A DNA stretch of 64,000 nt from Carcharhinus longimanus (Eukaryota), in assembly GCA_030264375.1 (NCBI GenBank), contig JASCQW010000027.1, positions 47,081,579-47,145,578 of the forward strand, read 5' to 3'. A program made the position numbers and the translations under genes. Shown here one piece after another: positions 1 to 64,000 of the stretch (within the stretch, counting starts at the first letter, position 1; each line of letters opens with the position of its first letter). Below the pieces are notes generated by a model that was not told where the DNA came from, did no database searches, and saw only the letters and a program-made list of their open reading frames with translations.

Positions 1-520
1 CAGCCAGAGAAGGACCCATTTATCCCAACCCTCTGCTTTCTGTCAGTCAACCAATCCTCAATCCAATCTAGTACTCTGTCCCCATCCCCTGTGATCTCAC
101 CTTCTGGATCAGTCTTTTGTGTGGCACCTTGTCAAACGCCTTTTGGAAGTCCAGATTTACCACATCCACAAGTTCCCCTTGCTGGTTATGTCCTTAAAGA
201 ACTCAAGCAAGTTTGTCAAGCATGACTTACCCTTCATAAAACCATGCTGACACTGACCTTTCTCTTTGCAAATGCTCATTCATATCCTCCTTAATAATAG
301 ATTCCGGCAACTTCCCCACCACAGAGGTCAAGCAACTGGCCTATAGTTTCCTACTTTCTGCCCCTCTCCCTTTTTGAATAGGAATGTTACATCAGCGTGT
401 TTCCAATATACCCAGAATCCAAGGAATTTTGAAATATCACAACTGAGGCATCTAATATTTCTGCTGCCACCTCCTTTCAGGCCATCAGGTCTTGGAGACT
501 TATCTGCCTTTAATCCAATT
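1..520 (-). mobile_element. CR1 LINE ORF2 (RT) fragment
   Basis: Minus-strand translation WKHADVTFLFKKGEGQKVGNYRPV and KSPRPDG motifs. Confidence 0.85.
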
Positions 521-894
521 CGTTTATTCAATACATTTATTAAGGAAGTTACATGCATTAATAATTGTACATAGCAAGTACTTCCTGTAACACTTTTCTC
601 ATTGCGCTTTATTAATATGCCTAAGTTGTAAAGCTTATAATTAATTCTTTCACAGGCCAACATTTTTACTTATACTCTTTGTCCCTTGAGGGATAAAGGG
701 CAATTTCTGTAAGTTGATGTTATTTTTACAGAGTGTGGGAGTTGACTGCATGCTCAACCTCCAATCTGGAAGACCAGTTTGTTGCTCTTTCTCAGACCTT
801 TCACCTGAGACCTGTCTGGCTTGGTTAGACATACCAGGAGCAGAAGCCCCTGCTGGCAGAGCTCTCAGGATCCCTGTGGCACACGAGCCCACTG

Positions 895-1220
895 CAAGGG
901 AAGGCCAGCATTTACTGCCGATCCTTAATTACCATAGAACTGAGTGGCTTTCAAGGCCGTTTCACAGGGCAGTTAAGAGTCAACCATATTGCTGTGATCT
1001 GCAGTCATGTGGGCCAGGTAAGGACATTAGAGAACCAGATGGGTCCTTACAACAGTCGACAATGGTTTTGCGGTCGTCGTTAGACTTTTAATTTCTGTTT
1101 TTCATTGAATTCAAATTTTACCATATGCTGGGGTGGGATTCGAACCAGGGACTCCAGAGCATTACCATGGGTCTCTGGATTACTAGCACAGTGACAATTC
1201 CACTGCGCTATCACCTCCCC
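895..1220 (-). mobile_element. Shark tRNA-derived SINE (family B)
   Basis: gccagcatttactgcc...gagtcaaccatattgctgtg...gggattcgaaccaggg; same family at 15150, 17762, 22436, 57672, 59020, 61735 and 63490. Confidence 0.8.
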
Positions 1221-1689
1221 CATCCAACTCATTATTAACATGCGCTAATATAGTCTTAATGTTAAACTGTTGCATGAATTAACTCAAAAAATCTGTTTTT
1301 GGAGAAGTTGGAGATGGAGTGGGGCATGGAGAGAGAGAGAGGCACACACAGACCTTGATTGAAAGGGTAGTATAAGGATTAAAGCATATTACCATATTAG
1401 TACTTGTAATGCAGGACTTCATTTATTGGTTATTTTGAAAGTGTTTAGTCAAGTGGGTTAATGAGGAAACAAAGTATTGAATATAGAATTATGCAGGGAT
1501 ACTAATTCCTTTCACTCAGTTCAAATTATGTAGCAGTATCATGACAGTTCACATCATGGTTTGACACATGGCTTTTCTGAACACCATGACACCTGCCATA
1601 GACAAACACAAGTACGTTAGACAGATTAATCTCATTCCCTGTAAGGATTTTAACCCCTATGCATGATATCACAAGATAATTGCCAATGA

Positions 1690-2530
1690 GGCAGGCCATT
1701 CAGAATTGGCGTGTTTATTCATCTTGAAAGACCCTACTGTTCCCATTGCAGTTTCTAACTGTTTGTTAAATGGCTCCAAGGTTCTTGTCCCACTACTTTG
1801 TTTGGAAGTCCATTCCACGTATTGATCACTCTGATATATAGAAAAACTTCTTGGTTATCAGTCCTAAATTTATCATTTTGCTAGGTTTAATCTGTGATCC
1901 CTTTTCCTTTCAGTTGAATATAATTTGGAGCAGTGTTATGAATTAACCTTTTCCTACCATGAACCACCATGTATACTTGTGTAAGATTTTGCCCGTTTTT
2001 CTCAATGCACACTTTCTTTCCAAACTGAAAATCCCAAATGTCTCCACTCTTTGACCTTTTGCACTCGAAGTCAGCCTTTTTGTTCTTTCTTTCTCAGTCT
2101 TGAAGATTTAAATGATTTTTGATGACTAAACCTGGACACAGTGTTTGAGGTGCTGCAGGATTAGAGGGACAGCAGTAAGGCAATGATTTTCTCTGAGTAG
2201 TTCTGTAGTGTACTCTGCAGTGTTGACTACAATGGTTAGACATATTGAGCACTTTGTTTATTAAGCCTCTCAGATCGCTCTCTACATTGTAAACTGTTTC
2301 AGCACTGTTTGTGGAATACGTGTCACCCATTATTCATTCTTGTGTGCAATATTTCACACTGGTCCACACTAAAGTTCATCTTCCATTTTTCTTCCCACGT
2401 TTATTTTGTTTTGTGAATTTTGAGCTGCCTCATTCAACTTGACCATTCTTATTAATCTACTACCGTCTGATAATTTCACTGCATTGAAATTCTTAGTGCA
2501 AATTGTATAAGTTAGAAAAAGCATTGATCT
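1690..2530 (-). mobile_element. Old degraded CR1-like LINE 3' fragment
   Basis: Weak similarity to the CR1 3' region (aggccattcag, gaaaaacttctt, stop-riddled RT tail). Confidence 0.5.
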
Positions 2531-2548
2531 TAGTATTCTCCCTCCTAC

Positions 2549-2760
2549 TTTGATAGTGTTCCCCGCTCTGATAGTGCTCTCCCCTCCCCCACTCTCATAG
2601 TGCTGTTTCCTATCCCCTCCACTCTGATAGCACTCTCCCCCTCCCCCACTCTGATTGCACTCTCTCCCCCACTCTGATTGCACTCTCTCCCCCACTCTGA
2701 TTGCACTCTCTCCCCCACTCTGATTGCACTCTCTCCCCGACTCTGATTGCACTCTTCCCT
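2549..2760. repeat. 23-bp minisatellite (actctgattgcactctctccccc)
   Basis: Near-perfect units start at 2648, 2671, 2694, 2717 and 2740; degenerate units lie upstream. Confidence 0.95.
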
Positions 2761-2789
2761 CCCCCTCCCCCCTCCTTCACCCTGATACA

Positions 2790-3190
2790 TGGTGCACCGA
2801 CGATGAAGGGAGTGCTGCTTAAGTGGGATGCTTCATTTTGGATTGTGCCAAATTTCTTGAGTGTTGGAGCTATGTTAATCCAGGCAAATGAAGACTATTC
2901 TCTAACGTTCCTGACTTGTAACTGATGGCAAGACTTAGGAAAGCAATAAATGAGTTATAAATTGCAGAATACTTGGCACCTGATCTGCCCAAAGTTGGGC
3001 CACACTATTTTAGTGGTTAGCTCATTGAAGTTTCTGATCAGTGCTCATTCCCAGAATGGTGGAGAATTTGATGATGGTAATGCCATTGAATGTTATGGGG
3101 AGCTGCTTGGATGCTCTCATGTTGGATCTGGTTACTGCCTGGTACTTGTGTGGAATGGATGTTACTTGCAACTTATCAGCTCAAGCGTTA
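2790..3190 (-). mobile_element. Non-LTR retrotransposon RT C-terminal fragment
   Basis: Reverse-complement similarity to the 4700-5225 element (ttcaatggcatt... segment). Confidence 0.6.
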
Positions 3191-3820
3191 TGTAATGTAG
3201 GTTTTGCTGTATCCTTCATGGACGGCCGTCCCTCTCCATGATCCTCCAGTTTTCTGCCTCCCTGCTGCTTCTCTCTCTGACACTCCTGCTTGACACCTTG
3301 CTCCCTGACCTCCCTGCTCACTGCCTCTGTCCCCGATCCTCCTGTTTGCTCCCTCTCTCTTGGACTGCCATGCTGCCTTTGCACCTGACCGCCCTGCTTG
3401 CCACTTATCTCCCCAACACCATTGCTTGCTGCCTCTCTAATGATCCTAACATTTGCTGCCTCCCTCCGACTCTCCAGTGTGCCAGCTTCCTGCCATTTGA
3501 TGCTTCCCACTGTTCCTGACCCTCTTACTCATAGAGCCGTATCATGCTCTTGCCGACTTGTTCCCTCTTTTATCCATCTACCGAGCTCTTTTCCAAAGTG
3601 CGGATTTGGAAGAGGGAAGCAGCAAACACGTGGATTGGTAGGGAGGTGATGAGTTGGAGACACAGTGAGTCAATACAGAGGCATCATGCTGGAAACAGGA
3701 AGTGGTGAGCAGGAAGTAAGGTGAAATATTTGTTGAGTTTGGAGTTAGTAGATTAACAGTTAGGATGCTATTAAGAGTTAGCAAGATGATTTTTGGGACA
3801 GGTAATACCATTGATCCGTA

Positions 3821-4440
3821 AGAACATAAGACATAGAAGCAGAATTGGGCCATTGGGCCCATTGAGTCTGCTCTGCCATTCAATCATGGCTGATATTTTT
3901 CTCATCCCCATTCTCCTGCCTTTTCCCCATAACCCCTGATCCCCTTATTAATCAAGAACCTATCTATCTCTGTCTTAAAGACACTCAATGACCCGGCCTC
4001 CACAGCCTTCTGTGGCAAAGAGTTCCATAGATTCACTACTCTCTGGCTGAAGAAATTCCTCCTCATCTCAGTTTTAAAGGATTGTCCCTTTAGCATGAGG
4101 TTGTGCCCTCTGGTTCCAGTTTTTCCTATTAGTGGAAACATCCTCTCCATGTCCACTTTAGCCAGGCCTCACAGTATCCTGTAAATTTCAATAAGTTCCC
4201 CCCCCCATTCCTTCTAAACTCCAACAAGTACAGACCCAAAGCTCTCAACCGTTCCTCATACCACAAGCTCTTTATTCTAATGAGCATTCCTGTGAACCCC
4301 CTCTGGACCCTTTCCAAGGCCAGCACATCCTTCTTTAGATATGGGGCCCAAAACTGCTTGCAATACTCCAAATGGGGTCTGACCAGAGCCTTATACAGCC
4401 TTGGAAATATATCCCTGCTCTTGTATTCTAGCCCTCTCGA
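3821..4440 (-). mobile_element. 5'-truncated CR1 LINE
   Basis: EYCKQFWAPYLKKDVLALERVQR and TRGHNL...RRNFFSQRVVNLWNSLP; aagaacat tail; ccgta on both flanks (3816-3820 and 4441-4445) is a possible TSD. Confidence 0.92.
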
Positions 4441-4699
4441 CCGTATTATTTTCCAGTTATAATGAGGATAATGGAATCCAAAAAAACAAATAGTCGGAAA
4501 TATTGATCAGGATCTGAAAAAGTATGTTAGCGAGTTTCCTTCCCAGAACTTTATTCTATTTCTCTCCTTCAGGATTCTGGCCTATATTATACTTTCAGCA
4601 TATTGTGTCCATTTCCCATGACCTTTCAGTAAAGAAACCATTACCCTCCATTTATAACAATATTTTCTAACTTCACAGAAACCATATAATATTTTGAAG

Positions 4700-5225
4700 T
4701 AATTCCATGCAATAACCAGCTCCAAGAAGAGAGAATCTAAACAACTCCATGCATTCAATGGCATTGCCATTTCTGAATCCCTCCCCTCTCAACAACCCGG
4801 GGCAGAGGGTACAGTCTCACAATTGGACCAGAAACTGAACTGGACCAGTCATATAAATACTGTGGCTACAAGAACAGCAGATAAGAGGCTGAGAATTCTG
4901 TGATAAGTAACTCACACTGCAAAGCCTGTCCGCATCTACAAGGCACAAAAGTGTGATGGAATGATCTTCACTTGCCTGGGTGGGTACAATTTCAACAGCC
5001 ATGAATGAAGCTCAACACCATGTAGAACAAAGCAACCCGTTTGATTGGCACCCTACTCCATCACCGACACAATGGCAGCAGTGTGCATCATCTACAAGAT
5101 GCACTACAGCAACACACCAAGGCTCCTTTGACAACATTTTCCAAACCCACAACTTATGTCAAATAGATGCACGTGGGCAGCAGGCGATTGAGAACATCAC
5201 CACCTGAAGGTTCCCCCCTAAGTCA
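4700..5225 (+). mobile_element. Non-LTR retrotransposon RT C-terminal fragment
   Basis: Degenerate DQKLNWTSHINTVATR...IYKAQ-type translation. Confidence 0.7.
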
Positions 5226-5679
5226 CACACATAGAACACAGAACATAGAACATTACAGCGCAGAACAAGCCCTTCGGCNNNNNNNNNNNNNNNNNNNNNN
5301 NNNNNNNNNNNNNNNNNNNNNNNNNNNNNNNNNNNNNNNNNNNNNNNNNNNNNNNNNNNNNNNNNNNNNNNNNNNNNNAGATCCAGTTATTCTGCTGCAG
5401 CTGATTTTGTAGGATTCTTAATGAAAGTTTGATACCAAACACATTCGAACACATTATAAACAGAAAGGCATTTGTATGAAGTTTGTGAAACCTATGGTTC
5501 TTAACCAGATCTCCAAATAATAATGCCAAAGTTCTTACAATGGTATTTCACCACTTTAAACTGTGCGACTTCCAAATGTCAAAGGACATCTTCCCAGTTC
5601 ACCTTTGTGAGAGACAGTTTATATTTAAAAATGGTGTTATTTCACAATTCATAGATATTTAACTGAAACCATAATAAGC

Positions 5680-5910
5680 AAAAACAGAAAATGCTGGAAA
5701 ATCTCAGCAGGTCTGACAGCATCTGTGGAGAATGAATATACCCAATGTTTCGAATCTGGATGACCCTTCATCAGAGCTCTAGCGAAAGGTCATCCAGACA
5801 CGAAACATTGGCTACATTCTGTCCTTGCAGATGCTGTCAGACCTGCTGAGATTTTCCAGCATTTTTTGTTTTTATTCCAGATTCCAGCATCCACAGTATT
5901 TTGCTTTTTT
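5680..5910. mobile_element. Palindromic Penelope-terminus element with hammerhead cores
   Basis: Inverted arms of about 95 bp centred on agag|ctct (5773-5780); minus strand reads CTGATGA-A-GGGTC-ATCCA-GATTC-GAAAC. Confidence 0.8.
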
Positions 5911-6952
5911 GAAACTGTAATAAATGCCAGTACTTCCCAAAAGCTGTGTTTGTGCAGTCACTCACCTTCCTGGGATTCCATTCTCTCTTCACCACCACGC
6001 ACTCGCCCCCGGTTCTCAGATCTAGTTTCCCCTTCATAATTCACTTAGTTTACAGGGACACTGTGGACTGGATTTTGGTGGAGTCAGGAAGAATCTGCAG
6101 ACCTTTAAAAAATGGCAGTCCGTTGACCTTGGACGATATTTTATGGTTTTGGGATAAGCGAGGTAGAAAATTCTGCCCAGTGAGTTCAAATGCATTCATA
6201 GTAAATTTGAAACTGAGTTTAGTAAATCTTGTAGTTTGCGGATTTGCCCATTCTTGCTTCATCTTCCATACCCGTGGTTACACTTTCCCAAAAGTATATT
6301 TTTTTTGTTTCCATTGTCAGTGCACTTTGCACATTGCCTTGATATTAGTGCAGATAGCAAAACTCATTCTGTGCCTAAATGAAAAAAAGTTATAAGCAAT
6401 GTTGCTTGATAGCACTGTCATTTATACCTTCTGTTGGTGACTGAGAATAGATTGATGGGGTTGTCATCAGCTGGATTGGACTTTGTCCTGCTTTTTGTTG
6501 ACAGGAAGGCTTCCACTTTGTTTGCCCAGTTTTGTAGATGTCCTGAAGCAATTTGTCTAGAGTCAGGGTTTGGAGAATTGCAGTTGCGATGTTTCTGGGG
6601 CCCATAGATGTTGTGGAATACTGTGTGCTTAGCTGTTTCTTGTAATCAAGTGGAATGAATAGAATAGGCTGAAGCCTGGCATCTTTTATCCACTAGCCTT
6701 CATCCTTGGTGTTGTAGTCTTTAATATCGAACTACTCAATTCCCTTCCTACTCAGCAAAACCTTGTATCCAGTTCTTGTGAAGTGACAGTTTCAATTCCT
6801 CGCTTGCTTGCACGCTTGCTGCACGAGTGCTCTCTTAGGTATGTGAACCTGTCTTTGTTACTAACAATAAGTGAGCTGAACTACTTTAAACAGTATTCCT
6901 TCCATTGTAACTCCTTTGCTGAAATGCAGTTGAGATATCTGGATTGTTTCAG

Positions 6953-7024
6953 AGGCGTATAGCTCAGTGGTAGAACATTTGACTGCAGATCAAGAAGTCT
7001 TGTTTCCTGATCCAAAAGCCTCCT
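6953..7024 (+). pseudogene. tRNA-Cys(GCA) pseudogene
   Basis: TATAGCTCAGTGGTAGAACATTTGACTGCAGATCAAG matches the vertebrate tRNA-Cys D and anticodon arms; T-arm/B-box and acceptor stem are degenerate. Confidence 0.85.
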
Positions 7025-7035
7025 TCCTTGTTTAT

Positions 7036-7352
7036 GGGTGGCACAGTGGTTAGCATTGCTGCCTCACAGCGTCAGAGACCCAAGTTCAATTCCCGGCTTG
7101 GGTTGCTGTCTGTGTGGAGCCTGCACGTTCTCCCTGTGTCTGTGTGGGTTCCCTCCAGGTGCTCTGGTTTCCTTCTACATCCCAAAGATGTGCGGTTTAG
7201 GTGGATTATCCATGCTAAATTGCCGCTTAGTATCAGTGGACTAGCTAGGGTAAATGCATGTGGTTACTGGGCTGGGGCCTGGGTGGATTGTGGTCGGTGC
7301 AGACTCGATGGGCCGAATGGCCTCCTTCTTCAGTATACGATTTTATGATTCC
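7036..7352 (+). mobile_element. HE1-like (V-SINE) SINE with CR1-type tail
   Basis: tRNA-like head ggtggcacagtggttagc...gttcaattcc; V-domain-like body; gactcgatgggccgaatggcctcc tail. Confidence 0.88.
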
Positions 7353-7692
7353 ATGAGGAAAAGTTACCTGAACCATATAAAATTAGCCAGGAATGTGTTC
7401 CAGAGGCAAATCTCAGGATTAAGTTGGTTGTGATAAACTTCATTACTCCTTTAATTTAGGTAACTGTGTTGCTCTTTACACCACAGACTCGATCTGTAAG
7501 GAAGACTCTTCGGTTATTTTGTAAGTTGATACATTTGTCCAGTGAGTCATCAGCTAACTAATATCGTATTAATTTCATACAGGAGATGAATTTCATTATT
7601 TTTATTCGATTGATGAGTAGCCTGGTTTTGCATTCTGCAATTACTATGTTGGAAGTCAGTTGACGATGAATAATTCTCTTTGTATATTACAG

Positions 7693-7872
7693 AATTTCTG
7701 GAGCTGCTGCAACAGTCTCCTCAGAAATCTGCTGCAAGAGGCTGCTGGTATGGAAGGAGTCCGTCTTTGTGATGCCACTCATTGTAAGGATCCCCAGGGT
7801 TTTGTTTGGTGGCTGGTGACTCACCTTGCAATGCTTTATGTGTTCGATCGGAATGGAATTACGCAGGAGAAG
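7693..7872 (+). CDS. MMS22L: MMS22-like DNA repair protein, internal coding exon (phase 0-0)
   Basis: ttacag|AAT...AAG|gtatag; 180 nt; NFWSCCNSLLRNLL...KDPQGFVWWLVTHLAMLYVFDRNGITQEK resembles recalled human SFWNWLNKLLKTLL...RDPLGFSWWIITHVASFYKFDRHG. Confidence 0.93.
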
Positions 7873-8189
7873 GTATAGATTCTTGATATGCAAATTTGGT
7901 GTACTTATTTTTAGATTTGATTAAGTCTTTTCCTTGAACTGTTGTAACTACCTCTGCTAAAGTGGTCAGCTAAGTGAAGGTCAACACAGAATATTCTTAT
8001 TCTGGCTGCTTTGGATATAAAATAATGAGGCTCTGTTTTGGAGGGAAGCTACAGTGTTCTTGATCTTGGCAAATCTCATTTACTGCAAAGAGTTGTTGTG
8101 GAGAGTTGAATATTGAAAGTAGATTCGTTACGGAACAAGGAGAGGAAGGGGCAAGAGCAGAATTGCAGGAAACAGGGCAGAAGGCAAGG

Positions 8190-9740
8190 ACCAACTATTG
8201 GACATCTCCTCCTGTCTTCCCTGAACCTTGACCCCACAACTAGAGATCAAATTATCATTTTCCAGACTGTCATTGACCTACTTTCCCCTGGGGATCTACC
8301 TACCACCGCTTCCAAACTCAACCTCCTAATCTTGTCCAACTCGCTTCTGGCAGCTTTCCAGAATCCAGAATGACAGAACTGCCCTGATAGGACCATTCAT
8401 CTTATTTCTTCCTGAATGAAGTATTTTAGTTTTCTCTTGTTCGGTCTCTTCCCAACTGCATTTAGCCATGCTCCTGATGCCATTTGTCCACTTTGACCCT
8501 TTCCTGCTTCCTGACCCTAATTGTATGCATCAAATTTACTTCCAATTTTCACTCCTCCTTCATCTTCACATGTCATACCTCAGACTTTTGTTTTCCTCTT
8601 CTTAACTCCAGTGTCTGCATTTCTGGGGATAGATTGCCAATCAGTGATTACTATAACCTTCTGACTCCCTTAGCTACCTTGATTGCAATTCCTCCCACCC
8701 TGCTTCCAGTAAGGACTCTATTCTATTCTTACAATTCCTCAGTCTTTATGGCATCTGACAAAACATCATTCCTCACCAAGCCTTTTAATGTGTCTTTGCT
8801 TTCTCCTCAACCCCTCCACAATGATTAGCCAATCCGTTGCCCGTCGTTAACCCATTTCATGCACTCCTACTGTCACCTCCCCTTGTCTTCACCTTCTACT
8901 TCACCAGGCTCAACATTCAAGAAAGCATCCTTCACTGCTTCCCCCCAGCAATGCCAAACACATCTTCCCCACCCTTTCGTAATGCAGAGGCAGGGGGCGA
9001 TTTCCTCCGCAACCCCCTGTCCATCACCTTAACCTGGCCACTTTCCCACAGTACCTACCATGCTAGCGCACCTCTCCTGTCACCTCCTCATTATTCAGGA
9101 CCCCAAACACTCCTTCCAGGAGAACCAGTGATTTACTTTATTCTTTCAGTTTATTCTGTATGTGTTGCTGACAACGTGCTCTGCCCCACACTGGGTAGAT
9201 TAATGGCAGACAATGTGATCATTCTAAGGAACATAAAAGTGTGATCCTGAGTGTGTGATCTCAAGTGTGACCCTGAGTTTCAGGCCATTTTAATTTACTG
9301 GCCCGTTTCCATTTTGACTTTGCTGATCTTGACCCTATACCGTTGCAGCTCAATGGAAGCTCAAGAAACAGCACCATATCTTTTAATTTGGGACCTGCCA
9401 GCCTTTCAGACGCAATGTTGAGTTGAAAACCTTGGACCACAATCGCTGCTTTTTTTTGGTGCAGGTCATGATTCTGCTGTTGCTATTTACTGTCCCTTGA
9501 GACACCCTGTTGCACTGCCATCCCCTTTTGCATTTCACCATCATCTCTTTGCCATTTAATTGCCAGTATTGCCTTCCCACCCTATCACATGCCTTCTCTT
9601 TCCTTCCTTCCCAAAATTTTTCTCTGCATCTGTGCATGCTTCAATCCAGGTACATCTCCACCTTTTTTCCAGTTTTGATGTTTTTCTCTTCACAGATGTT
9701 GCCTGACTTCTGAGTATTTCCAGCATTTACTGTTTCTTTA
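8190..9740 (+). mobile_element. Degraded Penelope-like element
   Basis: Pyrimidine-rich decayed RT/GIY-YIG-like region ending in the cagatgttgcctgacttctgagtatttccagcatt terminus shared with the 5680 and 62991 elements. Confidence 0.65.
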
Positions 9741-9807
9741 AAAAAAATGCTAAAACAGAATCAGGTTATGTTGTATGCATATTATGTTTCAGTTATGTAA
9801 AACATTG

Positions 9808-10236
9808 TGTTATCGGACAACAAATTTTCTGAAATTGGGTACACAATATGGAAGCAGACTAAAGCTGCACTCAGAACCTCCCCANNNNNNNNNNNNNNNN
9901 NNNNNNNNNNNNNNNNNNNNNNNNNNNNNNNNNNNNNNNNNNNNNNNNNNNNNNNNNNNNNNNNNNNNNNNNNNNNNNNNNNNNAAAAACATCATTATGA
10001 TACTTGAAAACATTGAAACAGAATGGTCAGAATCACAAAACATTAACATCTGAATCATACAATGTATCAAAGTTCGGGTATAACTGTAGCCCATTGCGGC
10101 GGGCCTTTAGAGTGCTTTCGGGACAGTTCTGTTTGTATGTTCTGACTGCATCTCCGTCGACGTTAAAATAAAGCTGTACCGCTGTTGAACCTGACTCTGA
10201 GTCCATAGTGGTCGTGTCCGCCCACTCGCACTAACA
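9808..10236 (+). mobile_element. LTR (solo or gap-collapsed LTR retrotransposon) inserted in a CR1
   Basis: TGTTA...TAACA ends; flanks cattg/cagtg (5-bp TSD, 1 mismatch); AATAAA near 10167; internal 100-N gap. Confidence 0.72.
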
Positions 10237-10775
10237 CAGTGGTCAGGCCACATTCGGAATACTGTGTCCAATTCTGGTCACCACACGACCAGAAGGTCAT
10301 GGAGGCTTTGGAGGGAGTACAGAAAAGGTTTACCAGAGTGTTGCCTGGTATGGAGGGTATTAAATATGAGGAGAGATTGAATAAACTGGGGCTGTTATCC
10401 CTGGAAGTATGGAGGCTGAGGAGTGACCTGATAGAAGTTTATGAAATTATGAGGGGCATAGATAAGGTGAACAGTTGGAAGCTTTCTCCCAGGGCAGAAA
10501 TGACAACTACAAGTGGCACAAATTCAAGATAAGGGGGGAAAGGTTCAGTAGAGATGTACTGGGGAAACTTTTTACAGAGATTGTGGTGGGGGCCTGGGAT
10601 GCACTGCCAGGTGAAGTGGTTGAGGCAGACATGTTTGCGACATTTAAGACATACCTGGATAGACACATGAACAGACAGGGAATAGAGGGATATAAGTGGT
10701 TGGTTTAGATAGGACAGCATAATCGGCGCAGGCTTGGTGGGCCGAAAGGCCTGTTTCTGTGCTGCACTGTTCTAT
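10237..10775 (+). mobile_element. CR1 LINE 3' end
   Basis: VRPHSEYCVQFWSPH...LEGVQKRFTRVLPG; tail gggccgaaaggcctgtttctgtgctg. Confidence 0.92.
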
Positions 10776-12002
10776 ATTGTTACTATATCAGTGGTTATGG
10801 AGGCTGTTAGGAGAAAGTACAATATTTTTCATTGATGAAAGACAACTGTAAACTCTTATTAATTCTTTCAAGGAATGTGAGCATTGCTGCCTAGGCCAGT
10901 AATTGTCTCTGATCCTTAACTGCCCTTGAGAAAGTGGTAGTGAGCTGCTTTCTTGAACTGCCGCAGTCCTTGTGTTATAAACACACCCACAGCTGTTTGA
11001 GAGGCATTTTCAGGAATTTAACCCTGCTCCAGTGAAGAAATGGCGATATAGTTGCAAATCAGGATGATGTTTGTCTTGGAGGGAACTTGGAAGTGGTGGT
11101 GTTCTAATGTATCTACTGCCTTTGTCCTTCCAGCTGTTTTTCAGCGTGAGACACTATTGGTGATTTAGAATAAGACTAATTTTATGTTGTATCTGTATTT
11201 TTGTTCCTCATTTGTTTTTCTGGGAGGAATATTGCATCTCAAGCAGTGAAACCCTGTGACTGTCACCATGGTCCTCTTCACTTTTCCTACAGTCCACTTG
11301 TAAAGCAAATTAGTAGTTTTGTGAAGTCTTTGTTTACTGATGGCAGTATTTTCGGTTTATAGGCAGAACAGATTATTAGTTTTCCGTTGCCTGTTCAGCG
11401 GCATTCAAGCACTCCCTCAAATGCAAATTTGCTTCTACCCAGGCCCTCATACAATTGCATGTAATATTCATGCCTGTGGTATAAATTTTTGTATCTGACA
11501 GACCTTTACAGGAGATCCTTGTGTTTTGATTGAAACTTGTTGTGTAGTGGCATATGTTACTCTGAGATTCTGTCACAATATTGAAAATGTCGGTAACATC
11601 ACATTTATGCAATACAGCAGATTCAGATCAAATTTTGCTAATGTGTGCAAATGCCTTGTGGTGCATAAGAAGTATTTTATCCATTTGTTCCTGTCAAATG
11701 AACATAACAAAGAGAACGTATGATGGTATTGTATTCCCAAGAGAGTAAGATGTATTCCATGGTTGAAAGTAGATTTGTTCAAATGATGAATTTCCCAATC
11801 TCCAGTATAGTACCTGAGTTGAAGACGGACATTTCCTCAAGAGGGAATCCCACCCTGCCCCCTTCCACACCAAATAAAATGAACAGTTGAGGAAATCCTG
11901 GATATCTGGAAGGGTTTGGTTGGAATGTATCAGTGTTGAGTTGGCAAGCGCATAAACTGAAGTCTGCAAAAAATTGAGACAATTAATCTAAAAAAAACAA
12001 GT

Positions 12003-12415
12003 ATAAGACCATAACATTTAGAAGCAGAGTTAGGCCATTCGGCCATCAAGTCTGTTCCACCATTCAATCATGGCTGATAAGTTTCTTAAACCCATTCTCC
12101 TGCTTTTTCCTCGTAACCTTTGATCCCCTTACCAATATAGACCCTATCTATCTCTGTCTTAAGTATACTCAATGACCTGGCCTCCACAGCCATCTCGGTA
12201 ATGAACTCTATAGATTCAGCACCCTTTGGCTGAAGAAATTCCTCCTCATCTCGGTTCTAAAGAAACATCTCTTTATCCTGAGACTGTGTCCTCGGATTCT
12301 ATTCTCCTATTAATGGAAACATCTTCTCCACGTCCATTCTATCCAGGCCTTTCAGCATTCTGTAAGTTTCAATGCGATCTCACCTCATCTTTCTAAACTT
12401 CATCGAGTACAGATC
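12003..12415 (-). mobile_element. CR1 LINE 3' end
   Basis: Same subfamily as 3821-4440. Confidence 0.88.
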
Positions 12416-12716
12416 ATTAGTCTGTAATTAGCCCAGCTTTGTAAAAATAACCTTTACTGCACCAATATAAATTTGTTCATTTTCCACATCAAGCTTTATA
12501 ATCTGGCAAATGCGTACCATATTAGGATTGAGATTCACCAAGGAATGTTGGATCCTCACAACTAGTGAGGAGAGAAGAGATATTTGCATCATAGGTTCAG
12601 AGTTGAAAAGAAGTTGTCCTCTGCCCATTGTACTGCCTGGTTAGTATTCTAATAAAGGCCTCAATTTCACATTTCCAGAATCTGCTAATGCATTTTAATG
12701 TATTTGTGCAACACAG

Positions 12717-12779
12717 AAACAGATCGACAGCAATTGGAGTTTTACAGAAGAACTTTTAAAACTGTCCTCAAATAATCAG
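12717..12779 (+). CDS. MMS22L: MMS22L internal coding exon (phase 0-0)
   Basis: acacag|AAA...CAG|gtatgt; 63 nt; KQIDSNWSFTEELLKLSSNNQ vs recalled human RKVESNWNFVEELLKKSISVQ; absent from the ORF track. Confidence 0.92.
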
Positions 12780-13123
12780 GTATGTAAGTACAGTTACATG
12801 GACTATTTATTTTATAAAGTCTAAACATCTTTCAAACAGCTCTAGAGAACAATCATACTGTGTTCAAAATGTTAACTTTGTTTCTCTCTCCATAGAGAGT
12901 GCCAGACCTGCTGAGTTTTTGCAGCACTTCTGGTTTTTATTTCAGATCTACAACATTTGCAGCATTTTGCTCATATTACTGTCAGTGATATTGGTTATGA
13001 GTAAATGTTAGCCAAGACACTGACAAAGCTCCCTGCCTTTTTTCAATATATATTTAGGGTTCATTCAGCCATTTTCTTCTAAATGTTTTTGACAATTCTC
13101 GTTAGTGAGCCCTTATAACTTGT

Positions 13124-13605
13124 GTGAAAGGAGTGCAGCGAGGGTGTACCAGGCTGATTCCTGGGATGGCAGGTCTATCATATGAGGAGAGACTAAGACA
13201 GTTAGGATTATATTCACTGGAGTTTAGAAATCTCATAGAAATTCATAAAATTCTAACGGGATTAGACAGGATAGATTCAGAAAGAATGTTCCCAGTGGTG
13301 GGGGAATCCAGAACTAGGGGTCACAGTTTGATGATAAGGGGCAAACTTTTTAGAACTGAGATGAGGAGAAATTTCTTCACCCAGAGGATGGTGAATGTGT
13401 GGAATTCACTGCCACAGAAAGTAGTTGAATCCAAAATGTTGTCTGATTTCAAGAAGAAATTAGATATAGCTTTTGGGGCTAAAGGGATCAAGGGATATGG
13501 GGCAAAGAGGAAATCATGATATTGAATTTGATGATCAGCCATGATCAAAATGAATGGTGGAGGCTTGAAGGGCCGAATGGCCGACTTCTGCTTCTAGTTT
13601 CTATG
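13124..13605 (+). mobile_element. CR1 LINE 3' end
   Basis: YEERLRQLGLYSLE...TRGHSL...RRNFFTQRMVNVWNSLP. Confidence 0.92.
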
Positions 13606-14301
13606 TGGCCTAGGGAATTTTCATTGCTGCCAATACCTAGGTGAAATATGGTTGAATGTTAAGGATAATGAAAAGCAATAAATTTATACATTATTTCATG
13701 TTCCGTTAGGTCTTCCTGGTATTTGACAAGTTATAAAATACAACTAACATTATTGGGCTTTAAATAACAAATGAAAATTAAAAGCATAAATAAATAAGCG
13801 AACAGAAGAAACATGGGATAGACTTTTAACCCTTTAAACACCTTCTTCAAGTGTAGCCCTTCGAATCTTTGGCATGTCCAGCTTCCCAATTTATTCAGGC
13901 CCTCCTGTGCTTTTCAAGTCCAATGCATACGTGAGGAATTCCTTCCAGAATTTCATCAATGCCACTTCTGCAAAATTTGAAATGAAGTTTATCATATCTG
14001 ATTGAGGTTAATATCTATATTTTCTAAAATTCAGTAACATAAGAACTCAACATCATCCTTCCTTCTGTCAATGTTTTCAGTGAAGAATGAATACTTACCA
14101 AGTACCATTCAGGGAATCTGTAAATAAAAATAAGCTCTGAAAAAATGCTACAGAGCTATCCTCCATCTCAAAACATCTTGAGTAGTCCTGGTGAAATATT
14201 ATTTGTGACCATTGTAATGAAGCACAAAATCTTATGTACTTCCAATAAAAATAATGTCTGTGATTATTGTTTGATCCTATCTCTTGACTCTAATATTTTA
14301 G

Positions 14302-14421
14302 ACTGGCGTCTTGGAAGAACATTTACGGATGCATGTTCAATGTTGCCTAACATTGTGTGACCTCTGGGATATTAATCCGAATGCTGTTTCTATACTCTGG
14401 GAATATTACAGCAAACATCTG
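14302..14421 (+). CDS. MMS22L: MMS22L internal coding exon (phase 0-0)
   Basis: ttttag|ACT...CTG|gtgagt; 120 nt; TGVLEEHLRMHVQCCLTLCDLWDINPNAVSILWEYYSKHL vs recalled human GVILEEQLRMYLHCCLTLCDFWEPNIAIVTILWEYYSKNL. Confidence 0.95.
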
Positions 14422-15149
14422 GTGAGTACAAAATTTGCACAACTGTTAGTAGTTCTGAAACCTTACTGGTGAAAAGATAAAATAATTGCAACAAATCAAG
14501 CAGTTGGAATGATAAAATTGCACTCATTTCAATTTCTTTGTATTATTCTAATTGATCTCCTGTGGAATTTCACGCAGTGTCAAGACTAAGTGTAATTTTC
14601 AATTAGGATTGATCAGGGTGCTGGGACTGAATTCAATTGCCATTTTAAAGTCATGCATTCTCTGCATAGTTTTAGATAGCATTTCAATTTTACATTATTA
14701 CAATAGATCTCCCATGGTGTGTCTCATAATGAGTTAGAAGATATACTGAGCAGGCCCAACGCCTGCTAGTATCATTCCTTTTAAAAAAATAGTGAAAGTG
14801 AGTGTAACCCTTGGCAATCAGCTCAAATTGCCACATTGTAGGTGCTTGCCATGTTACAAACTGGCCTTGCTGGACTATCAGCATGTGCTCTCTGGAGCTT
14901 ATTGAGACTGTGTGGATCCATGGATTGTTTCGTTATCTAAAGAATTTCATTGGAGCTGAATATTCTGCAAATATCAGTGACCATCCCCGTTTTGACCCAA
15001 TGAAAGAGTGAAGGACATTTGGTGATGCAACTGCAGATGGTTGTGTTTCGGACACTACCCTGAGGAACTCCTGTAATCATGTCTTAAGTCTGAGATAACT
15101 TGCCTCCAAGAACATCAGCAATCTTCCCCTCTATTTGGTTGTAACTTCT

Positions 15150-15402
15150 TTATTCATTCATGGGGCATGGGCATCACTGATTGGCCAGCATTTATTGCCC
15201 ATCGCTAGTTCCCTTGTTAAGAGGGCAGTTGAGAGTCAACCGCATTGCTGTAGTTCTGGGGTCACGTGTAGGCCAGACCAGGTAAGGATGACCGATTTCC
15301 TTCCCTAAAGAACATTAGTGAACGAGATAGATCTTTTTGACAATCGGCAATGATTTCACGGTCATCAGTAGATTCTTAATTCCAAATATTTTTATTGAAT
15401 TC
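15150..15402 (-). mobile_element. SINE family B, partial
   Basis: ttcatggggcatgggcatcactg...gagtcaaccgcattgctg. Confidence 0.8.
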
Positions 15403-16110
15403 GAGGGTAGAGATAAGCCACTCTGCCTGTGATCAGTGGGGGAGAAGGGAAGATCCACTGCCACTCTGTCTGTGATCAGTGGGGGCAAAGGGGGAGGGGC
15501 TCGCGATCAGTCAGGGTCACAGGGGTGTGGGAGGATAAGAGGGTCAGTAAGGTTGATGGGTGGGGCAATGCCTGTGGGCTCTAAAAGTCGGATCTGAAAC
15601 ATTCTCGGTTTCAAGTTCGCCCAGCACTTGGAATAAATATAGTAAAATAGTGCCCAATATGTTAACCAGCTGAGGTCAGGATTTTGGCCTAGTCAAGGGG
15701 AGATGAGCTCCTAATGATTGTATATCTGCATTCTTTAAATAACTTGGGGACATTGGAGAATGAATTTATCCATTTGACTGATCCCCATACTCTCTGTTCC
15801 ATTCAAACAAGAGAGACGGTACTAGATGAGAACAATAGGAAGCAAATTTAATTTATTTATTAGTGTCAACAAAGATTGACAAAGAAGTTGATAAAGAAGG
15901 GTAGGAGAAACTATGAAGCTGGGCTAGCGCTTAATATAANNNNNNNNNNNNNNNNNNNNNNNNNNNNNNNNNNNNNNNNNNNNNNNNNNNNNNNNNNNNN
16001 NNNNNNNNNNNNNNNNNNNNNNNNNNNNNNNNNNNNNNNTCTTATTGAATGGCGGGGCAGGCTCGAAGGGCTAGATGGCCTACTCCTGCTCCTATTTCTT
16101 ATGTTCTTAT

Positions 16111-16397
16111 GTCACAAGTAGGCTTACATTAACATTGCAATGAAGTTATTGTGAAAATCCCTTAGTCGCCTAAACACCATCGTCTGTTCAGGTGCACTGA
16201 GGGAGAATTTAGCATGGCCAATGCACCTAATCAGCACATCTTTTGGACTGTGGGAGGAAATCGGAGCACTCGGGGGAAACCCACGCAGACACAGGGAGAA
16301 TGTGCAGACTCCACTCAGACAGTGACCCTCTGGGAATCGAACCCAGGTCCCTGGCACTGAGATGCAGTAATACTAACCACTGTGCCACCATGCTGCC
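16111..16397 (-). mobile_element. HE1-like SINE with alternative tail
   Basis: Head ...aaccactgtgccaccatgctgcc; tail gtcacaagtaggcttacattaacattgcaatgaagtt. Confidence 0.85.
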
Positions 16398-17076
16398 AGT
16401 AGAAAGAGGGACTGTGAAGCTTAAATTGCATGAAACAAAGTGGCAACAGGTTAGAATGTCTCTGTAGGTGAAATAGAAAATATTTTTTGAGGAGTGCATT
16501 TATTTACATACACCAAGACTCCTATACTTGGATTGTCTGGTCTTTATTTGCCCTTGCTGAGCTAGTATTTTACCACTGTGACAGGTTGATTTCCACTGAC
16601 ACCGTTGTTACAGTTTTTCAATTAGAATCAGCCACATAAACCAACATCTAGTCTCTGAAGGCATCACCAATACTGCAGATCAATGTTGACCAATCCTCAA
16701 TGGCTTTCTCATTCTTTCAATGTATTTTCAGTGGGAATAATGCAACCACTGCAATGAGAGAATTGTAGATTTTACTTATGAGATATTTCTGCTTTATCAA
16801 GTTGATTAACGATCTGGCAAATTTTGCATGGTTTCATGTAACCGATGACACTTTGGAGGCGTGGTCTCAGTTTTTTAATTTGGTTAAGTTATTCTTTATT
16901 TCAATGTTTATTTTTTTTAAATGCAGGATAAGTTTGAATATACAGCTTTGAAATGGTTTGTCTGTTGTGTGTTAAGAGATCAGGTTGTTGATTTAATAAG
17001 TTTTTTAATTTGTGGGTTGCATTTGGATGTCCTGAGTATGGCTGACTGCAATTCACTCTCTTGTCTGTTGTCACAG

Positions 17077-17303
17077 AATAGCGCCTTCAATATTCCCTGG
17101 CTTGGTTTGAAAGGGCTGGCCAGTGTGTGCAAATCTCCTTTGTCTATGCTTGAGATTACAAAGACCTGTTGCTGTGGTGAACAAAGCCCCAATTTGTACC
17201 AGTCTCAGAACAGCTTTCAGTTCTTCCTCCGAATTCTGGCCCTGCAGATTACGAAAGGAAAGGACACAAATGGGATGCACCCGTGGAAACAGCTGAAAGG
17301 AAG
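17077..17303 (+). CDS. MMS22L: MMS22L internal coding exon (phase 0-2)
   Basis: tcacag|AAT...GGA AG|gtagta; 227 nt; NSAFNIPWLGLKGLASVCKSPLSMLEITKTCCC...HPWKQLKG. Confidence 0.95.
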
Positions 17304-17761
17304 GTAGTAAAATACGCTGTATTTTTCCCAACACACTCCAACCCACAAACCGTGTTCTGTTAACACTGTCACAATGACTGCCCCACTCTTTTTGGTTATT
17401 GGCAGAGGGGTCTTAAGACAGGTGTTAACCTGTTAACGTATCAAAGAGGCCAAACACCTAAAAAAAAGGCCTGACTCTACTTTGGAAATGTTTAAGACAT
17501 TGAGCGCTGAAACTGGACCTCATTGCATCCATTTTGCATTCTGCACCTCATTTCTGTTAAGCAATTAAGACTTCTGTTAAGAGATTAGTTTGAGGCTGTT
17601 CAACTTCATTTCCATGAAACCTTTAAATCGAGTGAAGAGTGAAAAACTGGCACAAATGTCAATACACTGCATTAGTTTATTTTGGTAAATCCGCGTGAAA
17701 CACTTAGCAAATACAAACTTTAAAGTTAATTTATCGGATAAAATTAGGTGAATTTCTTTTT

Positions 17762-18152
17762 CTTTATTCTTTCATGGGATGTGGGTGATGTTGGCTGGGC
17801 CAGCATTTATTGCCCATCCCTAATTGTCCCTGACCCGAGTGGCTTGCTAAGCCATTTTAAAGGACAGTTAAGATGCAGCCACATTACTGTGGGTTTGGAG
17901 TCACATGTAAGCCAGACAGGATAAAGATGGCAGATTTCCTCCCCTGAAGGGCAGTAGTGAACCAGGTGGGTTTTTATAACAATCAATCTTAATTGTCATG
18001 GTCACCATCACTGAGACTAATTTTCAAATCCAGATATATTAATTGAATTTAAATTCCAACTGCCATGTTGGCTTTAAACTCATGTACCCAGAGCATTAGA
18101 CCGAGCCCCTGGATAAGCACTCAAGTGATATTACCAATATGCCACCATCTCT
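17762..18152 (-). mobile_element. SINE family B, full length
   Basis: Colinear with the 895-1220 copy. Confidence 0.8.
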
Positions 18153-18715
18153 CTGATAAAGCGAATTAATATTAATTTCTAAACAGCTAATTTAGTATTG
18201 AGTCCCACTATGCCTGAGAGTTCACTTCTTTTTGATACTTGGAGTAGGATAGCTTGATCTTGGGTTCAGACATAGCTCGGCACAACATCGAGGGCTGAAG
18301 GGCCTATACTGTGCTGTACTGTTCTATGTCATTTATCAAACAAAATCCCATGCCTTATAATTCTCAAGATACTGCAATGAAAAATGAGAAACCTGGATAC
18401 TCGAGCATTGAAGTGAAAGTCATGCTTTTCTGAATGAAAATAGTTACATTTGTTAAAACTTATCATTAATTTGTTTTTCCATGGAATAACATCAGATCTT
18501 TGACAGAACAGTTTTTCGGCAAACCTTTCTTAACTCTTAAATTTGTAAATTTGTGATTTTGTTAAGTCATGTGGTGGAACCTGGAGTAATAGCACCTCCA
18601 TAAGGTCATCCCACCTCTTCCACCGTACTGAAAACATTCCAGATGTGCTTCTTAGAATATTTTGCCTGTTTCCATTTCTGCTAAATGAAACTAAGCAACC
18701 TCATTAATTTTCTAG

Positions 18716-19225
18716 GATTTATTCCAAGTTCCATCAGCGAAAAATGCAGGAACTTACCGAATTGGGACTTCAGAACTTCTTCAGCCTTTTTCTAGTCCTT
18801 GCAGCAGTGGCCGAGATAGAGGACGTTGTCAGCCGGGTATCAGATCTCCTGGACTTTTTAAAACCTAGCCATCTCTCTGTAGCCCAGCAGTCATTGATTT
18901 GGAAAGGCTACTTTGCTTTTCTTCTGATGTACGAAGAGAAGAATGTTGATATTAGTGTTCTTGCTACAAAACTGTCAACGAACTTCCAGAATGTAACTAA
19001 AGAGTTCTACCTGAAAACTACAGACCACGCCCGAAAAGTGACCCTCTGGCCGTTGCTGTCAACATACATTGAAGCTGTTCAGGAGGTATTCGAAACAAGC
19101 CCCTATCTGCACCTTTCAGAAGAAAAACTGTTGAATGAAGGGTTTAGTTTGCTCTATCGTGCCTGTAGGGAATCTGAATTGAACACAGCACTGTCATTTT
19201 TGCAGGTTGTGTTGGCTCGTTTAAG
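18716..19225 (+). CDS. MMS22L: MMS22L large internal coding exon (phase 2-2)
   Basis: ttctag|G ATT TAT...TTA AG|gtgagt; 510 nt; IYSKFHQRKMQELTELGLQNFFSLFLVLAAVAE...RACRESELNTALSFLQVVLARL, strongly similar to recalled human MMS22L. Confidence 0.97.
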
Positions 19226-19964
19226 GTGAGTGGACATTCACTTTAATTTATATCTTATGACGAGGGTTTTCCTCAACTTTGCTCTGCATTTTTCTTTTAG
19301 GTTTTCAATGATATTTCTAAAGATACAAATGAATGAAGTTATCATTGAAGTATTGTTGCTGAGCATCGCATAAACAAACTTGGTGGGCTTTTTTAAACCT
19401 TCGGCCTGGAGATTTTACTGGGTTGTTGGATAATTTAATACTGCATGGTGAATAGGCAATGGTTAAAGCTTGCATTCAGTTCTGAGTCAGGAGATAATTT
19501 GCCTCCAAAGAACAGATCAATATAACTTCTGAGAATCTTTGTGGGAACAGTTTTTAACCTAGATAGTTGATGTATGCTTGATAGATTTTATCTCAGTGAG
19601 AAGCCAGAACTATGTTGCACTGATGTCAAACTTGTATTGTGAATGCATAGGGCAACCCTGAGGGGTGGGCAAGTAATCCAACAGAGTCTGTGTGTTGTCT
19701 GCGTCTGATCATTTATCAATTCATATTGTACATTGTGCAGTGGCTATCGTTCTGACTACCATTTTGGGATAATCCCCAAATTGACAGGAAGAAGATGGAG
19801 TGCCATTCCACATTTTGCTGTTAGCCCACTCCTTTGTTGTCTCTTTAGAACACAGTCATATCCGAAGTGTTTGAAGTTTAATTAAGTTTTTACATTTTGA
19901 CAGAACTGACATCAGCTGTGACTGAGGTTTTCCTTTGTCAATGAATGTCCTGATGTTGAGTTAT

Positions 19965-20275
19965 TTTACATGGTACCAGCAACCCTCCAGTTTCAGCCAG
20001 TGGACCTTCATTCGTGGTGGTCTAGGAAGTGAGAGCTCATGTGCTACTTCTTATCAGAATACAGTCAAGCGCAAACATCCTTTTCAATAGAAGTCATTGG
20101 TTCGCGATTAAGTGTGGAAACACAGATATATTATTTTCCCCATCTGTATTTGGGGTGATTCCAGGGCTTATTCTTTGACTGGCAGGATGAGATCAACACA
20201 TAACATGTGAGAATCTTCCAATATGTTCTGTTTGCCAGCTCACTACTTAGTGGACTTAATCAGTGAGTCAATGTG
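19965..20275 (-). mobile_element. Ancient tRNA-derived SINE (MER131/AmnSINE2-like; name tentative)
   Basis: tggtaccagcaaccctccag...cagccagtggaccttc...; related + strand fragment near 33600-33760 (gagttagctgaccttagcc). Confidence 0.45.
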
Positions 20276-20299
20276 TAAATCAGGACAGCTGTAACAGGT

Positions 20300-20725
20300 T
20301 TAAGTCTCTGGATAATGCAAGTTTGGCAGCACAGGGATAGATACTTGATTGAAACATGTAAGATCCTGAGAAGTCTTGACAGGGCGGATGTGGAGAGGAT
20401 GTTTCCTCTTGTGGGAGAATTTAGAACTAGGCATCACTGCTAAAAAACAAGGAGTCACCCATTTAAAACAGAGATGTGGCGAAATTATTTGACTGAGGGT
20501 CATGAGTCTTTGGGACTCTCTTCCTGAAAAGGCAGTCGAAGCAGAGTCTTTGAGTATTTTAAGAAGTGGGTAGATTTTTGGTGAGCAAAAGGGTGATAGG
20601 TTATTGGGGGTTGGCCAGAGTGCAAATTTGAGGTTACAGTCAGATCAGCCTTGATCTGATTAAACAGTGGAACAGGCTTGAGAAACTGAATGGCCATCTC
20701 CTGCTCCTTGTTCATTTGTTCAGAT
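20300..20725 (+). mobile_element. CR1 LINE 3' end
   Basis: gatgtggagaggatgtttcctcttgtgggagaatttagaactagg...gaatggccatctcctgctcc. Confidence 0.85.
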
Positions 20726-21159
20726 GTTCACAGGACACTCTTGTCTGCTGCTTGGCAATAATGGCATGGAACTAAAACATGAATGGTGAGAAATCATCAG
20801 TTAACCAGAGTTGTAGTGAATATGAATTTATTGAGTAGAACAGTAACAAATCATATTTACATAGAGTCTTTAACATAGTAAAAAGACACTTCTTGGGGAC
20901 ATTTTCAGACAAAATTTGACACAGCCATACAAGTAGATATTGGGACAAGTGACCAATAGCTTGGCCACAGAGGTAGTTATTAATGAGGTTATTAAAGAAG
21001 GGAATAAATGGGGAGAGGTTGAGAGAGGGAGTTCTAGAGCTTAAGACTTGAACACTGAAAGAATGCTGCCTATGGTGGAACAGCAAATACTGAGGATGTG
21101 CAAGGGGCCAAAAATAAAAGAATATAGCGATCTTAATGGGTTGTAAGGCTGAAGACCAG

Positions 21160-22000
21160 AAGTCATAGATGCAAAAGTAGGCCATTTGGCCATCAAGTCT
21201 GCTCTACCATTCAGTGAGATTGACTGATCTGGTATGATAATGTTGAACTCCACTTTCCCATTACCCATGATTCTCTTACGGATTAAAAATCTGTTTATCT
21301 CAGCCTTGAGCATACTTAATGACCCAGCCTCTTCAGTGCTCTGCGGTAAAGAGTTCCAGAGATTCACTGGCCTCTGAGAGAAGATATTCTGCTTCATCAC
21401 TGCCTTAAATGGGTGACCCCTTACTCTGAGATTATGGCCTCTAGTCCTGACTCTCCCACAAAGGGAAACAACCTCGCAGCATCTACCCCATCAAACCCCT
21501 GAAAAACCTATATGTCTCAATAAGATCGCCTCTCATTCTTCTAAACTACAGCGAGTACAGGCCCAACCTACTCACTCTCTCCTGATAAGAAAATTCCTTT
21601 ATACAGGGGATTAACCTAGTGAACCTTCTCTGTACTGCCTCTGATACCGGTATATCCCCCCTTAGTTAAGAAAACTAAAACTCTTCACAATGTTTCAGAT
21701 ATGGTCCAACTGATGCCTTATATATTTTTGGCAAGACTTGCCTATTTTTATGCTCCATTCACTTTGAAACAAAAACCAACATCCCATTTTTCTTCCCTGC
21801 TGAATCTGCATGCTTGATTTTTGTGATTTATGCACAAGGATCCCCAAATCCTTCTGTGCTGCAGCTTTCTGCAGTCTTTCTCTATTTAAATAATATTCAG
21901 CTTCTTAACTCTTCCTACCAAAGTGCAGAACTTCACATTTTCCTACATTATATTCCATCTGCCAAATTTTTGTCCAGTCACTTAACCTGCCTATAACCTT
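21160..22000 (-). mobile_element. CR1 LINE 3' portion
   Basis: NIFSQRPVNLWNSLPQ; typical CR1 tail. Confidence 0.85.
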
Positions 22001-22435
22001 CTTAGACTCTTCGATGGCGATCTTACCAGCTCATCATGCCAGTCGATCGGTGTGGCAAGCAGGTAAGATTGGGTGAAAGACGAGAAACCAGACTCATGCC
22101 CAGTTTCTCATCTCTCACAATGTTACCAGCCCAATTGTGTCAGTGAAATCAGCACAATCTGCATTAGATGTTCATTAGCTTATTTTAATAAAATTAGTGA
22201 TTCCTGCATGCAGTTGTGCTGACAGGTAGCGTTTGTGTCCTCTAAGTGCCAGGTAATAATCACTTTGAACAAGAAAAGATCCATACACCTCAACCCGACT
22301 TTCAGCAATATCAATGTCCTTGAGTCCCTCCCACCTGCATCTTTGCAGTCTCCTGTGACTTAACCAATCATAGTAACAATGCAGGTGCATGCGCAGGACA
22401 AGGGTTTTTGATAATTTTTTCTTTACTGTTTACTT

Positions 22436-23106
22436 CTTCATGGGATGTGGGTGTCGCTGGCTGGACCAGCATTTGTTGTCCATCCCTAATTACCCCTTGA
22501 AATGAGTGGCTCATCAGGCCATTTCAGAGGGCAGGTGAGAGTCAACCACATTGTTGTAGACCAGACCAGGTAAGGACAGCAGATTTTCTTCTGTAAAGGA
22601 CATTAGTGAGCCCGATGGGTTTTTACGAGAATCAACAATGGTTCCATGGGGTGGCGGGGTGGCATGGTGGCACTGTGGTTAATACTGCTGCCTCACAGTG
22701 CCAGGGAGCTGGATTCAGTTTCCTGCTTGGGTCACTTTTGTGTGGAGTCTGCACATTCTTCCCGTGTCTGTGTGGTTTTCTTCCAGGTGCTCCAGTTTCT
22801 TCTGACTGTCCAGAGATGTGCAGGTTAGGTGACTTGGCCGTGCTAAATTCTCCCTCAGTGTACTAGAACAGGCACAGGAGTGTGGTGACCAGGAGGATTT
22901 TTACAGTACCTTAATTGCAGTGTGAATGTAAGCCCACTTGTGACTAATAAATAAACTTTACTTACTTTACTTTCCATGGTCATCATTAATCCCAAATTTG
23001 TTTTATTGAATTCAAGTTTCACCATCTGCCATGGTGGGCTTTGAACCCAGGTCCCTAGAGCAATACCCTGAGTCTTTGGATTATAAGTCCAATGACAATG
23101 CCATTC
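22436..23106 (-). mobile_element. SINE family B interrupted by an HE1-like SINE
   Basis: The host sequence continues across the insertion (caatggttccatgg...tcatcatt). Confidence 0.85.
22650..22971 (+). mobile_element. HE1-like SINE (alternative tail) with 8-bp TSD
   Basis: ttccatgg at 22642-22649 and 22972-22979; tail ctaataaataaactttacttactttac. Confidence 0.9.
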
Positions 23107-23259
23107 CTCCTCCTCCTCCACCACCACCGCCACCACTGTTTGAAAGAATGACTCACTGCTTGACCTTTCAAAGTCTCACCAAGAGTGGAGCCACATTGTA
23201 GCCAGTTTGCATGGAGCAGAGTCCGACACATAGCAGTGAGATAAAATATTTTCTGGTGG

Positions 23260-23470
23260 GGGTTGACGAATATTGGCCAGCGTTCTGGTAGCTTTCTCCT
23301 ACTTTTCGAACAGTGCAATGGATCTTTAATGTCTACTTGAGCTAGCAGAGGAGGACTTTGTAATAACTTCTTATCCAGAATATGACGTGTTTCTTAAAGA
23401 GCTTAATGTTCTCTCAATCTGGAGAGGGGCTTGATCCCATGACCTACCAACTTGGATGAAAGTACTACCT
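23260..23470 (-). mobile_element. Deu-domain SINE remnant (SacSINE1/AmnSINE-like)
   Basis: aatattggccag...cctacttttcgaacagtgcaatggatctttaatg resembles the reverse complement of the recalled Deu core. Confidence 0.6.
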
Positions 23471-25604
23471 TTTTTTAAAGCGTAACAATCCCAGTTTAAT
23501 TGCAATGTCTGAATGTATGACAGCATCTTTTCTTTGAGAATATACTTACCAATGATGGCATAATGAGGAGTGGGGCTGCAGTGAGATGTGAAGCCATTAA
23601 CAAAGTATTTGTTGTATAAAAAGATACCCTGTAATAATAGATTGGCACATTGAGTTAAATTGAAATAATCAGCCAAAGATTGAATGCAATTCATGCAGCT
23701 TGTCTACAACATACCTTCATATTTGAGGCTGAAGTATTTTGGATTTTATTGAGATAGTGTGATTGATAAAATTAAACCTGTAAAATTCAATAGTTGATGT
23801 CAGGCTTTTACTGAAGGATGTATTATAACCAAGAGGCTTATTGTCAAGGTTGGATATGTTATAATTAACATTCATTTTGTGAGGGAAGCTTTGTTAAAAT
23901 GAGGAGCTGAAAGGAGATAGAATGGTCAAACTATGTGTAAGTAAGCATGAAATGAAGAAAAATGACCAAACAAAGGAGAGATTCTTATATTTTCAATGCT
24001 ATAATCCTCATGTTGTGTACTATTGAATGCTATGATGTGTGTTGTTTATTATTCAAAATTGCTTTCTGAATTATTTTACACAGTTGAAGTTTGTCCGTTT
24101 TTTTTTGGGTTATAGAATTGGTCAGATTTGCTGTAAAACCAAAAACTGATATTATTTGAAATTTCAGGTGCCTTGCCAACAAGCTCTGTTTAAAATGAGG
24201 AATCATGAAAGGGGAAAGACTATATTGCAGGACCCATCACAAATTAAATGGAAAAGATGAGCGAATGTTAAACAAAGTCAAAAATGTTTGGACGGACTTA
24301 ACTTCTACTCATGACATGTCCAGTCATATTTATGTGTTTAATAGTTATGATAGTCATAAAAGATTTTTGCCTTCTCTATTTTTGTGACAGAAAACTTGCC
24401 CGTGGTACCAAAATCTTTCAAACTGTTGAGAGTTTCCACTTTTCCATCGTACGTAATTGTTTGAAGACTGTTAAATCACTCAGCAACTTGTAATAGAGAT
24501 GCAGCTTGTGCCACAGTCATAGCATGTCTTAAACATTGACAGCAAAAAGGCCATTCCAAAAGTATCAGTTACTCAGTGGGAACTTAGCCTGGTTTGAAAA
24601 TATATTATTCTGTTATACGTGATGAGGAATTAAAATAATAAGTAAAACTTGCTGCTCAATCAGTTGGCGTCATCTTCCAGAAGAGATGCTTTGCATTACC
24701 ACAATGCTCTGCTAAATTAAATTCCTGTTGTCTAATTATAGCTTTCTCTGATACTCCAGAGGCATTTTGGAGCTCCAACAGTTCTTTGCGCAAATAGCTT
24801 TTTAAAGTGTCTGAATTTATGCCCATCGTGATTGTGATTGTTTAATGTGTTGAATACTGTTGTAGTCAAATTTTTGTCCTGTCGGTGAACCAGGAAAATG
24901 TTTATCTGCCCAGTCCATGAAGTATTTCTTAACGGCTCAGATAAGCTTTGTTGAATTATTTGTCACTGGTGAAAGTATATGATATCGTGCTTAAGCTGGT
25001 GTTTAGATATAATGTAGATAACATAGAGGTTTTTTTGGGATAAATAAATTTCTTCTGAAAATTTCCTCAAGAAATTGTGACATTTTAAAATTAAAAAAAA
25101 TGGAATTTGAAGTGATTATGAAGTGGAGAGATCCTTTAGTTGAACTCCATTCTTGATCCCAGGAGACCACTTATATGTAAACCTGTGTGCTAAGCGAAAT
25201 GTATGTGAATAAAACTGTTGTGTAATTATTTTTGCAGAGCTGAAATTCATGCTATGAAGGCAAACAAAAAAAAGGGGGGACTGGATCAGTTTCTGTCTGA
25301 AACTGCTTACAAAATTACTCTACCTGTCAGCTGCTGATGGAGGCAGTTGTATACCTTTGTAGAAAGTACATATGTGGAGTTCAGGAAAGGGCCATAGGTG
25401 TGTGTTACAGTCTAAGGTATCACAAACTGAAAAGCAGAAGGACTGAGGGTTGAAAGCAAAGCAAAGTTGAGGTTGTAATTCGACTTGTTGTCTACATTGT
25501 TACTTTATATTTTATCTTTTTGTCCAATCCTTCTCTTCCTCAATTGACAAACAAAATAAAAGCAAAACCTCCTGCAAGAGTTGACCCTACATGCTCCCCT
25601 ACGA

Positions 25605-27695
25605 AGAACAATACAGCACAGGAACAGGCCCTTCGGCCCACCAAGTCTGTACTAACATGGATGCCTCTCTAATCTAATATTTTCTTGCCTCTACGTGGCC
25701 CATTTCCCTCTATTCCCTACCTATTTATGCATCTATCCAGATGCCTCTTGAACATTGTTATAGAATCTGCTTCCACCACCTTCTCTGGCAGTGGGTTCCA
25801 GGCAATAACAACCCTCTGTGTGAAGAACCTGCCCCTTAATCTCTTTTAAACTTTCCCCCTCTCACTTTCAATCTATACCCCCGAATAATTGACCCTTCAG
25901 CCGTAGGAAAAAGACTCTGACTATCCACTCTATCCAAACCTGTCATAATCTTGTAAACCTTTATCAGGTACCCCCTTATCCTCCAAAGCTGCAATGAAAA
26001 CAATCCAAGTTTGTTCAACTTTCTTCATAGTCCGTATCCTCCAAACCAGGCAACATCCTGATAAATCTCTTCCGCACCCTTTCCAATACATCAACATCCT
26101 TCCAATAGTGTGGTGATCAAAATTGTGCACAAGACTCCAAATGTGGCCTAACCAAAGTCTTGTACAACTGCAACATGATTTTCCAATTCCTATACTCAAT
26201 GCTGCCACTGATGAAGGCCAGCATGCCATATGCTTTCTTGACCACCTTGTCCACCTGAGTTGCCACCTTCAGGAACTGTGGACCTGCATGCTTAGATCTC
26301 TCTGTATGCTAATATTTCTAAGGGCTCTGCCATTTACTGTATACTTTCCTTCTGCAATAGACCTTACAAATTGCATCACCTCACATTTGTCCGGGTTAAA
26401 TTCCATCTGCCATCTTTTGGCCTAGGTCTCCAGCTGATTTATTTCCTGCTGTATTCTCTGACAATCTTCCTCAAATCCGCTACTGCCCCAATTTTTGTAT
26501 CATCTGCAAATTTACTAATCAGACCACCTACACTTTCCTCCAAATCATTTATATATATATATATTACAAAACAGCAGAGGCCCCAGCACTGATCCTTGTG
26601 GAACACCGCTTGTCACAGACCTCCAGTTAGAAAAATATCCTTCCACTACGACTCTCTACTTCCTATGCACAAGCCAGTTTTATATCCACCTTACCAGCTC
26701 ACCTCGGATCCCATATGACTTCACCCCCTGTATCATCCTGCCATGAGGAACCTTATTGAAGGCTTTACTAAAGTTCATGTCTACAACATTTACTGCCCCA
26801 TCCTGGTCAATTTTTCTTGTCACTTCCTTAAAGGACTCAATCAGGTTTGTGAGACATGACCTCCCCTTCATAAAACCATGATGTCTATCGCTAATAAGCC
26901 TATTCTCTTCCAGATGTGAGTACATCCTGTCCCTAGGAATCTTCTCCAATAATTTCCCCACTCTGATCTAAGGCTCACAGGTCTGTAATTTCCTAGATTG
27001 TCTCTTCTGCCCTTCTTAAACAAAGGAACAATGTTAATTACTCTCCAATCCTCTGATACCTCACCCATGGCTAAAGAGGACAAAATGATTTTGGCCAACG
27101 CCTAGCAATTTCTTCCCTCGCCTCTCTCAGTCTTCTGGGATAGACCCTATCTGGCCCTAGGGACTTGTCCACCTTAATGTTTTTCAAAACTTCCAATACC
27201 TCGTCCCTTTTTATCTCAACATGTCCCAGAATAACATCATTCTCCTTTCGACACTCACCATCCACCACATCCTTCTCCTTTGTAAATACTGGTGCAAAGT
27301 ACTCATTAAGGACCTCACCCACCTCATCTGGCTCCACACACAAATTCCTTCCACTGTCTTTGAGTGTACCCACCCTTTCTTTAGCTACCCTGTTTGTTCC
27401 TCTTTATGTACACATAAAAAGCCTTGAGATTCTCCTTAATCCTGTCTGCCAAGGACATTTTATGGCCCCTTTTTTGCCCTTCTAAGTCCCTGTTTATGCT
27501 GTTTCAAGCTATCTTTGTATTACTCAAGAGCCTTATCCATTTTCAATTTTCTGAAATTTATGTATGCCTCCTTGTCCTTTTTCACTAAGCTCACAATCTC
27601 TCCTGTCATCCAGGATTCCCGAATCTAGCCATCTTTATCCTTCATTTTTACAGGGATGTACCTGTCCTGAATTGTTAACAACTGACTTTTAAAAG
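25605..27695 (-). mobile_element. CR1 LINE ORF2 RT domain to 3' tail
   Basis: KSLGPDRVYPRRLRE, PLFKKGRRDNLGNYRPVSL, HHGFMKGRSCLTNLI, DMNFSKAFNKVPH; frameshifted. Confidence 0.95.
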
Positions 27696-27795
27696 NNNNN
27701 NNNNNNNNNNNNNNNNNNNNNNNNNNNNNNNNNNNNNNNNNNNNNNNNNNNNNNNNNNNNNNNNNNNNNNNNNNNNNNNNNNNNNNNNNNNNNNN

Positions 27796-30330
27796 TCCTT
27801 TGTGAATACTGATGCAAGATACTCACCCATCTCATCCGGCTCCACACACAAATTACCCCCGCTGTCGTTGAGTGGATCTATCCTTCCCTACCTTCTTCAT
27901 CCTTATATACACATAAAAAGCCTTGGGATTTTCCTTAATGCTGCCTACCAAGGACATTTCATGGCCCCTTTTTGCCTCCAAAGTCCCTGTTAAGCATTTT
28001 CCGGCTCTTTTTGTATACCTCAAGAGCCTTATCCGTTTTCAATTTCCTGAAATTTATGTATGCCTCCTTCTTCTTTTTCATTAAGCTCACAATCTCTTGT
28101 CATCCAGGGTTCCGAATTTTGCCATCTTTATCCTTCATTTTTACAGGGACATACTTGTCTTGCATTATTAACAACTGGCTTTTAAAAGACTCTCATGTAT
28201 TGGATGTGGATTTACCCTCAAACAGCTGTCCCCAGTCTACATTCCCTAGCTCCTGCCTAATACTGTCGTAATTAGCCTTCCTCTAATTTAGTATTTTCAC
28301 TCTGGGAATACTTCTATCCTTTTCTACAAGCATCTTAGAACTTATAGAGTTGTGGTCACTGTTCCAAAAATAGTCCCCCACTGAGACATCAATCACCTGT
28401 CCAGACTCATTTCCAAGAACTAGATGTAAGCTAGCCCCTTCCCGATTTGGACTATCTACATATTACCTCAAGAAGCACTCTTGGATACACTGAACAAACT
28501 CTGCCCCGTCACAACAACTCTGTTGTTTTTACATCATCCCATAACCTGCTGACATATCAGTTCCTCCACTTCATGCTTGCTGTTGGGAGGTCTGTAGTTC
28601 AACCCCAACAGTGTGATTGCACCATTCCTGTTCTTGAATTCTACCCATATTGCCTCACTGCATGATCTCACCAAGGTATCCTTCCTCTGTATAGTTGTGA
28701 CATTCTCCCTATTCAGTGAAGCAACACCCCCACCTTTTTTGTCACCCTCTCTATCTTGTCTGAGGCATCTAAATCCTGGAATGCTAAGCTGCCAGTCCTG
28801 CCCTTTTTTATCAGTCTCCATAATTGCCAAAACATCATAGTTCCATGTAGTAATCCAAGCTTTAAGTTCATCCGCTTTACCTGTTAAGCTCCTTGCATTA
28901 ACACACACACCTCAGACCATCTTTCCCATCATGTTTTATTTCTCTTAGTCTGACTGGACCTATTCACTGAGTCCTCCACAGTCTCTGTAGTCTGTACTCT
29001 GGTCCTTTCTGATTTTTATCTTTGGTTTCTCTGCCTTCCACTTTTCGCCTTACTGCCTTTAGTTTCTGTCCCCACCTTACTTCCCTCTGACTTCCTGCAT
29101 GGGTTCCCATCCCTCTGACACATGAGTTTAAACTCTCCCCAACAGCAACACTAGCAAACATTAGTTCTAGTCCTGTCCAGTGCAGACCGTTGGATTTGTA
29201 CTTGGTCCCACCTTCTCCAGAACCAGTTCCAATGTTGCAGGAATTTGAATCCCTCCCTCAAGCCATATATTCATCTTAGCTGTCCTGACATTCCTCCTCT
29301 GACTAGAGCATGGCACTGGCAGCAATCTTGAGATGACTACCTTTGAGGTCCTACCTTTTAGTTTAACTGCTACCTCCCTAAATTCAGCTTGTAGGACTTC
29401 ATCCTGTTTTTTATCTATATCATTGGTGCCTATATGCACCACAACAGCTGGCTGCTCACTTTCCCCCTCCAGAATGCCCTGCAGCTGTTTCAAGGCACCC
29501 TTGATCCTTGCACCAGGCAGGCAACATACCACCCTGGAGTCTCATTTGCGTTTGCGGAAACACCCGTCTATCCCCCTTACAATTGATTCCCCTATCATTA
29601 TAGCTCTGCTGCTCTTTTTCCTGCTTTCTTGCACATGGCTGGTCCCACCTTCTCTCGTGAGCCAACTCCCCCAACAGTATCCAAAACGATACATCTGATT
29701 TGGAGGGAGATGATCTCAAGGGACCCCCGCACTGCCTTCCTAAGCTTCCTCTGTCTGGTCAGTAATTTTTATCTGCAGTGTGACCAATTCACTGACATGC
29801 TATCCATGACTTCCTCAGCATTGGTGGATGCACCAAAGTGAATCCATCCGCAGCTCCAGAGATATCAAGTGGTCGAACAGGTGCTGCAGTTGGACACACT
29901 TCTTGCACATGAAAGGTCAGGGATATCAGAAGGGTCCCTGAATTCCCACATTGCACATAAGGAGCATGACATGGGTCTGGGATTTCCTGCCATTATTTAA
30001 CCCACAACTTGACTTAAAACAACTACAATGCCAAGAGAAAAAAAAAGAGAAAAAAACCTACTTACCCATCACCAGCCAATCACTTACCTGCCGGTTATGA
30101 TATCACGGTTCAATTTCTTTCTACCTCTCTGTTGCCTTCGAGTCTCCCTCGCAGGTCTACCTCTCCACTCCTACCGAAAATGAGCACCTCTTTCCCTGCA
30201 GCACTGAATTCCCACACAGCTCCAAATTTCCAATACCCTCACACTGGCTGGAAGTCATTCCAGCTGCAGTCTCTCTCCCACTGGTGTACACATGCTCACT
30301 AATCGTGCACTTGCTAAAACCACTGCCTTA
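27796..30330 (-). mobile_element. CR1 LINE 5' half: 5'UTR, ORF1 (Zn finger + SGNH esterase), APE endonuclease
   Basis: VCCLPGARIK...VVVHIGTNDI esterase; NARSLTGKADEL...YRPPNS APE; ORF1 ATG at 29993. Confidence 0.92.
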
Positions 30331-30759
30331 TATACAGTTCAGATGAGCTGAGATGACTCACAGATCAGTTTAAAATTCCTAAGTGTTCACACCTATTGAG
30401 ACCTAATCAGCTTCAGTTGATTGACAGATAACTGCCACGTAGCTAACTGAGTCAACTGGTAAGTTTATTGACCTTTCAGCTAGACTATATCATTTAAAGA
30501 GAAAAAAGAGAAACACTTACCAATATTTACCCACTCAGCTCCAAATTCCCGATATGCTCACTCTGGCTGAATCTCACTCTGGTTGCAGTCTCTCTCCCAT
30601 TAATGTGCGCAAGCTCACTGGTCCACGCTCTAAACACCCTTTCCCAACTCCTGACTCCATCCCTCTTGCTAACAACAGTCTGAGATTTATTTATCTGTTC
30701 TGTTCACAACGTTTATGTCACATTTGATCTTGAAATGAACTTCCGATCTCTAAGCCCAC

Positions 30760-31140
30760 CTATTTTCACCTCTATTACATCGCTTGATTTCATTTCATCT
30801 CAGCTGATCTGCTGCTATCACCCTCACCTACATCTATGTTACCTTTTGACTTGACACACTTCTGGTTGGTCTCTCATTCTTTACTCTCCAGAGACCTAAG
30901 GTCATCCAAAACTCTGTTCCCATGTCTTAATTTGCAATAAGTTCCATTCCACTAACACCTAGCTGACCTACATTGGCTCCTGTTCAATCAACATCTTAAA
31001 TTTAAAATTCTCATCCTTGCTTTCAAATCCTTCAAATCCTTGCCCTTCACTATCTCTGTAATTTCCTACATCCCTCAACCCTTTGAAAAATCTGCACTCT
31101 AATTATGGTCTCTTGCACATTCCCGATTATAATTGCTTCC
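30760..31140 (+). mobile_element. L2 LINE 3' fragment
   Basis: gtcatccaaaactctg...ctacattggctcc...tttaaaattctc (LHWL...FKIL-type C-terminus). Confidence 0.7.
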
Positions 31141-31149
31141 GATAGTAGT

Positions 31150-31228
31150 CGTGATGTGGGTATGCCGGCGTTGGACTGACGTAAACACAGTAAAAAGTCT
31201 GACAACACCAGGTTTTAGTCCAACCGAT
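31150..31228 (-). mobile_element. Young Penelope-related short element (family with GAAAGCT hammerhead), cut by a gap
   Basis: Nearly identical to the reverse complement of 43558-43631. Confidence 0.7.
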
Positions 31229-31328
31229 NNNNNNNNNNNNNNNNNNNNNNNNNNNNNNNNNNNNNNNNNNNNNNNNNNNNNNNNNNNNNNNNNNNNNNNN
31301 NNNNNNNNNNNNNNNNNNNNNNNNNNNN

Positions 31329-33405
31329 CCCCCATCCTACATTCCCTAGTTCCTGCCTAATATTGTCGTAGTTAGCCTTCCCCCAGTTTAGTACTTTCAC
31401 AGTGGGACTACTTCTGTCCTTTTCTACAAGCATCCTGAAACTTAGAAAATTGTGAACACTATTCCAAAAATAGTCCCCCACTGAGACATCAATCACCTGT
31501 CTGGGCTCATTTCCCTGAACCAGGTCTAAGAATGCCCCTTCCCGAGTTGGACTATCTACATATTGCCTCAAGAAGCACTCTTGGACACACTGAACAAACC
31601 CTGCCCCGTCCAAGCTCCTGGCACTAATGGAATTCCAGTCCATCTTGGGGAAGTTAAAATCGCCCATCACAACAACCCTGTTGTTTTTACATCTTCTCAT
31701 AATCTGCTGACATATCAGTTCCTCCACTTCACGCTTGCTGTTGATTGCACTGCGCCTGTTCCTGAGTTCTACTGCACTGCCTAATCCTACCAAGTTGTCC
31801 TCCTGTGACAGTCTCCCTAATCAGCAAAGCAACACCCCCACTTCTTTTGTCACCCTCTCTATTTTGCCTGAAGCATCTAAGTCCTGGAATGCTAAGTTGC
31901 CAGTCCTGCTCTTCTTTCATTCAAGTTTCCACAATTGCCACAACATCATAGTTCCATGTAATAATCCAAGCTTTAAATTCATTCACCTTACCCTATCATG
32001 CTCCTTGTGTTAAAGCAAATGCTCCTTGTGTTAAAGCAAACGCACCTCTGACCATTTGTCCTATCATGTTTTGTATACTCTCCCTGTGTTTTATTTCTCT
32101 CAGCCTTACTGGACGCATTCACTGAGTTCTCCACTGCCTCTGCACTCTGTACTGTGGCCCTTTTTTGATTTTTGTCTATGGTTTATCTGCCTTCCACTTT
32201 TCCCCTTACTGCCTTTTGTTTCTGTCCCCACTTTACTTCCCTCTGACTACCTGCCTTTGTTCCCATTCCCCTGCCACATTAATTTAAACATTCCAGCTGG
32301 GACAGTTCTGCTCAGGTGTAAACCATCTGATTTGTACTAGTCCCACCACCCTCTGATGTCCCAGGAATTTGAATCCCTCCTTCTTGCACCATTCCTCAAG
32401 CCACATGTTGACCTTAGCTATCCTGACATTCCTACTCTGATTAGGACATGAAACTGGTCAGACTTTTGAGGTCCTACTTTTTAGTTTAACTCCTGACTCC
32501 CTAAATTCAGCTGTAGGACCTCGTCCTGTTTTGTACCTATGTGGTTGGTGCCTACATGCACCATGACAGCTGGCTGTTCACCCTCCCCCTCCAGAATGCC
32601 CTGCAGCCACTCTGAGACATCCGTGACCCTTGCCCCAGGGAGACAACATACCATCCTGGAGTTTTGTTTGCATCCACAGCCTGTTGATTCCCCATGCAAT
32701 TGAATCCCCTATCACTATAACCCTGGCACACTCTTTCGTGCCCTTCTGTGCAGCAGAGCCAGCCATGGTGCCACGAAACCTTCTCCTCCAACGGTATCCA
32801 AAATGGTATATCTGTTTTGGAAGAAGGTGACCCCAGGGGACCCTGCACTGCCTTCCTCCTCTTCCTCTGTCTGGTGGTCACCCATTCCCTATCTCCCTCA
32901 GTAATTTGTACCTGCAGTGTGACCAACTCATGGAACATGCTATCCATGACACGGACAGCATTGTAGATGCTCCAGAGTGAATCCATCCGCAGGTCCAGAT
33001 CCGTCAGGTGATCTCACAGGGGCTGCAGTTGGACACACTTCTTGCACGTGAAGGAGCCAGGGACACCAGAAGGGTCCCTGAATTCCCACGTTGCACAAGA
33101 GGAGCATGACACAGGTTTGGGATCTCCTGCCATGACTTAACCCTTTAGTTAACTTACAACAACAACTACAATGCCAAGATAAAAAAGGAAAGGATAACAC
33201 TTACCTTTCACTTACGTGCTGGCTGTGACGTCACCTCTCACTTGCCCTTGAGTCTCCCTCGCAGGTTTGCCTCTTCACTGCCGAAGATGAGCACCTCTTT
33301 CCCCTCAACACCGAATTCCCTTTTAGCTCCAAATTCCTGATACCCTCACTCTGGCTGAAGCTCACGTTGGGCTGCAGCTGTCTCCCATTGGCGTGTACAA
33401 GCTAC
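31329..33405 (-). mobile_element. Second CR1 5' half (ORF1 + APE)
   Basis: ATG at 33133: MAGDPKPVSCSSCATWEFRDPSGVPGSFTCKKCVQLQ (CxxC..CxxC); VIVIGDSI esterase; VVMGDFNFP and PTREGAFLDLV APE. Confidence 0.93.
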
Positions 33406-34429
33406 AATAGTGCATGGAGGGGCAGAATGCCACTTTCATGCTCTTCCTAGGGGGCAAACACTTCCTGTTTGAGACCCTTGATGTTTATCATCAGCTATGG
33501 AGATATGTTACAGATTGACTTGCGTGGCCTATTACTTTGTAATCCTTATCTATGATTTGCCAGTTGCCGTGATCACACAAGGAATAAAGCAGTCGTTGGA
33601 GTAATGATGAGTTGTGTGTGCTCGATGATTCCTAACCTGCTTCTTGGTATGTTTTGAGTTAGCTGACCTTAGCCAAGACAGCAATTGGGGAGGTCCAGTT
33701 AATTTGCTGTATTGTGATGACTGCGTAGTGCAGATGGCTGTGGAACTCAGCAGGAGGTGATGTTTTTAGAAAATGAAATGAGAATGTTAGGGATTACCTG
33801 AAGTCATGGCGTTAGATGATGGAACCATATTTTTAAAACACTTTGCCACACTCAGTGTGATCAAACACCCTAGCCGAGGGAGCCGTCCAAACACATAGGT
33901 TTGGCCTAAAGAAAATATCTGGAGGAACCTTTGAAGCCAAAGTCTCTCAATTCCTCCTTAGCTATTGTATCACTCATAGAAACCAGGAACAGGATTAGGC
34001 CATTCAGACCTTCGAGCCTGCTCGGCCATTCATTATCGTGACTGATCATCATCAGGTGGTTAATGCGGTTTTGTTCCTTTTTGACTTTGGAGCAGATTGG
34101 TACTATGTTGCACAAGGCATCTTGCCAAATCATTTCAGATGATCCCTTCTCTGTCTTCTGGGATCTAATTGGCAGAGTCAGCCATATCTAACGTTTTTGT
34201 AATACCAGTCGAGGGATACACAGTGATGGTTGTGTCCCTTTCATTTGCATTTTTTAAAAACATTTTCCCACTTTTATGTGTGGGATGGTACAGCCTCTCA
34301 GCTGGTTTGGAGAAAGCAGTGGGGAAATNNNNNNNNNNATGGGGTTACTGGGCAGTGTGCTGAAGAGCTGCTTTCCTCCTCTGTCTGCCCCTAAAGCCTA
34401 GCCCACTATCCCTGCTCCTTCACCTGTTG

Positions 34430-35165
34430 ATATTCTGGGTTACATATTGGGAGCGTTTCTCCCATCACGATCCCCCGCAAATGTGCTGGCGGGTAGGGTT
34501 GGGAGATGTGCGTGCTGGCCATTTCGTGGAATTCGTGCTGGCCATTTCGTGGAATTCGTGCTGGCCATTTCGTGGAATTCGTGCATGTGTTTCTGACACA
34601 TGCGCATCTCCCAGAGCCGGAGAAAAGGTGCATTGGGGACCACACTGGAAACCAGTGGGAAGGGACATAAGTGATTTAAATCTTTTTAAAATATATTTTA
34701 AATCTATTTTAAATGTGATTGTAGGGCCCAGCACAGAACTTACCGGATGCGATAACATCTCCCACCCCACCAGGATTATCTTACTCTGGTAGGGTTTAAG
34801 CAGCTCTCCATTTTTGGGAAACTAGCGGGGGACATCACCGGAGTGAAGGGGGGGAACAATCAGGCCCCCCCCGGGGGGTCGGGTGGCAGGGGTTTAGTGC
34901 CCCTGGGCATGGGCCCTCTAGCAGTGCCAGCCTTTGCCACCAGCGCTGCCCAAGGGGCAAAGTGCCTGTGCTCAGGGGGCACCTTGGCACTGCCTGTCGG
35001 AACCCATTGTAGGGGGGGGACCTAGGGGCAATTGGAGGGGGTCCCGCTGCCACTCTGTGTGGCGATTGGTCTGGGCTGGATGGAGGCCAGAGATGGGAGG
35101 GATGGTTGGTGGTTTGCTGGGGTGTAGGGGTGCCTGCCTCCCGGGGAGGGGTGTGGTTGGGTTAG
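34430..35165. mobile_element. GC-rich non-autonomous DNA-transposon-like element
   Basis: Abrupt GC/CpG-rich block with G runs, similar in style to 58031-58811; ends not resolved. Confidence 0.5.
34511..34584. repeat. Perfect 23-bp tandem triplication (cgtgctggccatttcgtggaatt)
   Basis: Three exact copies plus cgtgc. Confidence 0.97.
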
Positions 35166-35252
35166 GTGATGAAGGAGCAGCGCTCTGAAAGCTGGTGCTA
35201 CCAAATAAACCTGTTGGATTTTAATCCAGTGTTGTGAGACTACTTACTGAGC
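35166..35252 (+). mobile_element. Penelope-related terminus with degenerate hammerhead core
   Basis: gTGATGA-A-GGAGC-AGC-GCTCT-GAAA-GCT followed by aaataaacctgttgga. Confidence 0.65.
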
Positions 35253-35454
35253 TCAAAATAGAATGTATACATTGATCTGGTCATTCCTTGCTCCTCTAAC
35301 TTTCAGGTTTTAAAACTCAGTAGCTAATCATCTCTTCCTGATCGATGCAGTCTTTTATCTTCATCTTTTCAACCTTAGTGTGTCCGAGAGTCTGGCATTT
35401 TCACACAGAAGGGAAACTGAAATAAAGCATTTGAAGCAATGGCCTTGGCAAATA

Positions 35455-36015
35455 GATTTGACTTGATTTGATTTATTATTGTCACATGTATTGGTATACA
35501 GAGAAAAGTATTGTTTCTTGCATGCTATGCAGTGAAAGCATACTGTTCATAAAGGAGAGGAAAGGGTGCAGAATGTAGTGTTACAATCATAACGGCAGGC
35601 TCGAAGGGCTAGATGGCCTACTCCTGCTCCTATTTCTTATGTTCTTATGTTCTTATAACTAGGATGCAAAGAAAGATCAACTTAATACAAGAAAGTCCAT
35701 TCAAAAGTCTGATGGCAGCAGAGAAGAAGCTGTTCTTGAGTGGATTAACCTCAAACTTTATCTTTTTCCTGACCGAAGGAGGTGGAAGAGTGAATGTCTG
35801 GAGTGCATGGGATCCTTGATTATGCTGGCTGCTTTGCTGAGACAGTGGGAAGTGTAAATAGAATCAATGGATGGGAGATTGGTTTGCATGATGGACTGGG
35901 CTTTGATAATGACCCTTTGTAGTTTCTTGCAGTTTTGGACAGAGCAGGAGCCATACCAAGCTGTGATACAACCAGGAAGAATGCTTTCTATGGTGCATCT
36001 GTAAAAGTTGGTGAG
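35455..36015 (-). mobile_element. Rex1/Babar-like LINE 3' end with a nested CR1 tail (about 35594-35651)
   Basis: (ttgat)n tail, then ttattattgtcacatgta; nested tail flanked by ataac/ataac. Confidence 0.6.
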
Positions 36016-37699
36016 ANNNNNNNNNNNNNNNNNNNNNNNNNNNNNNNNNNNNNNNNNNNNNNNNNNNNNNNNNNNNNNNNNNNNNNNNNNNNNNNNNNNN
36101 NNNNNNNNNNNNNNNNNNNNNNNNNNNNNNNNNNNNNNNNNNNNNNNNNNNNNNNNNNNNNNNNNNNNNNNNNNNNNNNNNNNNNNNNNNNNNNNNNNNN
36201 NNNNNNNNNNNNNNNNNNNNNNNNNNNNNNNNNNNNNNNNNNNNNNNNNNNNNNNNNNNNNNNNNNNNNNNNNNNNNNNNNNNNNNNNNNNNNNNNNNNN
36301 NNNNNNNNNNNNNNNNNNNNNNNNNNNNNNNNNNNNNNNNNNNNNNNNNNNNNNNNNNNNNNNNNNNNNNNNNNNNNNNNNNNNNNNNNNNNNNNNNNNN
36401 NNNNNNNNNNNNNNNNNNNNNNNNNNNNNNNNNNNNNNNNNNNNNNNNNNNNNNNNNNNNNNNNNNNNNNNNNNNNNNNNNNNNNNNNNNNNNNNNNNNN
36501 NNNNNNNNNNNNNNNNNNNNNNNNNNNNNNNNNNNNNNNNNNNNNNNNNNNNNNNNNNNNNNNNNNNNNNNNNNNNNNNNNNNNNNNNNNNNNNNNNNNN
36601 NNNNNNNNNNNNNNNNNNNNNNNNNNNNNNNNNNNNNNNNNNNNNNNNNNNNNNNNNNNNNNNNNNNNNNNNNNNNNNNNNNNNNNNNNNNNNNNNNNNN
36701 NNNNNNNNNNNNNNNNNNNNNNNNNNNNNNNNNNNNNNNNNNNNNNNNNNNNNNNNNNNNNNNNNNNNNNNNNNNNNNNNNNNNNNNNNNNNNNNNNNNN
36801 NNTGAAAAGTGATTAAAGAAACAGGTTTGAGTAGGGGTAAGTACTAGTTTGTAACTATAGCAAAAAAAAACATTTTCCTTCATCAATCTCAAAAGTGTAA
36901 TTAAAAGCTCCTGTTATTTTTTCACTTTCTCACAGAGTAAAACAAACATGCTTTTGTAATGCCTTGGAAAAAACCCGCAGAGTTGCTTAGTGTCTTAACA
37001 CCAATACTATAAACAGCATAGACTCTACGTAGGGAAATAATTACACTTATGCTAACTTATGGTAATGTTATGTAATGCCCTTAATTGACCATTTCTGTTG
37101 GATCTCCAATGATACATTTTTGAATATCTTACCCAGGTAAGATTCATCCAGATACAATATAATCGAAAATGCACTGACTGGACAAAACCTAAATTTGAAA
37201 GATCAAACGTACAGTGATGTTGCGAGCCTTGTTACTGTTCAAGTGAATGGATATAGTGGGCACTGCCAGTGCAGTAACAATGTCGTGTTTAGTTGGCGGA
37301 GAGAGAACTTTCTGCCAAATTTTAAAGAAAGCTGTTAGCAAAAAGTAAGTCAAGGTTCATCTCAGTGTGTGCACACAGGGAAATTTGTGTTCAAATTATT
37401 CTCTCTGTTACGCAGTCGAATATGTATTGTATTGTCATCCAAACTGCAGTAATGGAATACTGGATTGCTACGCTATATTTTGAACTTAGTCAGTTCTTGC
37501 TTTTTATTTCCTAACATAAAACATGGCACTGAACTCCTCCTTTATTCTTGAAATAGTTCCAAGTGTATGAGGAGCATGCTTCCTAATGTCAGTTGCTACT
37601 GCAAAGTGTAAAGTTATTTCTAATGGTCATTTGTTATGAAGAAATATATTTAGTGAAGAGAATCATTAAAAATAATTGCCAAGCTCTGTGGTTTTAAAA

Positions 37700-38760
37700 A
37701 CTTACTAATAGTTCTTTCTGGCAAATTCCTTTAGTGGTGTTTGATATACTATGAGAATGAAAGCTCCCACATTGATGTATTGAACCTCTGAGTGGACAAG
37801 AAACTTTGAGACTTAAATCTGCCTATTGCTTTGTCCTCAACGAATCGAAGCTAAATAAAATGTACTCACTGTGGTTTTGAGTTTACAAGCAATCGTCACC
37901 TGAAGTGGAGCACTACCCCTGCCCTGGATTCAATTACTGTAGTAAGGTGACTTCACAGTGCCACTGCTCAGTGTAGCACCCAATGAGAATTCTGATTCCA
38001 GTTGCATTACTGTAATTAACTTAACCCTGTCAGAGCCGGCTACAAAATATCCTCACGTTTCAGTTGAATTTATCTGAAATTATTAGGAAAATTAGAGCAA
38101 TTTCATCCTTCACGCCATTTACTCTCTGAGGACATGATTCCCCCCATGGAGCAGGCTGCATCGGGAGTTTCACAGCTCTGCAAATTAATGGTTCATATCG
38201 TGAAAATTCAGCTTCTTTAGCTCTCTGTTTCTCTCTCTCGATATATCCCCGCCCCCCCTCTCCCAGTATGAAAAGTAATAAATTGTGTGAGTGTGATTTC
38301 TTGCCAATGGGTAAGAAGTAGATGATTTAGATCACATTTTACTGCCTGATGAGCAGTGTCCTCGCGGTCAGACTTAAGCCTGTGTCCCCACATTTCTCAT
38401 TACTTTTGAGCTAAATAGGGGCTGATTGTATCTAAATTGCTTAGCGCGGGGGCCACAGCCAAGCGCAGTGAGCAGAGGAGTGACCTGCTATTCAGTCTGG
38501 GAATAACCTCAGTACGCTGCTACAGCATTAGCGCACTTGAAGTTTTTTTTTAAGAAATGGGGGGGGCTGTTAACGCTCTTGGCAAAAACATAAATGTTGA
38601 AAAAAAATGTCTCGATGCTTTGATATATAAAGTGGCATGTGAGAACGAGGTGGATAATGACACTTAACAGCTTTGGATGGATTAGAGTCCGATTGTCATC
38701 TTTACTGCATTGAATTTAAACAATTAAAATAGTGGTTTGAAGTTTTCAGCAGTTCTGAGT
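37700..38760. promoter_or_regulatory. Candidate conserved non-coding element/enhancer
   Basis: No recognisable repeats over about 1 kb; dense TAAT/ATTA motifs; retained CpGs; conservation not tested. Confidence 0.4.
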
Positions 38761-39271
38761 AGACTATGCCGCCTCCTGCTGGCAGGTTGCATTCTGGCTT
38801 CGTCTTTTACATGGAGAAAGAAATTTGCCAAGATCTTTCTTTACTGGCTTGTTGCACCTTCATGTGGGCTTTTTGCCAGACTATGATTATGGAGCAATGT
38901 AGCGTTTTATGCCGGTTTTCTGTCTTCCTTTCTTTTACCCAGAAATATAACACGTGGCTCACCAAAACTTCAGGATTTGCATTTCAAATGGAATATAGCT
39001 TCAAAAAAGATGCTCTGTGTGCGTGTGTGTGTGTTTAATAGGCATGCTATTAGTTTTAAATACAGAGAGTATTCCAGTGTGTAAATAGTCTTCAATAGAG
39101 AACTCTTCACTTAAAAGGCCATCATAAGTACAGAACATGGTATGTTCGTTTTAAAAGTCTGAGACAGCAGCATAATTTGTTATTGTTAAAAGTATTTCAG
39201 AGAGATGTTGCCAGTCATCTGACAGCATGTGCTGAAGAGTTCATTCACAATGGCCACGCTGCAGGTGCTCC

Positions 39272-39359
39272 CCTTCAATAGCACAGCTCGTAGAGTCGAG
39301 GATTGTAGATGATTCAAACGGACATCCTTAGGTCGCTGGTTCAATTCCAGCTCAAAGGA
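39272..39359 (+). pseudogene. Intron-containing tRNA-Tyr(GTA), probably a pseudogene
   Basis: CCTTCAATAGCACAGCTCGTAGAG...TGTAG-[15-nt intron 39309-39323]-ATCCTTAGGTCGCTGGTTCAATTCCAGCTCAAAGGA; several CpG>CpA changes disrupt the stems. Confidence 0.88.
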
Positions 39360-39377
39360 AGCCCAATATTCATTTAT

Positions 39378-39690
39378 GGGCAGCACAGTTGCATAGTGGT
39401 TAGCACTGCAGCTTCATGCCAGACACATGGGTTCGACTCCTGGCTTGGGTCAGTGTCCGTGCGGGATTTGCATGTTCTCTTGTGTCTGTGTGGGCTTCCT
39501 CTAGGTGCTCCGGTTTCCTCCCACAATCCGAAAGAGGTGGTTGTTAGGTGCATTGGCTATGCTAAATTCTCCTCAAGTGGACCCGAACAAGCGCTGGATT
39601 GTGGCAATTAGGGGATTTTCACAGTAACTTCATTGCAGTGTTAATGTAAGCCTGCTTGAGACTAATAAATAAGCTTTAAAACTTTAAAAA
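39378..39690 (+). mobile_element. HE1-like SINE (alternative tail)
   Basis: gggcagcacagttgcatagtggttagc head; cagtaacttcattgcagtgttaatgtaagcc tail. Confidence 0.87.
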
Positions 39691-42600
39691 CTTGGATGAT
39701 TCCATCAAGCCTATGAATTGAGTCAGGCTTTAGTGATGTCGCAAATTAAAAGCAGTTGTCATATGCAACTGGTTAAAAATCTAATTTGCAATCTAAGATT
39801 AACGTCTCATTTAAATTGTAGCTGGTTATTTTTGTTTTAAAGTTGATGTATTAGTATCATAAGTAGACTTCATTAATACTGCAGTGAAGTTAAAGTGAAA
39901 ATCCCCTAGTCGCCACACTCCAGCGCCTGTTTGTGTACACTGAGGGAGAATTTGCTTGTGTTCAGAAAGCCATCCTTTAAGCCGTTCTTCTATATGGGCT
40001 GCCATTTACTTCATTCTCCGTTGTGCAGGGTCCTAAATCAGCTGGCAATCATTGTTTGCAAACTTTTGGAATGCGGCCAGTTGTATTTTACTGTATTTGC
40101 AGAGAAGGTATTAATCTAACATTGCAGAATTTACACTTTTTGCAACTTATATCAGAGAAAATGGGTTTTAGTTACTTGCATTTTGGAAACACGGTACAAA
40201 CAACTTGTAATCCTCAGAACCACTAGTACCAATTTCAGCACTTGGAGGAGCAGGAGGCAAAGATTTATGTCATCAATCTTCAATAAAACATTCCTGTACC
40301 ATCAAGTTGGAGAATGTGGGGAAGAAAGGTTGTGATTTTTCACCATATTGTGACATGTTTTTATAGAATTGGTTTTAAAACCAATATTGAATGTACTTGT
40401 TGTTGAATATAAAACTAACATAAACCTCGCAGAAATGACTTGATTTGTGTTCCATCCTGGCTTCCCCCCCTCTCTAATCCAAAAAGAAACCAGTCATTGC
40501 CTCATGCATGTGTGTATGTTTGATGATACAAAGGGAGATAGTGGTATTAACAAAGAACAACACAGCACGGGAAACAGGCCCTTCGGGCCAACGAGCCCAC
40601 GCCGCCATTTTAATATTGTGAGTTCCCTCTTCCATCCATGACCTTTGTCTACGCCTATGGCACTCCACATTGGAAACCAGATTGAGGGGAGACTAATTTA
40701 GGGACAATTTGATTACACCAATCAGCCTAANNNNNNNNNNNNNNNNNNNNNNNNNNNNNNNNNNNNNNNNNNNNNNNNNNNNNNATGTGGTTGACTCTTA
40801 ACCGCCCTCTGAAATGGCATAGCAAGCCACTCAGTTCAAGGGCAATTAGGGATGGGCAACAAATGCTAACCCAGCCAGTGATGTCCACATCTCGTTATAG
40901 AATACAGGGGGGGAGAAAAGGCATTTTCTTGGGAGCATACTCTGTAGATTTTCACTTGTATTATGTGCGCTAACAGATTGACCACCCATTTTACACATTA
41001 CCAGACTTTCACCTTGCGGTAAAAGTGAAAATTCACTGTGTTGAGTCACCCCATTCAGTATCGTTAAATGGAACTTCATTTCTTATTTGAATGTTCTCTA
41101 AGACAGAAAACGAAGGCTTATGACTTTAATGGAATATTGTCAGTAGAACAGCATACTTGATCGGTATTTTGAGCACTAAGGCGGTTAATAAAAACTGAGT
41201 TCAGATTTCTAAACTTTTAAGTACCAATTAGGAGGAAGGCTCCATCACTGATCCCGCTCCATTAAATGGAACAACCCTTCCATATGTTAACCTACCCATA
41301 TCTCCTTGTGCAAGTTTTAAGCATATAGCAATTCTTAACACTTTCAGAATTAATTTGTTCACTCTTTCTTTCACAAATTTGGAATCTGAGAAATAGTTTT
41401 CAGCCTGCGAAACATGCGAAGCCTTTGTCCTCTGTGGGAGTCCTCTTTTTGTGGTAACTGGATGGTTCTTAGGCCACTTGTGTTTCAACTGTTGCAACAA
41501 CAGATTAACAGAGAATGGGATATCGATTTAATTGACTATGCACAACAGCCCCTTATGTTATATCACTTTCTCAACCCTGCCTACAGCTTTGTGTTATCTG
41601 CAGTGTTCCAGTGAAAGAACTCTCTGTTCCATTCTGTCTCTTTTTTTTCCTCTCCTTACTCTTGCCTTCCCAATTATGAATCATTCTAGCTTATCTGCAG
41701 TTGGGGTTAATTAATGCTGAGACCATCCAGGAGCCCAAATAAAGGCTTGATGGGTGCAGTTGCAATTACTACTTAGGTTTCTTTGGAGATTGCAGCCTGT
41801 GATTGCTTTGAATTGGACAGATGCAGGACAATAGCCAAAGGTTGAATGCTATGTAAATGAAATATGGAGAGGAATGGCTGGAGAGAAAGACAGATTCTCT
41901 GTAATAAGAGGTAGAATTAAGTGACCTTTTCAGAGTAGAGCTTTGGCTTTTAACTGTAATTCTAGGACAGGACTAACAATTTAATCAGCAGGAGCTTCTG
42001 GCAAATTACCAAGTACTCAGTGTATACATAGCAGTAAAATGATGTAAAGCTAGGTGCTAGTCTTGATAGCTATGTGTTATCACACTCAAAAGAGAGAGTT
42101 GAGGCCCTGTCAACTATTTAGAAATTGAGTTTTTTTTCATTGTCCTCCAGAGAAGTAACTAAAATGTTTCCCTGTTCCAGTGATTATAATTGAACTGCTT
42201 ACCATTTCCAATGCATTGCGCAGAGTCCCATAAAAGGTATTTCAACTAACAATTAACATTCAAAGAAAATGTTTATTCCAAAATGTCCAAACGATGTCCA
42301 CTTGAGATGATAGGCAGCAAAAACGAACTGCTTTGGTGAAAGAATGGTGGTCTGGTTCGACTCTCGCCTTGTCTCCGAATGAATTCCGTTGTGACCTTGT
42401 TGAACAGCTTTGCTACTTTTGCACTTTTGTCTGAATCACAGCTCTTTTTCTGCATCAACTAATCTAGCATTTTCTGTGGGGACGGTGAAAGGAATATGAA
42501 AAAGTATGCAAATTGTGTGGTGCGTAACAAAAGTGACTACGTATCGAAAATACTTGATTGGTTGTGAAGCACATTAGAACATCCTGAGGACATGAGAAGT

Positions 42601-43379
42601 GCTATATACATGCTAATGCTTTCTTCACTTTTTAATACACAGTGCTTTGATGCAGGGGAATACCAAGTACGGATCCAACCCAAACTGATGACATGAAAGA
42701 TTCCTGCCTGTTAGTTGTAGGGGCCCTTCGTAGATCAGAAATTCTCATACTTACTTCTCATGGTCTTGACTTACAGCAAAAGACTGTCCAGAATTCAGTA
42801 CGATTGGAACAAAAGTGGTGACATCACCTAGAAAGGCAAAAGGATGTTTGGAGAATTAGAAAATTGTATGTGGATGTAGTAGGAGGTGAGCTTCTGAAGT
42901 TTAGCTTGACGGCACATTGTAGGGGAAGACTACAGGATTTAATTTGCATCTGAAAGGGCTTGATGTTGACAATGGGTGACCGAAATGGAACTGTGGAGGC
43001 GAGAAGCAATAAAGTTCTCCTTGTTGTTAATGATAGCCTTCCTGTCGATATTAATGATCACAGAATTGTAATGGGGAAAAAAATCCAATTATAAATCCCT
43101 TACCTCTTCCTGTTTTCCCCATAACCAAAAGAATGGTAAAACCTTAAATGCAAACCTTAAACGGAGGGGAGATTTTTGTCAATAAAATATTGAAAATTAT
43201 TATCAAACATTGTTAGAACACAAGGCTACAATTTCAAGTATCAAATCAGCAAATATTTGAAAGAAAACAAACCAAGTGAAATTTGACAAGATCTTCAGTA
43301 AGATCACAAACATTGGCCTGTGTTATCAGCGGAGAGTCCCGCCACCAGTTGGTGAATTGGCTGGAGACCTGTGTTGCTT

Positions 43380-43631
43380 CAGTGAAAAGTCTGACAACAC
43401 CAGGTTTTAGTCCAACCTATTTATTTGATAATATACTCACTAGCTTTCGGGTTAGACNNNNNNNNNNNNNNNNNNNNNNNNNNNNNNNNNNNNNNNNNNN
43501 NNNNNNNNNNNNNNNNNNNNNNNNNNNNNNNNNNNNNNNNNNNNNNNNNNNNNNNNNTTGGACTAAAACCTGGTGTTGTCAGACTTTTTACTTTGTTTAC
43601 GCCAGTCCAACGCCGGCATACCCACATCATT
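43380..43631. mobile_element. Inverted (palindromic) Penelope-related short element spanning a gap
   Basis: aaaagtctgacaacaccaggttttagtccaa ... ttggactaaaacctggtgttgtcagactttt are exact reverse complements; minus strand has CCCGAAAGCTAG. Confidence 0.75.
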
Positions 43632-45879
43632 GCTTCAGTGAGGCAGGCTGCACTGAATGAAGTGTTTGTCAGACTTTCTCTGGGAATTAGGATCCCAGTT
43701 TCGGATATAATGCCTGCTCAGATCTGCTGGCGAATCAGAGGCCGCCAGATGTCCAGCTCTGGCACAGCCACTGGGAACAGTCTGCAGCCTGAGGTCTTCA
43801 TCAGAGGTCATTGTGGGATTGCCTTGGGGAGAGGTTAGTGGGCAGGTTGGGGTCATGGCAATGGGTTCACTCGCGGGAATGGGGAAGGATGTGGTCCTCC
43901 ATGGACACTCTTTAACCCACCCCCACCCTTTACGATACTGGCTCTCTCAATCAGGGTTTGCTGAGTAGTCCTCTGGAGGCATGGAAACCCATGCGTGTTC
44001 CAAAGAAACCCTGAGTCACCAATAAATTCTGTTGAGTTCTAGGTTAATGGCCTTTAATTGGCTCAATAATGAGCCTCGTTAACCAGCAGGCAACTTCTCT
44101 GTATCAGCCCATTCCTACTGCAGGCTTGATGGGGTGAATTTTCCCAACAGCAGGAATGGATGCACAGTCTCACCTGTGATTATGCCAGCCCACGCACCCA
44201 CCCACCTCCTTGTCTGCTCCATTACATGTGGTCTACTATGTGGGCTGAGAAGGGTTCATGTTGTTTTGAGGATCGCCAACAGATTAAGAAACAGGAGTGT
44301 GAGTGTAATATTGTATCCATTTGGATTCTTGAAACAAACCTTGGCATTGAAAACAGAAGCAGTAATTTTAACTCTGTGTGAAAGCGAAAAATGGGTGGCC
44401 TGATTTGCATCTCTCCCGATCTGTGTCTTCACTGAATATGGAAAGAGGGCAGATGATTCCCGCTCACCTCTTTTTGTACTTCCACACAAAGCCAAAATCG
44501 CCCCTTTTCAAACAATTGCTTGAATAAATTGTACCGCTGTGTTGTTCCAAAGTATCTCCTGAGATGTTTGCTGGCTTTAATAGTGCCAAGCTTACAGAAG
44601 AAACAGAGCTTGCTCATTGGCAGTTGTGCGAAGAAAACTCTGGCTGTTGAAAACCTTCAGTTGAGTATCTACAGAATTGTATTTCTTCTGGCAATACCAC
44701 TTATCAGACAATGCAGCTAAATGTATATTTCACTTTGTCCTTCTGTGCTGTACAAAATAATAAGTAGCAGCAAATTGACCTTCATTTGATCTGCTATCTC
44801 ATCAGTGGCACTGACAATCGTTCGGATAATTGTTTCTTGGAAAATCATTTAATGAGGCAACAATGCTGTATTGGCATGATAGTTGACTAATGAATTACTA
44901 GCAAGTAGCAGAGGTTTGTATTGTACCCTTTTATAATGAGTTCCTGTTTACCTGGAGGACTCAATTTACAAATGCAATATTTTGAAAGCAACCTCTATGG
45001 ATTATTATTCTCAACAATACACAAGGCAAAGCTTGCTAGAAAGGAAGTATTAAATGTTATTTATGCTTCCTGTCAACCCAGCACCACACTGCCATAGTTC
45101 CCCCCCTCCCCCAACCCCCTCGCACCAAGCAAGCAGTAGATGATTGATGACGATTAGGATATGAGTTTGGTCAGGTTCACATTCCTTTAATTCTCCTTAA
45201 TCTTCCTCATGTAGTTTTTTTGTTTTGGGAAATTCTGACACCCTTAATTTCAGAGGATTTTCAGATTGACTTCATTGCAGTGTTAATGTAAGACTACGTG
45301 TGAAAGTAACATATAAACTTTAAACTAAGTTTTGAAAACTAAATATGGGATCGAAGAGCAAAGGAAGTGATTCTGACTTTGGATGAGTCATAGGAAGTGT
45401 GCTTGTGCTGTCCGCTGAAGACCTTGCCAAGACGTTTGAGCCAGTTTTGGTGCCGTGACTCATCTGCTTCATGTTGGTGGAAGGTATGAGACTTGCATTT
45501 ACATCGTGCTTCTCACAGCCATCATATGTCTCAAGGTGCTTCCCAGCCAATGAAGCACATTTTGAAGTGTAGCCACTGTCTGTAATGTAACTTTAAGATC
45601 CCTCCTCCGATTGATCTTGTTACCAAGAAGCCTCGATCAGATGCCTGCTGGCTGCCTCCGACTGCCTGAAGTTCTGCTTCCATCTACTAGCTACCAAGGT
45701 GCCAGTGGCCACTCATTTTGGGCAAACTATCAATGGCGGGTGGATTGCTGTCAGTGACAGAATAAATTTTTAATCAAGCTGTGATTTTGTGCTTTTTCAT
45801 TTTGATGATCTGAACTTTGCTTCTGTTATGTGTCTTATTCACATAAAAGAACAAAGTTGTGTCTTTTATGATCTGAGGT

Positions 45880-46230
45880 CATCGCGAAGCACTATACAGA
45901 CGTCTAACTACTCTTCAAACATAATCTTGTTATGTAGGCAAATGAGGCAGGCAGTTTGGGCACTGCATGCCCCCCCAAGGAGCAATTATATGAATGGATA
46001 TCGTGGAGTTGGTAAAGGGATGACTGTTGGTCAGCACTTCAGGAGAATTCCCCTGCTCCCCACAAACATACAACGGGATCCAACTGAGCAGGCAGACCAG
46101 TCACATGAAAGACGGTGTGGCATTCCCTTGCACTGAAATTTCAGCCTTGGTTGCACGTGCCTGATGTGGGACTTGAACCCATACACTTTCTGAGTCAGGT
46201 TAGAATGTTGCCACTGACCAAGCTAACACT
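45880..46230 (-). mobile_element. SacSINE1/Deu-like tRNA-derived SINE, old
   Basis: Minus-strand head ...gcttggtcagtggcaacattctaacctgactcagaaagtgtatgggttcaagtccca; Deu-like ggagaattcccctgctc. Confidence 0.6.
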
Positions 46231-49200
46231 TTGCCACGGTAAAGCTTGTCTTTCCAACGAGCTCTTCAACACAAGCTCACCTTTCGCAAAGTGGCCGAAT
46301 TATTTGGGTGCGCGCGTGTTTCTGAGTTGTACGCTGAGAGATTTACATTTCTGCAGCTATCTTTGATATTCCAGAGTCTGTGCAGTTGTAAATGTTTGTT
46401 ACCATTGCACCTTAAGCAGTTGTGACTTTATCAATTAACACCAAATTGAAGCAGATGTGCTGTGTTGCTTTCAGTACAAGAGCGATTTTATTTGGAATAC
46501 AGATAGCCTTGGGTTAGATCGAGTATGAGATTCTTCTCAAATGCAAAAATCTGTTTTAAATTATTTGGAAAAATTGGTTTAATTTCTTCCTTAGTACTGT
46601 ATGCTCAAGCAGCTCATTACTAAAGGTACCTGTTCTTTGCAAATTTGTAGGGTTGGAGGGTACTCATTTGCACATAAATAGCCATTAACTGGTGTATTCC
46701 CAAAGCAGGCTTGTTCTTAGTGGCAATGGTGACCTAAATTACTCTCTAATTTTTCCAAAATTATTTCCGATTTTTGCTTCTAAACTTGAATATTTTTGGT
46801 TAATACGTTTCAGCTTCACGATTAAATATGATTTGAATGTAGAATATTTAAATATGGTAATGTTGTCATTGAATCAGCTAATTTTTGAAAATATTAGAAG
46901 AATTAAGGGATTGAGATTCATCAGCTGCATTAAGTAATTAGAATAGAATAATGTCCCTGTATAACTGCTTTTCAATATAAAAGGACATATCACATAACCC
47001 CAAGGAGGCAGGAAACAATACAGTATTTTATGAACTTAATATCATCATGAGTGTGTGTCAGGTTCATGGACCTCATTTCATTAACCTGACTGACCCAGAT
47101 GATCTTGCTGTTGTACCCTCGTCCTCATTTATGCCTTTCTCAAGTATGAATCGCACTGTTCAATTTTAATTCTGTCATCTTCCTTTCACCTCCCCTAACC
47201 CCTTGTGACCCACTATTACCACTACTTGGAGAGAATTTCATTCACCCGAGTCATTTTCTTTTCAACAATAGGATTTTTCCAATGATGTTCGAGATGGCTA
47301 TCCGTGCTTAATTATCAGCATTAACCAGTGACATTTTTTGATAGATTTGTACTCATTTCTAACACTGGCTTTACATTATTTGGATCAATCCTTTTTAAAA
47401 TATAATGTGCCTTTGAAATTTCGAGTAGTGCCTCAGCCACGTTGCAGCGTCTTAAATAAGATATATGAATTTGTACAGTGTTCGGCATGTAAGCATTGTG
47501 AAAGTGTGGATTTCAAAGGATTTTTTAATCAAAGCATCTTTCACTCTAACGTGTTTAAAATTTATGTTTCCATGAAAATCTAATGGTCGGTTAGGTTTGG
47601 GATAAAGTCTGTCAAGCAGTTCGAGGGGTGGAGGTCAAGGAATGTTTCATAAAAAACTCCAAAGTTAGATTATAGAATTAACAACCGGTCCTTGATATAA
47701 AACAACTGACGATACCGTACAACAGTTTACCAGAATCTAATTGTAATATATTTATTATTTTCCATGTTGCATAGAACTTCAAGAAACTACTTAAATCTTG
47801 TTGTAAACGATATTCTGTTGATATGCCAATGGCCTCTTTCAGTACATTGAGTTTGTGCAAAAGTGATTTCTTGATTTATGCCAACTTTGTTTTGCTAACA
47901 CTTCCAGCCTGTCTGCCAGAAAAGTGATTACAGTATTTAGTGAGGGGATTTATTGTTAGAGTTCCTGGGCCAGGCTTCGCTTAATTGCACATTGGGCATT
48001 AAAGGCACCCCAGCTAAAGGGGAGGTTCGGGGCGGGGCATGAGGTCCACTTACCGGGGTGAGTGGTGACACGGGTCCAAATGAAATATCCAGTGCACACC
48101 CAAATTGGGCTCTGAAACAGGAAGAGTCTATCCTTATGGGTGGCGAGGTGAGGGGCAGACGCTACTTGTTACATATGGAGCAATGTACTGGTTGGTATCT
48201 GTGAGTCGTTCAGATGGTTCACTGAATTTTGGCAATATCACGTTCGAGGGTACAGTCTGTTTTCTCACCCTTGTTGCATGCATCAAAAAATCATTTTGCT
48301 ATTTTACAGAAATTTCATTGAAGATACATATGTAAGTAACACTTTTATTGATGGGAAGTGAAAAATCTGTTGCTTGTGCTTCAAACAGGATCTACAGTGG
48401 GTGTGAACTCACTTATTCATAAAGTGCTCGAAAGGCTGCTGTGTCTGTGATTATTAACAGAAATGAGTACTGTAGAAGATTATTCAGACAGCGATGAAGC
48501 AAAAGACTATCTCCTTAAGGGGAAGATTTAGAAAAGATGGTTATGCTGGCTTTACCAATACATACTGACACTTGTGTTTTTTAAAGAAAAGGTTTTATTT
48601 GCCTGGTTCCTCAGTATTTCTGAGTTGTGTTTAATAAAAGTCTCATGCAACATGACCATAGCAACTGGATAAACGTGAAAGCTGTACTCTGCAGTAATAC
48701 CTAGATTAATGAATTCAGGAATAATCAATAGTTCCAGCTCAATATAGATTATGTGCAACCTTGCTCAGAGGAGTCTAATGTTAGAAAATTACTGAAGTGT
48801 CCAACAGGCAGAAGTACTGTAAAACAGCAGCCTCCACAGTGGTTTTCTTTGATCCTAAGGAATGAAAGGACAGGAGGATCAGCTCAGGCCTAAATGAGAT
48901 TACGGATGGTTCAGGAGCTTATCTGGTCTAATGCTAACTAGTGTGGCTTTGCTCATCCAAGGGTTTTTGCAGCAGACACTCTTTATCATGTATCATCATT
49001 CTGCTTCACAGTGGCAGACACTAATCCCTCCTTCAGCCTCATCCAGTTAACAGCTTCTGGGTGAACTGGGCTGAGTGCAAATGGTGCTCTCCTCCTGGGT
49101 GTAGGATGTACCTGACAACGATTCACACCCAAGTGTGTTTGATGTGGGAAGACAAGATAATAGGAAACTTTAACCCTTTCCTGTTCAAATAACCCAAGAG

Positions 49201-49269
49201 CAAGCTGGCACAGACTGATCATTCTACATGGCCTGAGGTGTGAAGGTTCCAGCCAACTACACGCAAATA

Positions 49270-49560
49270 TAGACAATTTTAATCCCTCGGTTGTAGGGGA
49301 TCTTCATCACTAGAACTTTGCAGTCGGCCAACGATGGAAATGTGGGCATGAGAGCAAAATGGGGGAATTGAAACGGCTGGTGAAGAAAAGTCAGGATCAT
49401 GCTTGGGGACTGAGCAGAGCGGGTCAGCCAAGTGGTCACCCAGTCTGTGTTTAGTTTCCCCAGTGTAGAGGAGGCCGCATTGAGAGCAGCAAATATCATA
49501 GACCAAATTGGAGGAGGCGCAAGTGAAACCCAGTGAAGTGAGAGGAACACCATATTGTCT
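49270..49560 (-). mobile_element. Penelope-like element GIY-YIG endonuclease fragment
   Basis: VYDICCSQCGLLYTGETKHRLGDHLA; an opposite-orientation 3' fragment follows (about 49545-49700 and 50125-50365). Confidence 0.85.
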
Positions 49561-49704
49561 TCCAATTAGGCACTTTACAGCCTTTGAGACTTCAGTTTTA
49601 ACAACTTCAGACCATGAACTCTCTGCTCCATTTTGAGCTTTTTTCCCCCAACCATTCCCGCCACAGTACCAGCTTGTAACTTGTTCTTATGTTCTGCTTT
49701 CAAG

Positions 49705-50122
49705 GAGTACTGACTGTCTTCATTAATCAAGGGATTGAGTTTAGGAGTCGGGAGGTAATGCTGAAACTTTATAAGACCCTTCTCAGACCCCACTTGGAGT
49801 AGTGTGCGCAGTTCTGGTCGCCTCACTACAGGAAGGATGTGGAAGCTATTGAGAGGGTGCAGAGGAGATTTACAAGGNNNNNNNNNNNNNNNNNNNNNNN
49901 NNNNNNNNNNNNNNNNNNNNNNNNNNNNNNNNNNNNNNNNNNNNNNNNNNNNNNNNNNNNNNNNNNNNNNNNNNNNNCTTTTAAAAGACTTCTGGATGAG
50001 TACATGGGATTTAATGGGATTGGGAGTTACAGATAGCTCTATGGCTTGGTAGGTGTGGATATGATCGGCGCAACTTGTGGGCCAAAGGACCTGTTTTTGC
50101 TATAATGTTTTCTGTTCTATGT
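49705..50122 (+). mobile_element. CR1 3' end inserted into the Penelope remnant (gapped)
   Basis: KTLLRPHLE-CAQFWSPHYRKDVEAIERVQRRFTR; CR1 tail. Confidence 0.88.
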
Positions 50123-51545
50123 ATGTTGTTCTGCTATTAACACACTCTGCTCTCTGACCTTTAGCTCATTATTGGCACCTTCCTTGGTCTTTAACACTAT
50201 CATGAACATCCTTTTTATCCTGTGACCTCTTTGTCAAATCTTTCCCGAGCTCCCACCTGTCCCTCACTGTGTGTTTCACTCCACCTCCTCTACGATATAA
50301 AATCGGTCACACTTCTATGTCTCTTCAGCTGTAAGGAAGAGATGTGTAGATTTGAAACGTTGATGGAAATTAATGTTTCTCGGGCAGGCGGGCACCTGAC
50401 CCGAAATTGTGTTAAATCACGCGAGAAGGCATCAGGCACATGTATCAGCATCATCGCACCCTGGTGCAAGGTTTCAGTCAGTGGGCATGCACGCAAGTTG
50501 GAAGTGCACCATCCAACAATCAATAAGCCAATTTAAATTAATTAAACAACAGTTGACTGGCATTTCACATTGCCTGTCTGCTTTTACAGTTGGCGGGTGG
50601 TTGGGTCGATTGGCAATGAGGCCTTTATATTTGAGCTGCTACCTCGATTCAGGGTAGGACAAAAGTCAGACTTCAAATCAAATTAACAAATGTATCTGGG
50701 GATTGAGATCTGTGTAGGATTGCGCTGTTTAGATGGTTGCGGCAAGGATGTTCTGCTGATATTTATATGTTACAGGGCAGTGGAGACAGCTCAGCGCTGT
50801 CCCCCCTTGGGGAGAATGTTGGAAGGGCCCACCTACAGGCTCCCTTTCCTCAGCACCTGTCCTCCCCAGCAGAGCTCAACTTTTCACCCAGCATTTTATG
50901 CTGGATAACCATTGATTGTCCAACCAGCTTAATAGCCCATTAACAACACAGTCTCGGGCGAAAGCAGGTTTCACAGATGCTCTCGCCTGCCTATGCCAAC
51001 CTGGAACATGCCCTGAGTGTCAAGTTCAGGCATCTCTTTCACTCTCCACAGCTGCTACCAGACCTGCTGAGTTTTCCCGACATTTTTATTTTTAATTCCA
51101 GATTCCAACGTCCCAAAATTTTTTTGGCTGCTGATGAACTGTTTTATTTATCAGTAGTTAATAATTAGGGTAGAAATGCAGGATCCTCTGGTAAAGTATA
51201 ATTCTTTTTGTTTGATAGAGTAACAAAACTAGTCAAGCAAAACATCTTCATTGGTGGGTCTGCATGAATTGGACATAATATTGTAATAGTTTCATTGGAT
51301 TTATTTATCCTGTCTTGCGTCAGAATTGGCATGTATTGTTAACCAGTGTTCTGTGTTGTTCCAAGCTGAGGGCTTGGTTCCCTTTGTGGAAGTGACAAAG
51401 ACCAAAGGACATAAGCTCAGAGTAAGGGTCACTCAATTAAGACAGAGAAGAGGAGGAATTTCTTCTCTGAGAGTGAAAAGTCACAATTCATGGGCCAGTT
51501 GTGAAATGGAGCAACACTAGTGAGTGACACACTGACAACTTGAGC

Positions 51546-51693
51546 TGGTTATCTGTGTACCAGATGGGTGTTATCACAGTGGCTGCCTGTGTGTCAGATG
51601 GGTGTCATCACCGTGGTTTTCTCTGCTGGATGAATGTCATCACTGTGGTTATCTGTGTTGGATAGTGTCATTGCCTTGGCTATCTGCATGCCA
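51546..51693. repeat. Degenerate minisatellite, 31-34 bp units
   Basis: About 4.5 copies of tggttatctgtg..gatgggtgtcatcac.g. Confidence 0.8.
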
Positions 51694-53305
51694 GCTTTAT
51701 AAGTGTGATTAATGAGTGGCCATGACCTGGGAGTCTATTGAAGCATAAAGAGTGCAAGAACATGACAACAGTGTGAGGCACCAGGTGGCTTGATGTGTCA
51801 GGACTTGGCATATTTATTTTATGCGATCAGTAAGCTGCTAGAACTAAAGGTGTTGTGATTAAAGGATGTGGATAGAGCACAGACATGAAACTGCCCTTCT
51901 GATCACAATTGCTGCAGAGTGCAGACACTGATAGGTTATTAGTACAAGTGCCAATGCTGTGAGGCAGTCAAATGTGAAATGGAGGCAGCCAGGTTTCATA
52001 GTCGAGGCTTTACCATAGTTTAAAAATCTATTGGCCATCTCATACTGGTGGAAAAATTCACTCCCCTCATGACATATGTCCGAGACAAATTCATTGTACT
52101 AGCAAACCTGTCTCCTTATCTGCTTTATCTCCCAGTAATGTAATTGGAGGTGGGCCTTTATATTGGGGTTGCAATGCAATTTGCCTGCTTCCGTGTCTGG
52201 GCAAGAATCTGACTTCATAGGGCCTACTGTGTGGGCAGGACTGTCTCCCTCATGAACCTGCCTCCCCAGCATGAATATAGGATGGGAGGGCAACCCCACA
52301 ATGGAGATGGGATCACGGGGTCAGGAAAATTCCCAACTCCCAATTGCTTCAAACTCCAGCCCAACAAATCTCTTCCTGCATTATAGATCACACCCCTCCC
52401 CACCCTTACTCGATCTCTTCTCTATTATCCCTCCCCAGCTTCACAACAGCCATCATGTTCCATGGAGTTATTGATCATCCCTGTCTGTATTCATCCTCAA
52501 ATATTCAATTCCTTCCTGAACTGGCCTATTAAATGTCATCTGTGTTGCACAGTGGGGGAGGTGTGGGGGCACTCACAGTGCTGAAATATACATCAAATAT
52601 CATCAATTCGAGTATGTTTAATTTGGGTCTGATGAGGCTACCCATTACTATCAAGTGACCAAATATTTTGGAAGTGAAAAACAATTAATTATAATGTGGC
52701 ATAAATTAATATTATTAACGTGCAAGTTTCTCCTAAATTTCTGGGGAAATGTTTAAGAAATTAAAAGCTAATTGACTATTATTCCTCCTGTTTGATTTCT
52801 CTAAAGGTTTCAGTGTTGTTGGAGTTATCACTCGGTGTTTTTCAATTAGAGCAGAAAGCGATTATTCCTGTTGTGATTCTAGTCGAACACAAATCATTGA
52901 AGGGTGACAGGAACAAGTTACGAAGACTGCTGAGAAAGTGTGTGGGATCCGTGTGGCTTTATACATAGAGGTACCAAGTATAAAAGCAAAAAGATTAGAG
53001 AAACAGTTGATAAACCATTATAGCTAAGCCTCAGTTTCAGTCCAGTCTGAGCACTGCATTGTTTCGAAAGGTTGTGATAGCCTTGGAGAGGATGCAAAGG
53101 AGACTGATATGAAGGAGGGATGCTTTGCTCCTCTGCATGTGAAATGTTGCAGAGCCATGACCCATACCAGTAGGTGGGTGACCATGGAGGGGAGAGGGCC
53201 CTGCTGCACCTACCTTGGCTGTGAGCGTGGACTTCTTGCATGGAATCCTCTATTAGTGGCACAGAGCCTTCTGTTTTAAAGCCCTTCCCTCCCCAGCCTA
53301 CTTCA

Positions 53306-53612
53306 GTGGCACGGTGGCACAGTGTTTAGCACTGTTGCCTCACAGCGCCAGAGACCCAGGTTCAATTCTGGTTTCGGGTGACTGTCTGTGTGAAGTTTGC
53401 GCATTGTCCCCATGTCTGCATGTGTTTCCTCCGGGTGCTCCAGTTTCGTCCCACACTCCAAAGATGTGCAAGATAGGTTGATTAGCCATGCTAAATTGCC
53501 CCTTAGTTAGGGAGATTGGCAGGGTAAATATATAGGGTTACGAGGATAGAGCCTGGGTGGAATTGTTGTTGGTGCAGACTTGATGGGCTGAATGGCCTCC
53601 TTCTGCACTGTG
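53306..53612 (+). mobile_element. HE1-like SINE with CR1-type tail
   Basis: Colinear with 7036-7352. Confidence 0.88.
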
Positions 53613-56279
53613 GGGGACCGCTGCAGGGTGAGGGATGGGGCACTCCAGTAGGCTGGTAGACCCCTTTTTGACAGGGGGTGGGGATACTACTCCATTCCTG
53701 ACAAACCACAAAAGGCTACTTAGGTTTGTAAAGCAGCCGTACACCTCTGTGATATGTGCAACTGATCCATTTCCAAGGCTTCTTTAAGCCTGCTATTTTT
53801 GTCAGAAAAGTCCAGCCTGATGATTCTGTTTTGGAACTGGGCTGAAATTAAGATGCAACAGAGAAGGTAAAGAACTACATTAAAGTAGTTAACAAGTTTT
53901 GGAACAGTGATATTTTTTGAATTGTGTGGAGGAAAAAAAGAATCAGAAGCATATTTAGTCCTTGTACCTTGTTCTGCGAGGCATAAAATGTTTCCCAGTG
54001 AAAATGACCCCAAAGTACAGATTAGCTGGTGTTTATGTACAACTGCTGACAGGAATAGTTAAATAAACCCGACTCTTTACATCAGCACTGTTCCCAACAA
54101 GAACTTGTGTCCATTGCACTGGCTGCCTGATTGGGACAAAAACCACTGTGTTGATTTCTTCACATAGGACACCTCAGTTGAGTGTGACGGGAAAAGAGTT
54201 TTGTTCCATGGTACAGTGGGTGAGGTCCTCTTTGAACAAGTGCTGAGATGAGGGAATGGTTTGCCAGGATTTCTACTCGTGATCACAAACAAGTGATAAT
54301 AGAAGAATATAACACTGGACCGGTTTTTGGATCTGACTTCAGTGTAATTATCCCTAAAATTACATGGTCTGTCAACATTGGCTTATGGAGAGCTGCCATT
54401 CAAGCAAAGTAAGCAGAGAGCTGCCAATAAATATACCTGTATGGCCCTCAACATTAACAACGAGAGGAAGGGAAGTGGAAGTTAATTCGGAAAATCAAAT
54501 TCAGGTAATAAAGTTGTGTATCTCTTGATTGGTGTTGGAACAAAAATAATTTAGGAAAATTATGAACACAAGTTAGCACAACGTTTATAATGCTGTGGCA
54601 AGTCTAGTTAATGAAAGTTGTTCCTCCCCCCACCTCCCCCCCGCAAAAGAAACAAATAACATCAGGTGTCTGAAGTGTAAGCTATTGTTTATAATTGATC
54701 AGAAGTGTGCCTTTTTCAATAAGAAGGCCGCAGACAATCGATTGGTAATTATAAAAGCTTGTTTGTCAATTTGTCTGTTTGTGTTGGATGGCAGCTTTCT
54801 CTCTTTAACAACATTGAAAGTGTGGCTGCCAAAATATACCCACTTAGGGGGCTCACACTGTGGAGTAGGCAAACTGCCCACTATTTCATTGAAATCACTG
54901 GATTGAATTCAGTCCCGATAGTAATGTGCAGTGGCAGTTGAAGTTTCTGAGCGGGGGGAAACCACTCTTTCTGAATGCGTCTAGCCTCAGAGGTTCCCAG
55001 CAGTTTTGAAGGTTGCCCTGATGGGTAGCAAATCACATTATGCTGTATTCATATATCTCAGCTGTGACTCTACAACATTGTTTATGGAATTTAATAACTC
55101 AAATGCAATAACACTGTGTGAGCGTTAATGCAGAGTCCCAATTGACTTGACCAGAAGATAAATGGAGAGGAGAAATAGTGGCACATTTCTACAGGTTGTT
55201 TTTAATAAGCATGTTATTTAGTTTATCAGCCTGCTGCTATAATATGTTCCAACCTACTCTTCCAGACAGATTTGTTAATGTCTCCTTTTCCACAGCAACA
55301 TTGATTCCCTGCAGACATATCGGTATTAAAACTCTGGAAACTTGCAACTTCAGAATTAGATTAAGTAGCAGAAACACTACTCTTGAAATAGGAGAAAATT
55401 GAGTGTGTTATTGAATTCATGCCACTTTGTCTCAAAATGAGATATAGTATTATATAGTGGCACCGTTTCCTTATAACAGGCGGCCAAAAGTAGCTCATGG
55501 TTGTTTTTGAATTTGATTGGTGAACAATCACACACGAGAGGGCGTTGGAGTTAGTCCTGTTCCAATTGTTATTTTGTTAAGATAATCTAATGGTGAGGTT
55601 TTGTTGCTTTTGTATATTTGGCTTTTAGCTTCAGTAGAGAGGAATGTCAATGTCACTCACCTTCAGTGATGTGCTAATCAGTGAAAAGTGTTGAATCTTA
55701 TTTCAAAAGTTGAATATCATTAAGTTTTGACTTTTCGAAACGTATATTTGTAATGTAACTCAGAGAAATTACGTTTTTTTTTCCCCCTCCCCAGAATGTT
55801 TTTATACATATGAACACGGAAGCTGTTTGCTTTTATTATTGCTACGCAGGCTAATGCGAGTCAAGCATGTTGAGGAAATGATGTAGTTTAATTGATATTG
55901 AAGTACACCTTTGTATGTTTTAATTCTCTTTAGTACAGCAGCAACATTTCTATAGACAATTTACAAACATGATGTTTCCAGGTGTTCCTTATTGGTGTTT
56001 TGGGAAAGATTATTTTCCTCACAATGAGATGCAGTAAAGTGCACAAATGGAATAAATGAGGGTTTTGTAAAGCAAATGATGCCATTGCATTTCAGATGTG
56101 CCCAGACAACATCTCTCCCAGCACTCTTGTGGAAGTGATGATGCCACTTTCCAAGTTTTAATTTATTTTTATTGAAACTGTGTTAAGATGTTAGCTGTTC
56201 TGTGGGCTTGGCAGGTCTGGGAGATCAGGATTCCTTTCCCCACATAGATTTTCCATTTTTGCCAAAGTTCGGGAAAACA

Positions 56280-56603
56280 CGGCAGCAAGGTGGCACAATA
56301 GTTAGTACTGCTGCCTTGCAGCACCAGAGACCTGGGTTCGATTCCAGCCTTGGGTGACTGCCTGTGTAGAGTTTGCACGTTCTCCCCATGTCTGAGTGGG
56401 TTTCCTCCCACAGTCCAAAGATGTGCAGGTTAGGTGGATTGGCCGTGCTAAATTGTCCCTTTGTGCCCCAAGATGTGTAGGTTAGGGAGATTAGCAGGGG
56501 AAAAATACGTGGGTTACGGGGATGGAGCTTGGATAAAAAGGTGGGTTGAAGCAGACTCGATGGGCTGAATGGCCTCCTTCTGCACTGCAGGGATTCTATG
56601 ATT
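56280..56603 (+). mobile_element. HE1-like SINE with CR1-type tail
   Basis: Colinear with 7036-7352; ends gattctatgatt. Confidence 0.88.
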
Positions 56604-56767
56604 CAGTGGTCTGGCTGCATTCTGTATGAACTCGCAGCTGCATCAATTCTCTGCCAATGCAGTGGTGAAACAACAGTTCACGAGGGTCGCGGAGTTAACA
56701 AAGTCTGGTTCTCAATTGAATAAATGCCACATTGAGAAGCTCTTTTTCTGCACTCTCACCTGGCTTG

Positions 56768-56977
56768 GGTGGGATTTTCTGACCGTTGCCGCTGGTGGGA
56801 TCGTCCAGTCCCGCTGACAGCGGACTCCCCAGGTTTCTGGGTGACAACTGTTGTGAACAATGGGGCTTCCCATTGACAGTGACAGGACTGGAAGATTCCA
56901 CCGCTGGCTAATGGCAGTCCACCTCTGTCACCGCCAAACATGCCACGTGGCGGAGGGGGAGAGCAGAAAATCCCGCC
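56768..56977. mobile_element. MITE with TIRs (PIF/Harbinger-like)
   Basis: ggtgggattttct ... agaaaatcccgcc; flanks ttg/tag. Confidence 0.7.
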
Positions 56978-57671
56978 TAGTATCACCCTCTGTACTGAGA
57001 ACTGTTTCCTTGGTTTGCTTCTATTATCTGGTTCCATTGAATGGACCTGTGCATAGCAAGGTGCAATGATCAATTTCAACTCTAAGTGCGACACAGCCGG
57101 AATATCATACAGGACACAGATATTTCATTGAAACAACCCCTCTGCGGCATTTCTTCATTTTTGACTATTTCCATCTAATGTACTGGGCTTGTTAAACATT
57201 GTCTTCTGGCATAACTTTCAGGAGGCATCACAACAGTTAGTGATTATGGAAATGCCACGGCACTGCCAGTTGTACGCAGGCCAAGAATTGGGCTATTACT
57301 TCTGCCCCTTTGCCAGTAAAACATCCATGCATTATAATTGGGACAGTTTTCTCTGAAATATGTATTGGCTGTCACAGTGGATCATGTACTGCTGTTTACC
57401 ATGAAAGCAATGTATGAGAACACAATGCAATCAAAGAACAATCTCAAAGAAAACAAAATATCAGCAGGTGGGTGAAACAAATGTATGAGTGGTCCTGGAG
57501 TACAGATTAGTATGAAACAAACCTCAGAGCTGCATAAAATAGAAGTCATATTATGTATTTAAATATATCCTTAAATGTGGACGGTTTTATTTAATCCAAG
57601 CATTTAGAAAACAGCATACTGCTTATTCAATGCAATGTTGTGTTTAAAAAAATTATCTGGCAGTTCATATT

Positions 57672-58004
57672 GGGAGATAGTGGTGTAATGGCTTTGTCAC
57701 CGGACTAGTAATTTAGAGACCAAAGGTAATGCTGTGGGGACCCGGGTTTGAAATGGTGAATGGTGAAATTTGAATTCAGTAAAATTCTGAAATCAAATGT
57801 CTAATGATGATCATTAAACCGTTGTCGATTGTTGTAAAAACCCATCACCAATGTTTGAAATCTGCCATCCCTGCCTAGTCTGGCCTACATGTGACTCCAG
57901 ATCCACTCTTAAAATGTCCTCTGAAGTAGCCTAACAAGGACAATTAAAGATGGGCAATAAATGTTGCTTCAGCCAGTTATGCCCACATCCCCTGAATGAA
58001 TAAA
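57672..58004 (+). mobile_element. SINE family B
   Basis: Head gggagatagtggtgtaatgg; tail gaatgaataaa. Confidence 0.8.
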
Positions 58005-58030
58005 GCAAACCAACTCCAAATCCACACAGC

Positions 58031-58811
58031 GGACCCAATATTACCATCAAGTTGCACCTGTTTTCGGACATGAAAACTTGGTGAAATTGGGCATGGGGCG
58101 AGTAGCGCAATCCGTGCCCACTTGTGCGCCTGTTCCTCCTTTACCAATGGCTGAAAATGGACGCCATGGGGACTGCACCCAAAATGGGCGTATGTCAATT
58201 TAAATGTATTTGCATGTATTTAAATTGACTTAATGGGCTGCACGCCCAAACTTACCAGCACTTCTCCCTTTTACCACCGCATTCGCCCGTCCAGGTTCGG
58301 CACAAAATGGACATGGTCCACAAAGGTCCAATTTGCAGGGGGGTACAGGAGGCAGGTCAGATGGCTGTCTGGTGGGGAGAGGTGCAGGGGCAGGGGGGTT
58401 CCGCTGCCACTCTACTTGTGATCAGTTGGGAGGGCAAAGGGGCAGGGGGCTGCGATCGGTCTGGGTGGCAGGATGGAGGGATAAGGGGGTCAGTTATGTG
58501 ATGGAGTGGGACAGTGTCTTTGAGGGCCGGGGGAGGTATTATCTGGCCCGGGAGCGATGTGACAGAGAAGCATTTTTCTCATTTTTTTTCACTGCACATG
58601 CGCAGTTGAAGGCTCCGATCAGAGCTGCTGCAGAGTTTCGGGCACGTTAAGCACCACCCACAGGCTTCTGCAGCGCGATTCAGAATCCCTGATATTTTGT
58701 CAGGCAGAGTGCGGATGGGGGCATCTGAGAACGGGTCTAAAAGTCGGATCCAAAACACACCCAGTTTCAAGTCCGCCCAGCACTTAGAATCAAAATGGTA
58801 AAATAGGGCCC
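58031..58811. mobile_element. Non-autonomous TIR DNA element, about 780 bp
   Basis: ggacccaatattaccat ... atggtaaaatagggccc imperfect 17-bp TIRs; related fragments at about 15415-15655 and 63860-64000. Confidence 0.72.
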
Positions 58812-59019
58812 TAGACTATAGGGCTTAGAAATTTAACTCCTTGATTGCATTGCAGTCTTATTATTACCCATGGTATATTAGCAAAAACAAAACCTTAAAG
58901 GTTAAAGAATTATGCAAATGGTTATTATTTGGTGTCCCTTTCTCAATAAGGAATAGGGATCTTGATTGGTGCATGAGCTGAATGTGCTCTATGGTGTAAC
59001 TGGGGGTTAGGGAGAGAAA

Positions 59020-59368
59020 TGGGAGTGTAGTGGTAATGTCGCCAGGCTAGGCTAATGCTCTGGTTCAAATCCTACCATGGCAATTGATAGAATTTAAGTT
59101 CAATAAATAAATCCAAAATTGAAAAGCTATTCTGAGTAATGGTGGCCATGACACCTATCATCAATTGTTGTAAAAATCAATCTGATGTCCTTTAGGGACT
59201 TCTGCCACTCTCACCTGGTTCTGCCTTGACATGACTCCAGACCTAATGTGGTCAATTCTTAACTGTCTTGTGAAATGGACAAGCTGAGCACTCAGTTCAA
59301 GGGCAATTGGGGTTGGGGAACAAATGCTGGCCTTGCCAGTGATACCCACATCTCATGAAAGAATAAAA
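59020..59368 (+). mobile_element. SINE family B
   Basis: Colinear with the 63490 copy. Confidence 0.75.
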
Positions 59369-60400
59369 GCAATATATTCCACACTGCAACTGAAGGTATT
59401 TATAATACATACAATAGGGCCGTATTGAGATGCAAGACTCCACAACGAAAGAGAGTCACAATGTCTACTCCATGAGCAAATTTATTTCAATTTTTAATGT
59501 TATGTTGTACTTTTTGGAAGTATGACAACTGTCTCTAATTTCAAGATCATCTGTATAAGGTTATAAGGTAAAATCTGTCTTAATTTCTTGTTTAGAGAGC
59601 GAGTGAGCGAGCAAGCATTTAAGCAACTCTCCCGGCAATAATTCATTCAGAATTGAGCATGTAACAGGAAACTCTCAGTCACTTAAACATAGTCCCAAAG
59701 GGGCTTTGTAAATAGGTTTGCTGTGAGGTACAACTTCTAATGTGGTTACATCTTAGTATATATTTTAAAGGGGGTTCATTAGTATATTCGGAATACATGA
59801 CGGCTTAAAATAAAATCTTAATATGGAGACGCCCTGTGAAATCTGCTTGCCAAGTATTCAGCTGACTGAAATTTATACAACTGGTGCCACTGGAAGCTGT
59901 TTTATTTCAATTTGTATTAATTTAACAGCATATTTCAAACAGTATTCAAAGTAACTACTCGAACGTCATCACTTATCCCTTTGAGTTCAATTTTACAATC
60001 TCTGCTATTCTCGTTTGTCCACCACTGAAAGTTTGACGATTACTTTGAGTGTCGTCCTCTAGACTAGTCTCGACTTCCTTTTGTCACTGCTTCTTGCCTT
60101 CACAGCAGGGGCTGCTGCTTCTCCTCAGCTCCTGATTGCAGCTGATAACGCGATTCGAGGAAGGAAATGGAACAATGAACCTTAAAGGAACAGAAAATTT
60201 GCAAGCAAAGCCCTGGTCCGTGAAAAACCAGGGGAAAGCTGACAAGTAGAAATGAGGTAGAATGTTGGGGAAAATAAAATGTGCATTTTTTAAAAAAAAC
60301 ATGGACTCCCCATCAATTATTGAAGGTGTAATTGCAATGCAAACTTAGCACTCCTATGCAGGTTTCAATATCTTTTTTCTCCCCATTCATGTCTCTTCAG

Positions 60401-60591
60401 GAGTATGCACAAGCGCTCAATCCAACTCCTCCAGCAGCCTGGTGTGCCTTCACACAGCCTACCTGTCCCATTAGTTGCCAAAGAGCGCCACCTCGCGATC
60501 GCCAGCGCTCTCTGGAGGAACTTTTTCCCTTTTGTGAAAAGCCAAAGACTGTCGCAGACTCCCTCTTCACAGATAGCCGACATCGCTGCAG
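60401..60591 (+). CDS. MMS22L: MMS22L internal coding exon (phase 2-1)
   Basis: cttcag|G AGT ATG...GCA G|gtcagt; 191 nt; SMHKRSIQLLQ...AKERHLAIASALWRNFFPFVKSQRLSQ...QIADIAA. Confidence 0.95.
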
Positions 60592-61734
60592 GTCAGTGAG
60601 ATTCCACCTTTCAGTTCTGGGCTGCCGCANNNNNNNNNNNNNNNNNNNNNNNNNNNNNNNNNNNNNNNNNNNNNNNNNNNNNNNNNNNNNNNNNNNNNNN
60701 NNNNNNNNNNNNNNNNNNNNNNNNNNNNNNNNNNNNNNNNNNNNNNNNNNNNNNNNNNNNNNNNNNNNNNNNNNNNNNNNNNNNNNNNNNNNNNNNNNNN
60801 NNNNNNNNNNNNNNNNNNNNNNNNNNNNNNNNNNNNNNNNNNNNNNNNNNNNNNNNNNNNNNNNNNNNNNNNNNNNNNNNNNNNNNNNNNNNNNNNNNNN
60901 NNNNNNNNNNNNNNNNNNNNNNNNNNNNNNNNNNNNNNNNNNNNNNNNNNNNNNNNNNNNNNNNNNNNNNNNNNNNNNNNNNNNNNNNNNNNNNNNNNNN
61001 NNNNNNNNNNNNNNNNNNNNNNNNNNNNNNNNNNNNNNNNNNNNNNNNNNNNNNNNNNNNNNNNNNNNNNNNNNNNNNNNNNNNNNNNNNNNNNNNNNNN
61101 NNNNNNNNNNNNNNNNNNNNNNNNNNNNNNNNNNNNNNNNNNNNNNNNNNNNNNNNNNNNNNNNNNNNNNNNNNNNNNNNNNNNNNNNNNNNNNNNNNNN
61201 NNNNNNNNNNNNNNNNNNNNNNNNNNNNNNNNNNNNNNNNNNNNNNNNNNNNNNNNNNNNNNNNNNNNNNNNNNNNNNNNNNNNNNNNNNNNNNNNNNNN
61301 NNNNNNNNNNNNNNNNNNNNNNNNNNNNNNNNNNNNNNNNNNNNNNNNNNNNNNNNNNNNNNNNNNNNNNNNNNNNNNNNNNNNNNNNNNNNNNNNNNNN
61401 NNNNNNNNNNNNNNNNNNNNNNNNNNNNNNNNNNNNNNNNNNNNNNNNNNNNNNNNNNNNNNNNNNNNNNNNNNNNNNNNNNNNNNNNNNNNNNNNNNNN
61501 NNNNNNNNNNNNNNNNNNNNNNNNNNNNNNNNNNNNNNNNNNNNNNNNNNNNNNNNNNNNNNNNNAGGACTGATAAGTTATTGATTATTTTCAGCATGCG
61601 CAAAGTTTCCTTGACAAAATGTTAATCTAGTTAGTCAGGGAATCTGGTTGGCAGCCAGTAAACAGAGTAAGTAGCACCTTCGCCACCCCCCCTCCCACCA
61701 GGGCATAACATTTCACAGTTTAACATACCCCATT

Positions 61735-62025
61735 GGATGGGTGTCACTGGCTGTCCAGCATTTATTGTCCATCCCTTGTTGCCCTTGGAGAGCAGTTGAG
61801 AGTCAACCACATTGCTGTGGCTCTGGAGTNNNNNNNNNNGGCCAGACCAGGTAAGGATAGCAGATTTCCTTCCCTAAAGGACATTAATGAACCATATGCA
61901 TTCTCCAACAATGGTCATAGTCATCGGTAGATTCCCAGATTTTTTTTCTTGAATTCAATTCCATCATCTGCTGGGGCGGGATTCTAACCTGGGCCCCCAG
62001 AACATTAGCTGAGTTTTTGGACTTT
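61735..62025 (-). mobile_element. SINE family B
   Basis: Colinear with the 15150 and 22436 copies. Confidence 0.8.
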
Positions 62026-62612
62026 ATCTCAAGTGTGCGATATCACAGTGCTGAAACTAGGATCTGCGCAAGGAGGCTGTAGAGACTTTTGAGGGGCAAT
62101 AATGTGGAAGTGCACAACCAGTCTTGAATGGTGGGAGGGATTGGAGGGTTGTGTGGGTGGTGATATAGGGGCAACATGGGTCAGTAGGGTCAGGCCTGGT
62201 GTAGTCTGGGAGGCTGGCACAGGATGCGGTTATCATATGTGCAGTACAGAGTGGGCTGGGCTGGCTGTTTTGCCTTGGAGAGGATTGCCCATGCTAAATT
62301 GCCCCTTAGTATCTCGTCAAGTGTTGGTTAAGGATATTAGCCATGGCACCTGTGTGGGATTACTGGGATAAGAAGGAGGAGAGGGCCTGGATAAAATGCT
62401 GTGTCAGAGAGTCAGTGCAGACTCGATGGACCGAATGGTCTCTTCTGCAGTGTCATGATTCCGTGAATTTTAAAGGGCTGGAACTGTGACACAAGCGTTC
62501 GCCAGTATAGGGTCTAAAAGCTGAAACCTAACCATAGTGTGTAAGCAATGTCTCTTAAGTGGATAGATATTAATGAGATTTTTAATAAAACAAAATGCAT
62601 TATGTATTCCAG

Positions 62613-62763
62613 GTTTTACGCTTTTGGCAATGGATATGCCTAGCGCAGCAACATCAGACCTCCAGCCACAGCCTCTCATAACCATGGTGCAGTTATTTGG
62701 CTGGGATGACATGGTGCACCCTCAGCTAGTCTGTAGATACCTCAGCCATCTAATTGAAAACAG
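62613..62763 (+). CDS. MMS22L: MMS22L internal coding exon (phase 1-2)
   Basis: ttccag|GT TTT...AAC AG|gtatga; 151 nt; FTLLAMDMPSAATSDLQPQPLITMVQLFGWDDMVHPQLVCRYLSHLIEN. Confidence 0.96.
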
Positions 62764-62990
62764 GTATGATATTGTGATTTTTGTTTCCCGTGGTTCGGAC
62801 TCCAGGAATGGTTCTGGGCTTGTCAAAATTGCAACCTCCAGCTGCAAGGCAACTCCTTATTTTCACAATCAGAGTCCAAGACAGGATCCAGAGCCTGAAA
62901 CTTCAGATAGCACTGTTTAAATACATAAAGTGGCCAAGGATTTGCTGCAAGATGTTCTGGAAGCTTTAACCACAACTATATTTTGGTTTT

Positions 62991-63192
62991 AAAAGCAAAT
63001 TACTGCGGAGGTTGGAATCTGAAACCAAAAGAGGAAATGCTGGAAAATCCCAGCAGGTCTAACAGCATCTGTAAGGAGAGAAAAGAGCTGATGTTTCAAT
63101 TCCAGATGACCCTTTGCCTTGAAACGTCAGCTCTTTTCTCTCCTGACAGATGCTGCCAAACCTGCTGAAATTTTCCTATATTTTGTTTTTGG
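62991..63192. mobile_element. Palindromic Penelope-terminus element
   Basis: Inverted arms about 63025-63099 and 63119-63192; GAAACGTC at 63121-63128. Confidence 0.8.
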
Positions 63193-63489
63193 TGTTCAAG
63201 TTCCATTTCGGTATTCTTCATTACAGGGATAATCCTATGAACAACTACAATACTATTATATGTTCAGTCTTTAACGTCATAAAAGTCCCTAGGTGCATCA
63301 CAGAAGCTCTGTGAAGCAAAATTTGACACAGAACGTCACAAGGTGATTTTGTGGCCAATGGCTAATTACTTGTTACGTGGATAAATTTTAAGGAGTACCT
63401 TAAAGGACAGAGAGGTGGAGGGTTTTTGAATGGGAATTCCAGAGCTTAGGTCCTAGACATATTAAGGCACAGCCATCACTGATGTTTTA

Positions 63490-63846
63490 GGTGAGGTGAT
63501 GGCCGAGTGGAATTATCACTAGACTATTAATCCAGAAACTCAGTTAATGTTCTGAGGACCCGGGTTCGAAGTCCACCACGGCAGATGGTGGAATTGAATT
63601 CAATAAAACAAAAATCTGGAATTAAGAATCTACTGATAACCATGAAACCGTTGTCAATTGTCAGAAAAACCCATCCAGTTCACTAATGCCCTTTAGGGAA
63701 GGAAATCTGCTGTCTTTACCTGGTCTGGCCTACATGTGACTCCAGAGCCACAGCAATGTGGTTGGCTCTCAACAGCCCTTGGGCAATTAGGGATGGGCAA
63801 TAAATGTTGGCCAGCCTGTGACACCCAGTCCCATTGAATGAATAAA
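63490..63846 (+). mobile_element. SINE family B, full length
   Basis: ggtgaggtgatggccgagtgg...gggttcgaagtcc head; gaatgaataaa tail. Confidence 0.82.
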
Positions 63847-64000
63847 GAAAAAATTAACACTGGGGACGCTGGAAATTGGGGGGAGGGGAGGGGAGGTACA
63901 CAGCCACTCTGTCTGATATCAGTGGGGAGAGGGAGGAGGGGAAGAGGCCACAATTGGTCTGGGTGGCAGGTGGGTGGGGGGATAAGGGGGTCAGTAAGTT

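Follow-up and report, generated by a model that had tools for sequence, protein, structure and literature searches.

Two tRNA relics in a 64,000-nt stretch of Carcharhinus longimanus DNA (contig JASCQW010000027.1, positions 47,081,579 to 47,145,578; here called the window) are each followed on the same strand by an HE1-like SINE. At four other loci with this arrangement the tRNA and the SINE entered the genome as one co-insertion, and the same would hold for the window's two units. We suggest that a LINE reverse transcriptase (RT) probably finished copying the SINE RNA and then switched to the U-rich 3' terminus of a pre-tRNA, giving an insertion in one piece. Since both parts are missing from the empty sites and a SINE is seldom attached to near-intact tRNA copies, the units are mostly independent co-insertions and not the result of SINE targeting or of one dimeric SINE.

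The tRNA-Tyr(GTA) unit (Table 1) has the layout described in an earlier note on this DNA, with a 15-nt intron, a trailer ending in TTT, the dinucleotide AT and, 18 nt past the tRNA, a SINE on the same strand. The RF00005 match at 39272-39359 scores 34.5 bits against a cut-off of 29 bits, and the nearest intact gene seen is L004. The copy also retains a 5' leader that is absent from the earlier note. Leader columns -6 to -1 are conserved in 8-15 of the 15 full-length Tyr copies, and columns from -8 outward in 4-8. ARAGORN called no tRNA gene in the whole window, passing over both the Tyr and the Cys relic, and the Tyr locus is almost certainly a dead, inert copy. Its AT linker is likely to be either non-templated or an extension of an RNA end; AT also stands ahead of 8 of 26 SINE heads from an unbiased sample and at the U6-5S join of a chain of small RNAs (L214) described below. 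Some 150-220 nt downstream of the unit lies an inverted piece of the SINE 3' part (39834-39953 on the minus strand, matching 39564-39682 on the plus strand).

Table 1 Features of the two tRNA+SINE units and their gene context in the window.
Feature	Position	Strand	Basis or remark
pre-tRNA-Tyr copy, whole	39265-39375	+	decayed; leader, intron and trailer up to the T-run
5' leader of tRNA-Tyr precursor, 7 nt	39265..39271	+	column conservation among 15 full-length family copies
tRNA-Tyr(GTA) 5' exon, decayed	39272..39308	+	Rfam RF00005
tRNA-Tyr intron, 15 nt	39309..39323	+	common to the dispersed Tyr family
tRNA-Tyr 3' exon	39324..39359	+	CCA not encoded
3' trailer, 16 nt, ending in Pol III T-run (TTT)	39360..39375	+	trailer sharing in the Tyr family
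AT linker	39376..39377	+	between Tyr trailer and SINE; differs among units
HE1-like SINE, full length, tRNA-derived, tail type A	39378..39690	+	tail typing
tRNA-Cys(GCA) relic, second unit	6953..7024	+	Rfam 20.3 bits; BLAST to Cys genes
9-nt trailer ending in TTT, plus AT	7025..7035	+	trailer recurs at L299 and L055
HE1-like SINE, tail type B, head without first 8-nt unit	7036..7356	+	tail typing
MMS22L exon, host-gene context	7693..7872	+	Pfam MMS22L_N, E 3e-19
Further MMS22L exon	within 18708-19226		E 6e-81

For the Cys unit the earlier note had claimed the same layout. This is correct as regards the order of tRNA, TTT-ended trailer, AT and SINE, but the sequence 'tttatggg' does not mark the same join in the two units, whose SINEs differ in tail type and in the presence of the first 8-nt unit of the head. 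The Cys relic is weak, with an E of 0.14 for the Rfam match (6953-7022) in a 601-nt stretch searched, and BLAST aligns 54 nt of it at 91% identity to Cys genes. Its trailer is found again at one locus where the SINE is joined at a different point (L299) and at one without a SINE (L055). BLAST with a library of 110 tRNA sequences detected no third tRNA relic in the 64 kb, in line with the two that the earlier note had found. Elsewhere in the genome, a large tRNA-Cys cluster of duplicated units occupies 8.1-8.25 Mb of G000:C154 (L032-L050, L197), and many of its tRNA-Cys genes have a TTTA-type stop signal alone behind them. The Tyr unit lies in the MMS22L region; Pfam identified an MMS22L exon in none of three ORFs downstream of it, so that an intronic placement is a mere possibility. 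Near-perfect long hairpins at 63013-63205 and 5680-5873 represent a repeated element with arms that are 79-85% complementary. They yield sub-threshold matches to miRNA families and are probably a MITE-like repeat.

The SINE heads appear tRNA-derived from weak BLAST matches to Gly and Glu tRNAs and from some ARAGORN calls. We follow the earlier note in calling the element HE1-like, a putative assignment. HE1 is a V-SINE with an 80-bp V-domain and a tail derived from HER1. It is listed as a V-SINE of sharks and rays (PMC3747384, PMC4824008). Background rates were taken from sixty stretches of 10 kb whose round coordinates had been fixed in advance (520,989 non-N bases). This sample holds 114 SINE 5' ends, which extrapolates to about 5x10^5 copies per genome, and the chance of a same-strand SINE head in a given interval of 50 nt is 0.55%, a rate so low that chance juxtaposition is excluded. 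None of the 114 heads has a tRNA ahead of it (as judged with a tRNA library that was without some isotypes), one is preceded by the head of a second SINE, and the sole tRNA that these stretches contain is a near-intact copy of tRNA-Ile. The window is atypical in this respect, with a tRNA ahead of 2 of its 6 SINE heads compared with 0 of 114 in the unbiased sample, and on these counts we rejected the view that tRNAs accompany a large fraction of the SINEs. The tRNA+SINE units account for well below a few percent of all SINE copies. Scaled crudely from a strict junction motif that recovered 1 of 20 known Tyr units, their number in the genome would be on the order of 10^3. At one SINE locus (L136, near 1155 on the minus strand) the first ~26 nt of the SINE are present in four tandem repeats, each opening with AT, perhaps as a result of repeated jumps at the 5' end.

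A genome search with the tRNA-Tyr and its trailer gave 40 matches, 37 of which were classified. The trailer (at least 8 of 12 nt) is common to 27 of these 37 loci, and 20 of the 27 have a SINE within 50 nt against the 0.55% expected (binomial p 5e-40), an enrichment of HE1 heads downstream of tRNA relics of the kind that the earlier note had proposed to look for. Leaving aside the query, the intact gene L004 and a cluster paralogue (L007), 24 dispersed copies remain. All but one have a retro-partner: the HE1-like SINE in 19, a second SINE in 2, a LINE 3' end in 1 and an RPS29 retrocopy in 1. The exception (L018) has the same trailer and no partner. The LINE fragment (L021) is 5'-truncated and presumably of CR1 type. 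Homology among the Tyr copies extends 6-7 nt upstream of the tRNA and then falls to background level, and no flanks were found that the copies have in common with each other or with L004. Because homology stops at the leader and the flanks are not common, the copied unit is the primary transcript. The close paralogue L004 was found, and the exact source gene was not among the loci examined. A pattern distinguishing spliced from unspliced Tyr copies with the family trailer gave no matches; the known copies also fail this exact pattern.

The RPS29 case (L013:1494-2030; G000:C184, ~6.27 Mb) consists of a pre-tRNA-Tyr, a complete intronless RPS29 mRNA copy without poly(A), and a SINE, and is a possible three-template insertion. 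General towing of mRNA retrocopies by the SINE was rejected: 1 of 18 RPS29 retrocopy 3' ends is followed by a SINE, and many end in A-runs. Base 37 of tRNAs is modified. Four of nine shortened Tyr copies (those matching from query position 16 or later) have their 5' end precisely where the 3' exon begins (L027, L292, L293, L294), and all four retain the trailer with the SINE next to it. They may derive either from a cleaved splicing half or from an RT stop at the modified base.

Whether the parts arrived together can be read from empty sites. Both flanks of 54 units were searched against the DNA gathered, and eight units have repeat matches on both sides. At four of them (L003, L006, L086, L197) a paralogue exists in which the flanks are adjacent and tRNA and SINE are both missing. 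The left flank of the empty site ends 13 nt ahead of the tRNA at L003 and 7 nt ahead at L006, where a duplication of 6-7 nt is possible. L086, a Glu unit, sits inside a different SINE copy, and L197, a repeat unit of the Cys cluster, differs from its paralogue by a single gap of ~385 nt (gain or loss) that has fuzzy edges and starts 17 nt upstream. The paralogue of L067 is ambiguous, with about 100 nt of host sequence missing. No paralogue with the tRNA but without the SINE was seen among the units with matches on both flanks. The flanks of the window's own two units are unique among the loci compared and gave no empty site; a search of other organisms with the upstream flank of the Tyr unit returned chance pieces of 36-41 nt alone, none of them reaching across the unit. 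Target-site duplications (TSDs) around the whole unit and around the SINE alone, a comparison raised in the earlier note, showed no excess over shuffled pairs in 28 units (p 0.27 and p 0.24), and none was detectable around the window's two units; the elements are old, and TSDs of this kind measure 1-9 bp (PMC4476161).

Retroelements that target tRNA genes include TRE, Ty3 and Dewa. By analogy, pre-tRNA retrocopies or tRNA genes could have been in place first, with the SINE inserted later at their Pol III terminators. A few units located in tRNA clusters (L197, L032, L030), a true SINE insertion near a T-run (L065) and solo copies with the same trailer (L018, L055) agree with this order of events. 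It conflicts with the four empty sites, none of which was seen to keep the tRNA alone, and with the distribution of the SINE among tRNA copies of different preservation. In loci not chosen for the SINE, it is carried by 2 of 70 near-intact, 3 of 20 intermediate and 16 of 46 decayed copies (near-intact versus decayed, Fisher p 4e-6; many of the intact rows are their own reference). Unbiased SINE heads lie at a T-run in 1 of 26 cases. Mean divergence is 7.4% for the tRNA and 12.1% for the SINE, with a correlation of rho -0.47 (p 0.075, n 15), and nothing here indicates a greater age for the tRNA than for the SINE, in a test confounded by mixed subfamilies and hit selection. Moreover, an mRNA retrocopy, 5S and 7SK also occupy the partner position, copies beginning with the 3' exon have no A box, so that transcription of them is not expected, and the Tyr units have no flanks in common with the intact gene L004. 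Targeting of Pol III terminators, one of the models in the earlier note, is accordingly disfavored and, in our judgement, very unlikely.

The units could also be descendants of one or a few founders, if SINE insertions behind tRNA genes had produced read-through dimeric masters that were then amplified as composite SINE families. One Tyr precursor does dominate many copies, some of which share a junction. Two chimeras (L008 and L015) pair in the tree with a support of 0.70, and for tail type B six of eight chimeras have another chimera as nearest neighbor, by small margins and via two hub copies. Against such masters, junctions vary, and the same precursor stands ahead of both tail types (7 A, 8 B) and is found joined to the second SINE, to the 3' end of a LINE and to an mRNA; these tails and non-SINE partners exclude the single read-through dimeric SINE considered in the earlier note. 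Mean identity within the chimeric SINE bodies is 0.81, compared with 0.80-0.81 to random copies, so that the bodies are no more alike than random copies, with which the tree intermixes them. The T-run between the two parts would, in addition, stop Pol III. We regard amplification from dimeric masters as the least probable of the explanations considered. The units are mostly independent events, and a minor secondary amplification may have affected some of them.

Joins beyond the Tyr family were collected with the strict motif (T-loop, 16-34 nt, TTT, SINE head), which has 84 exact matches in the genome and none in a reversed control. Among 30 of the 84 loci, 17 were assigned to tRNAs of several isotypes and 11, of which one is doubtful, to the head of a second SINE, leaving 2 unassigned. 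When the motif is given the CCA end of a mature tRNA instead, it has one match, a SINE head, and thus no join to a CCA-ended tRNA. Among 19 joins found without a T-run in the motif, 12 have TTT within 7 nt, compared with 1 of 26 unbiased heads. From the latter count a general preference of the SINE for T-runs was rejected. The junction common to the window's two units, which the earlier note had treated as a telling feature, is not distinctive: TTTATGGG is found at 8 of the 84 junctions (counted by eye), and 'tttatggg' as a fixed joint was rejected. The linkers vary among joins from 0 to 3 extra bases. The second SINE, also tRNA-derived, contributes its first ~105-125 nt ahead of the HE1-like SINE at 10-11 loci in the series L061-L090 and at L126:3905-4097. 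Its head is cut at an internal T-rich point, and of the seven cases with a readable right flank the remainder resumes past the SINE tail in one (L065), which is a true SINE insertion near a T-run.

Other U-tailed RNAs are found in the same position. A SINE lies within 8 nt of 7 of the best 30 U6 copies and within 14 nt of 2 of 8 further copies, and follows 1 of 30 U1 copies (U6 7/30 versus U1, Fisher p 0.052). Among 7SK copies, one of four that are full-length and non-gene has a SINE, and none of 15 that are 3'-truncated. Two loci contain chains. At L214:1501-2031 (G000:C150, ~23.486 Mb), U6, 5S rRNA and 7SK are arranged head to tail on one strand, each beginning at Rfam model position 1, and no SINE stands behind them. 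At L217 (G000:C162, ~7.16 Mb), a U6, a tRNA-Glu with its trailer and a SINE follow in series, again with complete 5' ends, the U6-tRNA part being assigned by Rfam. Several 7SK copies (L316, L319, L322, L323, L326) and U6 loci (L204, L222) have the same repeat context on both sides, which suggests that a site-preferring element mobilizes them. Clear direct repeats of 10-15 nt flank further U1 and 7SK copies (L282, L285, L291, L313, L320, L321); these are L1-type tailless retrocopies and represent a second retro-pathway in this genome.

The empty sites without both parts, the end of homology at the leader and the variation of partners and junctions all favor the first model of the earlier note, a retro-chimera of pre-tRNA and SINE, and the following sequence of steps would account for them. 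Target-primed reverse transcription starts on the LINE-derived tail in SINEs in general, and we infer such a start here. The RT would then copy up to the 5' end of the SINE, consistent with the full-length heads observed, add 0-3 bases and engage a nuclear RNA ending in U3-4. The jump itself is modeled on R2 biochemistry: the R2 RT jumps serially, solely from the template 5' end, onto free 3' ends (PMC8594491), and RT jumping requires non-templated addition (PMC8857657). On the new template the precursor would be copied either to its 5' leader or to a stop at the first base of the 3' exon, both of which are seen as endpoints, and the joined cDNA would integrate as one unit, as it has at the four loci with empty sites and as it presumably did in the window. 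Such jumps may run in series.

Alternatively, the two RNAs could have been ligated first, by RtcB-type ligation as for human U6/L1, and the chimeric RNA then retrotransposed as a unit. This route accounts equally well for co-insertion and for the empty sites, and the 5'-truncated partners at L011, L021 and L297 could supply 5'-OH ends. Most partners, however, begin at their natural 5' end (SINE heads, as well as 5S and 7SK, which open at position 1 of their Rfam models), and the RPS29 partner begins at a pyrimidine-rich start. The natural 5' ends of SINE, 5S, 7SK and mRNA transcripts carry a triphosphate or a cap. RtcB acts on tRNA splicing substrates; it joins a cyclic phosphate to a 5'-OH, both of which it requires, and a triphosphate at the 5' end lowers ligation strongly (PMC6789731). 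Pre-tRNAs are described as ending in UUU-OH and not in a cyclic phosphate, and the variable extra bases at the joins are unexpected for ligation. Prior ligation is therefore unlikely as the origin of most units, and we prefer template jumping by the RT.

A broader proposal, on which we are evenly divided, is that the LINE RT jumps serially, end to end, onto U-tailed nuclear RNAs of the germ line and has left fossil cDNAs, numbering on the order of a thousand, in which stages of pre-tRNA processing are preserved. Among them would be the trailer-bearing Tyr copies that start at the 3' exon and chains of the U6-5S-7SK and tRNA-mRNA-SINE type. If true, these would form an in vivo record of the order of tRNA maturation and of how the birth of a SINE begins, and would provide stringent LINEs with a means of dispersing tRNA genes together with promoter and terminator. 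The units are likely to be fossil snapshots of immature nuclear RNAs. A switch from SINE to tRNA is the usual proposed origin of SINE heads and is normally deduced from single founding events; with many junctions preserved, the substrate rules become readable, namely a precursor and not a mature tRNA, a join at the U-run, 0-3 added bases and serial jumps. The findings widen a U6-centered view of the non-L1 machinery to the Pol III transcriptome. They also explain a class of dispersed tRNA pseudogenes, which will confuse tRNA annotation in such genomes.

Use of a tRNA, including pre-tRNA, as a nuclear retro-template is shared with the tailless tRNA and human pre-tRNA retropseudogenes of Schmitz et al. 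2004, as cited in PMC4476161 and PMC2912911. According to these sources, those copies are made by L1, 3'-truncated, flanked by TSDs and without a 3' partner. The human U6/L1 chimeras (Moldovan et al. 2019, PMC6789731) likewise consist of a small RNA followed by a retro-RNA in one insertion; their partner is described as 5'-truncated with a 5'-OH, whereas most partners here are 5'-complete.

Gain of a tRNA at the SINE 5' end during reverse transcription has parallels in PittSINE, which is reported to have arisen when the template switched from TguSINE1 to tRNA-Asp (Suh et al. 2017, PMC5729268), and in the 5' additions to SINE heads discussed in PMC4494074, PMC4824008, PMC7245038 and PMC5499810. 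It has been proposed that new SINE families are born by such a gain (PMC5729268, PMC4494074, PMC4824008). The accounts in these three papers concern single founding events, deduced from families whose head was replaced or extended and then amplified. In contrast to these, many one-off events are preserved here, with the terminator still between the parts and no daughter family shown.

In the open literature (subscription journals, repeat databases including Repbase, and supplements lay outside this scope) we found no report of recurrent pre-tRNA/SINE chimeras. The class of small-RNA/retroelement chimeras is known, with U6 as its member, and as far as this literature shows it is the pre-tRNA passengers that are new. 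Closest to our units are the chimeras in which U6 is joined to Mon-1 in platypus, AnolisSINE2 in lizard, L2 and RTE (Doucet et al. 2015, PMC4476161). The available text of that survey deals with snRNAs and does not contain the word 'shark'. In both cases a U-tailed Pol III RNA precedes a SINE or the 3' end of a stringent LINE and was inserted with it. The U6/SINE chimeras have a short TSD (1-9 bp) or none and are ascribed to template switching (PMC4476161), and the U6/SINE joins at 7 of the best 30 U6 copies place the present genome alongside them. Unlike the chimeras described there (PMC4476161), those reported here involve many tRNA isotypes in unprocessed form, still bearing leader, intron and trailer, as well as 3'-exon halves, 7SK, 5S, the head of a second SINE and serial chains.
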